From Methanobacteriota archaeon (GTDB lineage Archaea > Thermoplasmatota > Poseidoniia > Poseidoniales > Thalassarchaeaceae): a stretch of 48,460 bases of DNA. The position numbers were made by a program, and so were the translations under genes. Numbering within the stretch: the stretch's first letter is position 1; each line of letters begins with the position of its first letter. Under the pieces are notes generated by a model. It saw nothing but the letters and a program-made list of their open reading frames with translations. It was not told where the DNA came from and ran no database searches. The DNA lies in the NCBI GenBank assembly GCA_002726275.1, contig PBSO01000008.1, forward strand, positions 20,673 to 69,132, in the 5' to 3' direction. Positions 1 to 48,460 of the stretch are shown in pieces.

Positions 1-3000
1 CCGGTCCACATTTCCTCGAAAACGTTCGTGCATGCAGTAAGTGCCCGGTTCAGATTCATCCTGTAAAGTCCTAGCACTCCATCCTTTTCCGTGATGACAA
101 TCCCGCCTTCTTCATCCATATCAATTATTTCTATGGGGGTCTCTCCGACAGAGAATGACGCCGACCTAGAGCCAGTAAGGCTCGTCTCGTCAACTAGAAT
201 GTACGACTCAATCTGGTTATTCGACCAATCCAAATCAGCCAGGGTGGATCCTGCTAATGTTACCCTCACTTCTATCGGCCCGGACTCGTTAACCCAGTGG
301 GCAAAAGAAACTTGAGATGCACCTTGGCCAACAACCAGTGAAATCACAGTAGATGAGATCGATTCCCATCCCAATGAATTCCTAATCTCGAGAGTCGCCT
401 CGACATTTGTGGCATCACTGGATCCAAGATTGTCTACTCTGGCAGTCACTAGGAACTGTTCCGAGGGACGAGGTATCGCTGGCTCGGTCCGAACTGCACC
501 TTCTCTCAATGCCAGGTCTATCCCCTGGGGTCGCTGGAGGATTGGGAATGTCAAGGACTGCTCATTATCGTCCTCGTTTATCTCCTCGATATTGTTTGAT
601 GGATCAAGTGACACAGTCAGCAGCTTCTCTCCAACTGTCGAAGGATTCCAGTAAAGCACAATCTCTACGATGTCGCCACTTCCAATACTTGGAATGACAA
701 TCTCATCCTTCCTAGCGCCGTTTTCCTTAAGGAAAACGCTAACCTCGGATGCATCCAGATCTCCATCGTTACGAACCTCGCACCTTACTTCAAGGAATGT
801 GTTCACATAAGCTTCAGAGATGGTAATCCCGTATTCGTCTACAGATATGCCACTCCTGAAAATTAAGTCTGGTGCAGGTGGGTCGTTGTCAACCTCTACA
901 GTCCTCCTAACCTCCTCGGAATGCACCCCATCACCACTAATAATTCTGACAGAGATTCTGTAGAATCCGTCATTCACATCCTCTGTGTTCCAGTTTACAG
1001 ACCAGTCTCCTGAGCCACTTCCGCTTCCACCAAATTGGTCTATGTTTTCCCAAGAATCAGTCCCGAGCCTCCATTGTACAGTGCCACCATTAACAGACTC
1101 CCATGTGCCATACACGTTCGTATTGCCCGAAATCGGAGTCTGCCCACTCGGTCCACCTAGTCCGATAGAGACCAGGCCCACAGAGTGCTCGCTCTTCTCT
1201 ATCTTGCTCCATTGTTCAAACTGATTGCGAGCTTGAACCTCGACAATAATTTCCTCAATATTAATTTCATCTTCGCTGAACTCGGGGACGCTGAAAGGAG
1301 AGGACCAATTTACAGTTCCCTGGGCGGTATGCCAGTCTAGTAGGGTCCCGGTTTGTTTTGGTGAGTCATCCGGCCTGTGGGTGTAGGTAATTCGAACCTT
1401 CACTTCTTCGATTGTCCCATTGGTATCTGCATCTTCATCTATGTGCCCCCTGACGCTGTACGTCTCTCCCTCGACTAGCCAGGAATCTTCCTCCGGAGTT
1501 TCGATTACAATCCACTCACCAGCACCTGCTGGCGGGGGATCTGTGACGTTGTCGCCACCTCCTCCACCTGTGTCATCTCCAAGAATCGCCTGTAGGACCA
1601 TCTCTCCGTCAACTATTCCGAATCCATATTGGTCGTTCCACCTTTGACTAACGCCCGGCTCTGATGGTTCCCCTCTAGTTTCCGAGTTGTTTCTTAGAAT
1701 ATCTTTAATCTCCTGAGGTGACAGTCCATCGTCCATTTGTAGCATCCCAGCAATGAAGCCTGCCACCGCTGGCGTGGACATGCTGGTTCCTGACATCTGT
1801 ACATAGTTGTCGCTAGCCAGAGGCTTGGGCGACCCAGGTAATTGTGAACTAGAAGCAGCGTGCTGTGCTGACATAATATTGGATCCCGGAGCGACCACAT
1901 CTGGCTTCAACTCGTCCCACTCGTCGTCATCTCCGTCATCCTCTCTCGGGCCAGAATTAGAATAGGAGGCAATTGAGTCATCGCCCCTTTCAATACTGGC
2001 CTTGTCATCTGTGGCTCCGACAGTAATGGCAGAGTCCGCCGCACCAACCGATGTTACTCTTCTATATCCATCATTTCCAATCGCAGCTACACAAACAATG
2101 CCGGCGTCAGAAGCTGCATTCACTGCATTGGCATCCGCACCCGTTCCGTTGTCCCCGGGATCGTCACCAGTGGGGTTTGAACTGCTGCCAAAAGACATGG
2201 AAAGAATGTCTATCCCTCTGCTAGAGTCATTATTTCCCCAGTCAGTATTTACATTCTGTACTGCCCAGTTTATCCCCGCGACAGTATAACCGGAATTTGA
2301 TGCCCCCGCATCAGTCATGACTTTGATGTCAACTAGGTAGGCACCTGGTGCGTAACCTTGGTTTTCCCTTTCAGAATCTCCCGTCCCTAGTGCTATTCCT
2401 GCAACGTGCGTTCCGTGTCCATCGCCATCATCGGGGTCATCTCCGCCATCATCGCAGTCTTGTTGATTCCATGATGTGGCATCACACCCGGCAACCCATT
2501 TTGGGTCTGGTAGCTCATCCGGCTCAGCTTCATTGTCGTCATTGTTGTCGGAGAAGTCGTCCAGTGAGAAATGCTCGTTGTCCACGCCAGTATCGGCAAT
2601 TGCAATAACAACTCCCGAGCCATCATATCCATAGTCCCTCATAGTTTCACTGTAGACATCAGAGTCCCTCACCTTAGACCCTCTAGGAGCAGTATTGAGG
2701 TAAGGAACAAGGACGTTCTGCTGCTCAACCAGAACAACTCCTTCGAGCATCAGGATGTCTATTAGGGAACTCACTGGAACGTGCTCTATAATCACGGTAT
2801 CAATAATCTCAACAGTCCTGAAGTAAGAGCCATATTCTTCCCACCCATGTTCAGCTAGAACTTCTTTCAGCCTGTCAATGTCGTCTGAACCGGGATGCCA
2901 AGCATAGTCCACGAAAATAGCGACGGTCATCCTACCGTCATCCCCTAATATGGCACTAGTCGAGACCGACTCACGTTCTCCTGAGATAATCCACTGTAGT

Positions 3001-3293
3001 CTATCGTCCATTCCGTTATTGTCTTGATCATACCAATATGCAAACCACCAACCGGGTTCTTGTACGGGCCACTCAACATTATGGGGTGGCAAGTAAGGAG
3101 CTCGGTCTTTCAACTCACAAACTTCATCACCGCAATAGAGGGGTGGGATTTGTTTGTCTGCAATTTCTGAAATACCATCTTCAGGAGCCATTTCGCCGTG
3201 GGCCTCTCCAGCAGTCGCCCCTCCCGAGAAGTCGAGAAGAATGAGCATCAGGGCTGCCAGTATTGACTGCCTCCCTGACCAGTCTTCTCGCAT
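1..3293 (-). CDS. Secreted subtilisin-like (peptidase S8) serine protease with C-terminal CARDB-type domains; C-terminus lies beyond the window
   Basis: Absent from the ORF track because it has no stop inside the window. I translated the minus strand from ATG 3293..3291 down to base 3 (about 1097 codons) without meeting a stop. N-terminal hydrophobic signal-like segment MREDWSGRQSILAALMLILL. S8 triad motifs IAIADTGVD, HGTHVAG and SGTSMSTP. Then CARDB-like modules, e.g. VRCEVRNDGDLDASEV...LDPSNNIEEINEDDN. Confidence 0.85.
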   Translation of the reverse strand, partial: MREDWSGRQSILAALMLILLDFSGGATAGEAHGEMAPEDGISEIADKQIPPLYCGDEVCELKDRAPYLPPHNVEWPVQEPGWWFAYWYDQDNNGMDDRLQWIISGERESVSTSAILGDDGRMTVAIFVDYAWHPGSDDIDRLKEVLAEHGWEEYGSYFRTVEIIDTVIIEHVPVSSLIDILMLEGVVLVEQQNVLVPYLNTAPRGSKVRDSDVYSETMRDYGYDGSGVVIAIADTGVDNEHFSLDDFSDNNDDNEAEPDELPDPKWVAGCDATSWNQQDCDDGGDDPDDGDGHGTHVAGIALGTGDSERENQGYAPGAYLVDIKVMTDAGASNSGYTVAGINWAVQNVNTDWGNNDSSRGIDILSMSFGSSSNPTGDDPGDNGTGADANAVNAASDAGIVCVAAIGNDGYRRVTSVGAADSAITVGATDDKASIERGDDSIASYSNSGPREDDGDDDEWDELKPDVVAPGSNIMSAQHAASSSQLPGSPKPLASDNYVQMSGTSMSTPAVAGFIAGMLQMDDGLSPQEIKDILRNNSETRGEPSEPGVSQRWNDQYGFGIVDGEMVLQAILGDDTGGGGGDNVTDPPPAGAGEWIVIETPEEDSWLVEGETYSVRGHIDEDADTNGTIEEVKVRITYTHRPDDSPKQTGTLLDWHTAQGTVNWSSPFSVPEFSEDEINIEEIIVEVQARNQFEQWSKIEKSEHSVGLVSIGLGGPSGQTPISGNTNVYGTWESVNGGTVQWRLGTDSWENIDQFGGSGSGSGDWSVNWNTEDVNDGFYRISVRIISGDGVHSEEVRRTVEVDNDPPAPDLIFRSGISVDEYGITISEAYVNTFLEVRCEVRNDGDLDASEVSVFLKENGARKDEIVIPSIGSGDIVEIVLYWNPSTVGEKLLTVSLDPSNNIEEINEDDNEQSLTFPILQRPQGIDLALREGAVRTEPAIPRPSEQFLVTARVDNLGSSDATNVEATLEIRNSLGWESISSTVISLVVGQGASQVSFAHWVNESGPIEVRVTLAGSTLADLDWSNNQIESYILVDETSLTGSRSASFSVGETPIEIIDMDEEGGIVITEKDGVLGLYRMNLNRALTACTNVFEEMWT

Positions 3294-3310
3294 GGCTCTC
3301 CTAGAGAGCC
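3294..3310 (-). promoter_or_regulatory. Perfect 7-bp stem / 3-nt loop hairpin abutting the protease start codon and containing its AGGAG Shine-Dalgarno-like element
   Basis: Plus strand GGCTCTC-CTA-GAGAGCC at 3294..3310. On the minus strand this reads GGCUCUC-UAG-GAGAGCC followed directly by AUG. Confidence 0.4.
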
Positions 3311-3323
3311 AATTTACGGCCCT

Positions 3324-3331
3324 GTATAATC
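3324..3331 (-). promoter_or_regulatory. Candidate archaeal TATA box (GATTATAC on minus strand) 30 nt upstream of the S8 protease ATG
   Basis: AT-rich octamer in the 67-nt spacer between the rhomboid stop and the protease start. Similar GGTTATAC / GGTTATGA elements lie 23 nt upstream of two other start codons in this window. Confidence 0.3.
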
Positions 3332-3360
3332 TCAACCTGCCCTAGTTCGGAAAAACGGCT

Positions 3361-4458
3361 CTATGGCCAGTTCACGTGCTTGTTCGAGATATTGCATTCT
3401 ATGTGACAATCCAAACCCGAAACAACAGCCACAATCTCTCCCTCGCAAATCGGACAAATTGTGTGTTCAGACAACTCCTCTAGCCAAGCTCTCCTGGTTT
3501 CGGGCTCATCACCCTCCCCTCTAAGGCGGGCCAGTACCCTAGCAGCTTGTCCTTCCAGAGGCTTCCCCGCTTCCATCCACGGATCAGACTCAAGAATTCC
3601 CATATCGAAAGTACGTGCGGATGGGACCGACTCACCATCAAGCCCGCCAGAAGGAGAATAGGGCCCACCTCTTGCTATTGGTCGTGCCAATGCATATGCT
3701 AAGAAGAAGCCACCAACATGGGCCATGTGTGCCACGGTACTCTCTCCAGCAGTCCCGCTTTGAATGGAATACATCTGCCAGACTTCCAGTCCCAATCTGA
3801 CAAAGACGATGATCCATATCGGCCATGCCCTGATTAGGAAAAGTAGGGGAAATTCAACTTCATCGTTCGGCCAGCATGACATGTAAGCACCCAGTAAACC
3901 GAACGCAGCACCACTCGCACCTATGGCAGGGATTAGCGAATCTGGATGTGTCACGGTCCATGCAATGTTTCCCCCCATGAAACCCAATGCGTAAACAGCG
4001 ATCCAACGTCCCTTGCCGAGCCGCTGCTCTAGTGGGATTCCAACTAGCGAAATCACCAATACATTACTCAGAACGTGTATCCAGTCCGCATGCATCCAAG
4101 CCGAACTAAGAAACCTATAGGATTCGCCAGGGTCATCCATTATTGCGGGCTTTATCCCGAAAACCCCGATAGGCCAGTCAAATTGCATCGGAATTCCCGA
4201 AATGATCGAATTTGAGAACTGGAGGAACGATACAAGCATCAGTGAAAGGACTGTTGCAAGTGCGACACTGGTGTCATTCTTCCTCGCAGCGAGATAGGGA
4301 GATGTGGCAACAACGGCAAAAAGCACTGCCATCAAAGCATCTTGTGTTCCGAGACTTGTCAATGAGCCTGACATGTTACTGCACTGTCCAGTCAAACGCC
4401 ACCAATAGTGGCTTCTATCCATGGAACGACTCAAACGGTCGTTATGACTCGCGTACAT
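3361..4458 (-). CDS. Rhomboid-family intramembrane serine protease with C-terminal cytoplasmic Cys-rich (zinc-ribbon-like) tail
   Basis: 365-aa ORF. Rhomboid motifs WMHADWIHVLSNV (H..xN), GASGAAFGLLGAY (GxSG) and HMAHVGGFF, with multiple hydrophobic helices. C-terminal CPICEGE...CHIEC. The start could instead be an internal ATG at 4422 or 4374. Confidence 0.85.
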   Translation of the reverse strand: MYASHNDRLSRSMDRSHYWWRLTGQCSNMSGSLTSLGTQDALMAVLFAVVATSPYLAARKNDTSVALATVLSLMLVSFLQFSNSIISGIPMQFDWPIGVFGIKPAIMDDPGESYRFLSSAWMHADWIHVLSNVLVISLVGIPLEQRLGKGRWIAVYALGFMGGNIAWTVTHPDSLIPAIGASGAAFGLLGAYMSCWPNDEVEFPLLFLIRAWPIWIIVFVRLGLEVWQMYSIQSGTAGESTVAHMAHVGGFFLAYALARPIARGGPYSPSGGLDGESVPSARTFDMGILESDPWMEAGKPLEGQAARVLARLRGEGDEPETRRAWLEELSEHTICPICEGEIVAVVSGLDCHIECNISNKHVNWP

Positions 4459-4470
4459 CGGAGGGGGGAC

Positions 4471-5889
4471 ATGCTACGGATTTCCAATCTAGAGGTTCAT
4501 AGGGGTTCTAGAGTGGTCCTCTCGGGATTGGAATTACAGGTCGCTGCCGGAGAAGTACTGGCTTTAGAAGGTAAGAACGGCTCGGGAAAGACATCGCTAA
4601 TTGAGTCGTGTGCAGGGATCCTTCCTCTCACAAGTGGCAAGATTGAGTGGATGTCTCCAAACGGCAAATGGTTGACTGTGAGGGATTCAGAGGGCAGAAG
4701 AGAGAGGCCCCCTTTGATGGGGCTAACTCTCCAGTCGGATGGCATTTGTGGCGAAGAAACAGTTGAGGAGAGGCTAATGACTTCAATCGGAATATTCGGC
4801 CTAGATCCACCTGAACAAGACATAACATCAATTCTGTCTGATTGGGGACTTGAGCACAGGAGGGGGGACAGAGTCTCCCAATTGTCTGGCGGACTAAAGA
4901 GAAGACTCTCAGTACTCTCTGGATTGGCCCCAGTTGTTCTTAGCAGTAATCCCTCAGTAGCTCTTCTGGATGAGCCATCCGAGGGTCTCGACTCAGCTGC
5001 AAGAAAGACCCTCTCTAGTTGGATCGGCGAACTTTCTTCCCGTGGCCATGCCATCATTGTTGCCACACATGATCAAGAACTTATCACCGAGTCAACAAGG
5101 GTGATTTCCATCGACTCAGGCTCCTTTTCTGAGTCCAGAGGAAAAGGTCCCACGGGTTCCGCGAAACTTCCGGATGCTTGTTCAATGCATGACCCTAGTC
5201 CAATACTATCGTTGGCCAAGTGGGCCCTAAATGTAGAGAGAAGAAATCCCATTGACACAATTGGGAGGCTCACTCCCGCCATATTGGCACTTCTACTGTC
5301 ATTCACTATTCTTGGAGGAATTGACATCCCCCAGGACGCCTCGGTGAGCACACATATCGGTTACGATTTGATCGCCGCCCTTGTCCTCGTTCCAGCCTTC
5401 ATTACCGCCGTTGTGTCACCAGCCCTAGTTCGCAGGCTCTCGGATGAGGGATGTGGACGTTGGTGGACTGCCATGCTGGGGCCGATGGCGAGGCCTGCAA
5501 ATTCAGTGATATCGGCATCGATAATATTGCCTATTCCGTTAACCTACGTTTCTTGGTTCGTATTGAGTGGCTCTATTCCCGAGGAAACTTCTGATGAGGT
5601 ATTGAGATGGCTATGGCTACCGGCAATAGTCATCATCGATGTGTCCTGCGCAGCATCCGCACTCCATCTTCTGGTCGCAGACCTGAGGAGGTCAAGTGCT
5701 GTGGCCGCCTCCTTGCTACTTGCCGTACTCGTCTGGCCATTTCTTGAGCTCATGGATGCACTATCCGTCATCATGACCTCAGGAATGTCCTTCGATTTGG
5801 AAATCGGAAGCCCGCTTTCCTCCTGTATCATTGCAAGCCTCACGGCAGCTATGGTTTGGACAGTAGCGGTATTCTTGCCAGAATATTAG
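4471..5889 (+). CDS. ABC ATPase (CcmA-like heme exporter subunit) fused to a polytopic membrane domain (CcmB-like by position)
   Basis: ORF 4408..5889. Start placed at ATG 4471 (MLRISNLEV...) to avoid overlapping the divergent rhomboid start. Walker A GKNGSGKTS, signature LSGGLKRRL, Walker B LLDEPSEGLD. About 240 aa of hydrophobic helices follow. Sits immediately upstream of and overlapping ccmC. The CcmB assignment of the membrane half is contextual. Confidence 0.7.
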   Translation: MLRISNLEVHRGSRVVLSGLELQVAAGEVLALEGKNGSGKTSLIESCAGILPLTSGKIEWMSPNGKWLTVRDSEGRRERPPLMGLTLQSDGICGEETVEERLMTSIGIFGLDPPEQDITSILSDWGLEHRRGDRVSQLSGGLKRRLSVLSGLAPVVLSSNPSVALLDEPSEGLDSAARKTLSSWIGELSSRGHAIIVATHDQELITESTRVISIDSGSFSESRGKGPTGSAKLPDACSMHDPSPILSLAKWALNVERRNPIDTIGRLTPAILALLLSFTILGGIDIPQDASVSTHIGYDLIAALVLVPAFITAVVSPALVRRLSDEGCGRWWTAMLGPMARPANSVISASIILPIPLTYVSWFVLSGSIPEETSDEVLRWLWLPAIVIIDVSCAASALHLLVADLRRSSAVAASLLLAVLVWPFLELMDALSVIMTSGMSFDLEIGSPLSSCIIASLTAAMVWTVAVFLPEY

Positions 5890-6641
5890 GGAAGAGCATT
5901 CTTGGCCTTGGTTGGTTTGGACGCTCCATGCCTTCCCAGAGGGACATCGGTTTCACTCTGACATTTTTGGGCATATTGGGCGCAATAGCGACATTACTAT
6001 TGGGCCTTTTTTGGGCGCCATTGGTCGACCCAGAATCATGGAACGCCCCCGAGGCATATCGGATTCTATACTGGCACGTTCCTTTCGCTTGGTCCTCATT
6101 CTTAGCATTCTCAATGTTATTTGTAGGTGCGATATCGTGGTACAGAAGTAGGAGCGAGTGGGGTTGGAGGTGGGTTTCAACTGGATCAGACCTAGGGCTC
6201 CTTTTCGGCCTTGGTGTGGTGACTTCAGGGCCCATCTGGGGCTCCGCGGAGTGGGGCGTCCCTTGGGACTGGGGCGACTTGCGACTGAACACGTTCGCAC
6301 TACTGACCGCTGTTGCCTTTTTCTTGGTCCTCTCTAAGAGGTCTCAGCCAGATGGCCAAGATACCAGGGACACCCTTGCTGCCATAGGGCTGTTCGGATT
6401 CGCACTAGTGCCAATCACGGCTATTGCAACCACATGGTATCAGGAGAGGCACCCCGGGGTCGTTGTGGTAAACAGTGAAGAGTCAGGCCTAGATCCACAG
6501 ATCCTTTCAGTTCTAATATTCGGATTTGTTTCTTTCCTACTCCTTTTCATCGGTTTAGCAATTCTGACTGACTTAGTTCAGAAACTGGAGCAGAGACTCG
6601 AGAATCATATGTTAGAGTTGGACGAGGGGGTGGCTAATTGA
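5856..6641 (+). CDS. ccmC: Heme exporter protein C (CcmC), cytochrome c maturation system I
   Basis: Tryptophan-rich WWD motif WGSAEWGVPWDWGDLRLN. Flanking conserved His in ILYWHVPFAW and WYQERHPG. Polytopic. TTG start at 5856; the alternative is ATG 5928. Confidence 0.85.
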   Translation: MDSSGILARILGKSILGLGWFGRSMPSQRDIGFTLTFLGILGAIATLLLGLFWAPLVDPESWNAPEAYRILYWHVPFAWSSFLAFSMLFVGAISWYRSRSEWGWRWVSTGSDLGLLFGLGVVTSGPIWGSAEWGVPWDWGDLRLNTFALLTAVAFFLVLSKRSQPDGQDTRDTLAAIGLFGFALVPITAIATTWYQERHPGVVVVNSEESGLDPQILSVLIFGFVSFLLLFIGLAILTDLVQKLEQRLENHMLELDEGVAN

Positions 6642-6769
6642 CTGGAGAAGTTGAGCTTTATTCTGCCTACGCCGTCCTTACATTTCTGATCGGTTACTAC
6701 GTAAATAACATCAGGAGTAGATTATTGGAATTGGAATCAAGAATTTACGAATCGCCTCAGGAAAAATAG
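6638..6769 (+). CDS. Small single-pass membrane protein, CcmD-like by size and position
   Basis: Not in the ORF track (43 aa). TTG start overlaps the ccmC TGA in a TTGA junction. Translation: (M)TGEVELYSAYAVLTFLIGYYVNNIRSRLLELESRIYESPQEK, i.e. one hydrophobic helix then a basic/charged tail, as in CcmD. Assignment is by position and shape only. Confidence 0.4.
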   Translation: MTGEVELYSAYAVLTFLIGYYVNNIRSRLLELESRIYESPQEK

Positions 6770-6850
6770 CCAAATTTCAAGATTGTAGTGGCCTGTCGGA
6801 CATTGGTAACCCTTCTAACGGGAAGTCGGGGCGGCTTATCGAGGATTGGC

Positions 6851-7909
6851 ATGTCAAGCGGAGCATTTTGCATTGTTTGCGGCGCTCCCCCGCCACTAAC
6901 TTCGGATAGAATGTGCGAGACCTGCCTCAGGGCGAGAGTGAAACTTTCCACAATGCCAGAAAGAATACAGCAAGACAGATGCTCCAAGTGCGGCTTCTTC
7001 GAGGTAAGGGGCAGATGGACAGAGATCGAGGGGGATAGTCTAGCGGATCTGAGAATAAGGGAGAACCTGATGGTGGAGGACAGGTCAAAGCAAGTATCGG
7101 TAAGCTTCGCAGTTGAGCCAATAGACGAGAGAACCTCGAGACTCCACGTGGACGTTGGAGGCGTCGTAGAAAGCCACGAGTTCTCCGACTCACATTCCGT
7201 GCTTCTCCAGACCAGCAACGCAGTATGCCCCACCTGCACTAGAAAGGCCGGCTCGTACTTCGAGGCAGTAATGCAGCTGAGATCCGCAGGCAGGAGGCTC
7301 GAGGAAGAAGAATTAGAATCCCTTAGGTCGACATTAGATGAAATGCTATCTGCGATGGAGCCCGATCCGATGTTCTTCATCTCCGAGGAGGGCAAAGTAA
7401 CAGGAGGATGGGATCTGAAACTCGGCTCGAAGGCGATGGCAAGGAGATGGGCCAGAGATCTAGTAAGGAAGTTCGGGGGGACCGTGAAGGAGACCTCAAC
7501 AGTAATCGGCGCAAATGACGGAATCGAAGTGTCAAGGTTGACTCTCAGCTACAGAAAGCCAGCCTATGGGATTGGGGACGTCCTCAATTTCAGAGGGTCC
7601 CTGTGGTTGGTGGAGAGCTGGCAGAAGGAGGGCCCGATATTAAGAAAAATGAATAGATTCGAAAGATCAGGATTCTCCTGGAGGGATATGGAGGCTAGCT
7701 CAGTAGTATGCTCATATCCAGAACAGCATGTGGTCAGCATACTCAACAGGGACAGCTCAGCAGCAGAAGTAATGGACCCAACCGACTTCAAAGTCGTCGC
7801 AGTTGCCCTCCCCTACGATGATGACGGAAACTCAGATGAGTTACGCATCGGATTCATAGAAGACGAGTGGCTCGCAATTCCTGTAGCCGGAAGGGGGGAA
7901 TCGAATTGA
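6851..7909 (+). CDS. NMD3-family protein (archaeal homologue of the 60S subunit export/biogenesis adaptor)
   Basis: ORF 6788..7909, first ATG at 6851. N-terminal Cys clusters CIVCG...CETC, CSKCG and CPTCTRKAGSYFEAVMQLR match the NMD3 zinc-binding N-domain pattern. Confidence 0.8.
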   Translation: MSSGAFCIVCGAPPPLTSDRMCETCLRARVKLSTMPERIQQDRCSKCGFFEVRGRWTEIEGDSLADLRIRENLMVEDRSKQVSVSFAVEPIDERTSRLHVDVGGVVESHEFSDSHSVLLQTSNAVCPTCTRKAGSYFEAVMQLRSAGRRLEEEELESLRSTLDEMLSAMEPDPMFFISEEGKVTGGWDLKLGSKAMARRWARDLVRKFGGTVKETSTVIGANDGIEVSRLTLSYRKPAYGIGDVLNFRGSLWLVESWQKEGPILRKMNRFERSGFSWRDMEASSVVCSYPEQHVVSILNRDSSAAEVMDPTDFKVVAVALPYDDDGNSDELRIGFIEDEWLAIPVAGRGESN

Positions 7910-8949
7910 CTCCAGATGAGGTAAAGTCACTGATACGCAAACTAGACTCTGCCGACATGATAGGCTTCACCAGGAGCTTCGTCGATGATTTCGAGAGCGC
8001 CTTGAAATCCGATATCGGATTAGATGGCGACGATGACTGGAGTGGCGTACTTTGTATTGGCATGGGTGGATCAGGTGCAGGGGGACGGTTCTTATCCGCC
8101 CTCGCAGATTCAGAAGGAGGACTGCCCTTTGTCACTTGGAACGACTACGGCCTCCCTAGTTGGTGGGGCCCAGATTGGCTAGTCATGGTGACATCATACT
8201 CGGGGGAGACAGAAGAGACTCTGGACGGAGCCACGAAAGCAATTGAGAATGGGGGCACGGTCATTGGCATCTCATCAGGGGGGCGACTTTCCGATATCCT
8301 TGGCGGTAACGATGACTCCGTGTGCATCGATATACCGGGGGGCCAGACCCCAAGGTCCGCATTCGGCCACATTTTTGGAACCCAGTTGTCCGTCTGCTGG
8401 AGATTGGGCCTATTGCCATCGTTTCCCGAGGGCGAAATCGAGTCGATGATAAAACGGCTTAGATCAGCCTCATCAAGTTACGACTTAATTGGCGGCGATG
8501 GAATGCCGATCAATCTTGCATCGACCATTTCTGGTAAGGGATTAGGCATCGTCTCGCCCGGGGAAATGGGTCCGGCCGCATACAGATTTTCCTGCCAACT
8601 CAACGAGAACTCAAACTCATTCGCTAGACCCGCCGAGGTCCCTGAGATGAACCACAACGAGATCGTACCTTGGATGTCCGCAAACGCTGACTCCCAAGCT
8701 TTGGTCCTACTCACATGCGATGGAATAAACCCGAGGACCAAATCTCGGATTGACTGGATGATGGAAAATGTAGAGGGGCCAGTTGTCTGGAGGATAGATT
8801 GTGAGGGGGAGAGCCTTCTCGAGCGTCTCCTCTACGCAGCCCACGTGTCCGATTGGATTTCGATAGCACTGGCCTTGATCAATGGAGTAGACCCTTCTGA
8901 GATGGACGCGATATCGGGCCTGAAGGCGCACCTCTCGGTGATTCAGTAA
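7906..8949 (+). CDS. Bifunctional phosphoglucose/phosphomannose isomerase (SIS domain)
   Basis: ORF 7867..8949. GMGGSGAGGRF and TSYSGETEETL SIS motifs. Probable TTG start at 7906, overlapping the NMD3 TGA in a TTGA junction. An in-frame ATG at 7957 is the alternative. Confidence 0.8.
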   Translation: MTPDEVKSLIRKLDSADMIGFTRSFVDDFESALKSDIGLDGDDDWSGVLCIGMGGSGAGGRFLSALADSEGGLPFVTWNDYGLPSWWGPDWLVMVTSYSGETEETLDGATKAIENGGTVIGISSGGRLSDILGGNDDSVCIDIPGGQTPRSAFGHIFGTQLSVCWRLGLLPSFPEGEIESMIKRLRSASSSYDLIGGDGMPINLASTISGKGLGIVSPGEMGPAAYRFSCQLNENSNSFARPAEVPEMNHNEIVPWMSANADSQALVLLTCDGINPRTKSRIDWMMENVEGPVVWRIDCEGESLLERLLYAAHVSDWISIALALINGVDPSEMDAISGLKAHLSVIQ

Positions 8950-9542
8950 ATAGGGCCTAGAACAAGTCTGGGATCGGGATAGTCCCTGAGTGCCTGCTCC
9001 CTGTCTTCCGGACTTACCACTCCCGGCATGTCATGCGTATCCGGCTCAATGAGAGAGAGCTGGAAATGAAGGTGGGAGTCCCATCCTCCATTCTCATGCT
9101 TGTCGCCCATCCAGCATATCACCTCTCCCTTGACTATCTTCTGCCCCACCTCTTTGTCTGAAACAGACTCGGCGCTAAGGTGTCCGTACAATGCCCAAAC
9201 CGCAGACCCTCCGATGTCGTGCTTGGTGATTATGACATACCCATAGTCGCCATCGGCCGGATTGTAGCCGAAGTGAGATATCTCGCCCTCTCTGAAAGCC
9301 ATGCAAGGAGTTCCCACTGGCGCTCCTATGTCTATGCCGATGTGAAGGAACCTGCCATCAGAGAAAAGGTCAGTGGAATACATTCCTGGGCGCAATTCAT
9401 CATATCTTCCAATATCATATTCATACTTAGATGGAACATAGTCACCAGTAGTGAAATCCCTTACCTCGTACTCATCAGGAAGGTGGACTACGGGGTGATA
9501 ATCACAGACTCCCCAGTCAACCATGCCCAATCCAAAGGGCAT
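8943..9542 (-). CDS. Peptidase M23 (LytM-type) family protein with no signal peptide
   Basis: HIGIDIGAPVGTP (HxxxD) and DSHLHFQL (HxH) metal-binding motifs. 199 aa. Its stop overlaps the convergent isomerase stop by 7 nt. Confidence 0.75.
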   Translation of the reverse strand: MPFGLGMVDWGVCDYHPVVHLPDEYEVRDFTTGDYVPSKYEYDIGRYDELRPGMYSTDLFSDGRFLHIGIDIGAPVGTPCMAFREGEISHFGYNPADGDYGYVIITKHDIGGSAVWALYGHLSAESVSDKEVGQKIVKGEVICWMGDKHENGGWDSHLHFQLSLIEPDTHDMPGVVSPEDREQALRDYPDPRLVLGPIY

Positions 9543-9569
9543 GATGATTTCATGACTACTGTTTCTGGC

Positions 9570-10565
9570 TCAATCAGAATCTTCGCCAATCGACTTGTCA
9601 ATAGAGGATAGGCCATCTATCTCAGAACTCAGTTTCTCCTTTAGGACAGTTACCTCGTCCCTCTTGCCAACAGCGTTCTTCAGGTGGTTACTGAGCTTCT
9701 GGTATTCCTCGTCAAACTCACCAAAACTCTTCTTTATTCTGAGATGGGCATCGAGAATCTCGTTATGCAAACTAGTCATGTTCTGGGCCATCCTGACGAT
9801 CTCGAGCATGTGCATGTTGGCCATCAGGTTAACGGGAGAGCATATCACGACACCCTCTGAGGCGGCCCAACGAACAGTAGCCGACTCGTTTTCTATGAGG
9901 TATTCGTAAACTCCCATCGATGGAATGTACATGTAAGCTACTTCATGGGTGCCCTTTCCAGGTTGCACGTAGTCGGACTTTATTTTGTTAACATGGTTCT
10001 TGACGTCATTTCTGAATGTTGTTTGCAGCTTCTTCACTGTTTCAACTTGGGATGCGGGGGTGTCCTGTATTTTGTTGTAGGAGTCATACACGAACTTCGA
10101 GTCCACAATCAATATCTTTCCATCGGGCGTTCTGATGTGTGCATCCGGCTTAAGATTCCCCAGCTCCTTGACTTCGGAACGAATGCTAACGTGGGGAAAG
10201 GTCTCTCGCAGCTCCTCCTCGAGGTGCCATTCCCCCCATGCCGCTCTCCTGCTCTTGGTAGCCACCATCTGATTGAACTTCCTCGTGGCTTCAGTCATAT
10301 CCCTGGATAAGTCAGTGAAGGCCCCGATTCTCTCGGAAAACCCTCCTTCTCCAGTAAAACTAGCACCCAAGGCCGTCTGCATTTCTTCAGTATTGGGTAT
10401 TTTCAGGGCCTGGGCAATATCCGTAGTAGTTGGAAATTTCAACGCCTGCCCAATCTCTATTGCAGTGGGTGGATCTTTCCGTTCCCTCAGCATCATCAGA
10501 TTTGCGAACATTAGTATGATGATAATGACGATTCCCGCCAATACCATGGCCATCTCAGCCTCCAT
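9570..10565 (-). CDS. rmuC: DNA recombination protein RmuC family, N-terminal membrane anchor
   Basis: ORF 9570..10613 begins with TTG; the first ATG is at 10565 (MEAEMAMVLAGIVIIIILMF...). Coiled-coil region, then a nuclease-like core PDAHIRTPDGKILIVDSKF...AYMYIPSMGVYEY typical of RmuC. Confidence 0.75.
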   Translation of the reverse strand: MEAEMAMVLAGIVIIIILMFANLMMLRERKDPPTAIEIGQALKFPTTTDIAQALKIPNTEEMQTALGASFTGEGGFSERIGAFTDLSRDMTEATRKFNQMVATKSRRAAWGEWHLEEELRETFPHVSIRSEVKELGNLKPDAHIRTPDGKILIVDSKFVYDSYNKIQDTPASQVETVKKLQTTFRNDVKNHVNKIKSDYVQPGKGTHEVAYMYIPSMGVYEYLIENESATVRWAASEGVVICSPVNLMANMHMLEIVRMAQNMTSLHNEILDAHLRIKKSFGEFDEEYQKLSNHLKNAVGKRDEVTVLKEKLSSEIDGLSSIDKSIGEDSD

Positions 10566-10646
10566 GAAAACAATAGCAATATCGGGAGTACTTGAACCTA
10601 GAGGAGGTTCCAAGACGGATGCAATTAGGTACTGGCAACTATCGCC

Positions 10647-11789
10647 ATGGTTTGTATGGCTACGCTGGGAAGGGTTCGATGCGCCATATTAGGTTCACGC
10701 GGCTTGGTCGCTCAGAGACTATTGCAGAGACTCGCAAATCATAGTTGGCTGCATCCAGTAGCGGTAATCGGCTCTCCCTCAACATCAGGCATGAGGCTCT
10801 GCGACTTGCCTTGGTCCCCCGAAGAGCAGAGCCCCGAGCTCCCTGAAATAACAGTCAGGGAAATTGGGGATCCCCAGGAACTGGCACAGAGACTCTTATC
10901 AGAGGGCATTAGGATAGTATTCTCCGCACTCCCTGAAGAACCCGCAGCCATCGTCGAAGAGGCTCTCGCAAGTGCTGGACTGGTCGTTATTAGCCACTCC
11001 ATTATTCATAGGTTGGAGGGGCATATCCCATTGATCGTACCAGAGGTCAATGCGAACCACCTCGAACTTCTCGTTCACCAGAACCAATACGAGGGGGGGA
11101 AAATAGTCTCGTGTAGTGGCTGCATGACGGTGCCTCTGGCAATCACTCTCTCGCCCCTCGACACGAAAATAGGAATTGACAGGGTGAGAATTTCCACGGA
11201 GCAATCTCTTTCCGGAGGGGGGAGGGGCATGTTGGCCGAGAGTAGGTCGGGCACCATTTTCTCTGGCGAGATAGATGGCGAGTCGGGCAGTGTAATCGAT
11301 GAACTGCTCAGGATTCTCGGAAAGGTGGATTCGCTCGACGTCACTAGTTCTGAGATTGACATTGAAGCAAGTTGCCAGAGGGTCAACAGGGAATACGGGC
11401 ACTTGGCTAGGGTTGAGGTGTTACTTCAAAGAGAAGTCAGTGCCCACGAGGTAATCAGAACTTGGACCGGCTTCAAGTCTAGGGCCCAGGAACTAGACCT
11501 CCCCTCAGCATGCCTCGAACCAATCCACTTTGTCAAGAACCCCGGCGATGTCGAGGAAGCAAGATGGGTTGGGGGACGCAGCCGCTCACCAAGCGAGGAC
11601 CTCCGTGCTGCCATGGCAGTAGCGGTGGGGGACATACAAGTCTCCGGAAGAAATCTGACTTACACAACTGTAGCAGATAATACAATCAGAGGGGCTGCAG
11701 GTTATAGCGTACTAATCGCTGAATTAATGCTTGCAGAGGGCATTATTCATGACTCAAACCACCTCTTGTCCAATATCCAGAATCAATAG
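10647..11789 (+). CDS. asd: Aspartate-semialdehyde dehydrogenase (archaeal type)
   Basis: N-terminal Rossmann ILGSRGLVAQRLLQRL, active-site Cys region IVSCSGCMTVPLA, C-terminal DNTIRGAAGYSVLIAEL. A related malonyl-CoA-reductase-type activity cannot be excluded from sequence alone. Confidence 0.75.
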   Translation: MVCMATLGRVRCAILGSRGLVAQRLLQRLANHSWLHPVAVIGSPSTSGMRLCDLPWSPEEQSPELPEITVREIGDPQELAQRLLSEGIRIVFSALPEEPAAIVEEALASAGLVVISHSIIHRLEGHIPLIVPEVNANHLELLVHQNQYEGGKIVSCSGCMTVPLAITLSPLDTKIGIDRVRISTEQSLSGGGRGMLAESRSGTIFSGEIDGESGSVIDELLRILGKVDSLDVTSSEIDIEASCQRVNREYGHLARVEVLLQREVSAHEVIRTWTGFKSRAQELDLPSACLEPIHFVKNPGDVEEARWVGGRSRSPSEDLRAAMAVAVGDIQVSGRNLTYTTVADNTIRGAAGYSVLIAELMLAEGIIHDSNHLLSNIQNQ

Positions 11790-11831
11790 TCGAGATGCAG
11801 TAGTTCAATCACCTGATTGCCATCCGGGGGC

Positions 11832-12446
11832 ATGCGCTTGCGACAGTTGGCCATGCTGCTCTCCAAGTTGGAGGCATGCGAGAGTAGGAATCTCGAACTG
11901 GAGCAATACCCAACTTCAGGAGAACTCGCTGCTAGATGGTTGTCCGATATCGTGGCTTTTGGGGATCTCGCGGAGGGGTGCACGGTGGCCGACCTCGGCT
12001 CGGGTAACGGGATACTGGGAATTGGTGCCCTTCACCTCGGTGCTAGCAGAGCAATAATGATCGATTCAGACGTCGAATGCTGCGAGGTCTCCAAAAGAAA
12101 CATCAGAACAATCGACGACCCCAAGTTCTGTGATGTTTTCGAGTCTGACATAGCTTCACAAGAACTCAATATCGGACCCGTCGACCTTGTAATTTCCAAT
12201 CCTCCATGGGGAAGGCAGAAAGAGGGTGCCGATGCACCATTCCTGGACTTTATTGAATCAATAGGTGCTGTCTCTCACCTGATGCACAGCGCCAACTCCA
12301 AGCACATTCGTCCAAGGTTCGAGAAGGCAGGTTGGCATGTCGAGATGTATGGTGAAGCAGACTTTGCCATTCCTGCTGCATTTGACCACCATCGCAGCTC
12401 TAGAGGGGCAACCAGAGCTGGATTTTGGAGACTTACTCCGCCATAG
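11832..12446 (+). CDS. SAM-dependent N6-adenine-type methyltransferase (COG2263 / METTL5-like predicted RNA methylase)
   Basis: ORF 11817..12446, first ATG at 11832. LEQYPTSGELAA, SAM motif I DLGSGNGILGIGA, catalytic VISNPPWG. Confidence 0.75.
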   Translation: MRLRQLAMLLSKLEACESRNLELEQYPTSGELAARWLSDIVAFGDLAEGCTVADLGSGNGILGIGALHLGASRAIMIDSDVECCEVSKRNIRTIDDPKFCDVFESDIASQELNIGPVDLVISNPPWGRQKEGADAPFLDFIESIGAVSHLMHSANSKHIRPRFEKAGWHVEMYGEADFAIPAAFDHHRSSRGATRAGFWRLTPP

Positions 12447-12489
12447 GCCGTCCGTACCGTTGATAGGGGGTTGGCTGGTGGCCCGGCCG

Positions 12490-13800
12490 ATGACAGCTAG
12501 CGCTGGTGACTTCGTAACTCCTGGAACACCCGTGGAGATTCCCGATGGCACGGAAGCCGGAAACGGTCTTACAGAGTCAAGAGAGGGCTTTGTCGCAGTA
12601 GTTCACGGAAGGCTCGTAATGGGCGACGGGGGGATCTCAGTCGACTCATCGAGACTCCCAATAAATTCACCAGAAGTGGGCGACATCGTAATTGGCGAAG
12701 TCAACAGACTCAATGAGAATGTTGCCGAAATAAGAATACTACACGTTGAGAGCAGGGAAGGCGGACATAGGAGCCTTCCAGCAATGAAACTCTTCGCAGA
12801 CATTCACGTTTCGGAGGTAGTTGACAGATTCACCCCCTCTCCAGGGGATGCGATGAGGATGCGAGACATCGTTAGGGCCAAGATCATCAAATCTGACCCA
12901 ATCCTCAAGGCTTCAACCAAAGGAAACAGCAAGCTAGGGGTACTTTCCGCACTTTGCACCCAATGCGGTGAAGACCTAGTTGCATCCGACGAGAAAGTTG
13001 ACTTCAACGTCAAGTGCAACAATTGCGACTATTCGGCCTACCGGGTCCTCTCGGATGGATTCGGGCATGGTCACGAAATCAGGTCAAAGAAATCTGAACT
13101 AAATAGATCAGGCGAGAGATGGTCACCTGAGGCAGAGGCCGGGCTCGGACATGACGGTGCCAGACCGTACCTCTCACCACTGGCCGATTTCAGGAGAGGT
13201 GCGAATCACGAGATGCCGGCCAGCGCTAAGGCAACGCGCGGAGGAAGAGGCGGCGGTCGCGGAGGAAGAGGCGGCGGTCGCGGAGGACAAGGCGGTCCAA
13301 GGAGGGAAATGCACAAGGCCGTATGCACCCTTTGCGGGTGTGATACGCAGGTACCATTCGAACCAACCCCGGGGAAGCCAATCCGCTGCCGAGATTGCAT
13401 GGATAAGGTCAAGGACGGCAGAGCCAGTAAGGAGGAACTTGCCAAGGAAAGGGAGACGATGAACGAGATGAGGGCCAAGGCACAGGCCACCATGGGAACC
13501 AAACTCTTCGTCGGCAGACTCTCCTATGACACAACCGAAGACGAACTTGTTGAGGCATTCTCCGCTCTCGGCAAGGTAAAGTCGGTTCAGGTTGCCATGG
13601 ACAGGGACTCGGGGCGCTCCAAGGGATTCGCATTCGTAACATTCTCTAACAGGGAAGAGGGACTTGCTGCTGCCAAGAAGATGAATGGGGCGGAAATGGG
13701 CGGGAGAAAAATCGTCGTAGAGGAGTCCAAACCATCTGGCGGAGGTCGCAAGGGCGGCGAGAGAAGGGGCCGTGGAGACCGAAACCGGTCGAAGCGGTGA
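12490..13800 (+). CDS. csl4: Exosome cap protein Csl4 fused to RGG box, second zinc ribbon and a C-terminal RRM domain
   Basis: ORF 12337..13800; ATG 12490 lies just after the methylase stop. Csl4 layout: GDFVTPGTPV N-domain, S1 (GDIVIGEVNRLNENVAEIRI...IHVSEV...DIVRAKII), C4 ribbon CTQCG...CNNC. Then RGGRGGGRGGRGGGRGGQGG, CTLCGCDTQVPFEPTPGKPIRCRDC, RRM with RNP2 LFVGRL and RNP1 KGFAFVTF (about 13511..13733), and an RG-rich tail. Confidence 0.8.
   Translation: MTASAGDFVTPGTPVEIPDGTEAGNGLTESREGFVAVVHGRLVMGDGGISVDSSRLPINSPEVGDIVIGEVNRLNENVAEIRILHVESREGGHRSLPAMKLFADIHVSEVVDRFTPSPGDAMRMRDIVRAKIIKSDPILKASTKGNSKLGVLSALCTQCGEDLVASDEKVDFNVKCNNCDYSAYRVLSDGFGHGHEIRSKKSELNRSGERWSPEAEAGLGHDGARPYLSPLADFRRGANHEMPASAKATRGGRGGGRGGRGGGRGGQGGPRREMHKAVCTLCGCDTQVPFEPTPGKPIRCRDCMDKVKDGRASKEELAKERETMNEMRAKAQATMGTKLFVGRLSYDTTEDELVEAFSALGKVKSVQVAMDRDSGRSKGFAFVTFSNREEGLAAAKKMNGAEMGGRKIVVEESKPSGGGRKGGERRGRGDRNRSKR
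13237..13288 (+). repeat. Perfect 21-nt tandem repeat (about 2.4 copies) encoding the RGG box
   Basis: cgcggaggaagaggcggcggt at 13237..13257 and 13258..13278. A third partial copy diverges at 13288. Confidence 0.9.
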
Positions 13801-15616
13801 AGGCCTGTTGACATCTCAGAGGCACGTGGAAGCTCTCGAAGGGTGGCTGGTCCTAGATGGATATGAGGACGAGCCTGCAGCCTTCGGAGTGCCAAATTAC
13901 GTTGGTTTCCACATTAGGTATATTTGCGGCGTCCTAGAGAGTAGAGGAATCCAATACACGTACATGACAGTAGACGAGTGGAGGCTCCGATTCAAGTCGA
14001 GACTATCCGATCCGGGCGAGAGGGACTCGATCAGGAATGAGCTAGGGGGGCTGTCCGGGGCGGTATTGTTGGCCGGAGCAGTAGTCCCCGGTAAATATGT
14101 GAGAGGAACTCCCATCAGCCTACGTGAGACTAACTCCTTCCTGTCGTCCATCCCTGCAAATATCCCAGTTCTTTGCGGAGGATGGGCAATAAGGCATTGG
14201 AGGGGGGATGGCTGGACTCCATTACGACAAAATCTATTCATCACAGTCCAGGACACTGATGCGACTCTCGAATACCACCTTTCTACGGGAACTTGGTCCA
14301 ATAGGCGCAGAACTCCGGAACAGTGGTCAAAGTGGGCGCTTCTCGGCGCTTCTTCTAAGGCCGTAACTCAACATCCGGACCTAGTTTCACCAACCGGCGA
14401 CCGAGGGCCATTGATGTACGAGGTCGAACTCTATCAGGGATGTGTCCGATTCAAGCGTGGTTGTAAATTCTGTATCGAGCCCAAGAAGGGCTTACCACTG
14501 TGGAGGTCAGAGGGTGACGTTATTGATGAGATAACCATGGCGATAGACTCGGGCGTAAGGAATGTGAGAGTAGGTGGGGCGACGGACATCTACACGTATC
14601 GCGCAGACGGAGTCGAAGACCTCGAATATCCGATACCCAATCCCGAGCCAATATCACGAGTCCTCAGTGAAATAAGGGAGGACGAGAGGCTGGAGATCCT
14701 ACACGTGGACAATGCAAACCCCTCAATTATCGCTGAGAATATCGAACCCTCGACCGAGATAACCAAATCGCTCGTGGAAAACCTCTCCGATGGTGCCGTG
14801 TTATCATTCGGACTGGAATCAGCAGATCCTGAAGTGCATGAAAAAAACTGGCTCAATTGCAACACCGATCAGCTAATTACTGCCATCAGGCACATTAACG
14901 AGTTCGGAACTTCGAGGGGGCCAAGGGGACTGCCACATTTGCTCCCGGGTCTAAATTTCATCGCAGGACTGAAGGGAGAAACGGATGATTCCTATGGGAT
15001 GAACATGGACCTGCTGAGGAGAATAAAGTCACAGGGGCTATTGCTCAGGAGGATCAACATCAGACAAGTTGAGGGCAGGGGTTTCCAGGAAGTAAGTGAG
15101 CCCGCATTCAGGAACTTCAAGAGGGAGGTGAGAGATGATATCGATCAGCCAATGCTCGAGGAGATGCTCCCCATTGGAACCTTATTGAAGGGTGTCTGGT
15201 GGGAGTCCAACGGGAATAGGATAAGGCTCCCCGAGCACGTCACAGACCCCAAGCACAGGGACCCCTCAATACACGGCTCATCAGGAGTCTCTTTCGGGAG
15301 GCAGATGGGGGCCTATCCAATTCTAGTCGGCGTCCCTTACCTAATCCCTCTGGAAACCAGCTCCGACGTCATCGTCACAGGGCATGGAAAGAGGAGCATT
15401 TCGGCTGTCGAATCCGGTCTTGATTTCAGAAATGTCACTCAACAGCAACTAGAGGCGATTCCCGGAATCGGTCGTAAGGGGGCGTGGAGGTTGATTAGCC
15501 ACCGCGCCAAATCAGCTAGTAAGGGGATTTCTGACGAGGCATTAGATTCGGTGTTCGAGAAGTCTGGAGTTCCCCTTCCCCCTCTCGCAAGAGGGGTCCT
15601 AAGTAGTGATGCATGA
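13772..15616 (+). CDS. YgiQ/UPF0313-like radical SAM protein with C-terminal helix-hairpin-helix
   Basis: 614-aa ORF; GTG 13772 overlaps the csl4-RRM end by 29 nt (alternatives TTG about 13808, GTG about 13823). N-terminal LVLDGYEDEPAAFGVPNYVGFHIRYICGVLESRG resembles the YgiQ N-domain. Cys cluster GCVRFKRGCKFC. C-terminal QQLEAIPGIGRKGAWRLI looks like HhH. Confidence 0.7.
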   Translation: METETGRSGEGLLTSQRHVEALEGWLVLDGYEDEPAAFGVPNYVGFHIRYICGVLESRGIQYTYMTVDEWRLRFKSRLSDPGERDSIRNELGGLSGAVLLAGAVVPGKYVRGTPISLRETNSFLSSIPANIPVLCGGWAIRHWRGDGWTPLRQNLFITVQDTDATLEYHLSTGTWSNRRRTPEQWSKWALLGASSKAVTQHPDLVSPTGDRGPLMYEVELYQGCVRFKRGCKFCIEPKKGLPLWRSEGDVIDEITMAIDSGVRNVRVGGATDIYTYRADGVEDLEYPIPNPEPISRVLSEIREDERLEILHVDNANPSIIAENIEPSTEITKSLVENLSDGAVLSFGLESADPEVHEKNWLNCNTDQLITAIRHINEFGTSRGPRGLPHLLPGLNFIAGLKGETDDSYGMNMDLLRRIKSQGLLLRRINIRQVEGRGFQEVSEPAFRNFKREVRDDIDQPMLEEMLPIGTLLKGVWWESNGNRIRLPEHVTDPKHRDPSIHGSSGVSFGRQMGAYPILVGVPYLIPLETSSDVIVTGHGKRSISAVESGLDFRNVTQQQLEAIPGIGRKGAWRLISHRAKSASKGISDEALDSVFEKSGVPLPPLARGVLSSDA

Positions 15617-15735
15617 GTATGCGAGTCGTAGGAATAGTCATATTGCCAACAGAAGCGCTATGCTAGATGTTACAGAGGCCATCGGACCAGTCCGACAAAC
15701 CTCTTTGGTGGAGCCAGTACAGGAATTGATGACTT

Positions 15736-18700
15736 ATGATGGACGGGAGTAGTAAGAAAACCAGAATCGGAATCGCATTGTTTCTGTTTTCCATAATGCT
15801 CGTCTCAGTCCCAGATACTGCCTTTGCATACAGCAGTGGTAAAACTGGGAGCTCGTCAAATGGTTGTGGAGGGGGCGGCTGCCACTCGAGCACGTCAACA
15901 GTCACTCCTACTCTGACAGGACTCCCTAGCTCTGGATACGCCCCCGACTCAACATACTCCCTTTCTATAGGGGGCTCTGGCGGTTCATCTGGTTCCAGTG
16001 GGGGCTTCAATCTTGATTCAAACATTGGTACATTCTCAAACGCAGGATCTAATGCGAAACTTCAGTCGGGCGAAGTTACACACTCGAACTCAAACTCAAG
16101 GTCATGGACAGTTGATTGGACCGCTCCGTCTACTGGTGCGGGTTCGGCCATTTTCTATCTCGCCGTCAACTTCGTAGATGGCAATGGTGGGACATCCGGA
16201 GACTCATGGGGGACTGACTCGTGGTCAATCTCCGAGGCCACATCAAGTACTAATCAGACTAACTCAACCATTGGGCCGAACCAACCAGGTTCGGACAGAG
16301 GCTCAGTTTTCAGCAACTCGATATTAGATCTAGACTCAGGTTCACCGACCTTAGTCATGTCAAATGGGTCACTTGTCACATTCTCAACCATAACAACAAA
16401 CGGCTCAACTAGTAGCATTGCAGACTTCACTGAAGATGAGGTCATTTCTAACGCGGGGCAATGCGCTATCTTGCAGAACAGGACCTTGAGATGCAGGGGG
16501 ATGAACAACTATGGCCAACTAGGGCTGGGCAGTACTCTGCTGACAAATGGTACCGTAGAATTCGGCAGCAATATCCCCGTCGCAGTTTCAAACGGCAATA
16601 CTCACGCCTGTGCAATACTGGATGACGCATCTGTCAAATGCTGGGGCAGGAATAATCACGGGCAACTGGGTGATGGAAGCTACTCCAATAGGAACTCCCC
16701 TGTTGATGTCAATCTGGGAGTGAACAGGACGGCTGTTTCCATCTCAGCCGGCAACGACTTCACCTGCGCTTTGCTCAACACTGGTGACGTGAAATGCTGG
16801 GGCTACAATGGATTTGGAACTCTGGCGGATGGTTCAACTTCCGATAGCAACACCCCCGTGCCTGCAAACCACTCCACGGGGATGAGAGCTGTTTCGTTGG
16901 CCACACCGGGATACAGTGTCTGCTCGATTTTCGAGAACGGTTCTGTGTACTGCTGGGGGAGGACTTACACAACCTCGGCCGAGAACGGAGCGGTGACCAA
17001 TGGTTCAGTAAACGTTCCATTCCCTGATGGAAGGTCGGCTGTTTCGATCGACGGAACATACTGGCACACATGCGCAATTCTAGACAACGGCTCCATGAAT
17101 TGCTGGGGACTAAACACGCATGGGCAGTGGGGGGATGGCAGCTGCAGCTCCTCCATTTCCAGCAGTGGATGTACTGGTGAGGATGGCAATGCTCCAGTCC
17201 ATGTCAGTATTGCTGGTCCAGTATTGGCAATCGCGACCGGAGAGGAGTCTACATGCGCAATAGTTCAGAACTACAGCTTAGCTTGCTGGGGAGGACAAAG
17301 TGGGGAACTCGATGGAACTGGCGACGACCTCCTTCTCCCACACTGGATGAATTTCAACGGTGGTGCAGATTTGGCGTTCTCCGATCAGGATCACGATGGC
17401 GATGGAGTGTGGAACGACTTGGACACCCATATGGCAGGGGACGAGGATGGCGATGGGGTGCCAACTCCGTCCGATCCTTACCCATCTAATCCAGCTAGGT
17501 GGTTGGATTGCCCAGACGGGCAATGGGGGAGGCTGACATGCCATGACTCCCCGGCTGGACACTTCTCCCTGTCCGGTTCACTATACTACAATGAGTGCAC
17601 CGCCGGATCTTACCAGCCAGATTCTGGACAGAATGCATGCCATCTTGCATCAGCTGGTAATTATGTTGAATCATCGGCTTCCGCAACTCAGACTCAATGT
17701 TCATCTGGAACTTATCAGGGAGGGGTGGGACAAACCGGTTGTATCGATACTTCCCCTGGAAACTGGAGCCAAGGTTCTGGAGGTTACGGCGAAGCTCCAG
17801 ACTTTTCAGGCAACGCCCTGCCTAGGGTGAATCTCTCAGACAGGAGCGCCACATATCTGGGAGAGTTGAACGCAGGCCAAAATCCAGCCGATCACGGTGA
17901 CTTTTTCGCTATAGAAGTCCCTCGTAGCAGCGGTGTTTCATTGGCCCTCACTAGTCCCAGCGGTGCGAACTTCGACATCTCGATATACAACTCATCGTTG
18001 TCACTTATGACTTCGAGCAACTCTTCATCTGGGTATGATGAGGTTTCGACCAACTCAACTGGATTCTCGGGCGACTCTATCGTCTTCATTCACGTGAATA
18101 GGACCTCCGGAAACGGATCCTACGAGATGGTACTCTGGCTATTCTCAACAGATGACGGAAGCCTCGTTGGCAACTCCTCATTCCAGATTCCCGCGGAGAT
18201 CGGCGTCCGGCAATACCAGTGCTATCCTGGATCATACCAGCCAGGGTCTAGGCAATCAAGCTGCTTGGGCGCATCAGCCGGGAACTACGTCCCAACAAGC
18301 GGGTCTTCCTCTCAACTACAGTGTGAGCCCGGGACATATCAGCCGATGTACGGCCAAACTTCGTGCATAGAGGCATCAGCCGGGAACTACGTCCCATCAA
18401 GTGGGGCCTCCACTCAGACGCCAGCCTCTGCAGGATATTACGTACCGACCAACGGCTCCACTAGTCAGATTGCTTGTTTAGAGGGGACTTATCAAAACTC
18501 CACCGGACAGGCTTCTTGCATAGTCGCTGACGCAGGTTACTATGTTCCATCCAACGGATCCAGTGCCCAGACTCCCTGCTCTCCCGGGACATATCAGCCG
18601 TCCAACGGGTCCTCCTCGTGCTTGGAAGCTGACGCGGGACACTTCGTCTCCAACTCCTCCTCAACTAGTCAGGACGAATGCCCCCCTGGTAAATATCAGC

Positions 18701-21021
18701 CAAACACGGGACAATCATCTTGCTTGAACGCGTCTCCGGGCCACTATGTCCCATCCAGTGCTTCTACGGCACAGACTCCCTGCTCTGTGGGGGCCTATCA
18801 GCCTCTGCCGGGGCAGGACAAGTGTGATGGGGCATCCCCCGGACACTATGTTGACTCCGAAGGCTCATCCACACAAACACAATGTCCTCCGGGAACTTAC
18901 CAACCGTATGGTAGTCAAACTAGCTGCTTAGATTCTCCAGCCGGGCACTACGTGGACTACAGTGCGGCAGTTTCCCCCACCCCTTGTCCTGCTGGGACAT
19001 ACAATCCTTCTATGGGGTCTAGCGATATTTCCGAGTGCCTAGACGCAGACCCGGGCCATTCGGTACCGTCAAACGGCTCAATATTACAGATACCCTGTAC
19101 TTTAGGCCATTTCCAACCAAACCCGGGACAGACTTCGTGTCTAGAATCGGGACCCGGACATTTCGTACCAAGTAATGGTTCAATGACTCAGTATGAGTGT
19201 TCTGAGGGCACATACCAACCTTCATCGGCGGCAGGCAGCTGCTTAGATTCTCCAGCCGGGCACTACGTGGACTACAGTGCGGCAGTTTCCCCCACTCCCT
19301 GTCCTGCTGGGACATACAACCCCTCCGAGGGCTCTATTTCCTCGTCCTATTGCTTGGACGCCAACCCGGGGAACTATTCCTCTTCAGATGGACAAGGTCA
19401 CCAAGAGCCCTGCTCTCCCGGGACATATCAGCCATCTTCTGGATCTACCTCTTGTATGGATGCTGACGAGGGCAACTATGTTCCAACAAACTCCTCCACC
19501 GGGCAGAACCCCTGCTCCCCTGGGTCCTACCAACCATCAACCGGTTCCGTGTCCTGTATTGAAGCAGATGCCGGGAACTATGTTGAAAGCCCCGGACAAC
19601 CATCACAGACGCCTTGTTCCGAGGGGACATACAACCCCTCCGTTGGATCGAATTCCTCGGTCGACTGCAGTACTGCTGACCCTGGTCACTTCGTAGCCGA
19701 ACCAGGCTCCGAATCCCAGACCCCCTGCTCCGAGGGGACATATCAGCCAAACTCAGGCAGAACGACGTGCGTGGATGCTGATCCGGGTCACTTTGTTAGC
19801 ATCGATGGGTCGAGCAACCAGTCACAGTGCCCCGCTGGAACCTACAACCCTCAAACAGGAGCCACATCTCCCTCTGGGTGCCTCGATGCGGATCCCGGGA
19901 GCTTCGTCCAGTCACCTGCCAGTCCGGACCAGCAGAAGTGTAGTCCCGGAAGTTTCCAGCCCAATTCAGGACAGACATCATGCATTCCCACCCAACCGGG
20001 TTACTACGCGCCAAATGATGGCCAGAGTCAACAGACACCAGCTCCCCTTGACTTCTACGTCTCAGGGGCATCGAGTACAAGTTTGGAGCAGTGCCCAGAA
20101 TCGCACATCACCCTTCGGGAAGGCGCAGAATCAGCCGACGACTGCTATTCAGATTTGGATGGGGACAGGATTCACGATGACATTGACGAGGATGATGATG
20201 GCGATGGTGTCGATGACGTTCATGACTACTGCCCTCAGGGCATGATGGGTTGGATCAGCATTACGGCCAATGACTATGACGCAGATGGGTGCAAAGACTC
20301 AGAAGAGGATGACGATGATGACAACGACGGATTCCCAGATTCCGAAGACGCCCTGCCTCTCAACTTTGGTGAATGGATAGATAGTGACATGGATGGAATT
20401 GGCGATAACTCCGACACCGATGACGACAATGACGGACTTTCTGACGCTGACGAGGAGGTTGCCGGATCCAATAGGCTTGATAGCGACACTGATGATGATA
20501 ACTTCGAGGACGGCGTTGACGCATTCCCCACTGATCCTTCAGAGTGGTCCGATACGGACGGAGATGGGATAGGGGACAATGGAGACGCATTCCCCGAGGA
20601 CCCAGAAAGGCACCTGGAACCTGACAGCACTGCAATGTACGTTTTCGCGGGCGCTTCTTTGGTCGCAATTTCGCTAATCGGACTCGGGGGGTGGATGATT
20701 ATGCGCAGGAGGTCGGTCAGTGAGCCAGTTAAGGAATCGATACAAACAGAAGATGCGGACCTCATCGAAGAACCGGTCCTAATTCCAACTGCAACAGAGG
20801 AAAAATCTCATTTTGTCAGTGAGGTGTATGGAGAAACATATCCTGAGCCAGAGGAACCTCCTGCCCCCTCTATAATTTCAGCCCCAGAAGACGCTAGGAT
20901 GAATGAGCATGGACAACTAGTCTGGGTCGACCTATCAGGCGAGGTCTACTGCCAGAATCCAGATGGCAGTGTGATGTCGTTTGACCCAATGTCGGGAACT
21001 TGGAAGCCCTTTGATCAGTAA
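15736..21021 (+). CDS. Giant (1761 aa) type-I membrane surface protein: N-terminal beta-sandwich-like domain, RCC1 repeats, TSP3-like Ca-binding repeats, PPC-like domain, about 25-30 ephrin-receptor-like Cys repeats, TM helix, cytoplasmic tail
   Basis: Signal/anchor IGIALFLFSIMLVSV. RCC1 signatures CRGMNNYGQLGLGS, CWGRNNHGQLGDGS, CWGYNGFGTLADGS, CWGLNTHGQWGDGS (about 16440..17325). DxDxDGxxD runs (about 17377..17490 and 20146..20610). Reiterated C-x-PGTYQP-x3-GQ-x-SC-x-A-x-PGHYV units (about 17503..17775 and 18211..20145). TM MYVFAGASLVAISLIGLGGWMIM (about 20635..20703). Confidence 0.85.
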   Translation: MMDGSSKKTRIGIALFLFSIMLVSVPDTAFAYSSGKTGSSSNGCGGGGCHSSTSTVTPTLTGLPSSGYAPDSTYSLSIGGSGGSSGSSGGFNLDSNIGTFSNAGSNAKLQSGEVTHSNSNSRSWTVDWTAPSTGAGSAIFYLAVNFVDGNGGTSGDSWGTDSWSISEATSSTNQTNSTIGPNQPGSDRGSVFSNSILDLDSGSPTLVMSNGSLVTFSTITTNGSTSSIADFTEDEVISNAGQCAILQNRTLRCRGMNNYGQLGLGSTLLTNGTVEFGSNIPVAVSNGNTHACAILDDASVKCWGRNNHGQLGDGSYSNRNSPVDVNLGVNRTAVSISAGNDFTCALLNTGDVKCWGYNGFGTLADGSTSDSNTPVPANHSTGMRAVSLATPGYSVCSIFENGSVYCWGRTYTTSAENGAVTNGSVNVPFPDGRSAVSIDGTYWHTCAILDNGSMNCWGLNTHGQWGDGSCSSSISSSGCTGEDGNAPVHVSIAGPVLAIATGEESTCAIVQNYSLACWGGQSGELDGTGDDLLLPHWMNFNGGADLAFSDQDHDGDGVWNDLDTHMAGDEDGDGVPTPSDPYPSNPARWLDCPDGQWGRLTCHDSPAGHFSLSGSLYYNECTAGSYQPDSGQNACHLASAGNYVESSASATQTQCSSGTYQGGVGQTGCIDTSPGNWSQGSGGYGEAPDFSGNALPRVNLSDRSATYLGELNAGQNPADHGDFFAIEVPRSSGVSLALTSPSGANFDISIYNSSLSLMTSSNSSSGYDEVSTNSTGFSGDSIVFIHVNRTSGNGSYEMVLWLFSTDDGSLVGNSSFQIPAEIGVRQYQCYPGSYQPGSRQSSCLGASAGNYVPTSGSSSQLQCEPGTYQPMYGQTSCIEASAGNYVPSSGASTQTPASAGYYVPTNGSTSQIACLEGTYQNSTGQASCIVADAGYYVPSNGSSAQTPCSPGTYQPSNGSSSCLEADAGHFVSNSSSTSQDECPPGKYQPNTGQSSCLNASPGHYVPSSASTAQTPCSVGAYQPLPGQDKCDGASPGHYVDSEGSSTQTQCPPGTYQPYGSQTSCLDSPAGHYVDYSAAVSPTPCPAGTYNPSMGSSDISECLDADPGHSVPSNGSILQIPCTLGHFQPNPGQTSCLESGPGHFVPSNGSMTQYECSEGTYQPSSAAGSCLDSPAGHYVDYSAAVSPTPCPAGTYNPSEGSISSSYCLDANPGNYSSSDGQGHQEPCSPGTYQPSSGSTSCMDADEGNYVPTNSSTGQNPCSPGSYQPSTGSVSCIEADAGNYVESPGQPSQTPCSEGTYNPSVGSNSSVDCSTADPGHFVAEPGSESQTPCSEGTYQPNSGRTTCVDADPGHFVSIDGSSNQSQCPAGTYNPQTGATSPSGCLDADPGSFVQSPASPDQQKCSPGSFQPNSGQTSCIPTQPGYYAPNDGQSQQTPAPLDFYVSGASSTSLEQCPESHITLREGAESADDCYSDLDGDRIHDDIDEDDDGDGVDDVHDYCPQGMMGWISITANDYDADGCKDSEEDDDDDNDGFPDSEDALPLNFGEWIDSDMDGIGDNSDTDDDNDGLSDADEEVAGSNRLDSDTDDDNFEDGVDAFPTDPSEWSDTDGDGIGDNGDAFPEDPERHLEPDSTAMYVFAGASLVAISLIGLGGWMIMRRRSVSEPVKESIQTEDADLIEEPVLIPTATEEKSHFVSEVYGETYPEPEEPPAPSIISAPEDARMNEHGQLVWVDLSGEVYCQNPDGSVMSFDPMSGTWKPFDQ
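18922..19004 (+). repeat. Copy 1 of a near-identical 83-bp intragenic direct repeat (copy 2 at 19237..19319)
   Basis: agctgcttagattctccagccgggcactacgtggactacagtgcggcagtttcccccac... recurs 315 nt downstream with only 2 differences that I can see. Both copies encode SCLDSPAGHYVDYSAAVSPTPCPAGTYN. Confidence 0.85.
19237..19319 (+). repeat. Copy 2 of the 83-bp intragenic direct repeat
   Basis: See copy 1. The offset of 315 nt equals 105 codons, so the repeat is in frame. Confidence 0.85.
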
Positions 21022-22002
21022 TTAGAGGACTATCGCATTGGCTCCCCATGCCAAGCCCCCCCCAAATGCTGCGGTAATGACAAGTGAGCCTGGCCCAACA
21101 ACTCCCTCGTCGATAGCCTCTTTGAGTGCAAGTGGGACACTCGCACCGGCGGTATTGCCATACTTGTGAAGATTAGTAAAGGTCTTCGACATAGGGAGCC
21201 CGAGATTTTCCATCCCTGCCTCGATGATGTTGATGTTGGCTTGATGTGGGATTATTAGATCGACTTCTTCAAGGGTCCTGCCAACTTTTTCCAGGACCAT
21301 TCTGACCGCTTCTGGAAACGCCTCTATCGCAAAGTTCCACACAGCCCTTCCATCCATGTGGAAGTATTGCATACCATCAACGAAACCCTCTGAGGGAATG
21401 GGGGTCCTGACTCCCCCTGCTGGAATCTCGATAACAGATGAGCCAGAACCATCAGACATGAGCCAAGAGCCCAGTACCCCTCTGCCGTCCTCAACCTCAG
21501 AGATTACTGCTGCACCAGCGCCATCGCCGAATAACACGCATGTAGTCCTGTCGTCCCAGTTAAGTATCCGGGAGTAAACCTCCGACCCGACCACTAGGAC
21601 ATTCTCATATCCAGGAGTGCCAGCATATCTGGACCCCACATCCAAAGCGTGAACCCAACCTGCGCAGACGGCATTAATGTCGAAGGCAGCGCATTCCGTG
21701 CATCCCAATTTATCCTGTACTATTCCAGCTGTTGATGACATGGGCACGTCGGGAGATGAAGTAGCCAGTATTAGCAAGTCAATATCAGAGGTTTTGAGAC
21801 CCGCATCTTCTATCGCAATCTTGCAAGCCTCGACAGCAAGGTCAGAAGTTGAGACATCGGGATCAGCAATCCGCCTCTTCTTCATGCCCGTCTTCGTAGA
21901 AATCCATTCATCACTGGTCTCAACTATCTGAGCCCAGTCATCATTGCTCATCTCCCGAGGGGGGACATAAGAGCCGATTCCGACTATTCCCACCGATGCC
22001 AC
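21022..22002 (-). CDS. fabH: Beta-ketoacyl synthase III (FabH-like condensing enzyme)
   Basis: Cys-His-Asn triad contexts NAVCAGWVHAL, IPHQANINII and GNTAGASVPLAL. 326 aa. Its stop abuts the stop of the convergent giant gene with zero spacer. Confidence 0.85.
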   Translation of the reverse strand: MASVGIVGIGSYVPPREMSNDDWAQIVETSDEWISTKTGMKKRRIADPDVSTSDLAVEACKIAIEDAGLKTSDIDLLILATSSPDVPMSSTAGIVQDKLGCTECAAFDINAVCAGWVHALDVGSRYAGTPGYENVLVVGSEVYSRILNWDDRTTCVLFGDGAGAAVISEVEDGRGVLGSWLMSDGSGSSVIEIPAGGVRTPIPSEGFVDGMQYFHMDGRAVWNFAIEAFPEAVRMVLEKVGRTLEEVDLIIPHQANINIIEAGMENLGLPMSKTFTNLHKYGNTAGASVPLALKEAIDEGVVGPGSLVITAAFGGGLAWGANAIVL

Positions 22003-22043
22003 AACACCCTATCGAGAATGAGCGGACTTTCACTGTTGCTGAG

Positions 22044-23480
22044 TCAATCGTGCTTGACACATACGTTAGTGGCCTCTGAGAAGAATCCCAGACTCCACTT
22101 GCCACCTTCTCTCCCGACCCCGCTGTCTCCTACTCCGCCGAAGGGAGCTCTGAGGTCCCTGTGTAGCCAGGTATTGACCCAAACCATCCCTGTGTGTATT
22201 GAATCGGCAACCTTCTTGCCCCTACTGGTATCTCCCGTCCACACACTCCCAGCTAGTCCGTAACGAGTATTGTTGGCTATTCTGACGGCCTCTTCGTCAT
22301 CATGGAATCGATGTACGGTGACCACTGGTCCGAAAATCTCCTCAGTTGAGCATCTGGAGTCCGTTTTTAGTCCTGAAACAACGGTGGGCGCAATCCAGTT
22401 TCCGCCCGCTAGGGGCTTTGGGAGACAAGGATAACCTCCAGTGAGAACAGTCCCTCCTTCTTCCTTGGCCAACTCGATATAACCCTCCACCTTCTTCAGA
22501 TGTTCAGCGGAAATCAACGCCCCTAGTTCGGTCTGTTCGTCAGATGGATCGCCAATTTTCATTGACTCGACCTCTTCTATGAAACGCCCAACAAACAGAT
22601 CATATATCCCATCTTGGACTAGTACCCTGCTACCACAAAGGCAAACCTGGCCTTGATTCATGAATCCTGAGCGCACCACTCCCTTGACTGCCAAATCAAT
22701 GTCGCAGTCGTCCAGGACAATGCTGGAGTTTTTCCCCCCAAGCTCCAGACTAATCTTCTTGAATTGGGGTGCGGCTGCCTCTGCTACCTTGGAGCCAGTC
22801 AATGTCCCTCCTGTGAAGGAGACCAGATCTACATCCCGGTGGGATACCAATGTACTTCCAGCCCCCCGACCATCCCCGTGTACCAAATTTATCACTCCAG
22901 GGGGGAGTCCGACCTTGTCTACGACCTCCATGAGAAGGTTTGCAGTCATCGGAGTCAATTCACTGGGCTTGCAGACCACAGTATTACCCATTCCTATGGC
23001 AGGTGCAACCTTCCATGAAAGCAAGTACAGTGGTAGGTTCCATGGCGTAATCAGGGCTCCAACGCCAACTGGCTTGTGCGTGACAAAATTTGTAGCATCG
23101 GGCATCTCAAAGACCTCTCCTTGATGCTCTCTAACCATCTCTGCGAAAAACCTGAAATTAGATACTGATCTATGAGCATCGACCGCCCTAGCCAGAGAAA
23201 TTGGCTTACCAGTGTCCCGGCTTTCGAGTGATGCTATGTCTTCGTATCTGGACTCTAGTTCATCTGCAATCTTGTCGAGCCAATCCGCTCTTTCTGACTG
23301 ACTCGCTTCCCTCCACCCGGCCTGCGCATCCCTAGCAGCCAGAACTGCCGAGTCTACGTCTGAGGGACTTGAAAGTGGGACTCTGGCGAACTGTCTTCCC
23401 GTTGCAGGCTCAAGTACCTCGAGCCATTCATCTCCAGAATGCGCTTGGAATCTTCCATTGATGTAATTCATCAGATCCAT
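22044..23480 (-). CDS. NAD(P)-dependent aldehyde dehydrogenase
   Basis: 478 aa. ELGGKN, catalytic Cys in FMNQGQVCLCGSR, EEIFGPV. Confidence 0.9.
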   Translation of the reverse strand: MDLMNYINGRFQAHSGDEWLEVLEPATGRQFARVPLSSPSDVDSAVLAARDAQAGWREASQSERADWLDKIADELESRYEDIASLESRDTGKPISLARAVDAHRSVSNFRFFAEMVREHQGEVFEMPDATNFVTHKPVGVGALITPWNLPLYLLSWKVAPAIGMGNTVVCKPSELTPMTANLLMEVVDKVGLPPGVINLVHGDGRGAGSTLVSHRDVDLVSFTGGTLTGSKVAEAAAPQFKKISLELGGKNSSIVLDDCDIDLAVKGVVRSGFMNQGQVCLCGSRVLVQDGIYDLFVGRFIEEVESMKIGDPSDEQTELGALISAEHLKKVEGYIELAKEEGGTVLTGGYPCLPKPLAGGNWIAPTVVSGLKTDSRCSTEEIFGPVVTVHRFHDDEEAVRIANNTRYGLAGSVWTGDTSRGKKVADSIHTGMVWVNTWLHRDLRAPFGGVGDSGVGREGGKWSLGFFSEATNVCVKHD

Positions 23481-24655
23481 CAGGAATCACCAATTCCCTC
23501 GTTGGAGAATGGATCCGATCTAGTCATGGCGGACGCATACTCCTTCCAATCCATGGTGAACCTGTCCCTGTCAGGGTCCCATTCGTCCCAAGTGACGACC
23601 TCTTCCAAAGCCCCTCTGTACATCTCTGGGACGATCCCCGGAACAATGAATGCCTTCTGCCTGTGAAGGGGGTATGGATTCCTAAGGGTGATTCCGAGGA
23701 CTCCAAGCACGGCCCTCGCTACATACCAAGTTGCCTGGCTATTCCAACCATGGGCTATCTTGATCACTATTCCCAAGCCATTTGGCCAATCTGGATGAAT
23801 CACGGAGAGTCCGAGAAGTCCGTCCGCGCCTTCCTTGGCTAGCAGGCTTCCTCCTCCTGCCTTCAGGCAGGTTGAGTCAAGTCTATTGAATCCGCCAACA
23901 AGATCAGGGCCCCTATTCATCGCTTCCCAAATCCAATCATCGTTTTTACGATTGGCAAGTCCTGCGAACATCACTGCAAGCTCATCGACAGTGTTCGAGA
24001 CCGTAGGGAAGCCACATCCATCCTTCGCCACTCTAAGTGGCTCCCAGTCTGGTTTGCCCATATAGTCGCGAAGAACGTCGAGGTATAGTGGAAACCAGGG
24101 GGAACTAGGCAGTGTATAACCAGCTCTGTTTATTCCCATTTTCCGCATTCCCTTGAGGATAGCTGCATGTTCTCCCGAGCAGGTGTGAAACCATCTTCGG
24201 GGCCTCCTAACCTGTCTACCAAATTGAATTAGGGGCACATCCAGTGGGCATTGCATTAATCCCCACTCAGATTCGGAAAGAAGGGATTGAGCGGTAGCAA
24301 CATGTTCCGTATCCCCATTGTGTGAAGAACAGGAGATCGCTTTCTGGGACCAATCCATATCGTCTAGAACTTCTACGAACGGCTTCATCATGAACGGCTT
24401 CATCATGGAACGACCGTAAACCAGAACGTTGCCTCCGAAGGAATGTACTATCTCGTTCCCATGGGCCCACGCAATTGCTCCATGGATGGTATTCTCAGAA
24501 ACGTCCATTCTTCTGAAATCGACCAGAGGCTCCCATTCAACGTCTCTCCCAGTGGCTATACCCTCATGCCTCTCTCCCAGTGGTGTTGAAGGGAAAAGTG
24601 CAGAACCAGGCCTACCGGATGAAACCGATGAGGGCTGTTCCTTCTTCGCAGTCAT
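23480..24655 (-). CDS. Asparaginase-II family (PF06089-like) amidohydrolase
   Basis: 391 aa. GRSMMKPF (S-x-x-K), SCSSHNGDTEH, HTCSGEHAAIL, KDGCGFPT, LAKEGADGLLG and GIVIKIAHG resemble the Rhizobium-type asparaginase family as I recall it. Its stop overlaps the ALDH start by 1 nt. Confidence 0.65.
   Translation of the reverse strand: MTAKKEQPSSVSSGRPGSALFPSTPLGERHEGIATGRDVEWEPLVDFRRMDVSENTIHGAIAWAHGNEIVHSFGGNVLVYGRSMMKPFMMKPFVEVLDDMDWSQKAISCSSHNGDTEHVATAQSLLSESEWGLMQCPLDVPLIQFGRQVRRPRRWFHTCSGEHAAILKGMRKMGINRAGYTLPSSPWFPLYLDVLRDYMGKPDWEPLRVAKDGCGFPTVSNTVDELAVMFAGLANRKNDDWIWEAMNRGPDLVGGFNRLDSTCLKAGGGSLLAKEGADGLLGLSVIHPDWPNGLGIVIKIAHGWNSQATWYVARAVLGVLGITLRNPYPLHRQKAFIVPGIVPEMYRGALEEVVTWDEWDPDRDRFTMDWKEYASAMTRSDPFSNEGIGDS
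24377..24406 (-). repeat. Perfect 15-nt tandem duplication inside the asparaginase-II-like gene
   Basis: Plus strand gaacggcttcatcat x2 (24377..24391 and 24392..24406). It encodes MMKPF-MMKPF directly after the putative nucleophile Ser. Confidence 0.9.
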
Positions 24656-25899
24656 GCCACACCATCTCCATTCACACGCGGGGCGACTTCAGTCATGAAT
24701 GCCGCCATGTCCCTCTTCACTCTCTCGTTATCGTGATTGAAGAAATCAAACCAGCACATCAGACGGTCACTAGAATCATAGCGCTCCCCGATTTGCCGCG
24801 CCACCTCACTAACATTCCCAATAACGGCGTTGTCAACGGCGAGCTCAACCTTCGATGGATCAATGGTGCCCTCTAGGGCGTTCCAGTATGTGCCGAGAGC
24901 GGCCCGCGCTTCTTCACGTGCTGCTTTGCTCCGCTGGTCATCAGAGAGCCCAGCTTCATTGTTGAGGAACACCATAACTGTCCTAGGCATCATCGATCTT
25001 TCCCAGCTCCCTCCATCCGAGTGATAGCACTCTGACATCCTTTCATGAGTTGACTCTATGACATGCGGAGGAGTGATGGAGAGATTGAATACTTGGACCG
25101 GCATCCACTTGTTTACCTCGACTTGCAATCTGGGATCATGACTTCCAAGAACTAGATTCAGAAGCTCTCTTCGCCACTCTTGTGGTATGGTTTTGATATC
25201 CTCAAATTGGTATCTCGGGGCTATCTCAACTTCATCAGGCGGTGACTCAAGTCCCCTGACACGAATCGCTGCCCCTTGGACGGCCTCCCAATCCTCATCA
25301 CTCCGGAAATTCGCCCTACTCAGTATGGTCTCCCTGATATCCTCGGTCGAAATTATATCCCCTCTGAGGAGTCTGAGGAATATCTCTGAGGCCTCAGCGA
25401 AAACTTGCCCTCTCAGAGCAGGCCATGCAGCTTCCTCGACCTCGTCTCGGGGGACAATGCCATAGGGCCTAGCCATGAATTCAAACCTCCCAGCGCTGAA
25501 ACCAATATGCAAGCGCCGCCCCTCATCAGGGTTCATTCCATGAAGTGCAAGGAATGACCCCACTCTCTCAGCCTGGGCAATCGGACCACCAGAAGCTAGA
25601 ATCGACATAACGGCACTGCCAACCTCAATTCTATTTGTCCTTGACAACATTGTCTGGGCAATCTGGAAGAAGTCGGTGCAAAGGCCAACCTCACCCGGAT
25701 AGTGAGGGACCACAGGTTTTGAGTTCTGCTTCTGTACTTCTGTCGACAAGTGGGCTTGAGCTACCCAACCGATCCCGAATCCAAGGTCATCAGCAAGCTC
25801 AACCTGCTCAAAGAAACTCGAGTACATCTCAGTCTCGGAGGGGGTGTAACCAGTGGTGTCCGGGGTCTGTGAAATCGAGAAGAAAATGTCAAATTCCAT
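24652..25899 (-). CDS. Luciferase-like (LLM class) flavin-dependent monooxygenase, long form
   Basis: 415 aa. N-terminus MEFDIFFSISQ...FEQVELADDLGFGIGWVAQAHLS is typical of the LLM TIM-barrel family. ATGA overlap with the downstream gene. Confidence 0.75.
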   Translation of the reverse strand: MEFDIFFSISQTPDTTGYTPSETEMYSSFFEQVELADDLGFGIGWVAQAHLSTEVQKQNSKPVVPHYPGEVGLCTDFFQIAQTMLSRTNRIEVGSAVMSILASGGPIAQAERVGSFLALHGMNPDEGRRLHIGFSAGRFEFMARPYGIVPRDEVEEAAWPALRGQVFAEASEIFLRLLRGDIISTEDIRETILSRANFRSDEDWEAVQGAAIRVRGLESPPDEVEIAPRYQFEDIKTIPQEWRRELLNLVLGSHDPRLQVEVNKWMPVQVFNLSITPPHVIESTHERMSECYHSDGGSWERSMMPRTVMVFLNNEAGLSDDQRSKAAREEARAALGTYWNALEGTIDPSKVELAVDNAVIGNVSEVARQIGERYDSSDRLMCWFDFFNHDNERVKRDMAAFMTEVAPRVNGDGVA

Positions 25900-25907
25900 T
25901 TAATCAC

Positions 25908-26708
25908 TCAAATTGACCGCATTCTTCCGCCATCTACGGCAAGACTGACGCCACGAACCGCTCCACTGGAGGGGAGGCAGAGCCATGTTACAGCCACTGC
26001 CGTCTCCAAAGGTTCGACCAAACGCTGTATGGGCACTCCTCCCAGCCAGCTATCTCTTACCTCGACAATGCTTTTCCCAGTCTTAACAGAAATGGAGTCA
26101 GCCAGTGAATCTAGCCTGTCTGTATCTGTGAATCCCGGCAAGATGTTGTTGATAGTAATGCAGGAGGGTAGCTCCCTTGAGAGTGATTTGGACCAAGACG
26201 CCATGGCCCCACGCAGCGTATTGGATAGTCCGATATTGTCTATCGGCTCTCTCACGGATGTGGAAATTATGTTTACGATTCTGCCATTACCATCTCTTTC
26301 CATTCCAGGCACTAGGGCTTTAGTTAGTGTGTGCGCGGCATGAAGGTGCCTCTTGAATGGGCCAATGAAGTCGTCCACCGTGTTTTCCAGGAGCGGGCCT
26401 CCGGGGGGCCCTCCAGAATTGTTAACCAGGATGTGAATAGTCCCGATATTCATCATCGCCCGAGATACAGCTTCGGTATTTTCTAGATCCAACTCTATGG
26501 ACCTATGACCTTCCCCATGCATCTCCCCAACTAATGACTCTAGGTCATCCGCCGATCTAGCACAAGCAATGACTTTTGCCCCAGCTCTTGCGAGCATCAA
26601 TGCAACGGCCCTACCTATTCCCTTTGAAGCACCGCACACCAACGCATTTTTTCCTTCCAATATTCCTTCTGCGAAGGGAAACTCCTTTCCTAACAAATTC
26701 CGACTCAT
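25908..26708 (-). CDS. Short-chain dehydrogenase/reductase-like protein (FabG-like) lacking the canonical YxxxK
   Basis: Cofactor motif VCGASKGIGRAVALMLARAGAKV, NNSGG. Where S...YxxxK is expected the sequence reads ISTSVREPIDNIGLSNTLRGA, i.e. S-N-T-L-R. Confidence 0.8.
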   Translation of the reverse strand: MSRNLLGKEFPFAEGILEGKNALVCGASKGIGRAVALMLARAGAKVIACARSADDLESLVGEMHGEGHRSIELDLENTEAVSRAMMNIGTIHILVNNSGGPPGGPLLENTVDDFIGPFKRHLHAAHTLTKALVPGMERDGNGRIVNIISTSVREPIDNIGLSNTLRGAMASWSKSLSRELPSCITINNILPGFTDTDRLDSLADSISVKTGKSIVEVRDSWLGGVPIQRLVEPLETAVAVTWLCLPSSGAVRGVSLAVDGGRMRSI

Positions 26709-26716
26709 TTTTTCAC

Positions 26717-27439
26717 CTAATCAACATAATGGGCATACGTCTGGCGACTCAGTTTTTCCCGGACTACCTCGAGTATTTCCTCGGGTGCATTTCTGAACGT
26801 CGGGTGCTCTCCCTCTCCTTGGGCCTGCCGCATATCGGACCATCGCCCGTCATCATATGCCATCAGTGCTTCCTTCATCAGAACTCCTGAAAGCACCAGG
26901 GTTTCGTAACATAGGTCCTCGTATGTCATGCCCCTCCTTACAGGGACCTCTCTTTTGAGTAGCATTTCCCCTGTGTCTATTCCATTGTCACAGAAATGGC
27001 ACGTAGAACCAATCCTTATGTCGTGGTAGACCGACCATGCCGGAGATGCCGAACCCCTGCATTCGGGAAGTAGTCCCGGATGGGAATTTATCACGCCATG
27101 TTTGGGGTAATCGAGAATATCTCCTCTGATTATCCTAGTTCCCCCGAAGACAATCAAATCAAGCTCTTTCCCTTCGATGTGAGGCATTACCTGTGGCGAT
27201 TTGTGTATGTCGACAGTGACCACGGGTATCCCGTTCTCTTGGGACTGTTCCTCTATGGTGGGCGCAATCGGATTCCCCGCTATCCTCTCCAGGAACTTTT
27301 CTCTTTCTTCATCGCCGATCGGGGAATCTTCCTCAATGATTATTTCTGGAACGAATCCCTCTGAGAGTATTTGTCGAAGCATCTCCCGGCCATACGGGTG
27401 CTCCTTGAGGAGCAGAAATGCAAACCTCGGCTTCGCCAT
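26717..27439 (-). CDS. Formyltransferase-family protein (N-terminal catalytic domain only)
   Basis: 240 aa. VINSHPGLLPECRGSAS (N/H motif) and GIDTGEMLL (Asp) match the Formyl_trans_N catalytic pattern. There is no Fmt-type C-terminal tRNA-binding domain. Confidence 0.7.
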   Translation of the reverse strand: MAKPRFAFLLLKEHPYGREMLRQILSEGFVPEIIIEEDSPIGDEEREKFLERIAGNPIAPTIEEQSQENGIPVVTVDIHKSPQVMPHIEGKELDLIVFGGTRIIRGDILDYPKHGVINSHPGLLPECRGSASPAWSVYHDIRIGSTCHFCDNGIDTGEMLLKREVPVRRGMTYEDLCYETLVLSGVLMKEALMAYDDGRWSDMRQAQGEGEHPTFRNAPEEILEVVREKLSRQTYAHYVD

Positions 27440-27502
27440 AGACCTCGTCTAGCGGAGGGGCCATGGATACCCGTTATTTTCGGTTCATGAGTATTGTACG
27501 GA

Positions 27503-28912
27503 TCAAGGAGTTACGCGACTCCTATCTCGTGGGAAAAGAACCACTTCACGCACATTCCCAGCCCCAGTTAAAACCATCAGAAGCCGTGCTACGCCAAGGC
27601 CCCAACCGGCATGCGGGGGTGCACCATAGCGGAACCCATCGGTGTAGAAAGTGAAGTCTTTCGGCTCGAGGCCCATGTTTCTGAGATTCTGCTCTAAAAC
27701 ATCAACACGATGCTCTCTCGCGCCGCCGCTGGTCATCTCGTCACGCCCATAGTTAAGGTCGAATCCCCTGCTGAGCTGACCGCCAGTAGAACCCTTCTCC
27801 TCCTCCTTATGGTGGATGTAGAATGGTTTCATCGCCATCGGCCATCTGGGCAGGAAGTGGAATCCGGGGTACTTAGCAGCTATCAGGTCACAGTGGTGGC
27901 TTTCAATATCGTCGCCCCATTCGATCTCGCCACCCCCTTCCTTCACTATCTCAATGGCATCACAGTAGGGTATTCTCGGAAACGGAACACTTGGGATTTC
28001 TACGGAAACAGGATCTAGGCCCTGACTTGCTCTGAATTCATTGACGACTTCCATGAGTCCCTGGTCATTCGACGAAACCTCGGTCCAGATGTGGTGAATC
28101 ATCCTCTCCTGCACGCCCATCACATCTTCGTCATCCATCCAAGCACCTTCTATGTCGAAGGAGATGAATTCGTTTAGGTGCCGATAAGTATCGTGCTTCT
28201 CCGCCCTGAAGGCAGGACCAATCTCGAAAACCCTCTCGAGTCCACCTAGGACCGCTAGCTGCTTGTACAACTGAGGACTCTGGGACAGGTAGGCATCAGT
28301 CTCGAAATACTTCATCGGGAACAGGTTAGTCCCACCTTCTGCAGCTGCAGCAATAATCTTCGGACTATTGATTTCCTGGAAACCCTCCTTGATCAGGTGG
28401 TCCCTGCCATACTGAAGGACCTTGGATCTCAATTGGAACATCGCGTTTACGTGGGCCCGCCTGAGATCTAGGTGCCTATTGTCGAGCCTAACATCAAGTC
28501 CGACCTGGACATCATCAGTGACTCCAACTGGCAAGGGGGTGGCGGCCACTGCTAGTACGGAGCCAGAAGAAACGCTAACCTCGTACTCCGGCGGCGGGAT
28601 TGGTTCTCCCTCGGCAACCTTGGGTGGCCTTTTCTGGGCCACTACTCCTGTAACTTGGATGGTAGATTCACGAGAAGCTGCCTGAATCGAGTCGAAGCTA
28701 CCCTCGTCCATATTGTCCTTCTTCAGGAATGCCTGTATGCGCCCTGTCCCATCACGTAACATGAGGAAGCAAATTGCGCCCCTGCCTCTGACGGTTTCCG
28801 CGTACCCGGCTATTGTTACCTCTGAGCCCACCATGGAGGAACCGTTCTGTGAAACCTGTCCAATGGTATGGGTCCGGTACGATGTAGGCTCCCACGATGT
28901 ACTGTCGCGCAT
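27503..28912 (-). CDS. aspS: Aspartate--tRNA ligase, archaeal type
   Basis: Class II motifs [15 protein letters not shown] and [15 protein letters not shown], with an N-terminal OB-fold region. 469 aa. Confidence 0.9.
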
Positions 28913-28946
28913 GCCCCTCGGAACAGGTCCGTGTTATCAACGGTGC

Positions 28947-29747
28947 TCATTCCTCTTCGGAAGTAGCCACCTTGGCCGCTATTAGCAGAAGTGCCGTGTG
29001 CCCAATAGGCGTGTTTCCAGGCCTGACTCCACCCTTGCTGGCCTTTACCCATCTACGTTCAATCATTTCTCCGGCCCACTCGATTACTAGTCCGTAATCC
29101 TGGGCGGTATCCCATGATTTTTCCAGTTGCGAGGTAGTGGGGCAGTAGCAAGCTATCCGCCCGCCCGCCCTCATCAGAGGCTCCACTATTGGAATTACGA
29201 GCCATGGCTCTGCCACATCGATAATTGCCGCATCGAGCTCCCCACAAATGTCAGAGACCACAGTTCCAACCTCGACGAGATCTCCGTCAATCAAGTGCCA
29301 GTCAGGAAACTCTGGTAGTATCTCAGACAGCCTATCCATGTTGATACGTCCAACCTCAGCGTGCTCTGGTCGCGACTCCACAGAGATAAGAGTCCCAGAA
29401 GAGCCCATCACATTAGCTAGGTGCATGGCAAGTCCTGCGGAGCCATGGCCCCCCTCTAGAACCCTCGAACCAACCCCGATCCCCATCCAGGAAATCAGAA
29501 AACCCGAGTCCTTCGCACCAATAACTTGGGCCCTCCGGGCCATGTTTCTCCGGGCCTCCGGGAGAGACGGATCGACTATTGTGAGAGATTTCTGTCCGAC
29601 GGTGATCCTATCTCCAAGGGAGTATCCATCTAGGAGCTTCTCCGCATCAAATCTGCCAAGCCCCTTCACCTTAACTTCCCCGGGGGCGCGCCTAAGCAGA
29701 TACGCCCTGCCATCGTCCTCTCTGAGAGCCAACCACTCGCCACTCAC
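28947..29747 (-). CDS. trmI: tRNA (adenine-N1)-methyltransferase TrmI/Gcd14 family
   Basis: 266 aa. RRAQVIGAKDSGFLISWMGIGVGSRVLEGGHGSAGLAMHLA...GTLISVESRPEHAE fits the TrmI SAM-binding region. Confidence 0.75.
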   Translation of the reverse strand: MSGEWLALREDDGRAYLLRRAPGEVKVKGLGRFDAEKLLDGYSLGDRITVGQKSLTIVDPSLPEARRNMARRAQVIGAKDSGFLISWMGIGVGSRVLEGGHGSAGLAMHLANVMGSSGTLISVESRPEHAEVGRINMDRLSEILPEFPDWHLIDGDLVEVGTVVSDICGELDAAIIDVAEPWLVIPIVEPLMRAGGRIACYCPTTSQLEKSWDTAQDYGLVIEWAGEMIERRWVKASKGGVRPGNTPIGHTALLLIAAKVATSEEE

Positions 29748-29825
29748 GTTATGCCGAGGACTTCCAGAATATCAATTACTATGGCGGCTCTTTAGAGCCG
29801 TCCCCAATGAACTTGGATGCATCAC

Positions 29826-29833
29826 GGTTATAC
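29826..29833 (+). promoter_or_regulatory. Candidate TATA box GGTTATAC 23 nt upstream of the surface-protein ATG (short-leader or leaderless transcript expected)
   Basis: Lies in the 109-nt divergent spacer between trmI and the surface-protein gene. Same core and spacing as the element upstream of eL40. Confidence 0.3.
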
Positions 29834-29856
29834 CAACGTTCACAACGCCTCAAACG

Positions 29857-32800
29857 ATGAGAGTTACCACCCTGCGGCCTGTCATCCATGCCCTCACAGT
29901 AACCGGGCTGGTGATTCTAATGTCCTATTCTGGGGCATTCTCCTTCGATTCCGAAGAAGAACCACGTCAGCAACTCCGTCAAGATGCAGTAAAGATGTAT
30001 GCCACAAGCCCCGGACACACAGTCTTCGGGGAATATGTCGGTGCGCACTGGTGCGGACCTTGCATGAGTAGTGCGTCGCCCTCGCTGGATAACCTGAAGA
30101 CTTCCAATCCAGAGGACTTCACTTTCGTCTCATTCTTCGAGGCATCTTCTGGCGGATGGCCATCTGACGGCCCGATTAATCGGAGGAGCCACATCATGGC
30201 AGCATCCTCTGGCTATCCGACATTCTCATTCGCCGATAAGCAATCTGGTACATGCTACAAGGTCGGAGCCGGTGGGACGAACTACTACGATGCCGACTAC
30301 TCGGCCGGAGGCTGCATGGACTCCGATGTTTCCAACTATGCCATGGTTCTGAGTGCCGATCACGACTCAACTACCGATGAGGTCACGATCACAGTCGACT
30401 CAACATATCTCGGCACTCAGTCATCAGTCAGCGTCTACCTTTTCGCAGCAGTTACGGAGAAGGTTGGTGGTGATGCATATGACAACGGTGTCAGGCCTCA
30501 TCACAACTTCAGGGACTGGCTGCTCAACAGCGGAAACAACGGATTCGAGCAACTGACCCTTACTCCAAACAACCCCGTTCAGAAGTCATGGACAGTCCCA
30601 ATTAGCCTAGTTAGGGCGGCCGGCGGATACACTCAATTCGAGAATTTCTGGCCGGTTGTGGCACTCATGGATGGCCCTCACAGTTCCTACAACAATTTCC
30701 TCTCATCAGCAGATCTCGACATGATCCCTCTGGTTGACGTCGGAGTCTCGGACTTCTCAATCTCAAATGCCAATGGAAACTCGGGATTCAAGCAGGGGGA
30801 CACATTGGAACTCCGGGTAGAGGCCACGAATAACGGAGTCGACCCATACAGTGATGGGGGCCAGATATCCATCCTGAGGATGGACGGTTCGGACGAGATC
30901 GAGATTGCATCGACTGGCCTGGTAAACCTCGGAGTGGGCTCCACACAGACATTCAGTACTTCATTCCAGACTAATGATATTGAGATGGTAAACCTGGGCT
31001 CAACTTCATTCAGAGTAAGGATAACAGGATTAGAGGGGGACAGGGTTGCCTCGAACAACGCCATGGATGAATACGCGATTCACGACCTCCCTCCCACCCC
31101 AAGCCAGCCGGCCGCGATTTCCAGTACAACCATAGACAGGGGCAGCTCGGTCCAATTCGAAACAAATGCCATTCCAAATGACATGGTAGATGACACTAGC
31201 TCGATGAACCCAATACTGCAGTATAGCCCAGCCGGAGGGGACCTATGGGATGACTCATGGATTAGAGATGCGGAACTTCTGGGCTCGGGGGACAATGCCA
31301 GATATCTGCACACCATAGATACCCCACTGAGTGCTCAGATTGGAGACTATGACCTGAGGGTCAAGTGGACAGACTCATCGGGACAGGTAAGCGACTGGCT
31401 GGTTTACGAAAACGCATTTGATCTGAGAAACTCATTGCCAACAGTCCTCGGCAACGGCGATTCCGAATTCGCTGGGACGCCCACTGTGAAGGTCGATACC
31501 GATGAGAGAATTTCCGTATTCGGCCTGGTAATGGATGCCGAGACTCCCCTGTCACTCTTGGAAATAGACAGCAGTTCCTCAAGCTTCATCGAGTGGGACC
31601 CAATTAACTGGGAGATAGTGGTTAGATTCAGCCAGGTCATTTTGGACAGCCAAGGAAACCCAGTGCCACAGGGAATACAATTGACGATTAGCGATGGCGA
31701 TGATACGAATAGCGGACTGTTAATGTTCAACGTCATTGAAAACGGGGCCCCACGTTGGTCCCCAATTCCCACACAATCGTTCAATGAAGGAAGCTCATCC
31801 AGTCTAGGCCTGACGACCTTCCTATCCGACACTAATGGCAACGGGCAGCAAGTATCAGTGGCTGGCATATCGTTGGAACTAATTTCAATATCGGACGAGT
31901 CCCTGGTTGAGGCTAATATCTACGGCCAGACCCTGAACATCAATGCTCTCGACGACGACGGCTTCGGGATGGTCGACATCATGGTGAGGGCCGACGATGG
32001 CAATATGGTCTCTGACACAATTATCACATTCCATGTCCTCAATGTCAATGACGCGCCTAGGATTGACTCATCCGAACTTGAGAGCATCATGCTCAAGGTG
32101 GGAGAGGAGTTCGAGTACAACCTTTTGGAAATGATCACAGATGTGGACGATCCCGACGACGAGATTTGGGTGACCGCATCTAATGTCGTCCCCGGTGCTG
32201 TAATGTTCAGCCCCATATCTGGAATCCTATCTGCGAGTTGGCAAGAGGCAGGTCAGCAGATCGTCTCGGTAACGATGGAGGACAGGCATGGTGAGTCGTC
32301 CTCAATGGACATCATATTCACAGTAGTCGACGATCTGCCACTGGAATGGGAATCTGACCTCGAGATATCCATCGATACTCAGGATTATGGGACTAATCCA
32401 ACAGTGCATATTCAGAATGTCGGGGAACTAGAATTGTCCGAAATAGAAGTGAGATGGACGGTTTGCAACAGCATTACTGGAATCTGCCACTCGGCAGGCA
32501 CATCCTACAATCTTGGGCCATTCATCATCCTCCCATTGGGTGGGGAGGGGCTCGGGGCTGGGGACTACTTCACCCTGAGTGTCTTCGCAGTAGATCAGGA
32601 TGGTTTTGACAGAGCCACACAAACCCAATTCAAGACCTTCGCCACCAAGCCATCCGAAGTGACAGAATCACCAGAAGAGGAACAGGATACAGACTCCACA
32701 TCATCCTCATCGATTTCACTACTAACTGTCGGAATTGCAGGCTCTGCACTCCTTGTCCTTGTGGCACTAGCACTCGGTCTAGCGGTCGTGCTCAGGAGAA

Positions 32801-33009
32801 AACAGGAGGTATACGATTATGACAGCTATGAGAGCGGTTACGAAAGCCAGCGGCGAGGTACGCCCGCTATCACGCCCCCAAGGCCTCCCGGACTTGCCCC
32901 ACCACCGCCTCCAATCTCTCCCAAACTGCCTCCTGAGGGGCTCCCCGAAGGCTGGTCCATGGAACAGTGGCATTACTACGGAGAAGAGTACCTAAGTAGG
33001 AGAAAGTGA
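29857..33009 (+). CDS. Type-I membrane surface protein: extracytoplasmic thioredoxin-like domain (WCGPC), CARDB and cadherin-like domains, TM helix, proline-rich cytoplasmic tail
   Basis: ORF 29248..33009, but its first 203 codons are antisense to trmI. ATG 29857 gives MRVTTLRPVIHALTVTGLVILMSY (anchor/signal). WCGPC at 30049..30063. CARDB-like VSDFSISNANGNSGFKQGDTLELRVEATNNG...SNNAMDEY. Cadherin-like LNVNDAPRIDS. TM LLTVGIAGSALLVLVALALGLAVVL. Tail PPRPPGLAPPPPPISPKLPPEGLPEGW. Confidence 0.8.
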   Translation: MRVTTLRPVIHALTVTGLVILMSYSGAFSFDSEEEPRQQLRQDAVKMYATSPGHTVFGEYVGAHWCGPCMSSASPSLDNLKTSNPEDFTFVSFFEASSGGWPSDGPINRRSHIMAASSGYPTFSFADKQSGTCYKVGAGGTNYYDADYSAGGCMDSDVSNYAMVLSADHDSTTDEVTITVDSTYLGTQSSVSVYLFAAVTEKVGGDAYDNGVRPHHNFRDWLLNSGNNGFEQLTLTPNNPVQKSWTVPISLVRAAGGYTQFENFWPVVALMDGPHSSYNNFLSSADLDMIPLVDVGVSDFSISNANGNSGFKQGDTLELRVEATNNGVDPYSDGGQISILRMDGSDEIEIASTGLVNLGVGSTQTFSTSFQTNDIEMVNLGSTSFRVRITGLEGDRVASNNAMDEYAIHDLPPTPSQPAAISSTTIDRGSSVQFETNAIPNDMVDDTSSMNPILQYSPAGGDLWDDSWIRDAELLGSGDNARYLHTIDTPLSAQIGDYDLRVKWTDSSGQVSDWLVYENAFDLRNSLPTVLGNGDSEFAGTPTVKVDTDERISVFGLVMDAETPLSLLEIDSSSSSFIEWDPINWEIVVRFSQVILDSQGNPVPQGIQLTISDGDDTNSGLLMFNVIENGAPRWSPIPTQSFNEGSSSSLGLTTFLSDTNGNGQQVSVAGISLELISISDESLVEANIYGQTLNINALDDDGFGMVDIMVRADDGNMVSDTIITFHVLNVNDAPRIDSSELESIMLKVGEEFEYNLLEMITDVDDPDDEIWVTASNVVPGAVMFSPISGILSASWQEAGQQIVSVTMEDRHGESSSMDIIFTVVDDLPLEWESDLEISIDTQDYGTNPTVHIQNVGELELSEIEVRWTVCNSITGICHSAGTSYNLGPFIILPLGGEGLGAGDYFTLSVFAVDQDGFDRATQTQFKTFATKPSEVTESPEEEQDTDSTSSSSISLLTVGIAGSALLVLVALALGLAVVLRRKQEVYDYDSYESGYESQRRGTPAITPPRPPGLAPPPPPISPKLPPEGLPEGWSMEQWHYYGEEYLSRRK

Positions 33010-33084
33010 ACATTTCCCATATTCACTTCCCTAACACACCTTCAAGAAGGTGTCAGCCTCAGCAAGGGCTGCGGAGGGTGCATT

Positions 33085-35139
33085 ATGTCCGACGATTCAG
33101 AATCCCAAGACACGTCCCCAGAGTCCCCCGTGGATCATCTGGACTCGTGGGAAGAGGGTCCAGCATTCGGAATTGGAGAGGACAAGGACCCCATTTGCGA
33201 GACTCCCGTGGAGGAGTGGATAGATGGCGTCGATATCGCCTCCACGGCTGCTGTCCCCATCCCAGATAATTTGGTAGATCAGGTAATCGGGCAGGAAGCT
33301 GCCTCAATCGTCGTACGCAAGGCAGCAGAGCAACGTCGACACATGATAATGGTGGGCGATCCAGGTACGGGCAAGTCTATGCTCGCCCGCTCAATGACAG
33401 AGTTCCTCCCAAAGGACAGCCTCGAGGACATTCTTGTATACAGGAACACGGAGGATGAGAACGAGCCAAGGGTCAGGACTGTTCCCGCTGGAAGGGGATC
33501 TGCGATTATCTCGGAGAGGAAGGCGCAGATAAGGCTACAGAGGGAGCGCACAAATCGGACCCTTCTGTTCGTCGTAATGGTGATTGGCGCTGCCTTAATT
33601 CTCGCAGTATTGCAAACAGGCGACATTATGACCCTAATCTTCGGCTCATTCCTGCTGATTTTTGGTTACTTCTTCCTGAGGACCAGACTGACGGCCGGCG
33701 ACGAGTCAAACATCCCAAAACTCCTGATAAAGAGAGGCAGAAACGATGACCCTCCATTTATTGATGCGACCGGCACTCTGGCTGGAGCGCTCCTCGGCGA
33801 CGTCAGGCACGACCCGTTTCAGTCTGGTGCCGATCTAGCCACTCCTGCTCACGAGAGGGTTGAGCCAGGAGCAGTTCACCGGGCCAACAAAGGGGTCCTC
33901 TACATAGATGAGATTAGGATGCTCAGGATGGAGGAGCAGCAGGCACTCCTAGTGGCGATGCAAGAGGGCGAACTCTCCATCAGCGGCCGTTCAGAGAGGT
34001 CATCTGGTGCACTCACCAAGTCAGAACCAGTCCCTACCAACTTCATACTTGTGGCAGCAGGAAACCTCGACAGCATTCAGCAGATGCACCCTGCACTTAG
34101 GAGCAGAATCAGAGGTTACGGATACGAGGTCTACGTAAACTCGGATATGAGGGACACGGAGAGAAACCGCAGGAGGCTAATCAGGTTCATCGCTCAGGAG
34201 GTAAGGAACGAGCAGAACAAGGACTCGGGTCGCGCCATTCCACACTTCAACCGGGACTCGATGGGACTGATTCTGAAGGAGGCGCAGAGGCGTAGTGGAA
34301 GGAGGGGCAGGTTGTCCCTCAGACTGAGGGAGTTAGGTGGCCTCGTGCGAATCGCAGGAGACCTGGCTTCTGAGGAGGGAGCCGATCTGGTGGGTGCAGA
34401 GCACATCGCACGTGCCAGGGCAATCGCAAAGCCACTAGAGCAGCAGGTAGCTGACAGGTATCTGGAACGGCAGTCAGAATACGCCATGTTGGTAAACCGG
34501 GGAACCAGAGTTGGCAGGATAAACGGGCTAGCGGTATTGGGGGCCGATAGCGGCCTCTCTGATTTCTCGGGAGTGGTGCTCCCCGTCGAGGCCATGGTAA
34601 CGCCTGCTCAAGGTCGTTCCGGGCAGGTCATCGCGACAGGCGGACTCTCAGACATGGCAAAGGAGAGCGTAACGAACATCAGTGCTGTAGTCAAGAAGCT
34701 GACAGGCAAGGACATCAAAGACTTCGATCTCCACGTCCAATTTCCAGGCACCCACAATGTTGATGGAGACAGTGCCTCGATAACCATGGCTACCGCTATC
34801 ATTAGTGCTTTCGAGGGCGTACCCATAGAGCAGAACCTGGCTATGACCGGCTCTCTCTCGGTTAGGGGGGAAGTCCTTCCAATCGGAGGTGTGACCGCAA
34901 AGATAGAGGCCGCAGCGAAGGCGGGCATTGAGACTGTAATTATCCCACGTGCAAACCTACAGGATGTTCTGATTGACGAGAAGTACGAGTCAATGGTCAA
35001 GATTCACCCCGTAGACTCTCTGGATGAGGTGCTGCAGTTCGCATTGGTGGGTGCAGAGGAGAAGGTTAGCCTAGTGGAGCGTCTGGCCAAGGTCATTGAC
35101 ACATTCACTTCACAAACCGACAAGCAACCATCGGCATAG
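33085..35139 (+). CDS. lonB: Archaeal membrane-bound Lon protease (LonB)
   Basis: Walker A GDPGTGKSM. Two TM helices inserted in the AAA+ module (LLFVVMVIGAALILAV...IFGSFLLIFGYFFL). Protease Ser in VDGDSASITMA and Lys in KIEAAAKAG. Confidence 0.9.
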   Translation: MSDDSESQDTSPESPVDHLDSWEEGPAFGIGEDKDPICETPVEEWIDGVDIASTAAVPIPDNLVDQVIGQEAASIVVRKAAEQRRHMIMVGDPGTGKSMLARSMTEFLPKDSLEDILVYRNTEDENEPRVRTVPAGRGSAIISERKAQIRLQRERTNRTLLFVVMVIGAALILAVLQTGDIMTLIFGSFLLIFGYFFLRTRLTAGDESNIPKLLIKRGRNDDPPFIDATGTLAGALLGDVRHDPFQSGADLATPAHERVEPGAVHRANKGVLYIDEIRMLRMEEQQALLVAMQEGELSISGRSERSSGALTKSEPVPTNFILVAAGNLDSIQQMHPALRSRIRGYGYEVYVNSDMRDTERNRRRLIRFIAQEVRNEQNKDSGRAIPHFNRDSMGLILKEAQRRSGRRGRLSLRLRELGGLVRIAGDLASEEGADLVGAEHIARARAIAKPLEQQVADRYLERQSEYAMLVNRGTRVGRINGLAVLGADSGLSDFSGVVLPVEAMVTPAQGRSGQVIATGGLSDMAKESVTNISAVVKKLTGKDIKDFDLHVQFPGTHNVDGDSASITMATAIISAFEGVPIEQNLAMTGSLSVRGEVLPIGGVTAKIEAAAKAGIETVIIPRANLQDVLIDEKYESMVKIHPVDSLDEVLQFALVGAEEKVSLVERLAKVIDTFTSQTDKQPSA

Positions 35140-35187
35140 AATGACCGCTCTAACTAAGTCCCTGTTCGCATCCCTCGGTCGGGGGAT

Positions 35188-35982
35188 GTGGTGCCAGAGT
35201 CGATACCCGCGGTCGTAGCGCATGGGGGGGCCGGTCCGGGCCCGGACAGGCAAAAGAACGTGGAAGCCGCTGTGAAAGTCGCAGCCGACATGCTCGAGTC
35301 AGGCGCATCTGCTCTCGAGGCAGCAGTCGAGGCATGTGTGATTTTGGAGGACGACCCAGTCTTCAACGCAGGAACGGGAGGTGTTTTCCGTAATGATGGC
35401 TCAGTTCTTCTGGACGCGTCTCTGCACGTCAGTGACGGCAGGATGGGTTTCGTAATAGCAATGGAAGACACCCCCAATCCAATCCGAGTCGCAGCCGACC
35501 TACTCGACGAGCCGATCAATGGACTAACGGGCGTGGGGGCCAGGGACTGGGCGGACTCCAGGGGTCACAAAAGGGACCGTGTCGAGGGAAGGCCGCCCGC
35601 AGAAGGGATAGGCGATACTGTAGGGGTGATAGCCCGGGACTCGACGGGTGCCATGGCTTGTGCAACAAGCACGGGTGGCTGCAGCTACAGGCCCCCGGGC
35701 CGAGTCGGAGACGTCCCCCTACCAGGGTGTGGCTTCTGGGCTTCTGGGGACCTATCAGTCGCAGCCACAGGAGAGGGCGAGGCCATCACGACCGCGCTTC
35801 TGAGTTACAAGGTCAGTGAGAGGGTTCTCCAAAACGGAGACACCCTCTCAGAAGCCATGTCGTGGGGAATTTCCGAACTCATCGAAGAGGGAGTATCAGT
35901 GGGGCTGATATCACTGGGCAGGGATGGCCCAGGAGAGGGCCTTTCCAACACTGACATGCCATGGGCTGAATGGCACGGTTGA
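35188..35982 (+). CDS. Isoaspartyl peptidase / plant-type L-asparaginase (Ntn hydrolase)
   Basis: VAHGGAG, autoprocessing/nucleophile region GDTVGVIARD, ATSTGG, GCGFWAS, ATGEGEAI. GTG start. Confidence 0.85.
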   Translation: MVPESIPAVVAHGGAGPGPDRQKNVEAAVKVAADMLESGASALEAAVEACVILEDDPVFNAGTGGVFRNDGSVLLDASLHVSDGRMGFVIAMEDTPNPIRVAADLLDEPINGLTGVGARDWADSRGHKRDRVEGRPPAEGIGDTVGVIARDSTGAMACATSTGGCSYRPPGRVGDVPLPGCGFWASGDLSVAATGEGEAITTALLSYKVSERVLQNGDTLSEAMSWGISELIEEGVSVGLISLGRDGPGEGLSNTDMPWAEWHG

Positions 35983-36052
35983 GTAAGATACAGATTCGCC
36001 ACAGGGATGCGCTTAAGGAGCACTCACCGGTCGCTGGCAACTGGGGATTGGC

Positions 36053-36328
36053 TTGGCAGACATAGAAGCGAGGATTCAGCAGATAGCCCAGGTACTTGGG
36101 CAGTTGGACGACAGCCAGGTTCCACGTAACATCAGGGCCTCGGCCAAGGAGTCGGTAGATAAGTGGCTCCTGAACAAGGACAAGGACATGGATGTAAGGC
36201 TCGGAATGACCGCCTCGAAGTTAGACGAGATATTCAATGACACGAACCTCCCTATTCACTATGGCCCGCTTTGTCTTCAGATACAGACTGCACTAGAGAC
36301 CCTCATGGCAGAGGTCAAACGCTCATGA
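36053..36328 (+). CDS. UPF0147-family small archaeal protein
   Basis: 91 aa, TTG start (no in-frame ATG until far into the ORF). DDSQVPRNIRASAKESV...LDEIFNDTNLPIH...IQTALETL matches my recollection of the UPF0147 pattern. Confidence 0.65.
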   Translation: MADIEARIQQIAQVLGQLDDSQVPRNIRASAKESVDKWLLNKDKDMDVRLGMTASKLDEIFNDTNLPIHYGPLCLQIQTALETLMAEVKRS

Positions 36329-36363
36329 TTGAGAATCCCTGAAAGAAACAGGGCTATGCGTAA

Positions 36364-36525
36364 TCAAACGCCCTGACGTCTCTCAGCCGACTTGGGCCTG
36401 AAGTTCTTGTAGCCACACTTTCGGCATGCGCCGGGCTTCTTGTTTCCCCTGTGTGTAGCCGAGCACTTCATGCAAATCCACTTCTTCAGAAGTCGCGCCT
36501 CTGCGACTGGGTGCCTCTGAGCCAT
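36364..36525 (-). CDS. rpl40e: Ribosomal protein eL40 (L40e)
   Basis: Not in the ORF track (53 aa). Minus-strand translation: MAQRHPVAEARLLKKWICMKCSATHRGNKKPGACRKCGYKNFRPKSAERRQGV, a C4 zinc-ribbon L40e pattern (ICMKC...CRKCG). The listed ORF 36383..36613 is a different frame of the same locus. Confidence 0.85.
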   Translation of the reverse strand: MAQRHPVAEARLLKKWICMKCSATHRGNKKPGACRKCGYKNFRPKSAERRQGV

Positions 36526-36548
36526 GAGACCGCCGACCTACCTGCCCT

Positions 36549-36556
36549 TCATAACC
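36549..36556 (-). promoter_or_regulatory. Candidate TATA box (GGTTATGA on minus strand) 23 nt upstream of the eL40 ATG
   Basis: Lies in the 111-nt divergent spacer between eL40 and purA. Confidence 0.3.
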
Positions 36557-36636
36557 GCTTCGTGAGCAATACCCCGCCTTTTTGCACCTAACGCTTCCAA
36601 AGCATTCAAGCACCCGCAGTAGCGCCCCAATCTACG

Positions 36637-37983
36637 GTGCCTGCTAGCGTCGTGCTCGGAGCCCAGTGGGGGGACGAGGGAAAGGGGAAGGCGATAGACC
36701 AGCTAGCGGCAGATTCCACATGGGCTGTCAGGTTCCAGGGAGGGAATAATGCCGGCCACACAATAGTGCTCGGCGATACTACCTTGAAGCTTCACCAGAT
36801 TCCATCTGGGGTGACCGAGCTGAACTGCAATTTGGTCCTCGGCGATGGCATGGTTATCGATCCATGGGTACTCGAACAGGAGCTAGACAGGTGGAAGGAA
36901 CTCACAGGGGAGAGTCCTGAGGGGAACCGCCTTTTCATCAGTGAGAGAGCATCCGTGATACTCCCCTTCCACAGGATGTACGATAGCGCGGACAAGGTCG
37001 TCGGAACCACTGGCAGGGGGATAGGGCCAGCATACAGGGACAGGATTGAGAGGGTCGGCATCAGATTCGTTGACTTGGGGGCCGTCGTTTCGGATCAGAC
37101 GAAGATTTCCGAGACGGTGGACAGGATGAACAAGCAACTAGCCTCAGTGGGGGTAGAGGACAGGATTGAGGCAGAATCACTCAAGTCCGATCTGCAGTGG
37201 ATTATCGACAGGTTCGGAGGTGCGATTAGGCATACAGGGCTGATGGTCGATAAGGCACTCATGGAGGGGGAGAACATTCTCCTAGAGGGAGCTCAAGGGG
37301 CCATGTTAGACATCGACCAGGGGACATATCCATTCGTGACTTCCTCGGTGACCAGCAGGGCCAACGCGACACATGGGGCCGGAATTCACCCGGGACATGT
37401 CACACAGTGCTTCGGGATTTCCAAGGCCTACACCACTAGAGTCGGTAATGGCCCTTTCCCAACCGAGCTACCCTACGAGGACGGACCTGGAAACCACATG
37501 GCCATGGTCGGCCACGAGTTTGGCACCACAACGGGCAGGCCCAGAAGGACAGGGTGGCTGGATATGGTTGCCCTCAGGGACAGTCACAGGATAAACGGAT
37601 ACACTGGGATAGTATTGACCAAACTGGATGTGTTGGGGGGCCTCGAGGAGATCAAGATTTGCACAGGATACGAATTGGATGGGAAAGTAATCGATGTCAT
37701 GCCCACCAGCTGTGACGACTTGGCCAGGTGCACCCCGGTTTACGAGACTCACCCTGGTTTCCCCGCGCTGTCCGATGACGAGTGGATAGCAATGGCAGAC
37801 GAATCCAGGACATCCGGGTCCGGACTCAAGGCGATGCCAGAGGTCCCACTCAGTTACGTTCGCAGGATAGAGGAGCTGTCAGGCATACCCGTTGTAAGCG
37901 TCGGAGTCGGCCCAGACAGGAGGGCCTCGATAGCTAGCGCAGGAGGCCCCTTCGACGTCGCCCCTGTCGAGGCAACCTTCTAA
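36637..37983 (+). CDS. purA: Adenylosuccinate synthetase
   Basis: GAQWGDEGKGK, GGNNAGHT, TTGRGIGPAY, GTTTGRPRR. GTG start. Confidence 0.92.
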   Translation: MPASVVLGAQWGDEGKGKAIDQLAADSTWAVRFQGGNNAGHTIVLGDTTLKLHQIPSGVTELNCNLVLGDGMVIDPWVLEQELDRWKELTGESPEGNRLFISERASVILPFHRMYDSADKVVGTTGRGIGPAYRDRIERVGIRFVDLGAVVSDQTKISETVDRMNKQLASVGVEDRIEAESLKSDLQWIIDRFGGAIRHTGLMVDKALMEGENILLEGAQGAMLDIDQGTYPFVTSSVTSRANATHGAGIHPGHVTQCFGISKAYTTRVGNGPFPTELPYEDGPGNHMAMVGHEFGTTTGRPRRTGWLDMVALRDSHRINGYTGIVLTKLDVLGGLEEIKICTGYELDGKVIDVMPTSCDDLARCTPVYETHPGFPALSDDEWIAMADESRTSGSGLKAMPEVPLSYVRRIEELSGIPVVSVGVGPDRRASIASAGGPFDVAPVEATF

Positions 37984-38006
37984 TCGACTGACTAAGGCGG
38001 GAAAAC

Positions 38007-38294
38007 ATGGGATTCAAGTCCAATGCCCGTAAGAGGCGCAAGGAGGCCGGGATTGATTCCAAGTCCTCTTCCAAGTCCGACGAGGAGTACGTGGGTGAGG
38101 CAAGGTGCGATGTCGCAGGATGTCAGAACTGGGCCGACAAGAAGGTAGGGGGCAGGAAACTCGCATTCGACAGGGCAGCTGACGTATGGGGGGAGTCGGG
38201 CCTGAGTAAGGATTCTCGAAGGATTACGGTATGCAAGTCGTGCTACAGGCACTGGAAGAAGTCCAAGAAGGACGAGCCAACCGAGTGGTCCTAA
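38007..38294 (+). CDS. Small basic Cys-rich (zinc-finger-like) protein, function unknown
   Basis: 95 aa. Lys/Arg-rich ends. CDVAGC (Cx4C) ... CKSCYRH (CxxCxxH). GGCGGGAAAAC precedes the ATG. Confidence 0.55.
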   Translation: MGFKSNARKRRKEAGIDSKSSSKSDEEYVGEARCDVAGCQNWADKKVGGRKLAFDRAADVWGESGLSKDSRRITVCKSCYRHWKKSKKDEPTEWS

Positions 38295-38345
38295 TCGAAA
38301 TTACTCAACAGTAACAATGTTAGATGGGTGCCACCAGCGAGTAGC

Positions 38346-39968
38346 ATGTCCGAACAACCCACGAATGAGCCGATATTGGGATATTCCCCGGGCAGTGCCG
38401 AGAGAGAGTCTCTGATGATGGAGATTGACAGGCAGATGTCCGAGGTAATCGAGATCCCCTGCATCATCAATGGCGAGGAAGTCTACACGGGTACCACGAC
38501 AACACAGGTCATCCCCCACAAACACGACCATGTGCTCGCAAAGGTGCATTTGGCAGGCAGAGACCAGATGGAGGCGGCATGTGAGGCCGCCGTGTCCGCT
38601 CAGAGTGATTGGATAGCAATGGGGCTGGATGCACGATGCGAGATTTTCGAGAGATGTGCTGATTTACTCGCCGGTGACTGGAGGATGAGGGTGAATGCGT
38701 CTACCATGCTCAATCAGTCCAAGACCGCCTTCCAAGCAGAGATTGACGCCGCATGCGAACTTATCGACTTCTGGAGGTTCAACTGCCACTACGCAAGGGG
38801 CTTCCACGACGACTTCCAGCCATTGGTCTCACCCGAGGGCGTCCAGAACTCAACGGACATCCGCCCCCTCGAGGGCTTCGTCCTTTCGATAACTCCCTTC
38901 AATTTCTCAAGTATCGCTGCGAACCTGCCCAGCGCCCCGGCTATCGTCGGGGGCACCGGCGTCTGGAAGCCCAGTAGAAACTCATACCTCTCCAACTACG
39001 TCCTCATGCAACTGATGATGGAGGCAGGACTCCCTCCCGGTGTCATCAATTTCCTGCCAGGTTCTGGCGCTGAGATAACTGAGGTGGCACTATCCAACCC
39101 GGACTTCGCAGGACTGCACTTCACCGGATCGACCGCTACATTCCAGGGTCTCTGGCAGGAGATAGGACTCGCTCTGCCCGACCTCAGATCCTATCCAAGG
39201 ATAGTCGGCGAGACAGGGGGAAAGGACTTCGTCGTCGCCCACCCAGACTGCGACAGGAGGGGCCTCATGGTCGCACTACTAAGGGGGGCCTTCGAGTACC
39301 AGGGTCAGAAATGCTCGGCAGCGAGCCGAGCATACATACCCCGCTCCGTCTGGGACGGGATTTCTGCGGACCTCATAAGCGAGATTGGCAAGGTAAAGAT
39401 GGGCGACGCCCGGGACTTCACCAACTTCATGACTGCCGTGATCGACAAGAGGGCATTCGACAAGATTTCTGGATACATCGACAGGGCCTCGGAAAGGGAA
39501 ACCTGCGAAATCGTCTGCGGAGGGGGGTACGACGACTCGGTTGGATACTTCATCGAGCCTACCATTATCCTGACCAAGGACCCAAACTCAGAGTCTATGA
39601 TAGAGGAGATTTTCGGACCCGTACTTACGGTCTACATATACGAGGACGATGACTTCGAGGAGGTCCTGGGGATTTGTGACAAAGCCTCCCCCTACGCTCT
39701 AACTGGGTCAATATTCTCAAGCTCTGAGGAGAACGTCCAGAAGGCCTACGAGGCCCTCAGGTTCACTGCCGGGAACTTCTACATCAACGACAAGCCAACC
39801 GGGGCCGTGGTGGCCCAGCAGCCATTCGGGGGAGCCAGGGCGTCTGGCACCAACGACAAGGCCGGAGGGCCTCTCAACCTGCTCCGGTGGATATCGCCAC
39901 GCTCAGTCAAGAGGGCCCTCGACATACCCCAGGACTGGACATATCCGTTCATGGGAGCGGACGAATGA
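38346..39968 (+). CDS. 1-pyrroline-5-carboxylate (L-glutamate gamma-semialdehyde) dehydrogenase, ALDH superfamily
   Basis: ORF 38328..39968, first ATG at 38346. ETGGKDF, catalytic Cys in YQGQKCSAASRAYIP, EEIFGPVLTVYIY. Length and N-terminus are typical of stand-alone P5CDH. Confidence 0.8.
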   Translation: MSEQPTNEPILGYSPGSAERESLMMEIDRQMSEVIEIPCIINGEEVYTGTTTTQVIPHKHDHVLAKVHLAGRDQMEAACEAAVSAQSDWIAMGLDARCEIFERCADLLAGDWRMRVNASTMLNQSKTAFQAEIDAACELIDFWRFNCHYARGFHDDFQPLVSPEGVQNSTDIRPLEGFVLSITPFNFSSIAANLPSAPAIVGGTGVWKPSRNSYLSNYVLMQLMMEAGLPPGVINFLPGSGAEITEVALSNPDFAGLHFTGSTATFQGLWQEIGLALPDLRSYPRIVGETGGKDFVVAHPDCDRRGLMVALLRGAFEYQGQKCSAASRAYIPRSVWDGISADLISEIGKVKMGDARDFTNFMTAVIDKRAFDKISGYIDRASERETCEIVCGGGYDDSVGYFIEPTIILTKDPNSESMIEEIFGPVLTVYIYEDDDFEEVLGICDKASPYALTGSIFSSSEENVQKAYEALRFTAGNFYINDKPTGAVVAQQPFGGARASGTNDKAGGPLNLLRWISPRSVKRALDIPQDWTYPFMGADE

Positions 39969-40086
39969 GGTCCCAACATTGAAAATCCTGTTTCCTAAGG
40001 GGTGAATGGGGAGCTTAGTGCTGAGAGGTCGCTGCGAGGCGACGACCCTTTGACCTGATCTGGGTAATACCAGCGGAGGGAGAGAA

Positions 40087-41550
40087 ATGGATACGAACAT
40101 CGCATACGGATTGATGATTGCAACGCTGGGTGTCTTCGGTTACATCGGATACCGAGCATCGAATGCCAAGGTGATCGAGGCCGATGACTACCTCTCGGCC
40201 AGGGGCTCGCAGGACTGGCTGCGAATCGGGCTGAGCCTGTTCGCCTCCGGGATGGGGATATGGATCCTTTTCGCCCCATCTGAGGTCGGATACTACGGCG
40301 GTTTCTGGGATGTCGTCGGCTACGCCGTCTCCGCGTCCACGCCATTCCTACTTCTGGCGTATGTCGGGCCGATGATCCGTGAGAGGCTGCCGTCTGGAGT
40401 GACTCTGGCGGACTATGTGCGCATCCGCCTAGGCAGGCCAATGCAGGTCTATGTGGGATTGATTTCGGTGCTCTACATGTTCACCTTCCTTTTTGCCGAA
40501 TTTACCGCTATAGGAAAGGCGATGGAAACCCTCTCTGAGATGGAACCACTCATCCCCATGAGCATGGTGGGAATAGTGACTGCAGCATACATCTCGCGAG
40601 GAGGGCTCCCTGCATCTCTGGCAACTGACCGTGTGCAAGCATGGACAATCATGTTCCTCGTTGTGGCATTGCTGTTGGTCCTGTTTGGAGGAGATATCAA
40701 CGGCCTCATTGCCGATGCCAAGGCATACAATACCGAAGACTCATGGAGCATCGGCTCAATGTCATACATGGATTCATTCCAATCCGGACTAGCTCTGGTT
40801 GTGGCGATTACCGCAGCAGAGATGTTCTCTCAGGGTAACTGGCAGCGGGCTTGGGCATCCGAGTCGGACGAGGCCCTGACAAAGGGCGCCTGGCTAGCAG
40901 CGGGGCTTGTCTTGCCACTGGTCTTCGTCATGGGTGTGCTCGGGACCGTGGTCGCCGGGCAGGGCGCAGTGGATGATCCTTCTGCTGCCTTCTTCTATCT
41001 GATTGAGGGTGCAGGAACCCTCTTCGTTGCTGCATTCATCGTCCTTGCAGTAGCACTGGTCTGCTCAAGCGTCGATACTCTACAGAATGCTGTTGTGGCT
41101 TCGATTTCGAGGGATCTCAGTGATAACACGATGGACCTGCAGAATGCACGTTACCTTACAATCGGTCTGATTCCCGTAGCAATCTATCTGGCCACTGGCC
41201 CTACCGTTCCTTTCAGTGTCCCCATCATTGGATTGTTCACCTTCGATGCACTCGGTGTGTTTCAGATATTCCTCTTCGCCGACTTGCTAGCTGCAGCCAC
41301 GGTGATGCCGGTCCTCCTCACCCTGTGGGAGGGTGTCTCTTCCAAGGGCGCACTGATTGGCGCTGTCTGCGGACTGCTCTCCGTGGTCCTCTACGGCGCG
41401 TATACCGTGGATATCGGGACTGGCATCTATTACGTCTTCTCGCCGACCAACGAGTTCGGCCTAGCGAACCTGCACGTTTTCCTCTCAGCAGTCATAGGCT
41501 CCTCCATCGCCACGATCACGGCCTCCTACGCACTTCCTGATGGCGAATGA
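40087..41550 (+). CDS. Sodium:solute symporter (SSS) family transporter
   Basis: 487 aa, about 13 hydrophobic helices. N-terminal pattern YGLMIATLGVFGYIGYRASN...DYLSARG...GLSLFASGMG. GGAGGGAGAGAA precedes the ATG. Confidence 0.8.
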   Translation: MDTNIAYGLMIATLGVFGYIGYRASNAKVIEADDYLSARGSQDWLRIGLSLFASGMGIWILFAPSEVGYYGGFWDVVGYAVSASTPFLLLAYVGPMIRERLPSGVTLADYVRIRLGRPMQVYVGLISVLYMFTFLFAEFTAIGKAMETLSEMEPLIPMSMVGIVTAAYISRGGLPASLATDRVQAWTIMFLVVALLLVLFGGDINGLIADAKAYNTEDSWSIGSMSYMDSFQSGLALVVAITAAEMFSQGNWQRAWASESDEALTKGAWLAAGLVLPLVFVMGVLGTVVAGQGAVDDPSAAFFYLIEGAGTLFVAAFIVLAVALVCSSVDTLQNAVVASISRDLSDNTMDLQNARYLTIGLIPVAIYLATGPTVPFSVPIIGLFTFDALGVFQIFLFADLLAAATVMPVLLTLWEGVSSKGALIGAVCGLLSVVLYGAYTVDIGTGIYYVFSPTNEFGLANLHVFLSAVIGSSIATITASYALPDGE

Positions 41551-42388
41551 GCAGGCCTTGCGCTTTGTTCATGAACGGACCCTCCTTCGTGACTCCGTGG
41601 AAGGAAGTGCACCACTATCGATCCTCCTTCCCTGGAAGGGCGTTTGGAGGCCCATGTGGTCTCGTAGGGAGGGCATGGGAGGATGGCTGTTCACTCTGTT
41701 CGTCTTCATCATCGGCCTGACTTGCGTGGCAGTTCCGTACTTCGTGTCCAACAACATCGCAGCGAGCTACCTGGGGACCGTCTGGGATCCCGAGATAGCC
41801 TTCGACCGTGACTTCCCAGTGATCAACTGGATGATCATACCGTATACCGCACTATACCTGTTCTACCCAGCGACACTGATCGTGGCCCCTCGCAACGACA
41901 GGGGAAGGATGGAGCTCGCACTCGCAATTCAGGGGCTGGCTCTGGCCACGATGCTATGCGTATTCTTCTTCATGGCCCTTCCTGCCGAGATAGACCTGAG
42001 GGACCAGCTCGACACACATTGGCTGGATCATCCCCCAAATGCATTCGAGGAGGCGCTCTTCGGATTCATCCACTTCTCCGACAATCCATGGAACGCATGG
42101 CCGAGCCTTCACATCGTCCACTCATACCTGCTTGCTAGGCTGATGACGTTCTGGGTCGTCAGGGAGTATCCAGAGAGCAAGGCGGCCTCTGCCTTCCTTG
42201 CCATCCTGTGGATTGAGTGGGTCTTGCTATGTATAAGCATCCTGGCTACCAAGCAGCACTACCTGTTCGACCTTTTCACCGGAGCTTTAGTCGGGGTTGT
42301 GTGTTGGAGGCTCTTCATGCCGTTAATGGAGATGGTCGAGCACAGGGGGCCATCCGAGATGGCCACTGAGTCAGGTTGGCAGGACTAG
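41540..42388 (+). CDS. PAP2-superfamily membrane enzyme (PAP2_3 / Aur1-, sphingomyelin-synthase-like phosphotransferase)
   Basis: 282 aa, polytopic. NAWPSLHIVHSY and KQHYLFDLFTGALVG correspond to the C2/C3 motifs (PSxH ... HxxxD). The start overlaps the SSS gene end by 11 nt. Confidence 0.6.
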   Translation: MANEQALRFVHERTLLRDSVEGSAPLSILLPWKGVWRPMWSRREGMGGWLFTLFVFIIGLTCVAVPYFVSNNIAASYLGTVWDPEIAFDRDFPVINWMIIPYTALYLFYPATLIVAPRNDRGRMELALAIQGLALATMLCVFFFMALPAEIDLRDQLDTHWLDHPPNAFEEALFGFIHFSDNPWNAWPSLHIVHSYLLARLMTFWVVREYPESKAASAFLAILWIEWVLLCISILATKQHYLFDLFTGALVGVVCWRLFMPLMEMVEHRGPSEMATESGWQD

Positions 42389-44574
42389 TTGTTGTAGACT
42401 ATCGGCAGGAAGGCGTTGGCGGCCGTCTCGCACGCGTTCGCAACATCGTCCATCCTCTGCAGGACCCTGTACATGTGCATGGCCGCGAGAGCCTCATCAT
42501 CACCCTCGCTGAAGACCAGGGACGCTGCCCTCCCCTCTACTAGATCGGCATCGTGCTCGGCGAGGTTCACCTTGTCAATTAGTTCGCCTAGCTTCTCACG
42601 ACCGGCCTTGGTGTACCCCGACAGCGTGAGGTCACGCAGTGCGGCGACTGAGTCCTCATACAGGGAAGCGGTCCTTGCCACAGACTCCCCCATCTCCTTC
42701 AATGCGTTTCTGGCTTCTTCATTTCCGTAGAGGGGCCTGAACGATAGCTGCTCAGCGACGTTCTGCGCGTAGTCCGCAATCCTGTCTTGCTTGCTCAGCA
42801 TCTCCATGAAGTCCTCCGACCTCAGGAGAAGGCTCCACTGGCCTGAGCCAATGGTCTTTCGCAGGTCGTTCTTGATGTTGTCAGCCCTGAGCTCAGCAGC
42901 CACAGTGGCCTCGATCTCCCCAGTCGGATCCTTACCGTCAGCAGCCGCGTTGACGGCTACCAGCATGTGCCCAACGGTCTCGTTCACCGCTTCAGCATGG
43001 GTGTGGAATAGTTCGAAGTAGGTAGGCGAACCGACCTCGGGACCACTCACCTCTGCGAGCGCATCCTCAACGTGGACCTCGTCGTCCTTGGTGCTCCATA
43101 TGACGTAAAACACACCAGCAAGTGCGATTGGTATGACGACAAGCAGCTTGATAGGGTCGGAAGCCACGGTGACGAAAATCAGTATCGAGCCAAATCCAGC
43201 AGCAGGTAGACTTGCCACCCAAGAGGCGAAAATCTTGCCGAACACCCGGAAGTCGACGGCCTTCGCCCCTCCGGCTAGGCCAACTCCTACAACTGCACCG
43301 ACTAGGGTGTGAGTGGTGGAAACGGGAACTGCGAGGAAGGGCATCGAGAAGATTAGGATGGTGGTAGCGGCCCCGAATTCTGCAGCGAAACCCCTCGTCG
43401 GGGTGATGTCAGTGATCTTGTTTCCGATTGTGTCCATGACTCTCCACCCCCAGGTCATCACACCGATAGCGATTCCCGCGCTTCCAAGAAGGACCAGCCA
43501 TACGGGCACCTCCGCCGTCGCGGCCAACTCACCTCCGCTTGACAGAACCTGGTATACGGCCGCCATGGGTCCGATGGCGTTAGACCTGTCATTGGCACCA
43601 TGGGCGAATGCGACATAGGCGGCTGTGATGACCTGCAACCAGACGAAAATCCTCTCGACCCCGTGGAAACCTTCCTTCTCTCCCTTGAACTCGTAGTTCC
43701 TGAGGACATAGCCGAGGGCCGATGCAGCAATCACAGCGACAATGCCTGCTAGTATCAGGCTGTTGATGGGAAACCAAGCATTTGCGTCCATTGGGTTCCA
43801 AGAACCATTCTCCTTGACTGGCAGCCAGTCGTATTTGCTCTCAATCCAGCCCTCTGACTCTGCCCTTGAGAAGAATCCTTTCAACGCCTTGAATTGAAGA
43901 GCCAGCCCCAGCACGAAGAATGTAGGTATGGCTAGAACCGGGGCAAGCCATCTCGATCTAGAAATTGGATCGTCGGCTTCTAGAATGGTTTCTCTGACTA
44001 TGAAGAAAGTGAAGAACGCCAGGAGGCCACCCATCAGAGGGCTAGCCACCCATGACATCACGACCTTGCGAATAACCTCCCAGTCAATCAGAGATATGTC
44101 ATGCTGGACTTCCAATACCAATCCAACACCGACAATTCCACCAATAATGCTGTGAGTTGTGGAAACGGGCAGTCCGTATCTTGTGGCTACAGTAAGCCAG
44201 ACCGCTGCGGCCATCATTGCAGCAATGAATGCGTACATCAGATCATTTGCGAAACTTTCCGTGACCGTCTCGAAGTCCACAGATAGTATTCCCTTTCGTA
44301 CCGTGTCTGTCACTGCATCTCCTGCGAAGAAAGCCCCTGCGAACTCGAAAATTGCTGCTATCACGACAGCCTGCTTGAGGGTGAGCGCTCTAGAGCCGAC
44401 AGAGGTGCCCATCGCATTGGCTACATCGTTCGCCCCAATGTTCCAAGACATGTATGCGCAGACTACTAGCGATACAACCAGAACCATTCCCATTATGGGT
44501 TCCATTGAATTGTGGCGGACAACATCTAGTATATTGCTGCTATCAATAACAAAACTCTCTAGCCGAGTACCCAT
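42385..44574 (-). CDS. PiT-family inorganic phosphate transporter fused to a C-terminal DUF47/PhoU-like regulatory domain
   Basis: NIGANDVANAMGTSVGS and AHGANDRSNAIGP PiT signatures. The last roughly 220 aa are helical/charged (FELFHTHAEAVNET...AELRADNIKNDLRK...RSEDFMEMLSKQDRIADYA...LAEHDADLV) as in DUF47. The start may be an internal ATG (44505 or 44493). Confidence 0.8.
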   Translation of the reverse strand: MGTRLESFVIDSSNILDVVRHNSMEPIMGMVLVVSLVVCAYMSWNIGANDVANAMGTSVGSRALTLKQAVVIAAIFEFAGAFFAGDAVTDTVRKGILSVDFETVTESFANDLMYAFIAAMMAAAVWLTVATRYGLPVSTTHSIIGGIVGVGLVLEVQHDISLIDWEVIRKVVMSWVASPLMGGLLAFFTFFIVRETILEADDPISRSRWLAPVLAIPTFFVLGLALQFKALKGFFSRAESEGWIESKYDWLPVKENGSWNPMDANAWFPINSLILAGIVAVIAASALGYVLRNYEFKGEKEGFHGVERIFVWLQVITAAYVAFAHGANDRSNAIGPMAAVYQVLSSGGELAATAEVPVWLVLLGSAGIAIGVMTWGWRVMDTIGNKITDITPTRGFAAEFGAATTILIFSMPFLAVPVSTTHTLVGAVVGVGLAGGAKAVDFRVFGKIFASWVASLPAAGFGSILIFVTVASDPIKLLVVIPIALAGVFYVIWSTKDDEVHVEDALAEVSGPEVGSPTYFELFHTHAEAVNETVGHMLVAVNAAADGKDPTGEIEATVAAELRADNIKNDLRKTIGSGQWSLLLRSEDFMEMLSKQDRIADYAQNVAEQLSFRPLYGNEEARNALKEMGESVARTASLYEDSVAALRDLTLSGYTKAGREKLGELIDKVNLAEHDADLVEGRAASLVFSEGDDEALAAMHMYRVLQRMDDVANACETAANAFLPIVYNN

Positions 44575-46007
44575 GAAACCGTTTCAGGTTGGGTAAGGTA
44601 TGCTAGAAGTCCAAATCCTGCGAACATCATCATCCAAGCCCCAGTCGCCTTGACGACCCCTGTCGACCTCCTCAGGAAGTCTAGCATCGCCTGCCTCCCC
44701 ATGCCGACTAGGGCGGTTACTGTGATCATCAGTATGGTGGCAGAGAGGACTAGCCCCAGCATCCCCGAGAGGAAGGCGCCGTTGCCGACCACTGTAAGCC
44801 ATGCTACGAAGGGGAAGACGGCCGCTGCAGTGCAGTCCACTGATGCGGCACTGTATCCGATGCCCCAGAGGAACATGTTCCTCCTGGGGGTGAACCTCTC
44901 GTCTGTCTCATCGGTCTGGTACTTGTCCAGAGCTCCCTGCACCCATGTCAGGAGGTGGGACGTCCATCCCAGAAGCATCAGCCCTCCGAGGATGATGAGA
45001 AGCCAGGCTATGGCAACAGCGATGTCGTGCAGTGCTCCAGAGAGGTCTATTATCCCGTCCAGTCCGAAGATTATCCCTCCCACGGCCCCGAAGAAGGTCA
45101 GCTGACCCAGGGCCGCGAAAACACCCACCTCGATTGGCTTGGGCATGCTACCTGAAATCTTCCCGGCCTCCAAGAGCTCGTCCTGCCTCATTCCGAGGTT
45201 CAGGTAGTAGGTGATGTATGAGGGGAGGACGGGGAAGGCGCAGGGTGAGAAGTAGACCAGGATCCCTAGGAATAGGCCTATCATGAAGACTCCCGCCATC
45301 GAGTTATCGGGCTTCTCAATGCCGAACCTGAGTGAATCCGCATTGCCGTCGTTAGCCATCTCGATGGCGGAGTCGAATGAGGACCAGCCATCGAGTGGCG
45401 TCCCAGTGCTCTCCTTGGCGACAGCATACCCCTCGTGGTCAATAACCAGGACAAGTGGGATTGCCTGCGCGAAGTAGTGCTCCACGATGTCTCCTCTAGT
45501 CCCGTCCTCGAGGATCACGGACTCAGGCCCCCCGTTCGCAACCGGCCATCCCATGTGCTTGTCAGAATCGGGGTCCCCGAAGGTCGAGTTGATCCTGCTG
45601 AAGTCCTCGTACGCGTACCATGTGGCCACGGAGAGGGCGATCACAGGGTACTCGCCCCCGAGCCCCTCCCACTCTCCGAGGTTCTGGTCAATGTGCTCCT
45701 GGACGTAGTGGCAGTTGGCGCAATCCACTGCCATGAAGTCTAGGACGACCACGCTACCTCGCAGGTCACTAAGACGAATCACCCCGGAATCGTCAGCTAT
45801 GGAGTCGTCAATCCCTGTCCTGTTCATCGAATCAACCTCGAAGTCAGGAACCACCACGACCTCGTCACTTACGCCATATGCGGACGATGATAGCCCGAAT
45901 AGGCTGAGTGACGAGTATCCTATGATGCAGAACAGGACAACGCCCACTCCGAACCCCTTCCAGGTGTCCCTCTCTCTGAGGACTCCGAAGTCCAGCCTCG
46001 CATTCAC
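44559..46007 (-). CDS. Thioredoxin-like (TlpA/ResA-type) domain fused to a CcdA/DsbD-type thiol-disulfide transporter
   Basis: N-terminal TM, then VVLDFMAVDCANCHYVQEHI (CxxC in a redoxin context), then a polytopic domain with VYFSPCAFPVLPSYITYY (the CcdA PC...P motif). Confidence 0.8.
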   Translation of the reverse strand: MNARLDFGVLRERDTWKGFGVGVVLFCIIGYSSLSLFGLSSSAYGVSDEVVVVPDFEVDSMNRTGIDDSIADDSGVIRLSDLRGSVVVLDFMAVDCANCHYVQEHIDQNLGEWEGLGGEYPVIALSVATWYAYEDFSRINSTFGDPDSDKHMGWPVANGGPESVILEDGTRGDIVEHYFAQAIPLVLVIDHEGYAVAKESTGTPLDGWSSFDSAIEMANDGNADSLRFGIEKPDNSMAGVFMIGLFLGILVYFSPCAFPVLPSYITYYLNLGMRQDELLEAGKISGSMPKPIEVGVFAALGQLTFFGAVGGIIFGLDGIIDLSGALHDIAVAIAWLLIILGGLMLLGWTSHLLTWVQGALDKYQTDETDERFTPRRNMFLWGIGYSAASVDCTAAAVFPFVAWLTVVGNGAFLSGMLGLVLSATILMITVTALVGMGRQAMLDFLRRSTGVVKATGAWMMMFAGFGLLAYLTQPETVSWVLG

Positions 46008-46104
46008 ATGTGCCCGAATCGGGCCGGACTTTTGATTCCGGCGGGAGATGGTGACCTAGGTGCGTCATCATACTTATCGTGAGAACTCGGCCCGCTTTGA
46101 AGCG

Positions 46105-46180
46105 GGGCTCGTGGTCTAGGGGTTATGACGTCGCCTTCACATGGCGAAGATCGCAGGTTCAATTCCTGCCGAGCCCACCA
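46105..46180 (+). tRNA. tRNA-Val (anticodon CAC) with genomically encoded CCA
   Basis: Folded by hand. Acceptor GGGCTCG/CGAGCCC. D arm GTCT-AGGGGTTA-TGAC. Anticodon arm TCGCC-TTCACAT-GGCGA. Variable AGATC. T arm GCAGG-TTCAATT-CCTGC. Discriminator A, then CCA. Confidence 0.9.
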
Positions 46181-46181
46181 A

Positions 46182-46883
46182 TCATTCCAGAATGTCATCC
46201 AAGAGCGATGATGCGCCTATCCTGAGCCGACTGGGGCCGGAGATTTCCCCGTACTGCCCATTCACAATCCCGAGTAGGCGAACTACGTCGTCCATGACCC
46301 GAATTCCTCCTGAGAGCTTCACGCCTCTTTCTTCACCCATGGCAATAGAGTGCCTCTTGACCTCGAAAGACAGGAGACGGGCGTCCTCGTCACTACACGA
46401 ACCCCTCTTTCCCGTACAGCTCTTTACGAAGTCAGCACCTGCTGCCAGGGCCATTCGCGTAACAGCTCGAATGTCGTGCTCGCTGAGCAGGGGCGTCTCT
46501 ATGATGACCTTGAGTTTACAACCGGTAGAACCCTCTCTCATCGAGGTGAGCAGGGAGAGCTCATGCGCGCCCGGGAAGTCAGGCGAGTCCCTTGGCTCCA
46601 GGACGCAGTCTACCTCGTCTGCACCTGAACTCACTGCATTTTCCACAGCTTCGAGGACTGATGCAGCGTCCTGCCAGCCCACGGGAAATCCGCCTGCCAC
46701 CGCCGCCACCGATATCTCATCCTCGAGCCTCTCTCTGACGAATGCAACATGCTCGGAGAAAACGCATACTGCCGCAGGTCTGTGGAGGTTAGCCTTCTTG
46801 CACAGCTCGTCCAAGTCCGACTCCGATGCATCGTGGTCTAGGAGCGTGAGGTCCAGGATGTCTAGAACACCCCTCGCGTCCAT
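46182..46883 (-). CDS. deoC: Deoxyribose-phosphate aldolase
   Basis: 233 aa. VAAVAGGFPVG, Schiff-base Lys context GADFVKSCTGK, KLSGGIR. Confidence 0.85.
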   Translation of the reverse strand: MDARGVLDILDLTLLDHDASESDLDELCKKANLHRPAAVCVFSEHVAFVRERLEDEISVAAVAGGFPVGWQDAASVLEAVENAVSSGADEVDCVLEPRDSPDFPGAHELSLLTSMREGSTGCKLKVIIETPLLSEHDIRAVTRMALAAGADFVKSCTGKRGSCSDEDARLLSFEVKRHSIAMGEERGVKLSGGIRVMDDVVRLLGIVNGQYGEISGPSRLRIGASSLLDDILE

Positions 46884-46887
46884 GCTA

Positions 46888-47982
46888 TCACTGCCCGTGC
46901 CTCGACTCGAATCCCTTCATGAAGGAAACCAACTCCTCTACACTCTCAATCGGACAACCGTTGTACATGCTAGCCCGGATTCCTCCGACACTCCTGTGCC
47001 CCTTCAGGCCACCGAGGCCAGCCGCAGCCGACTCATCCAGGAACACAGGCTCCAGACTCTCATCGGCAAGTCTCCATGTCACGTTCATCAATGATCTGGA
47101 ACCACTATCTGCATGAGGGACCCAGAAGGCGGTCCTGTCCAGCTCTCGGTAGAGGAGCGAGGCCTTTGCCCTGTTCCGCTCTATGGCGCCCTCTATCCCC
47201 CCATTCCTCTCGACCCAAGCCATGACTCTGTCAAGAACGAAAATTCCGAATGTGTTGGGCGTGTTGAACATCGAACCCTTGGATACGTGCGTCTTGTAGT
47301 CCAGCATGGTCGGCAGCCCCTCCCCTATTCGGGACATGGCCCATGGGGAGAGGATGACCAGGGTCACGCCGCTCGGCCCGAGGTTCTTCTGTGCGCCCGC
47401 ATAAACCAAGTCGTGGGAGGGGATATCAAGGGAGGTCCCACAGATGTCAGAGCTCGCATCTACAACCAGGGGCTTTCCCTCGCTGTCAGGAAGGTGGTGG
47501 AACTGAGTGCCGAAGAGCGTGTTGTTGGAGGTGTAGTGCAGGTAGTCAGCATCAGATCTGATGTTGTAGTCTCCGTTGTCTGGGACCGACTTGAAGCCTT
47601 CTGCTGAGCCATCCCACGCCACTTTCGCGTCACCAATCCTCCCTGCCTCCTTGACGGCCTTCTGGGACCATCCTCCAGTAACGAGGAAGTCAGCCTTGCC
47701 TCCATCTCCGAGAATGTTCAGAGCGGTCATGTAGAATTGGGTGGAAGCGCCTCCCTGGAGGAACAGGACGTGATAGTCATCGGGTACCGAAAGGACCCTC
47801 CTAACCCGCTCCTCGGCCGAATCAATCACGTTCTGGAATACATCGCTCCTGTGCGATACCTCCAACAACCCGAAACCGCTTCCCATTAGGTCGGGTAGCG
47901 CCTCTGCCACCTCATTGACCACCTCCAAGGGCAGTACTGCAGGCCCCGCACCGAAATTGTGCACCCGGCCCGCTCCGGTCAT
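46888..47982 (-). CDS. serC: Phosphoserine aminotransferase
   Basis: ORF 46888..48000. ATG 47982 gives MTGAGRVHNFGAGPAVLP (typical N-terminus). PLP-Lys in YAGAQKNLGPSGVTLVI. 4-nt spacer to deoC. Confidence 0.9.
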   Translation of the reverse strand: MTGAGRVHNFGAGPAVLPLEVVNEVAEALPDLMGSGFGLLEVSHRSDVFQNVIDSAEERVRRVLSVPDDYHVLFLQGGASTQFYMTALNILGDGGKADFLVTGGWSQKAVKEAGRIGDAKVAWDGSAEGFKSVPDNGDYNIRSDADYLHYTSNNTLFGTQFHHLPDSEGKPLVVDASSDICGTSLDIPSHDLVYAGAQKNLGPSGVTLVILSPWAMSRIGEGLPTMLDYKTHVSKGSMFNTPNTFGIFVLDRVMAWVERNGGIEGAIERNRAKASLLYRELDRTAFWVPHADSGSRSLMNVTWRLADESLEPVFLDESAAAGLGGLKGHRSVGGIRASMYNGCPIESVEELVSFMKGFESRHGQ

Positions 47983-48062
47983 GCCTAGACGTACAATCAC
48001 CGGTCTTTCAGCCCATCGGAAGACACGATAGGGTTCATCTCCACTAGTCGAGACGCTAGGGC

Positions 48063-48460
48063 GTGCTACGTATCGGTCTAGTCATGCTGCAGGGAGCCCG
48101 TCATGCGCATATGGCAGCACTTGAGGCGGCATCTGAGTATTCTGGCATTCAGATAGATGTCCACGAGATAAGGAAACTAACTGAACTGCAATCATGCGAT
48201 CCGCATGCATTAGTACTTCCTGGGGGGGAATCGACCACAATGAGACTTACAGGTCTCGACCAGTCATCCAGCCTCCTGCCGGGGCTGTTCCACTGGATTA
48301 GGGACAATCCATCACGACCGGTCCTTGGGACCTGTGCCGGGGCAATACTTCTCACGGACCCTCAGGACGGGGGCGCCCCCCTCGTCGATGCCATGATTGA
48401 TCGTAATGCCTATGGAAGGCAATCAGACTCATTCCAGGACGTTGTCTTCTCACCACTCCT
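48063..48460 (+). CDS. pdxT: Pyridoxal 5'-phosphate synthase glutaminase subunit PdxT; 3' end beyond the window
   Basis: Not in the ORF track because it has no stop in the window. GTG 48063 gives (M)LRIGLVMLQGARHAHMAAL...LVLPGGESTTM...GTCAGAILL...IDRNAYGRQSDSF, which are class I glutamine amidotransferase PdxT motifs. Confidence 0.85.
   Translation, partial: MLRIGLVMLQGARHAHMAALEAASEYSGIQIDVHEIRKLTELQSCDPHALVLPGGESTTMRLTGLDQSSSLLPGLFHWIRDNPSRPVLGTCAGAILLTDPQDGGAPLVDAMIDRNAYGRQSDSFQDVVFSPL

Follow-up and report, generated by a model that had tools for sequence, protein, structure and literature searches.

In the archaeal exosome, Csl4 is one of two RNA-binding cap subunits, and in solved exosomes its N-terminal domain touches the ring. 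Substrate choice by this complex is poorly understood, and to our knowledge the sole accessory RNA-binding subunit is DnaG, which is recruited via Csl4. The solved and typical archaeal Csl4 proteins (A. fulgidus AF0206, PDB 2ba1/3m7n; S. solfataricus Csl4) consist of an N-domain, an S1 domain, and a C4 ribbon and end at about 180 to 197 aa. Comparative genomics has made a METTL5/PH1948-type methyltransferase gene adjoining csl4 a familiar feature of archaea. In Sulfolobus, DnaG binds the Csl4-exosome and not the Rrp4-exosome, confers a poly(A) preference (PMC3672285), and enables rRNA tailing by the exosome (PMC4227792).

The locus considered here lies in a 48,460-nt stretch of DNA (the window) from Marine Group II (MGII; order Poseidoniales), family Thalassarchaeaceae, also called MGIIb. 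Marine Group II archaea, which are uncultured, rank with the most abundant archaea in surface seawater. A single open frame at 12490..13800 (all coordinates are on the + strand of the window) runs from an ATG at 12490 to a stop at 13798-13800 and encodes 436 aa; this start matches the N-termini of most homologues. Over aa 1-191 the product has the same N-domain, S1, and C4 ribbon order as the known archaeal Csl4 proteins, and it shares with them an equivalog score above cutoff, the predicted fold, and a METTL5-like methyltransferase gene upstream. Whereas those proteins end there, it adds 245 aa comprising an adaptor segment, an RGG box, a second zinc ribbon, an RRM, and an RG-rich tail.

Profile and predicted fold identify aa 1-191 as a complete Csl4. 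The N-terminal domain (12490..12654, about aa 1-55) aligns with NF034126, is modeled by AF2 at pLDDT 85-89, and has a Csl4 chain, 2ba1_A, as its top Foldseek match. Profile, AF2, and Foldseek likewise point to an S1 (OB-fold) RNA-binding domain at 12655..12939 (about aa 56-150), in which VDRF and RxRDIxRA are invariant, and the C4 zinc ribbon at 12940..13062 (about aa 151-191; pLDDT 88-93) has invariant cysteines C156, C159, C176, and C179. The NCBIfam Csl4 equivalog NF034126/PRK09521 scores 98.5 bits (cutoff, 90) over aa 7-191, corresponding to model positions 1-178 of 180, and A. fulgidus Csl4 (2ba1_A) matches in sequence at an E value of 3.8e-14 (aa 8-194 aligned to residues 3-177 of 179). 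Since the Pfam EXOSC1 and S1 models were both subthreshold on the 436-aa product, the Csl4 call rests on the NCBIfam model, 2ba1_A, and the fold. For the latter, aa 1-257 were modeled on a deeper alignment, giving pLDDT 85-93 over the three Csl4 domains, the full-length model from a shallow alignment being poor for this half; the best Foldseek matches were Csl4 chains from archaea, yeast, and human.

The region that joins the Csl4 ribbon to the RGG box is no spacer. This adaptor segment (13063..13224, aa 192-245; ...LNRSGERWSPEAEAGLGHDGARPYLSPLADFRRGANHEMP) is among the best-conserved parts of the protein, with 24 invariant positions among 16 sequences. L204, N205, G208, R210, W211, A215, E216, D233, and R235 are invariant in both of the MGII types described below, and the LNxxGxRW core recurs across most of the tail types that have an RRM or a ribbon and in most extended Csl4s from other lineages. 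No known family in Pfam or NCBIfam matched aa 192-245. The segment is predicted to be only partly ordered (pLDDT 65-80 at aa 191-220 and below 55 thereafter). It is followed by an RGG/RG box (13225..13302, aa 246-271) that varies in length and sequence among homologues and contains RGGRGGGRGGRGGGRGGQGG at aa 250-269.

The second zinc ribbon, of the CxxC-x17-CxxC type (zf_Tbcl_2/TIGR04272), lies at 13303..13410 (aa 272-307; pLDDT 74-85). Its motif, CTLCGCDTQVPFEPTPGKPIRCRDC (aa 279-303), places exactly 17 residues between the C279/C282 and C300/C303 pairs, and both TIGR04272 (48.1 bits; cutoff, 36) and PF23477 zf_Tbcl_2 (49 bits; cutoff, 27) match over aa 272-307. Among homologues, CTLCG..T.VPF.PTPGKP.RCR.C is nearly invariant. 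A predicted connecting alpha-helix (13411..13497, aa 308-336; AF2 helices at 301-308 and 314-334, pLDDT about 80) leads to the RRM (13498..13725, aa 337-412), which is identified by Pfam, PDB, and Foldseek alike. RRM_1 (PF00076) scores 74.4 bits (cutoff, 20.7) over aa 339-408, RNP2 (LFVGRL) and RNP1 (KGFAFVTF) fall at aa 339-344 and 378-385, and the beta-alpha-beta-beta-alpha-beta fold is predicted at pLDDT 79-85, matching the RRMs of RBM39, HuR, TIA-1, and CIRBP with TM scores of 0.89-0.95 and an rmsd of about 1 Å. The protein ends in a basic RG-rich tail (13726..13797, aa 413-436), visible in the sequence and in the homologue alignment. Thus, everything that the first-pass annotation had read along this frame, from the full Csl4 layout in the first 195 or so residues through the RGG box, the CxxC-x17-CxxC ribbon, and the canonical RRM to the RG-rich end, is present. 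HMMs support each of the four domain assignments, predicted folds agree for two of them, and the matches lie well outside chance expectation.

CIRBP/hnRNP A18, RBM3, plant GR-RBP1, and bacterial Rbp also have one canonical RRM followed by an RG- or glycine-rich tail and rank near the top of the PDB matches to this RRM in sequence and fold, but they are small stand-alone proteins, whereas in the fusion the RRM makes up the C-terminal part of an exosome subunit. FET family proteins (FUS/EWS/TAF15) have a flexible RNA-binding region in which RGG boxes occur together with a single RRM and a single C4 zinc finger; their domain order differs, their finger is of the RanBP2 type rather than a CxxC-x17-CxxC ribbon, no homology is implied, and they are not exosome subunits. 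The ribbon family (TIGR04272/PF23477) also includes stand-alone small proteins of Methanosarcina; zinc binding has been shown for two of them, from M. mazei (PMC12704099). The ribbon in our protein, a putative zinc binder, is unlike these set between an RGG box and an RRM.

A protein of this composition could arise from an assembly or annotation artifact, with a chimeric join or a frameshift merging csl4 with an adjoining RRM gene. Such errors do occur in the data: one cluster representative (P0171) is plainly chimeric, with an RmuC-like N-terminus joined to the adaptor segment and ribbon, and short 115-aa "RNA-binding protein" fragments exist. For the protein studied here, the frame is uninterrupted from 12490 to 13800, as first annotated, and the identical 436-aa protein recurs in independent ENA and JGI assemblies, on at least 25 contigs from many samples and different assemblers. 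No stop or frameshift was found in orthologues. More than 120 full-length homologues with the same architecture, at 56-88% identity, have the frame unbroken, the junction is in frame in hundreds of orthologous 90%-identity clusters, and the junction segment is among the most conserved parts of the protein. The Csl4 half and the extension alike show a dN/dS ratio of about 0.03, with synonymous divergence saturated. These contigs, in-frame homologues, and substitution ratios refute the artifact explanation, to which we give virtually no credence. Judged from the substitution pattern, the 245-aa extension is under purifying selection; by part, the ratio is 0.01 in the ribbon, 0.05 in the RRM, and 0.17-0.20 in the C-terminal tail, the least constrained part. 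M274 was considered as an internal start codon and ruled out, as the conserved REMH falls within the zinc-ribbon profile match.

Across MGII, the Csl4 half carries different tails. The ribbon-RRM architecture holds for MGIIb-type homologues but not for the Poseidoniaceae (MGIIa), whose orthologue at the same locus has two RRMs in place of the ribbon and RRM and carries a C-terminal RELxAxxEEG motif. Taxon names on the homologues follow this division: proteins with a ribbon and an RRM carry the name Ca. Thalassarchaeum, and those with two RRMs carry Ca. Poseidonia. Other relatives have two ribbons and an RGG tail. Since two sister families have different tails at one orthologous locus, the tail must have been remodeled recently. 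The RRM of the 436-aa protein is comparably similar to RRM1 and RRM2 of the two-RRM forms, so the similarities carry no direction of cassette exchange. Entries of 115 aa named "RNA-binding protein [Poseidoniales]" were examined as stand-alone RRM genes and rejected; they are C-terminal fragments of two-RRM Csl4. Among Csl4 representatives of ordinary length, even the closest reach only about 30-37% identity, and the only one of them with an organism name is from Archaeoglobales.

The first-pass annotation had allowed that the architecture might already be widespread and described. Widespread it is, with hundreds of 90% clusters, but it is described by automatic names only, and a full-text literature search found no paper on the Csl4-RGG-ribbon-RRM architecture. 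Several homologues are named "cold-inducible RNA-binding protein" in IMG, and other automatic names are nucleolin, "RNA-binding protein," PABPC, and "CxxC-x17-CxxC domain protein." "CIRBP" and "nucleolin" are misnomers, because the NCBIfam model for the stand-alone glycine-rich family (Rbp_regulator, NF058537) scores 83.2 bits, below its cutoff of 100, and because the protein has 436 aa with an N-terminal Csl4. In published MGII pangenome tables, CIRBP, HNRNPL, PABPC, and RBM17 clusters are among the core genes (PMC6336850), at odds for this lineage with the initial remark that RRM domains are rare in archaea. The same tables list no CSL4. They do list an MGIIb-only "CIRBP" cluster (GC_00000621; 143 genomes) and an MGIIa-only "PABPC" cluster (GC_00001250; 77 genomes), which from the naming are probably the csl4-fusion genes. 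Pipelines that give these proteins names such as CIRBP, PABPC, and nucleolin would therefore account for the apparent lack of Csl4 in MGII. The same names make it look as though MGII genomes had clade-specific RNA-binding proteins of a eukaryote-like kind, a picture that misleads comparative studies.

The other exosome genes, RRP4, RRP41, and RRP42, belong to the MGII core: 137-138 of 158 genomes in one set and 85-86 of 92 in the other carry them (PMC6336850, Supplementary Data 10). This is a lineage-level statement from the KEGG annotations of one supplement. We also looked for Rrp41 directly. With a profile built from five PDB sequences, the best 80 loci in genome contigs were from Archaeoglobi, Methanosarcinales, Methanomassiliicoccales, and other Thermoplasmata; the absence of Poseidoniales from these 80 says nothing about MGII. 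A scan of viral contigs for Rrp41 found nothing. A degenerate DNA pattern for (D/E)RK(R/K)PGPDRR found 120 loci in metagenome contigs, 116 with an Rrp41-like match, and none of these loci could be assigned to MGII by named relatives, contig origin, or tetranucleotide composition, which mainly tracked GC. The Undinarchaeota paper and its supplements contained no MGII-specific exosome data.

The neighborhood of the gene is also conserved. Upstream, at 11817..12446, is a METTL5-family (PH1948/Ta1320-like) methyltransferase gene, with PDB matches to 1wy7 (E value, 1.9e-23), human METTL5 (6h2u; 1.3e-19), and Ta1320 (7e-14); such a gene precedes the csl4 fusion in every MGII locus examined. Downstream, a radical-SAM gene of about 600 aa (13772..15616) overlaps the csl4 3′ end with its 5′ end, and the two are therefore probably cotranscribed. 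The order of methyltransferase, csl4 fusion, and radical-SAM gene, with short spacers or overlap, is common to the MGIIb and the two-RRM MGIIa loci, and an NMD3 homologue lies 5 kb upstream within a conserved block. A TATA-like element, TTGATAGGGGG (12460..12470), is conserved 20-30 nt 5′ of the ATG in the five window-type loci compared, and its conservation also accounts for the "IGG" that over-extended gene calls have in common. It may possibly be the fusion's own promoter, giving a leaderless mRNA.

What might the tail do? We favor, with somewhat better than even confidence, the view that the fusion is the MGII csl4 orthologue and that its tail captures RNA at the exosome cap; substrate capture seems the most likely function. 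The Csl4 part would sit on the Rrp41/Rrp42 ring as usual, with the adaptor segment anchoring a flexible arm at the cap periphery. One can picture the single-strand-binding modules of this arm (RGG, ribbon, and RRM) catching RNA and raising its local concentration at the S1 pore; the choice of RNAs for degradation or A-tailing would follow from this. Such a role would resemble that of RRM-containing cofactors of eukaryotic exosomes and that of DnaG in Sulfolobus, where an extra RNA-binding module is likewise brought to the cap through Csl4 and RNA preference is changed (PMC3672285, PMC4227792). DnaG is a separate protein, bound noncovalently, whereas the module here is covalent and made of unrelated domains.

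The protein might instead work away from the exosome, its Csl4 module reused as an S1 plus zinc-ribbon unit in a multidomain RNA chaperone or regulator akin to the cold-shock or glycine-rich proteins. Stress-responsive RNA chaperones are built as an RRM with an RG-rich tail, CIRBP and plant GR-RBP1 are among the closest PDB RRMs, KEGG and IMG pipelines class the protein as CIRBP, nucleolin, or "RNA-binding protein," and we only infer that the fusion binds the ring. However, the N-domain, which has no known role but ring contact, is retained with invariant residues. The MGII core tables hold no other CSL4, yet Rrp4, Rrp41, and Rrp42 are core, and even the closest ordinary-length Csl4 representatives are distant. 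With the METTL5-like methyltransferase gene ahead of it at every locus examined, we think this explanation improbable. We are equally disinclined to see in the tail an adaptor that aims the exosome specifically at pre-rRNA or ribosomes instead of bulk RNA and so links 3′ trimming or tailing of rRNA to the METTL5-type rRNA methyltransferase and the radical-SAM enzyme of the gene cluster. The tightly packed trio, the METTL5 family membership of the methyltransferase, and the nearby NMD3 homologue would all suit it, as would rRNA tailing by the DnaG-bearing exosome in Sulfolobus (PMC4227792). Gene proximity is nevertheless its sole evidence, and it is a subcase of RNA capture at the cap rather than an alternative to it.

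A broader proposal, which we make tentatively and hold at somewhat less than even confidence, is that MGII may have made substrate-recognition cofactors a fixed part of the exosome cap. The adaptor would dock exchanged cassettes (ribbon and RRM in MGIIb, two RRMs with RELxAxxEEG in MGIIa, and two ribbons with RGG elsewhere), forming an in-cis counterpart of the eukaryotic RRM adaptor complexes that may replace or supplement DnaG. The adaptor motif that the two families have in common may be a new interaction module. A Csl4 with a conserved, predicted RNA-binding tail is widespread in MGII and is listed in databases under misleading names only. With RRM, ribbon, and RGG modules fused to Csl4 across the whole order, MGII offers a natural experiment on cap-mediated recruitment, and the tails are amenable to expression, swapping, and deletion in reconstituted exosomes.

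The gene at window positions 12490..13800 (+) runs through 436 codons in a single frame with no break, as the first-pass annotation had claimed, and each motif quoted there was located where it had been placed. Profile HMMs bore out every module (NF034126, TIGR04272/PF23477, and RRM_1): Csl4 at aa 7 to 191 (NCBIfam equivalog NF034126, 98.5 bits against a cut-off of 90, model positions 1 to 178 of 180), a CxxC-x17-CxxC ribbon at aa 272 to 307 (TIGR04272, 48.1 bits, cut-off 36; PF23477, 49 bits, cut-off 27), and an RRM at aa 339 to 408 (RRM_1, 74.4 bits, cut-off 20.7). Because the Pfam EXOSC1 and S1 models were each subthreshold alone on the 436-aa product, Csl4 identity was checked by independent routes. 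The Archaeoglobus fulgidus Csl4 chain 2ba1_A aligned over its whole length (E value, 3.8e-14), and an AlphaFold2 model of aa 1 to 257, made with an alignment of 54 homologues, gave pLDDT values of 85 to 93 for the three Csl4 domains; its top Foldseek matches in the PDB were Csl4 of A. fulgidus, yeast, and human, with Rrp4 and Rrp40 ranking below the Csl4 chains. For the ribbon-helix-RRM part, the model of the whole protein gave pLDDT values of 72 to 85, and the predicted RRM matched those of RBM39, HuR, TIA-1, and CIRBP with a TM score of about 0.9 and an rmsd of about 1 Å.

The possibility that a frameshift or chimeric join created this architecture was checked, and no artefact was found. The identical protein, flanked by the same genes, is encoded on 25 or more contigs drawn from distinct ENA and JGI assemblies. 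Among 5.8 billion proteins searched, more than 120 homologues were full length (388 to 479 aa, most 417 to 446) and 56 to 86% identical, and all carried both ribbon and RRM. Against the two closest homologues, with synonymous sites saturated in both comparisons, dN/dS was 0.03 to 0.05 in the Csl4 half versus 0.03 in the extension; within the extension, it was 0.01 for the ribbon, 0.05 for the RRM, and 0.17 to 0.20 for the terminal RG tail. Such low values on both sides of the junction imply that selection keeps the frame across it. Judged from these comparisons, the fusion frame is under selection and is not an artefact. The sources of the homologues, with names including Candidatus Poseidoniales, Poseidoniia, and Thalassarchaeum, are Marine Group II (MGII) archaea, most likely of the family Thalassarchaeaceae (MGIIb).

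Across the wider family, a HMMER search of 1.84 billion representatives with aa 1 to 249 found 302 relatives. Next after the window protein's own family is a tier of long Csl4s (387 to 487 aa, 34 to 47% identical), most with two RRMs and no ribbon and one with a single RRM. The two-RRM form comprises 304 clusters at an E value of <1e-20, and its named members are Csl4s of Ca. Poseidonia and Poseidoniaceae, that is, MGIIa. A conserved C-terminal S(K/R)RE(L/M)xAxxEEG motif in this form is missing from the window protein. A 460-aa member of this tier, P0127, on a 3.0-Mb ENA contig, joins Csl4 to a pair of CxxC-x17-CxxC ribbons plus an extended RGG region and lacks an RRM; this third tail type shares the C-terminal REEG motif of the two-RRM forms. 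More distant are Csl4s with RG-rich tails only (P0170, P0221, and P0253), in these cases RG/RGG-rich C-terminal tails of 60 to 100 aa in other archaea; low-complexity RNA-binding tails on Csl4 may thus be more widespread than the MGII fusions. The most distant tier contains ordinary Csl4s of 180 to 197 aa.

In three MGIIa loci (L010 to L012), the two-RRM csl4 (locus positions 10001-11416; P0133, P0436, and P0444) has the same methyltransferase and radical-SAM genes on either side as in MGIIb, and the NMD3-PGI-M23 block likewise lies upstream. The shared locus argues that the MGIIa and MGIIb Csl4s are orthologues, with tail remodelling dating from after the two lineages split, and that the fusion gene is the csl4 of conserved position in MGII genomes. 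Other MGIIb contigs conserve the block of NMD3, PGI, M23 peptidase, RmuC, Asd, methyltransferase, csl4 fusion, radical SAM, and a giant RCC1-repeat protein. Directly upstream of csl4 in the window is a METTL5/PH1948/Ta1320-family methyltransferase gene (11817..12446). Directly downstream, its start overlapping the csl4 stop, is the radical-SAM gene (13772-15616; about 600 aa), a constant partner in both MGII families; its product had no NCBIfam match, and its C terminus looks, by eye, helix-hairpin-helix-like. The 1761-aa RCC1-repeat protein (15736-21021) carries a choice-of-anchor V domain at its N terminus, together with RCC1 and ephrin-receptor-like repeats. A gene of similar size follows radical SAM in both other window-type contigs examined, with RCC1 domains recorded for one, but not in MGIIa. 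Window-type loci conserve a TTGATAGGGGG-like element (12460-12470) 20 to 30 nt 5′ of the csl4 ATG, a possible TATA box from which a leaderless mRNA would be transcribed; the element also accounts for the conserved "IGG" peptide seen in over-extended gene calls. MGIIa loci have an AGGA-type Shine-Dalgarno-like sequence in its place. One 219-aa representative, P0171, joins an RmuC-like N terminus to the adaptor segment and ribbon start; with RmuC (9570-10613) nearby on the strand opposite to csl4, it looks like a mis-assembly or rearranged contig. Elsewhere, a 1253-aa ORF (29248-33009, +) had no Pfam or NCBIfam match; its 5′ part overlaps an opposite-strand GCD14/Trm61-like tRNA methyltransferase ORF (28947-29747, −), so its true start is probably further downstream than 29248.

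The segment between the Csl4 C4 ribbon and the RGG box (aa 192 to 245; window 13063-13224) is, on its conservation, not a spacer but among the best-conserved parts of the protein, with 24 positions invariant across 16 homologues. Its core, LNxxG(K/E)RW...AE...D.R, is invariant in both MGII types and can also be recognised in most of the other Csl4s that bear an RRM or a ribbon; the search pattern was not matched in representatives P0122, P0129, and P0135, and motif comparison found no core in the RG-only forms. The segment had no Pfam or NCBIfam family match, and AlphaFold2 predicts short helices at aa 191 to 220 (pLDDT 65 to 80), with the rest disordered. We read it as a candidate adaptor or interface segment.

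Rrp41 was seen in many Thermoplasmatota in our contig scans, the best-scoring loci all coming from lineages other than MGII. In a pangenome of 250 MGII genomes (Tully 2019; PMC6336850), RRP4, RRP41, and RRP42 are core functions, present in 137 to 138 of 158 genomes of one clade and 85 to 86 of 92 of the other; the MGII tables of its Supplementary Data 10 have no CSL4/EXOSC1 entry. Two core clusters in the same tables are clade-specific, "CIRBP" (143 MGIIb and zero MGIIa genomes) and "PABPC" (77 MGIIa and zero MGIIb genomes), and the main text discusses neither. Given this clade exclusivity, and the IMG label "cold-inducible RNA-binding protein" on several window-type homologues, these are probably the two fused forms of Csl4 under incorrect KEGG names. 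Other clusters, "HNRNPL" in MGIIb and "RBM17" in both clades, point to additional proteins of RRM type in MGII.

Full-text literature searches turned up no account of an archaeal fusion of Csl4 to an RRM or a zinc ribbon, and the only paper found on the CxxC-x17-CxxC domain covers stand-alone Methanosarcina small proteins (PMC12704099). Fusion sequences are nevertheless plentiful in databases, where automatic naming has often given them misleading labels.

Solved structures of archaeal exosomes show an Rrp41/Rrp42 hexamer topped by three cap subunits (Rrp4, Csl4, or both), which steer RNA through the S1 pore. According to one report, the extra RNA-binding subunit DnaG of Sulfolobus attaches only to Csl4-containing caps and confers a preference for poly(A) (PMC3672285). 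By analogy, we infer a function for this domain fusion in which the tail is an RNA-capturing arm of the exosome cap. Whereas Sulfolobus adds an extra subunit, each Csl4 of the window type would bear its own flexible single-strand-binding arm (RGG, ribbon, RRM, and RG tail) at the cap periphery, catching RNA and passing it to the pore. One can speculate that, since its gene is consistently paired with those of a methyltransferase of rRNA type and a radical-SAM enzyme, the substrates are rRNA or ribosome-linked. Beyond being a useful annotation correction, the fusion is a solid, testable lead for specialists in archaeal RNA decay, with arms that differ between lineages and so might confer different substrate preferences.
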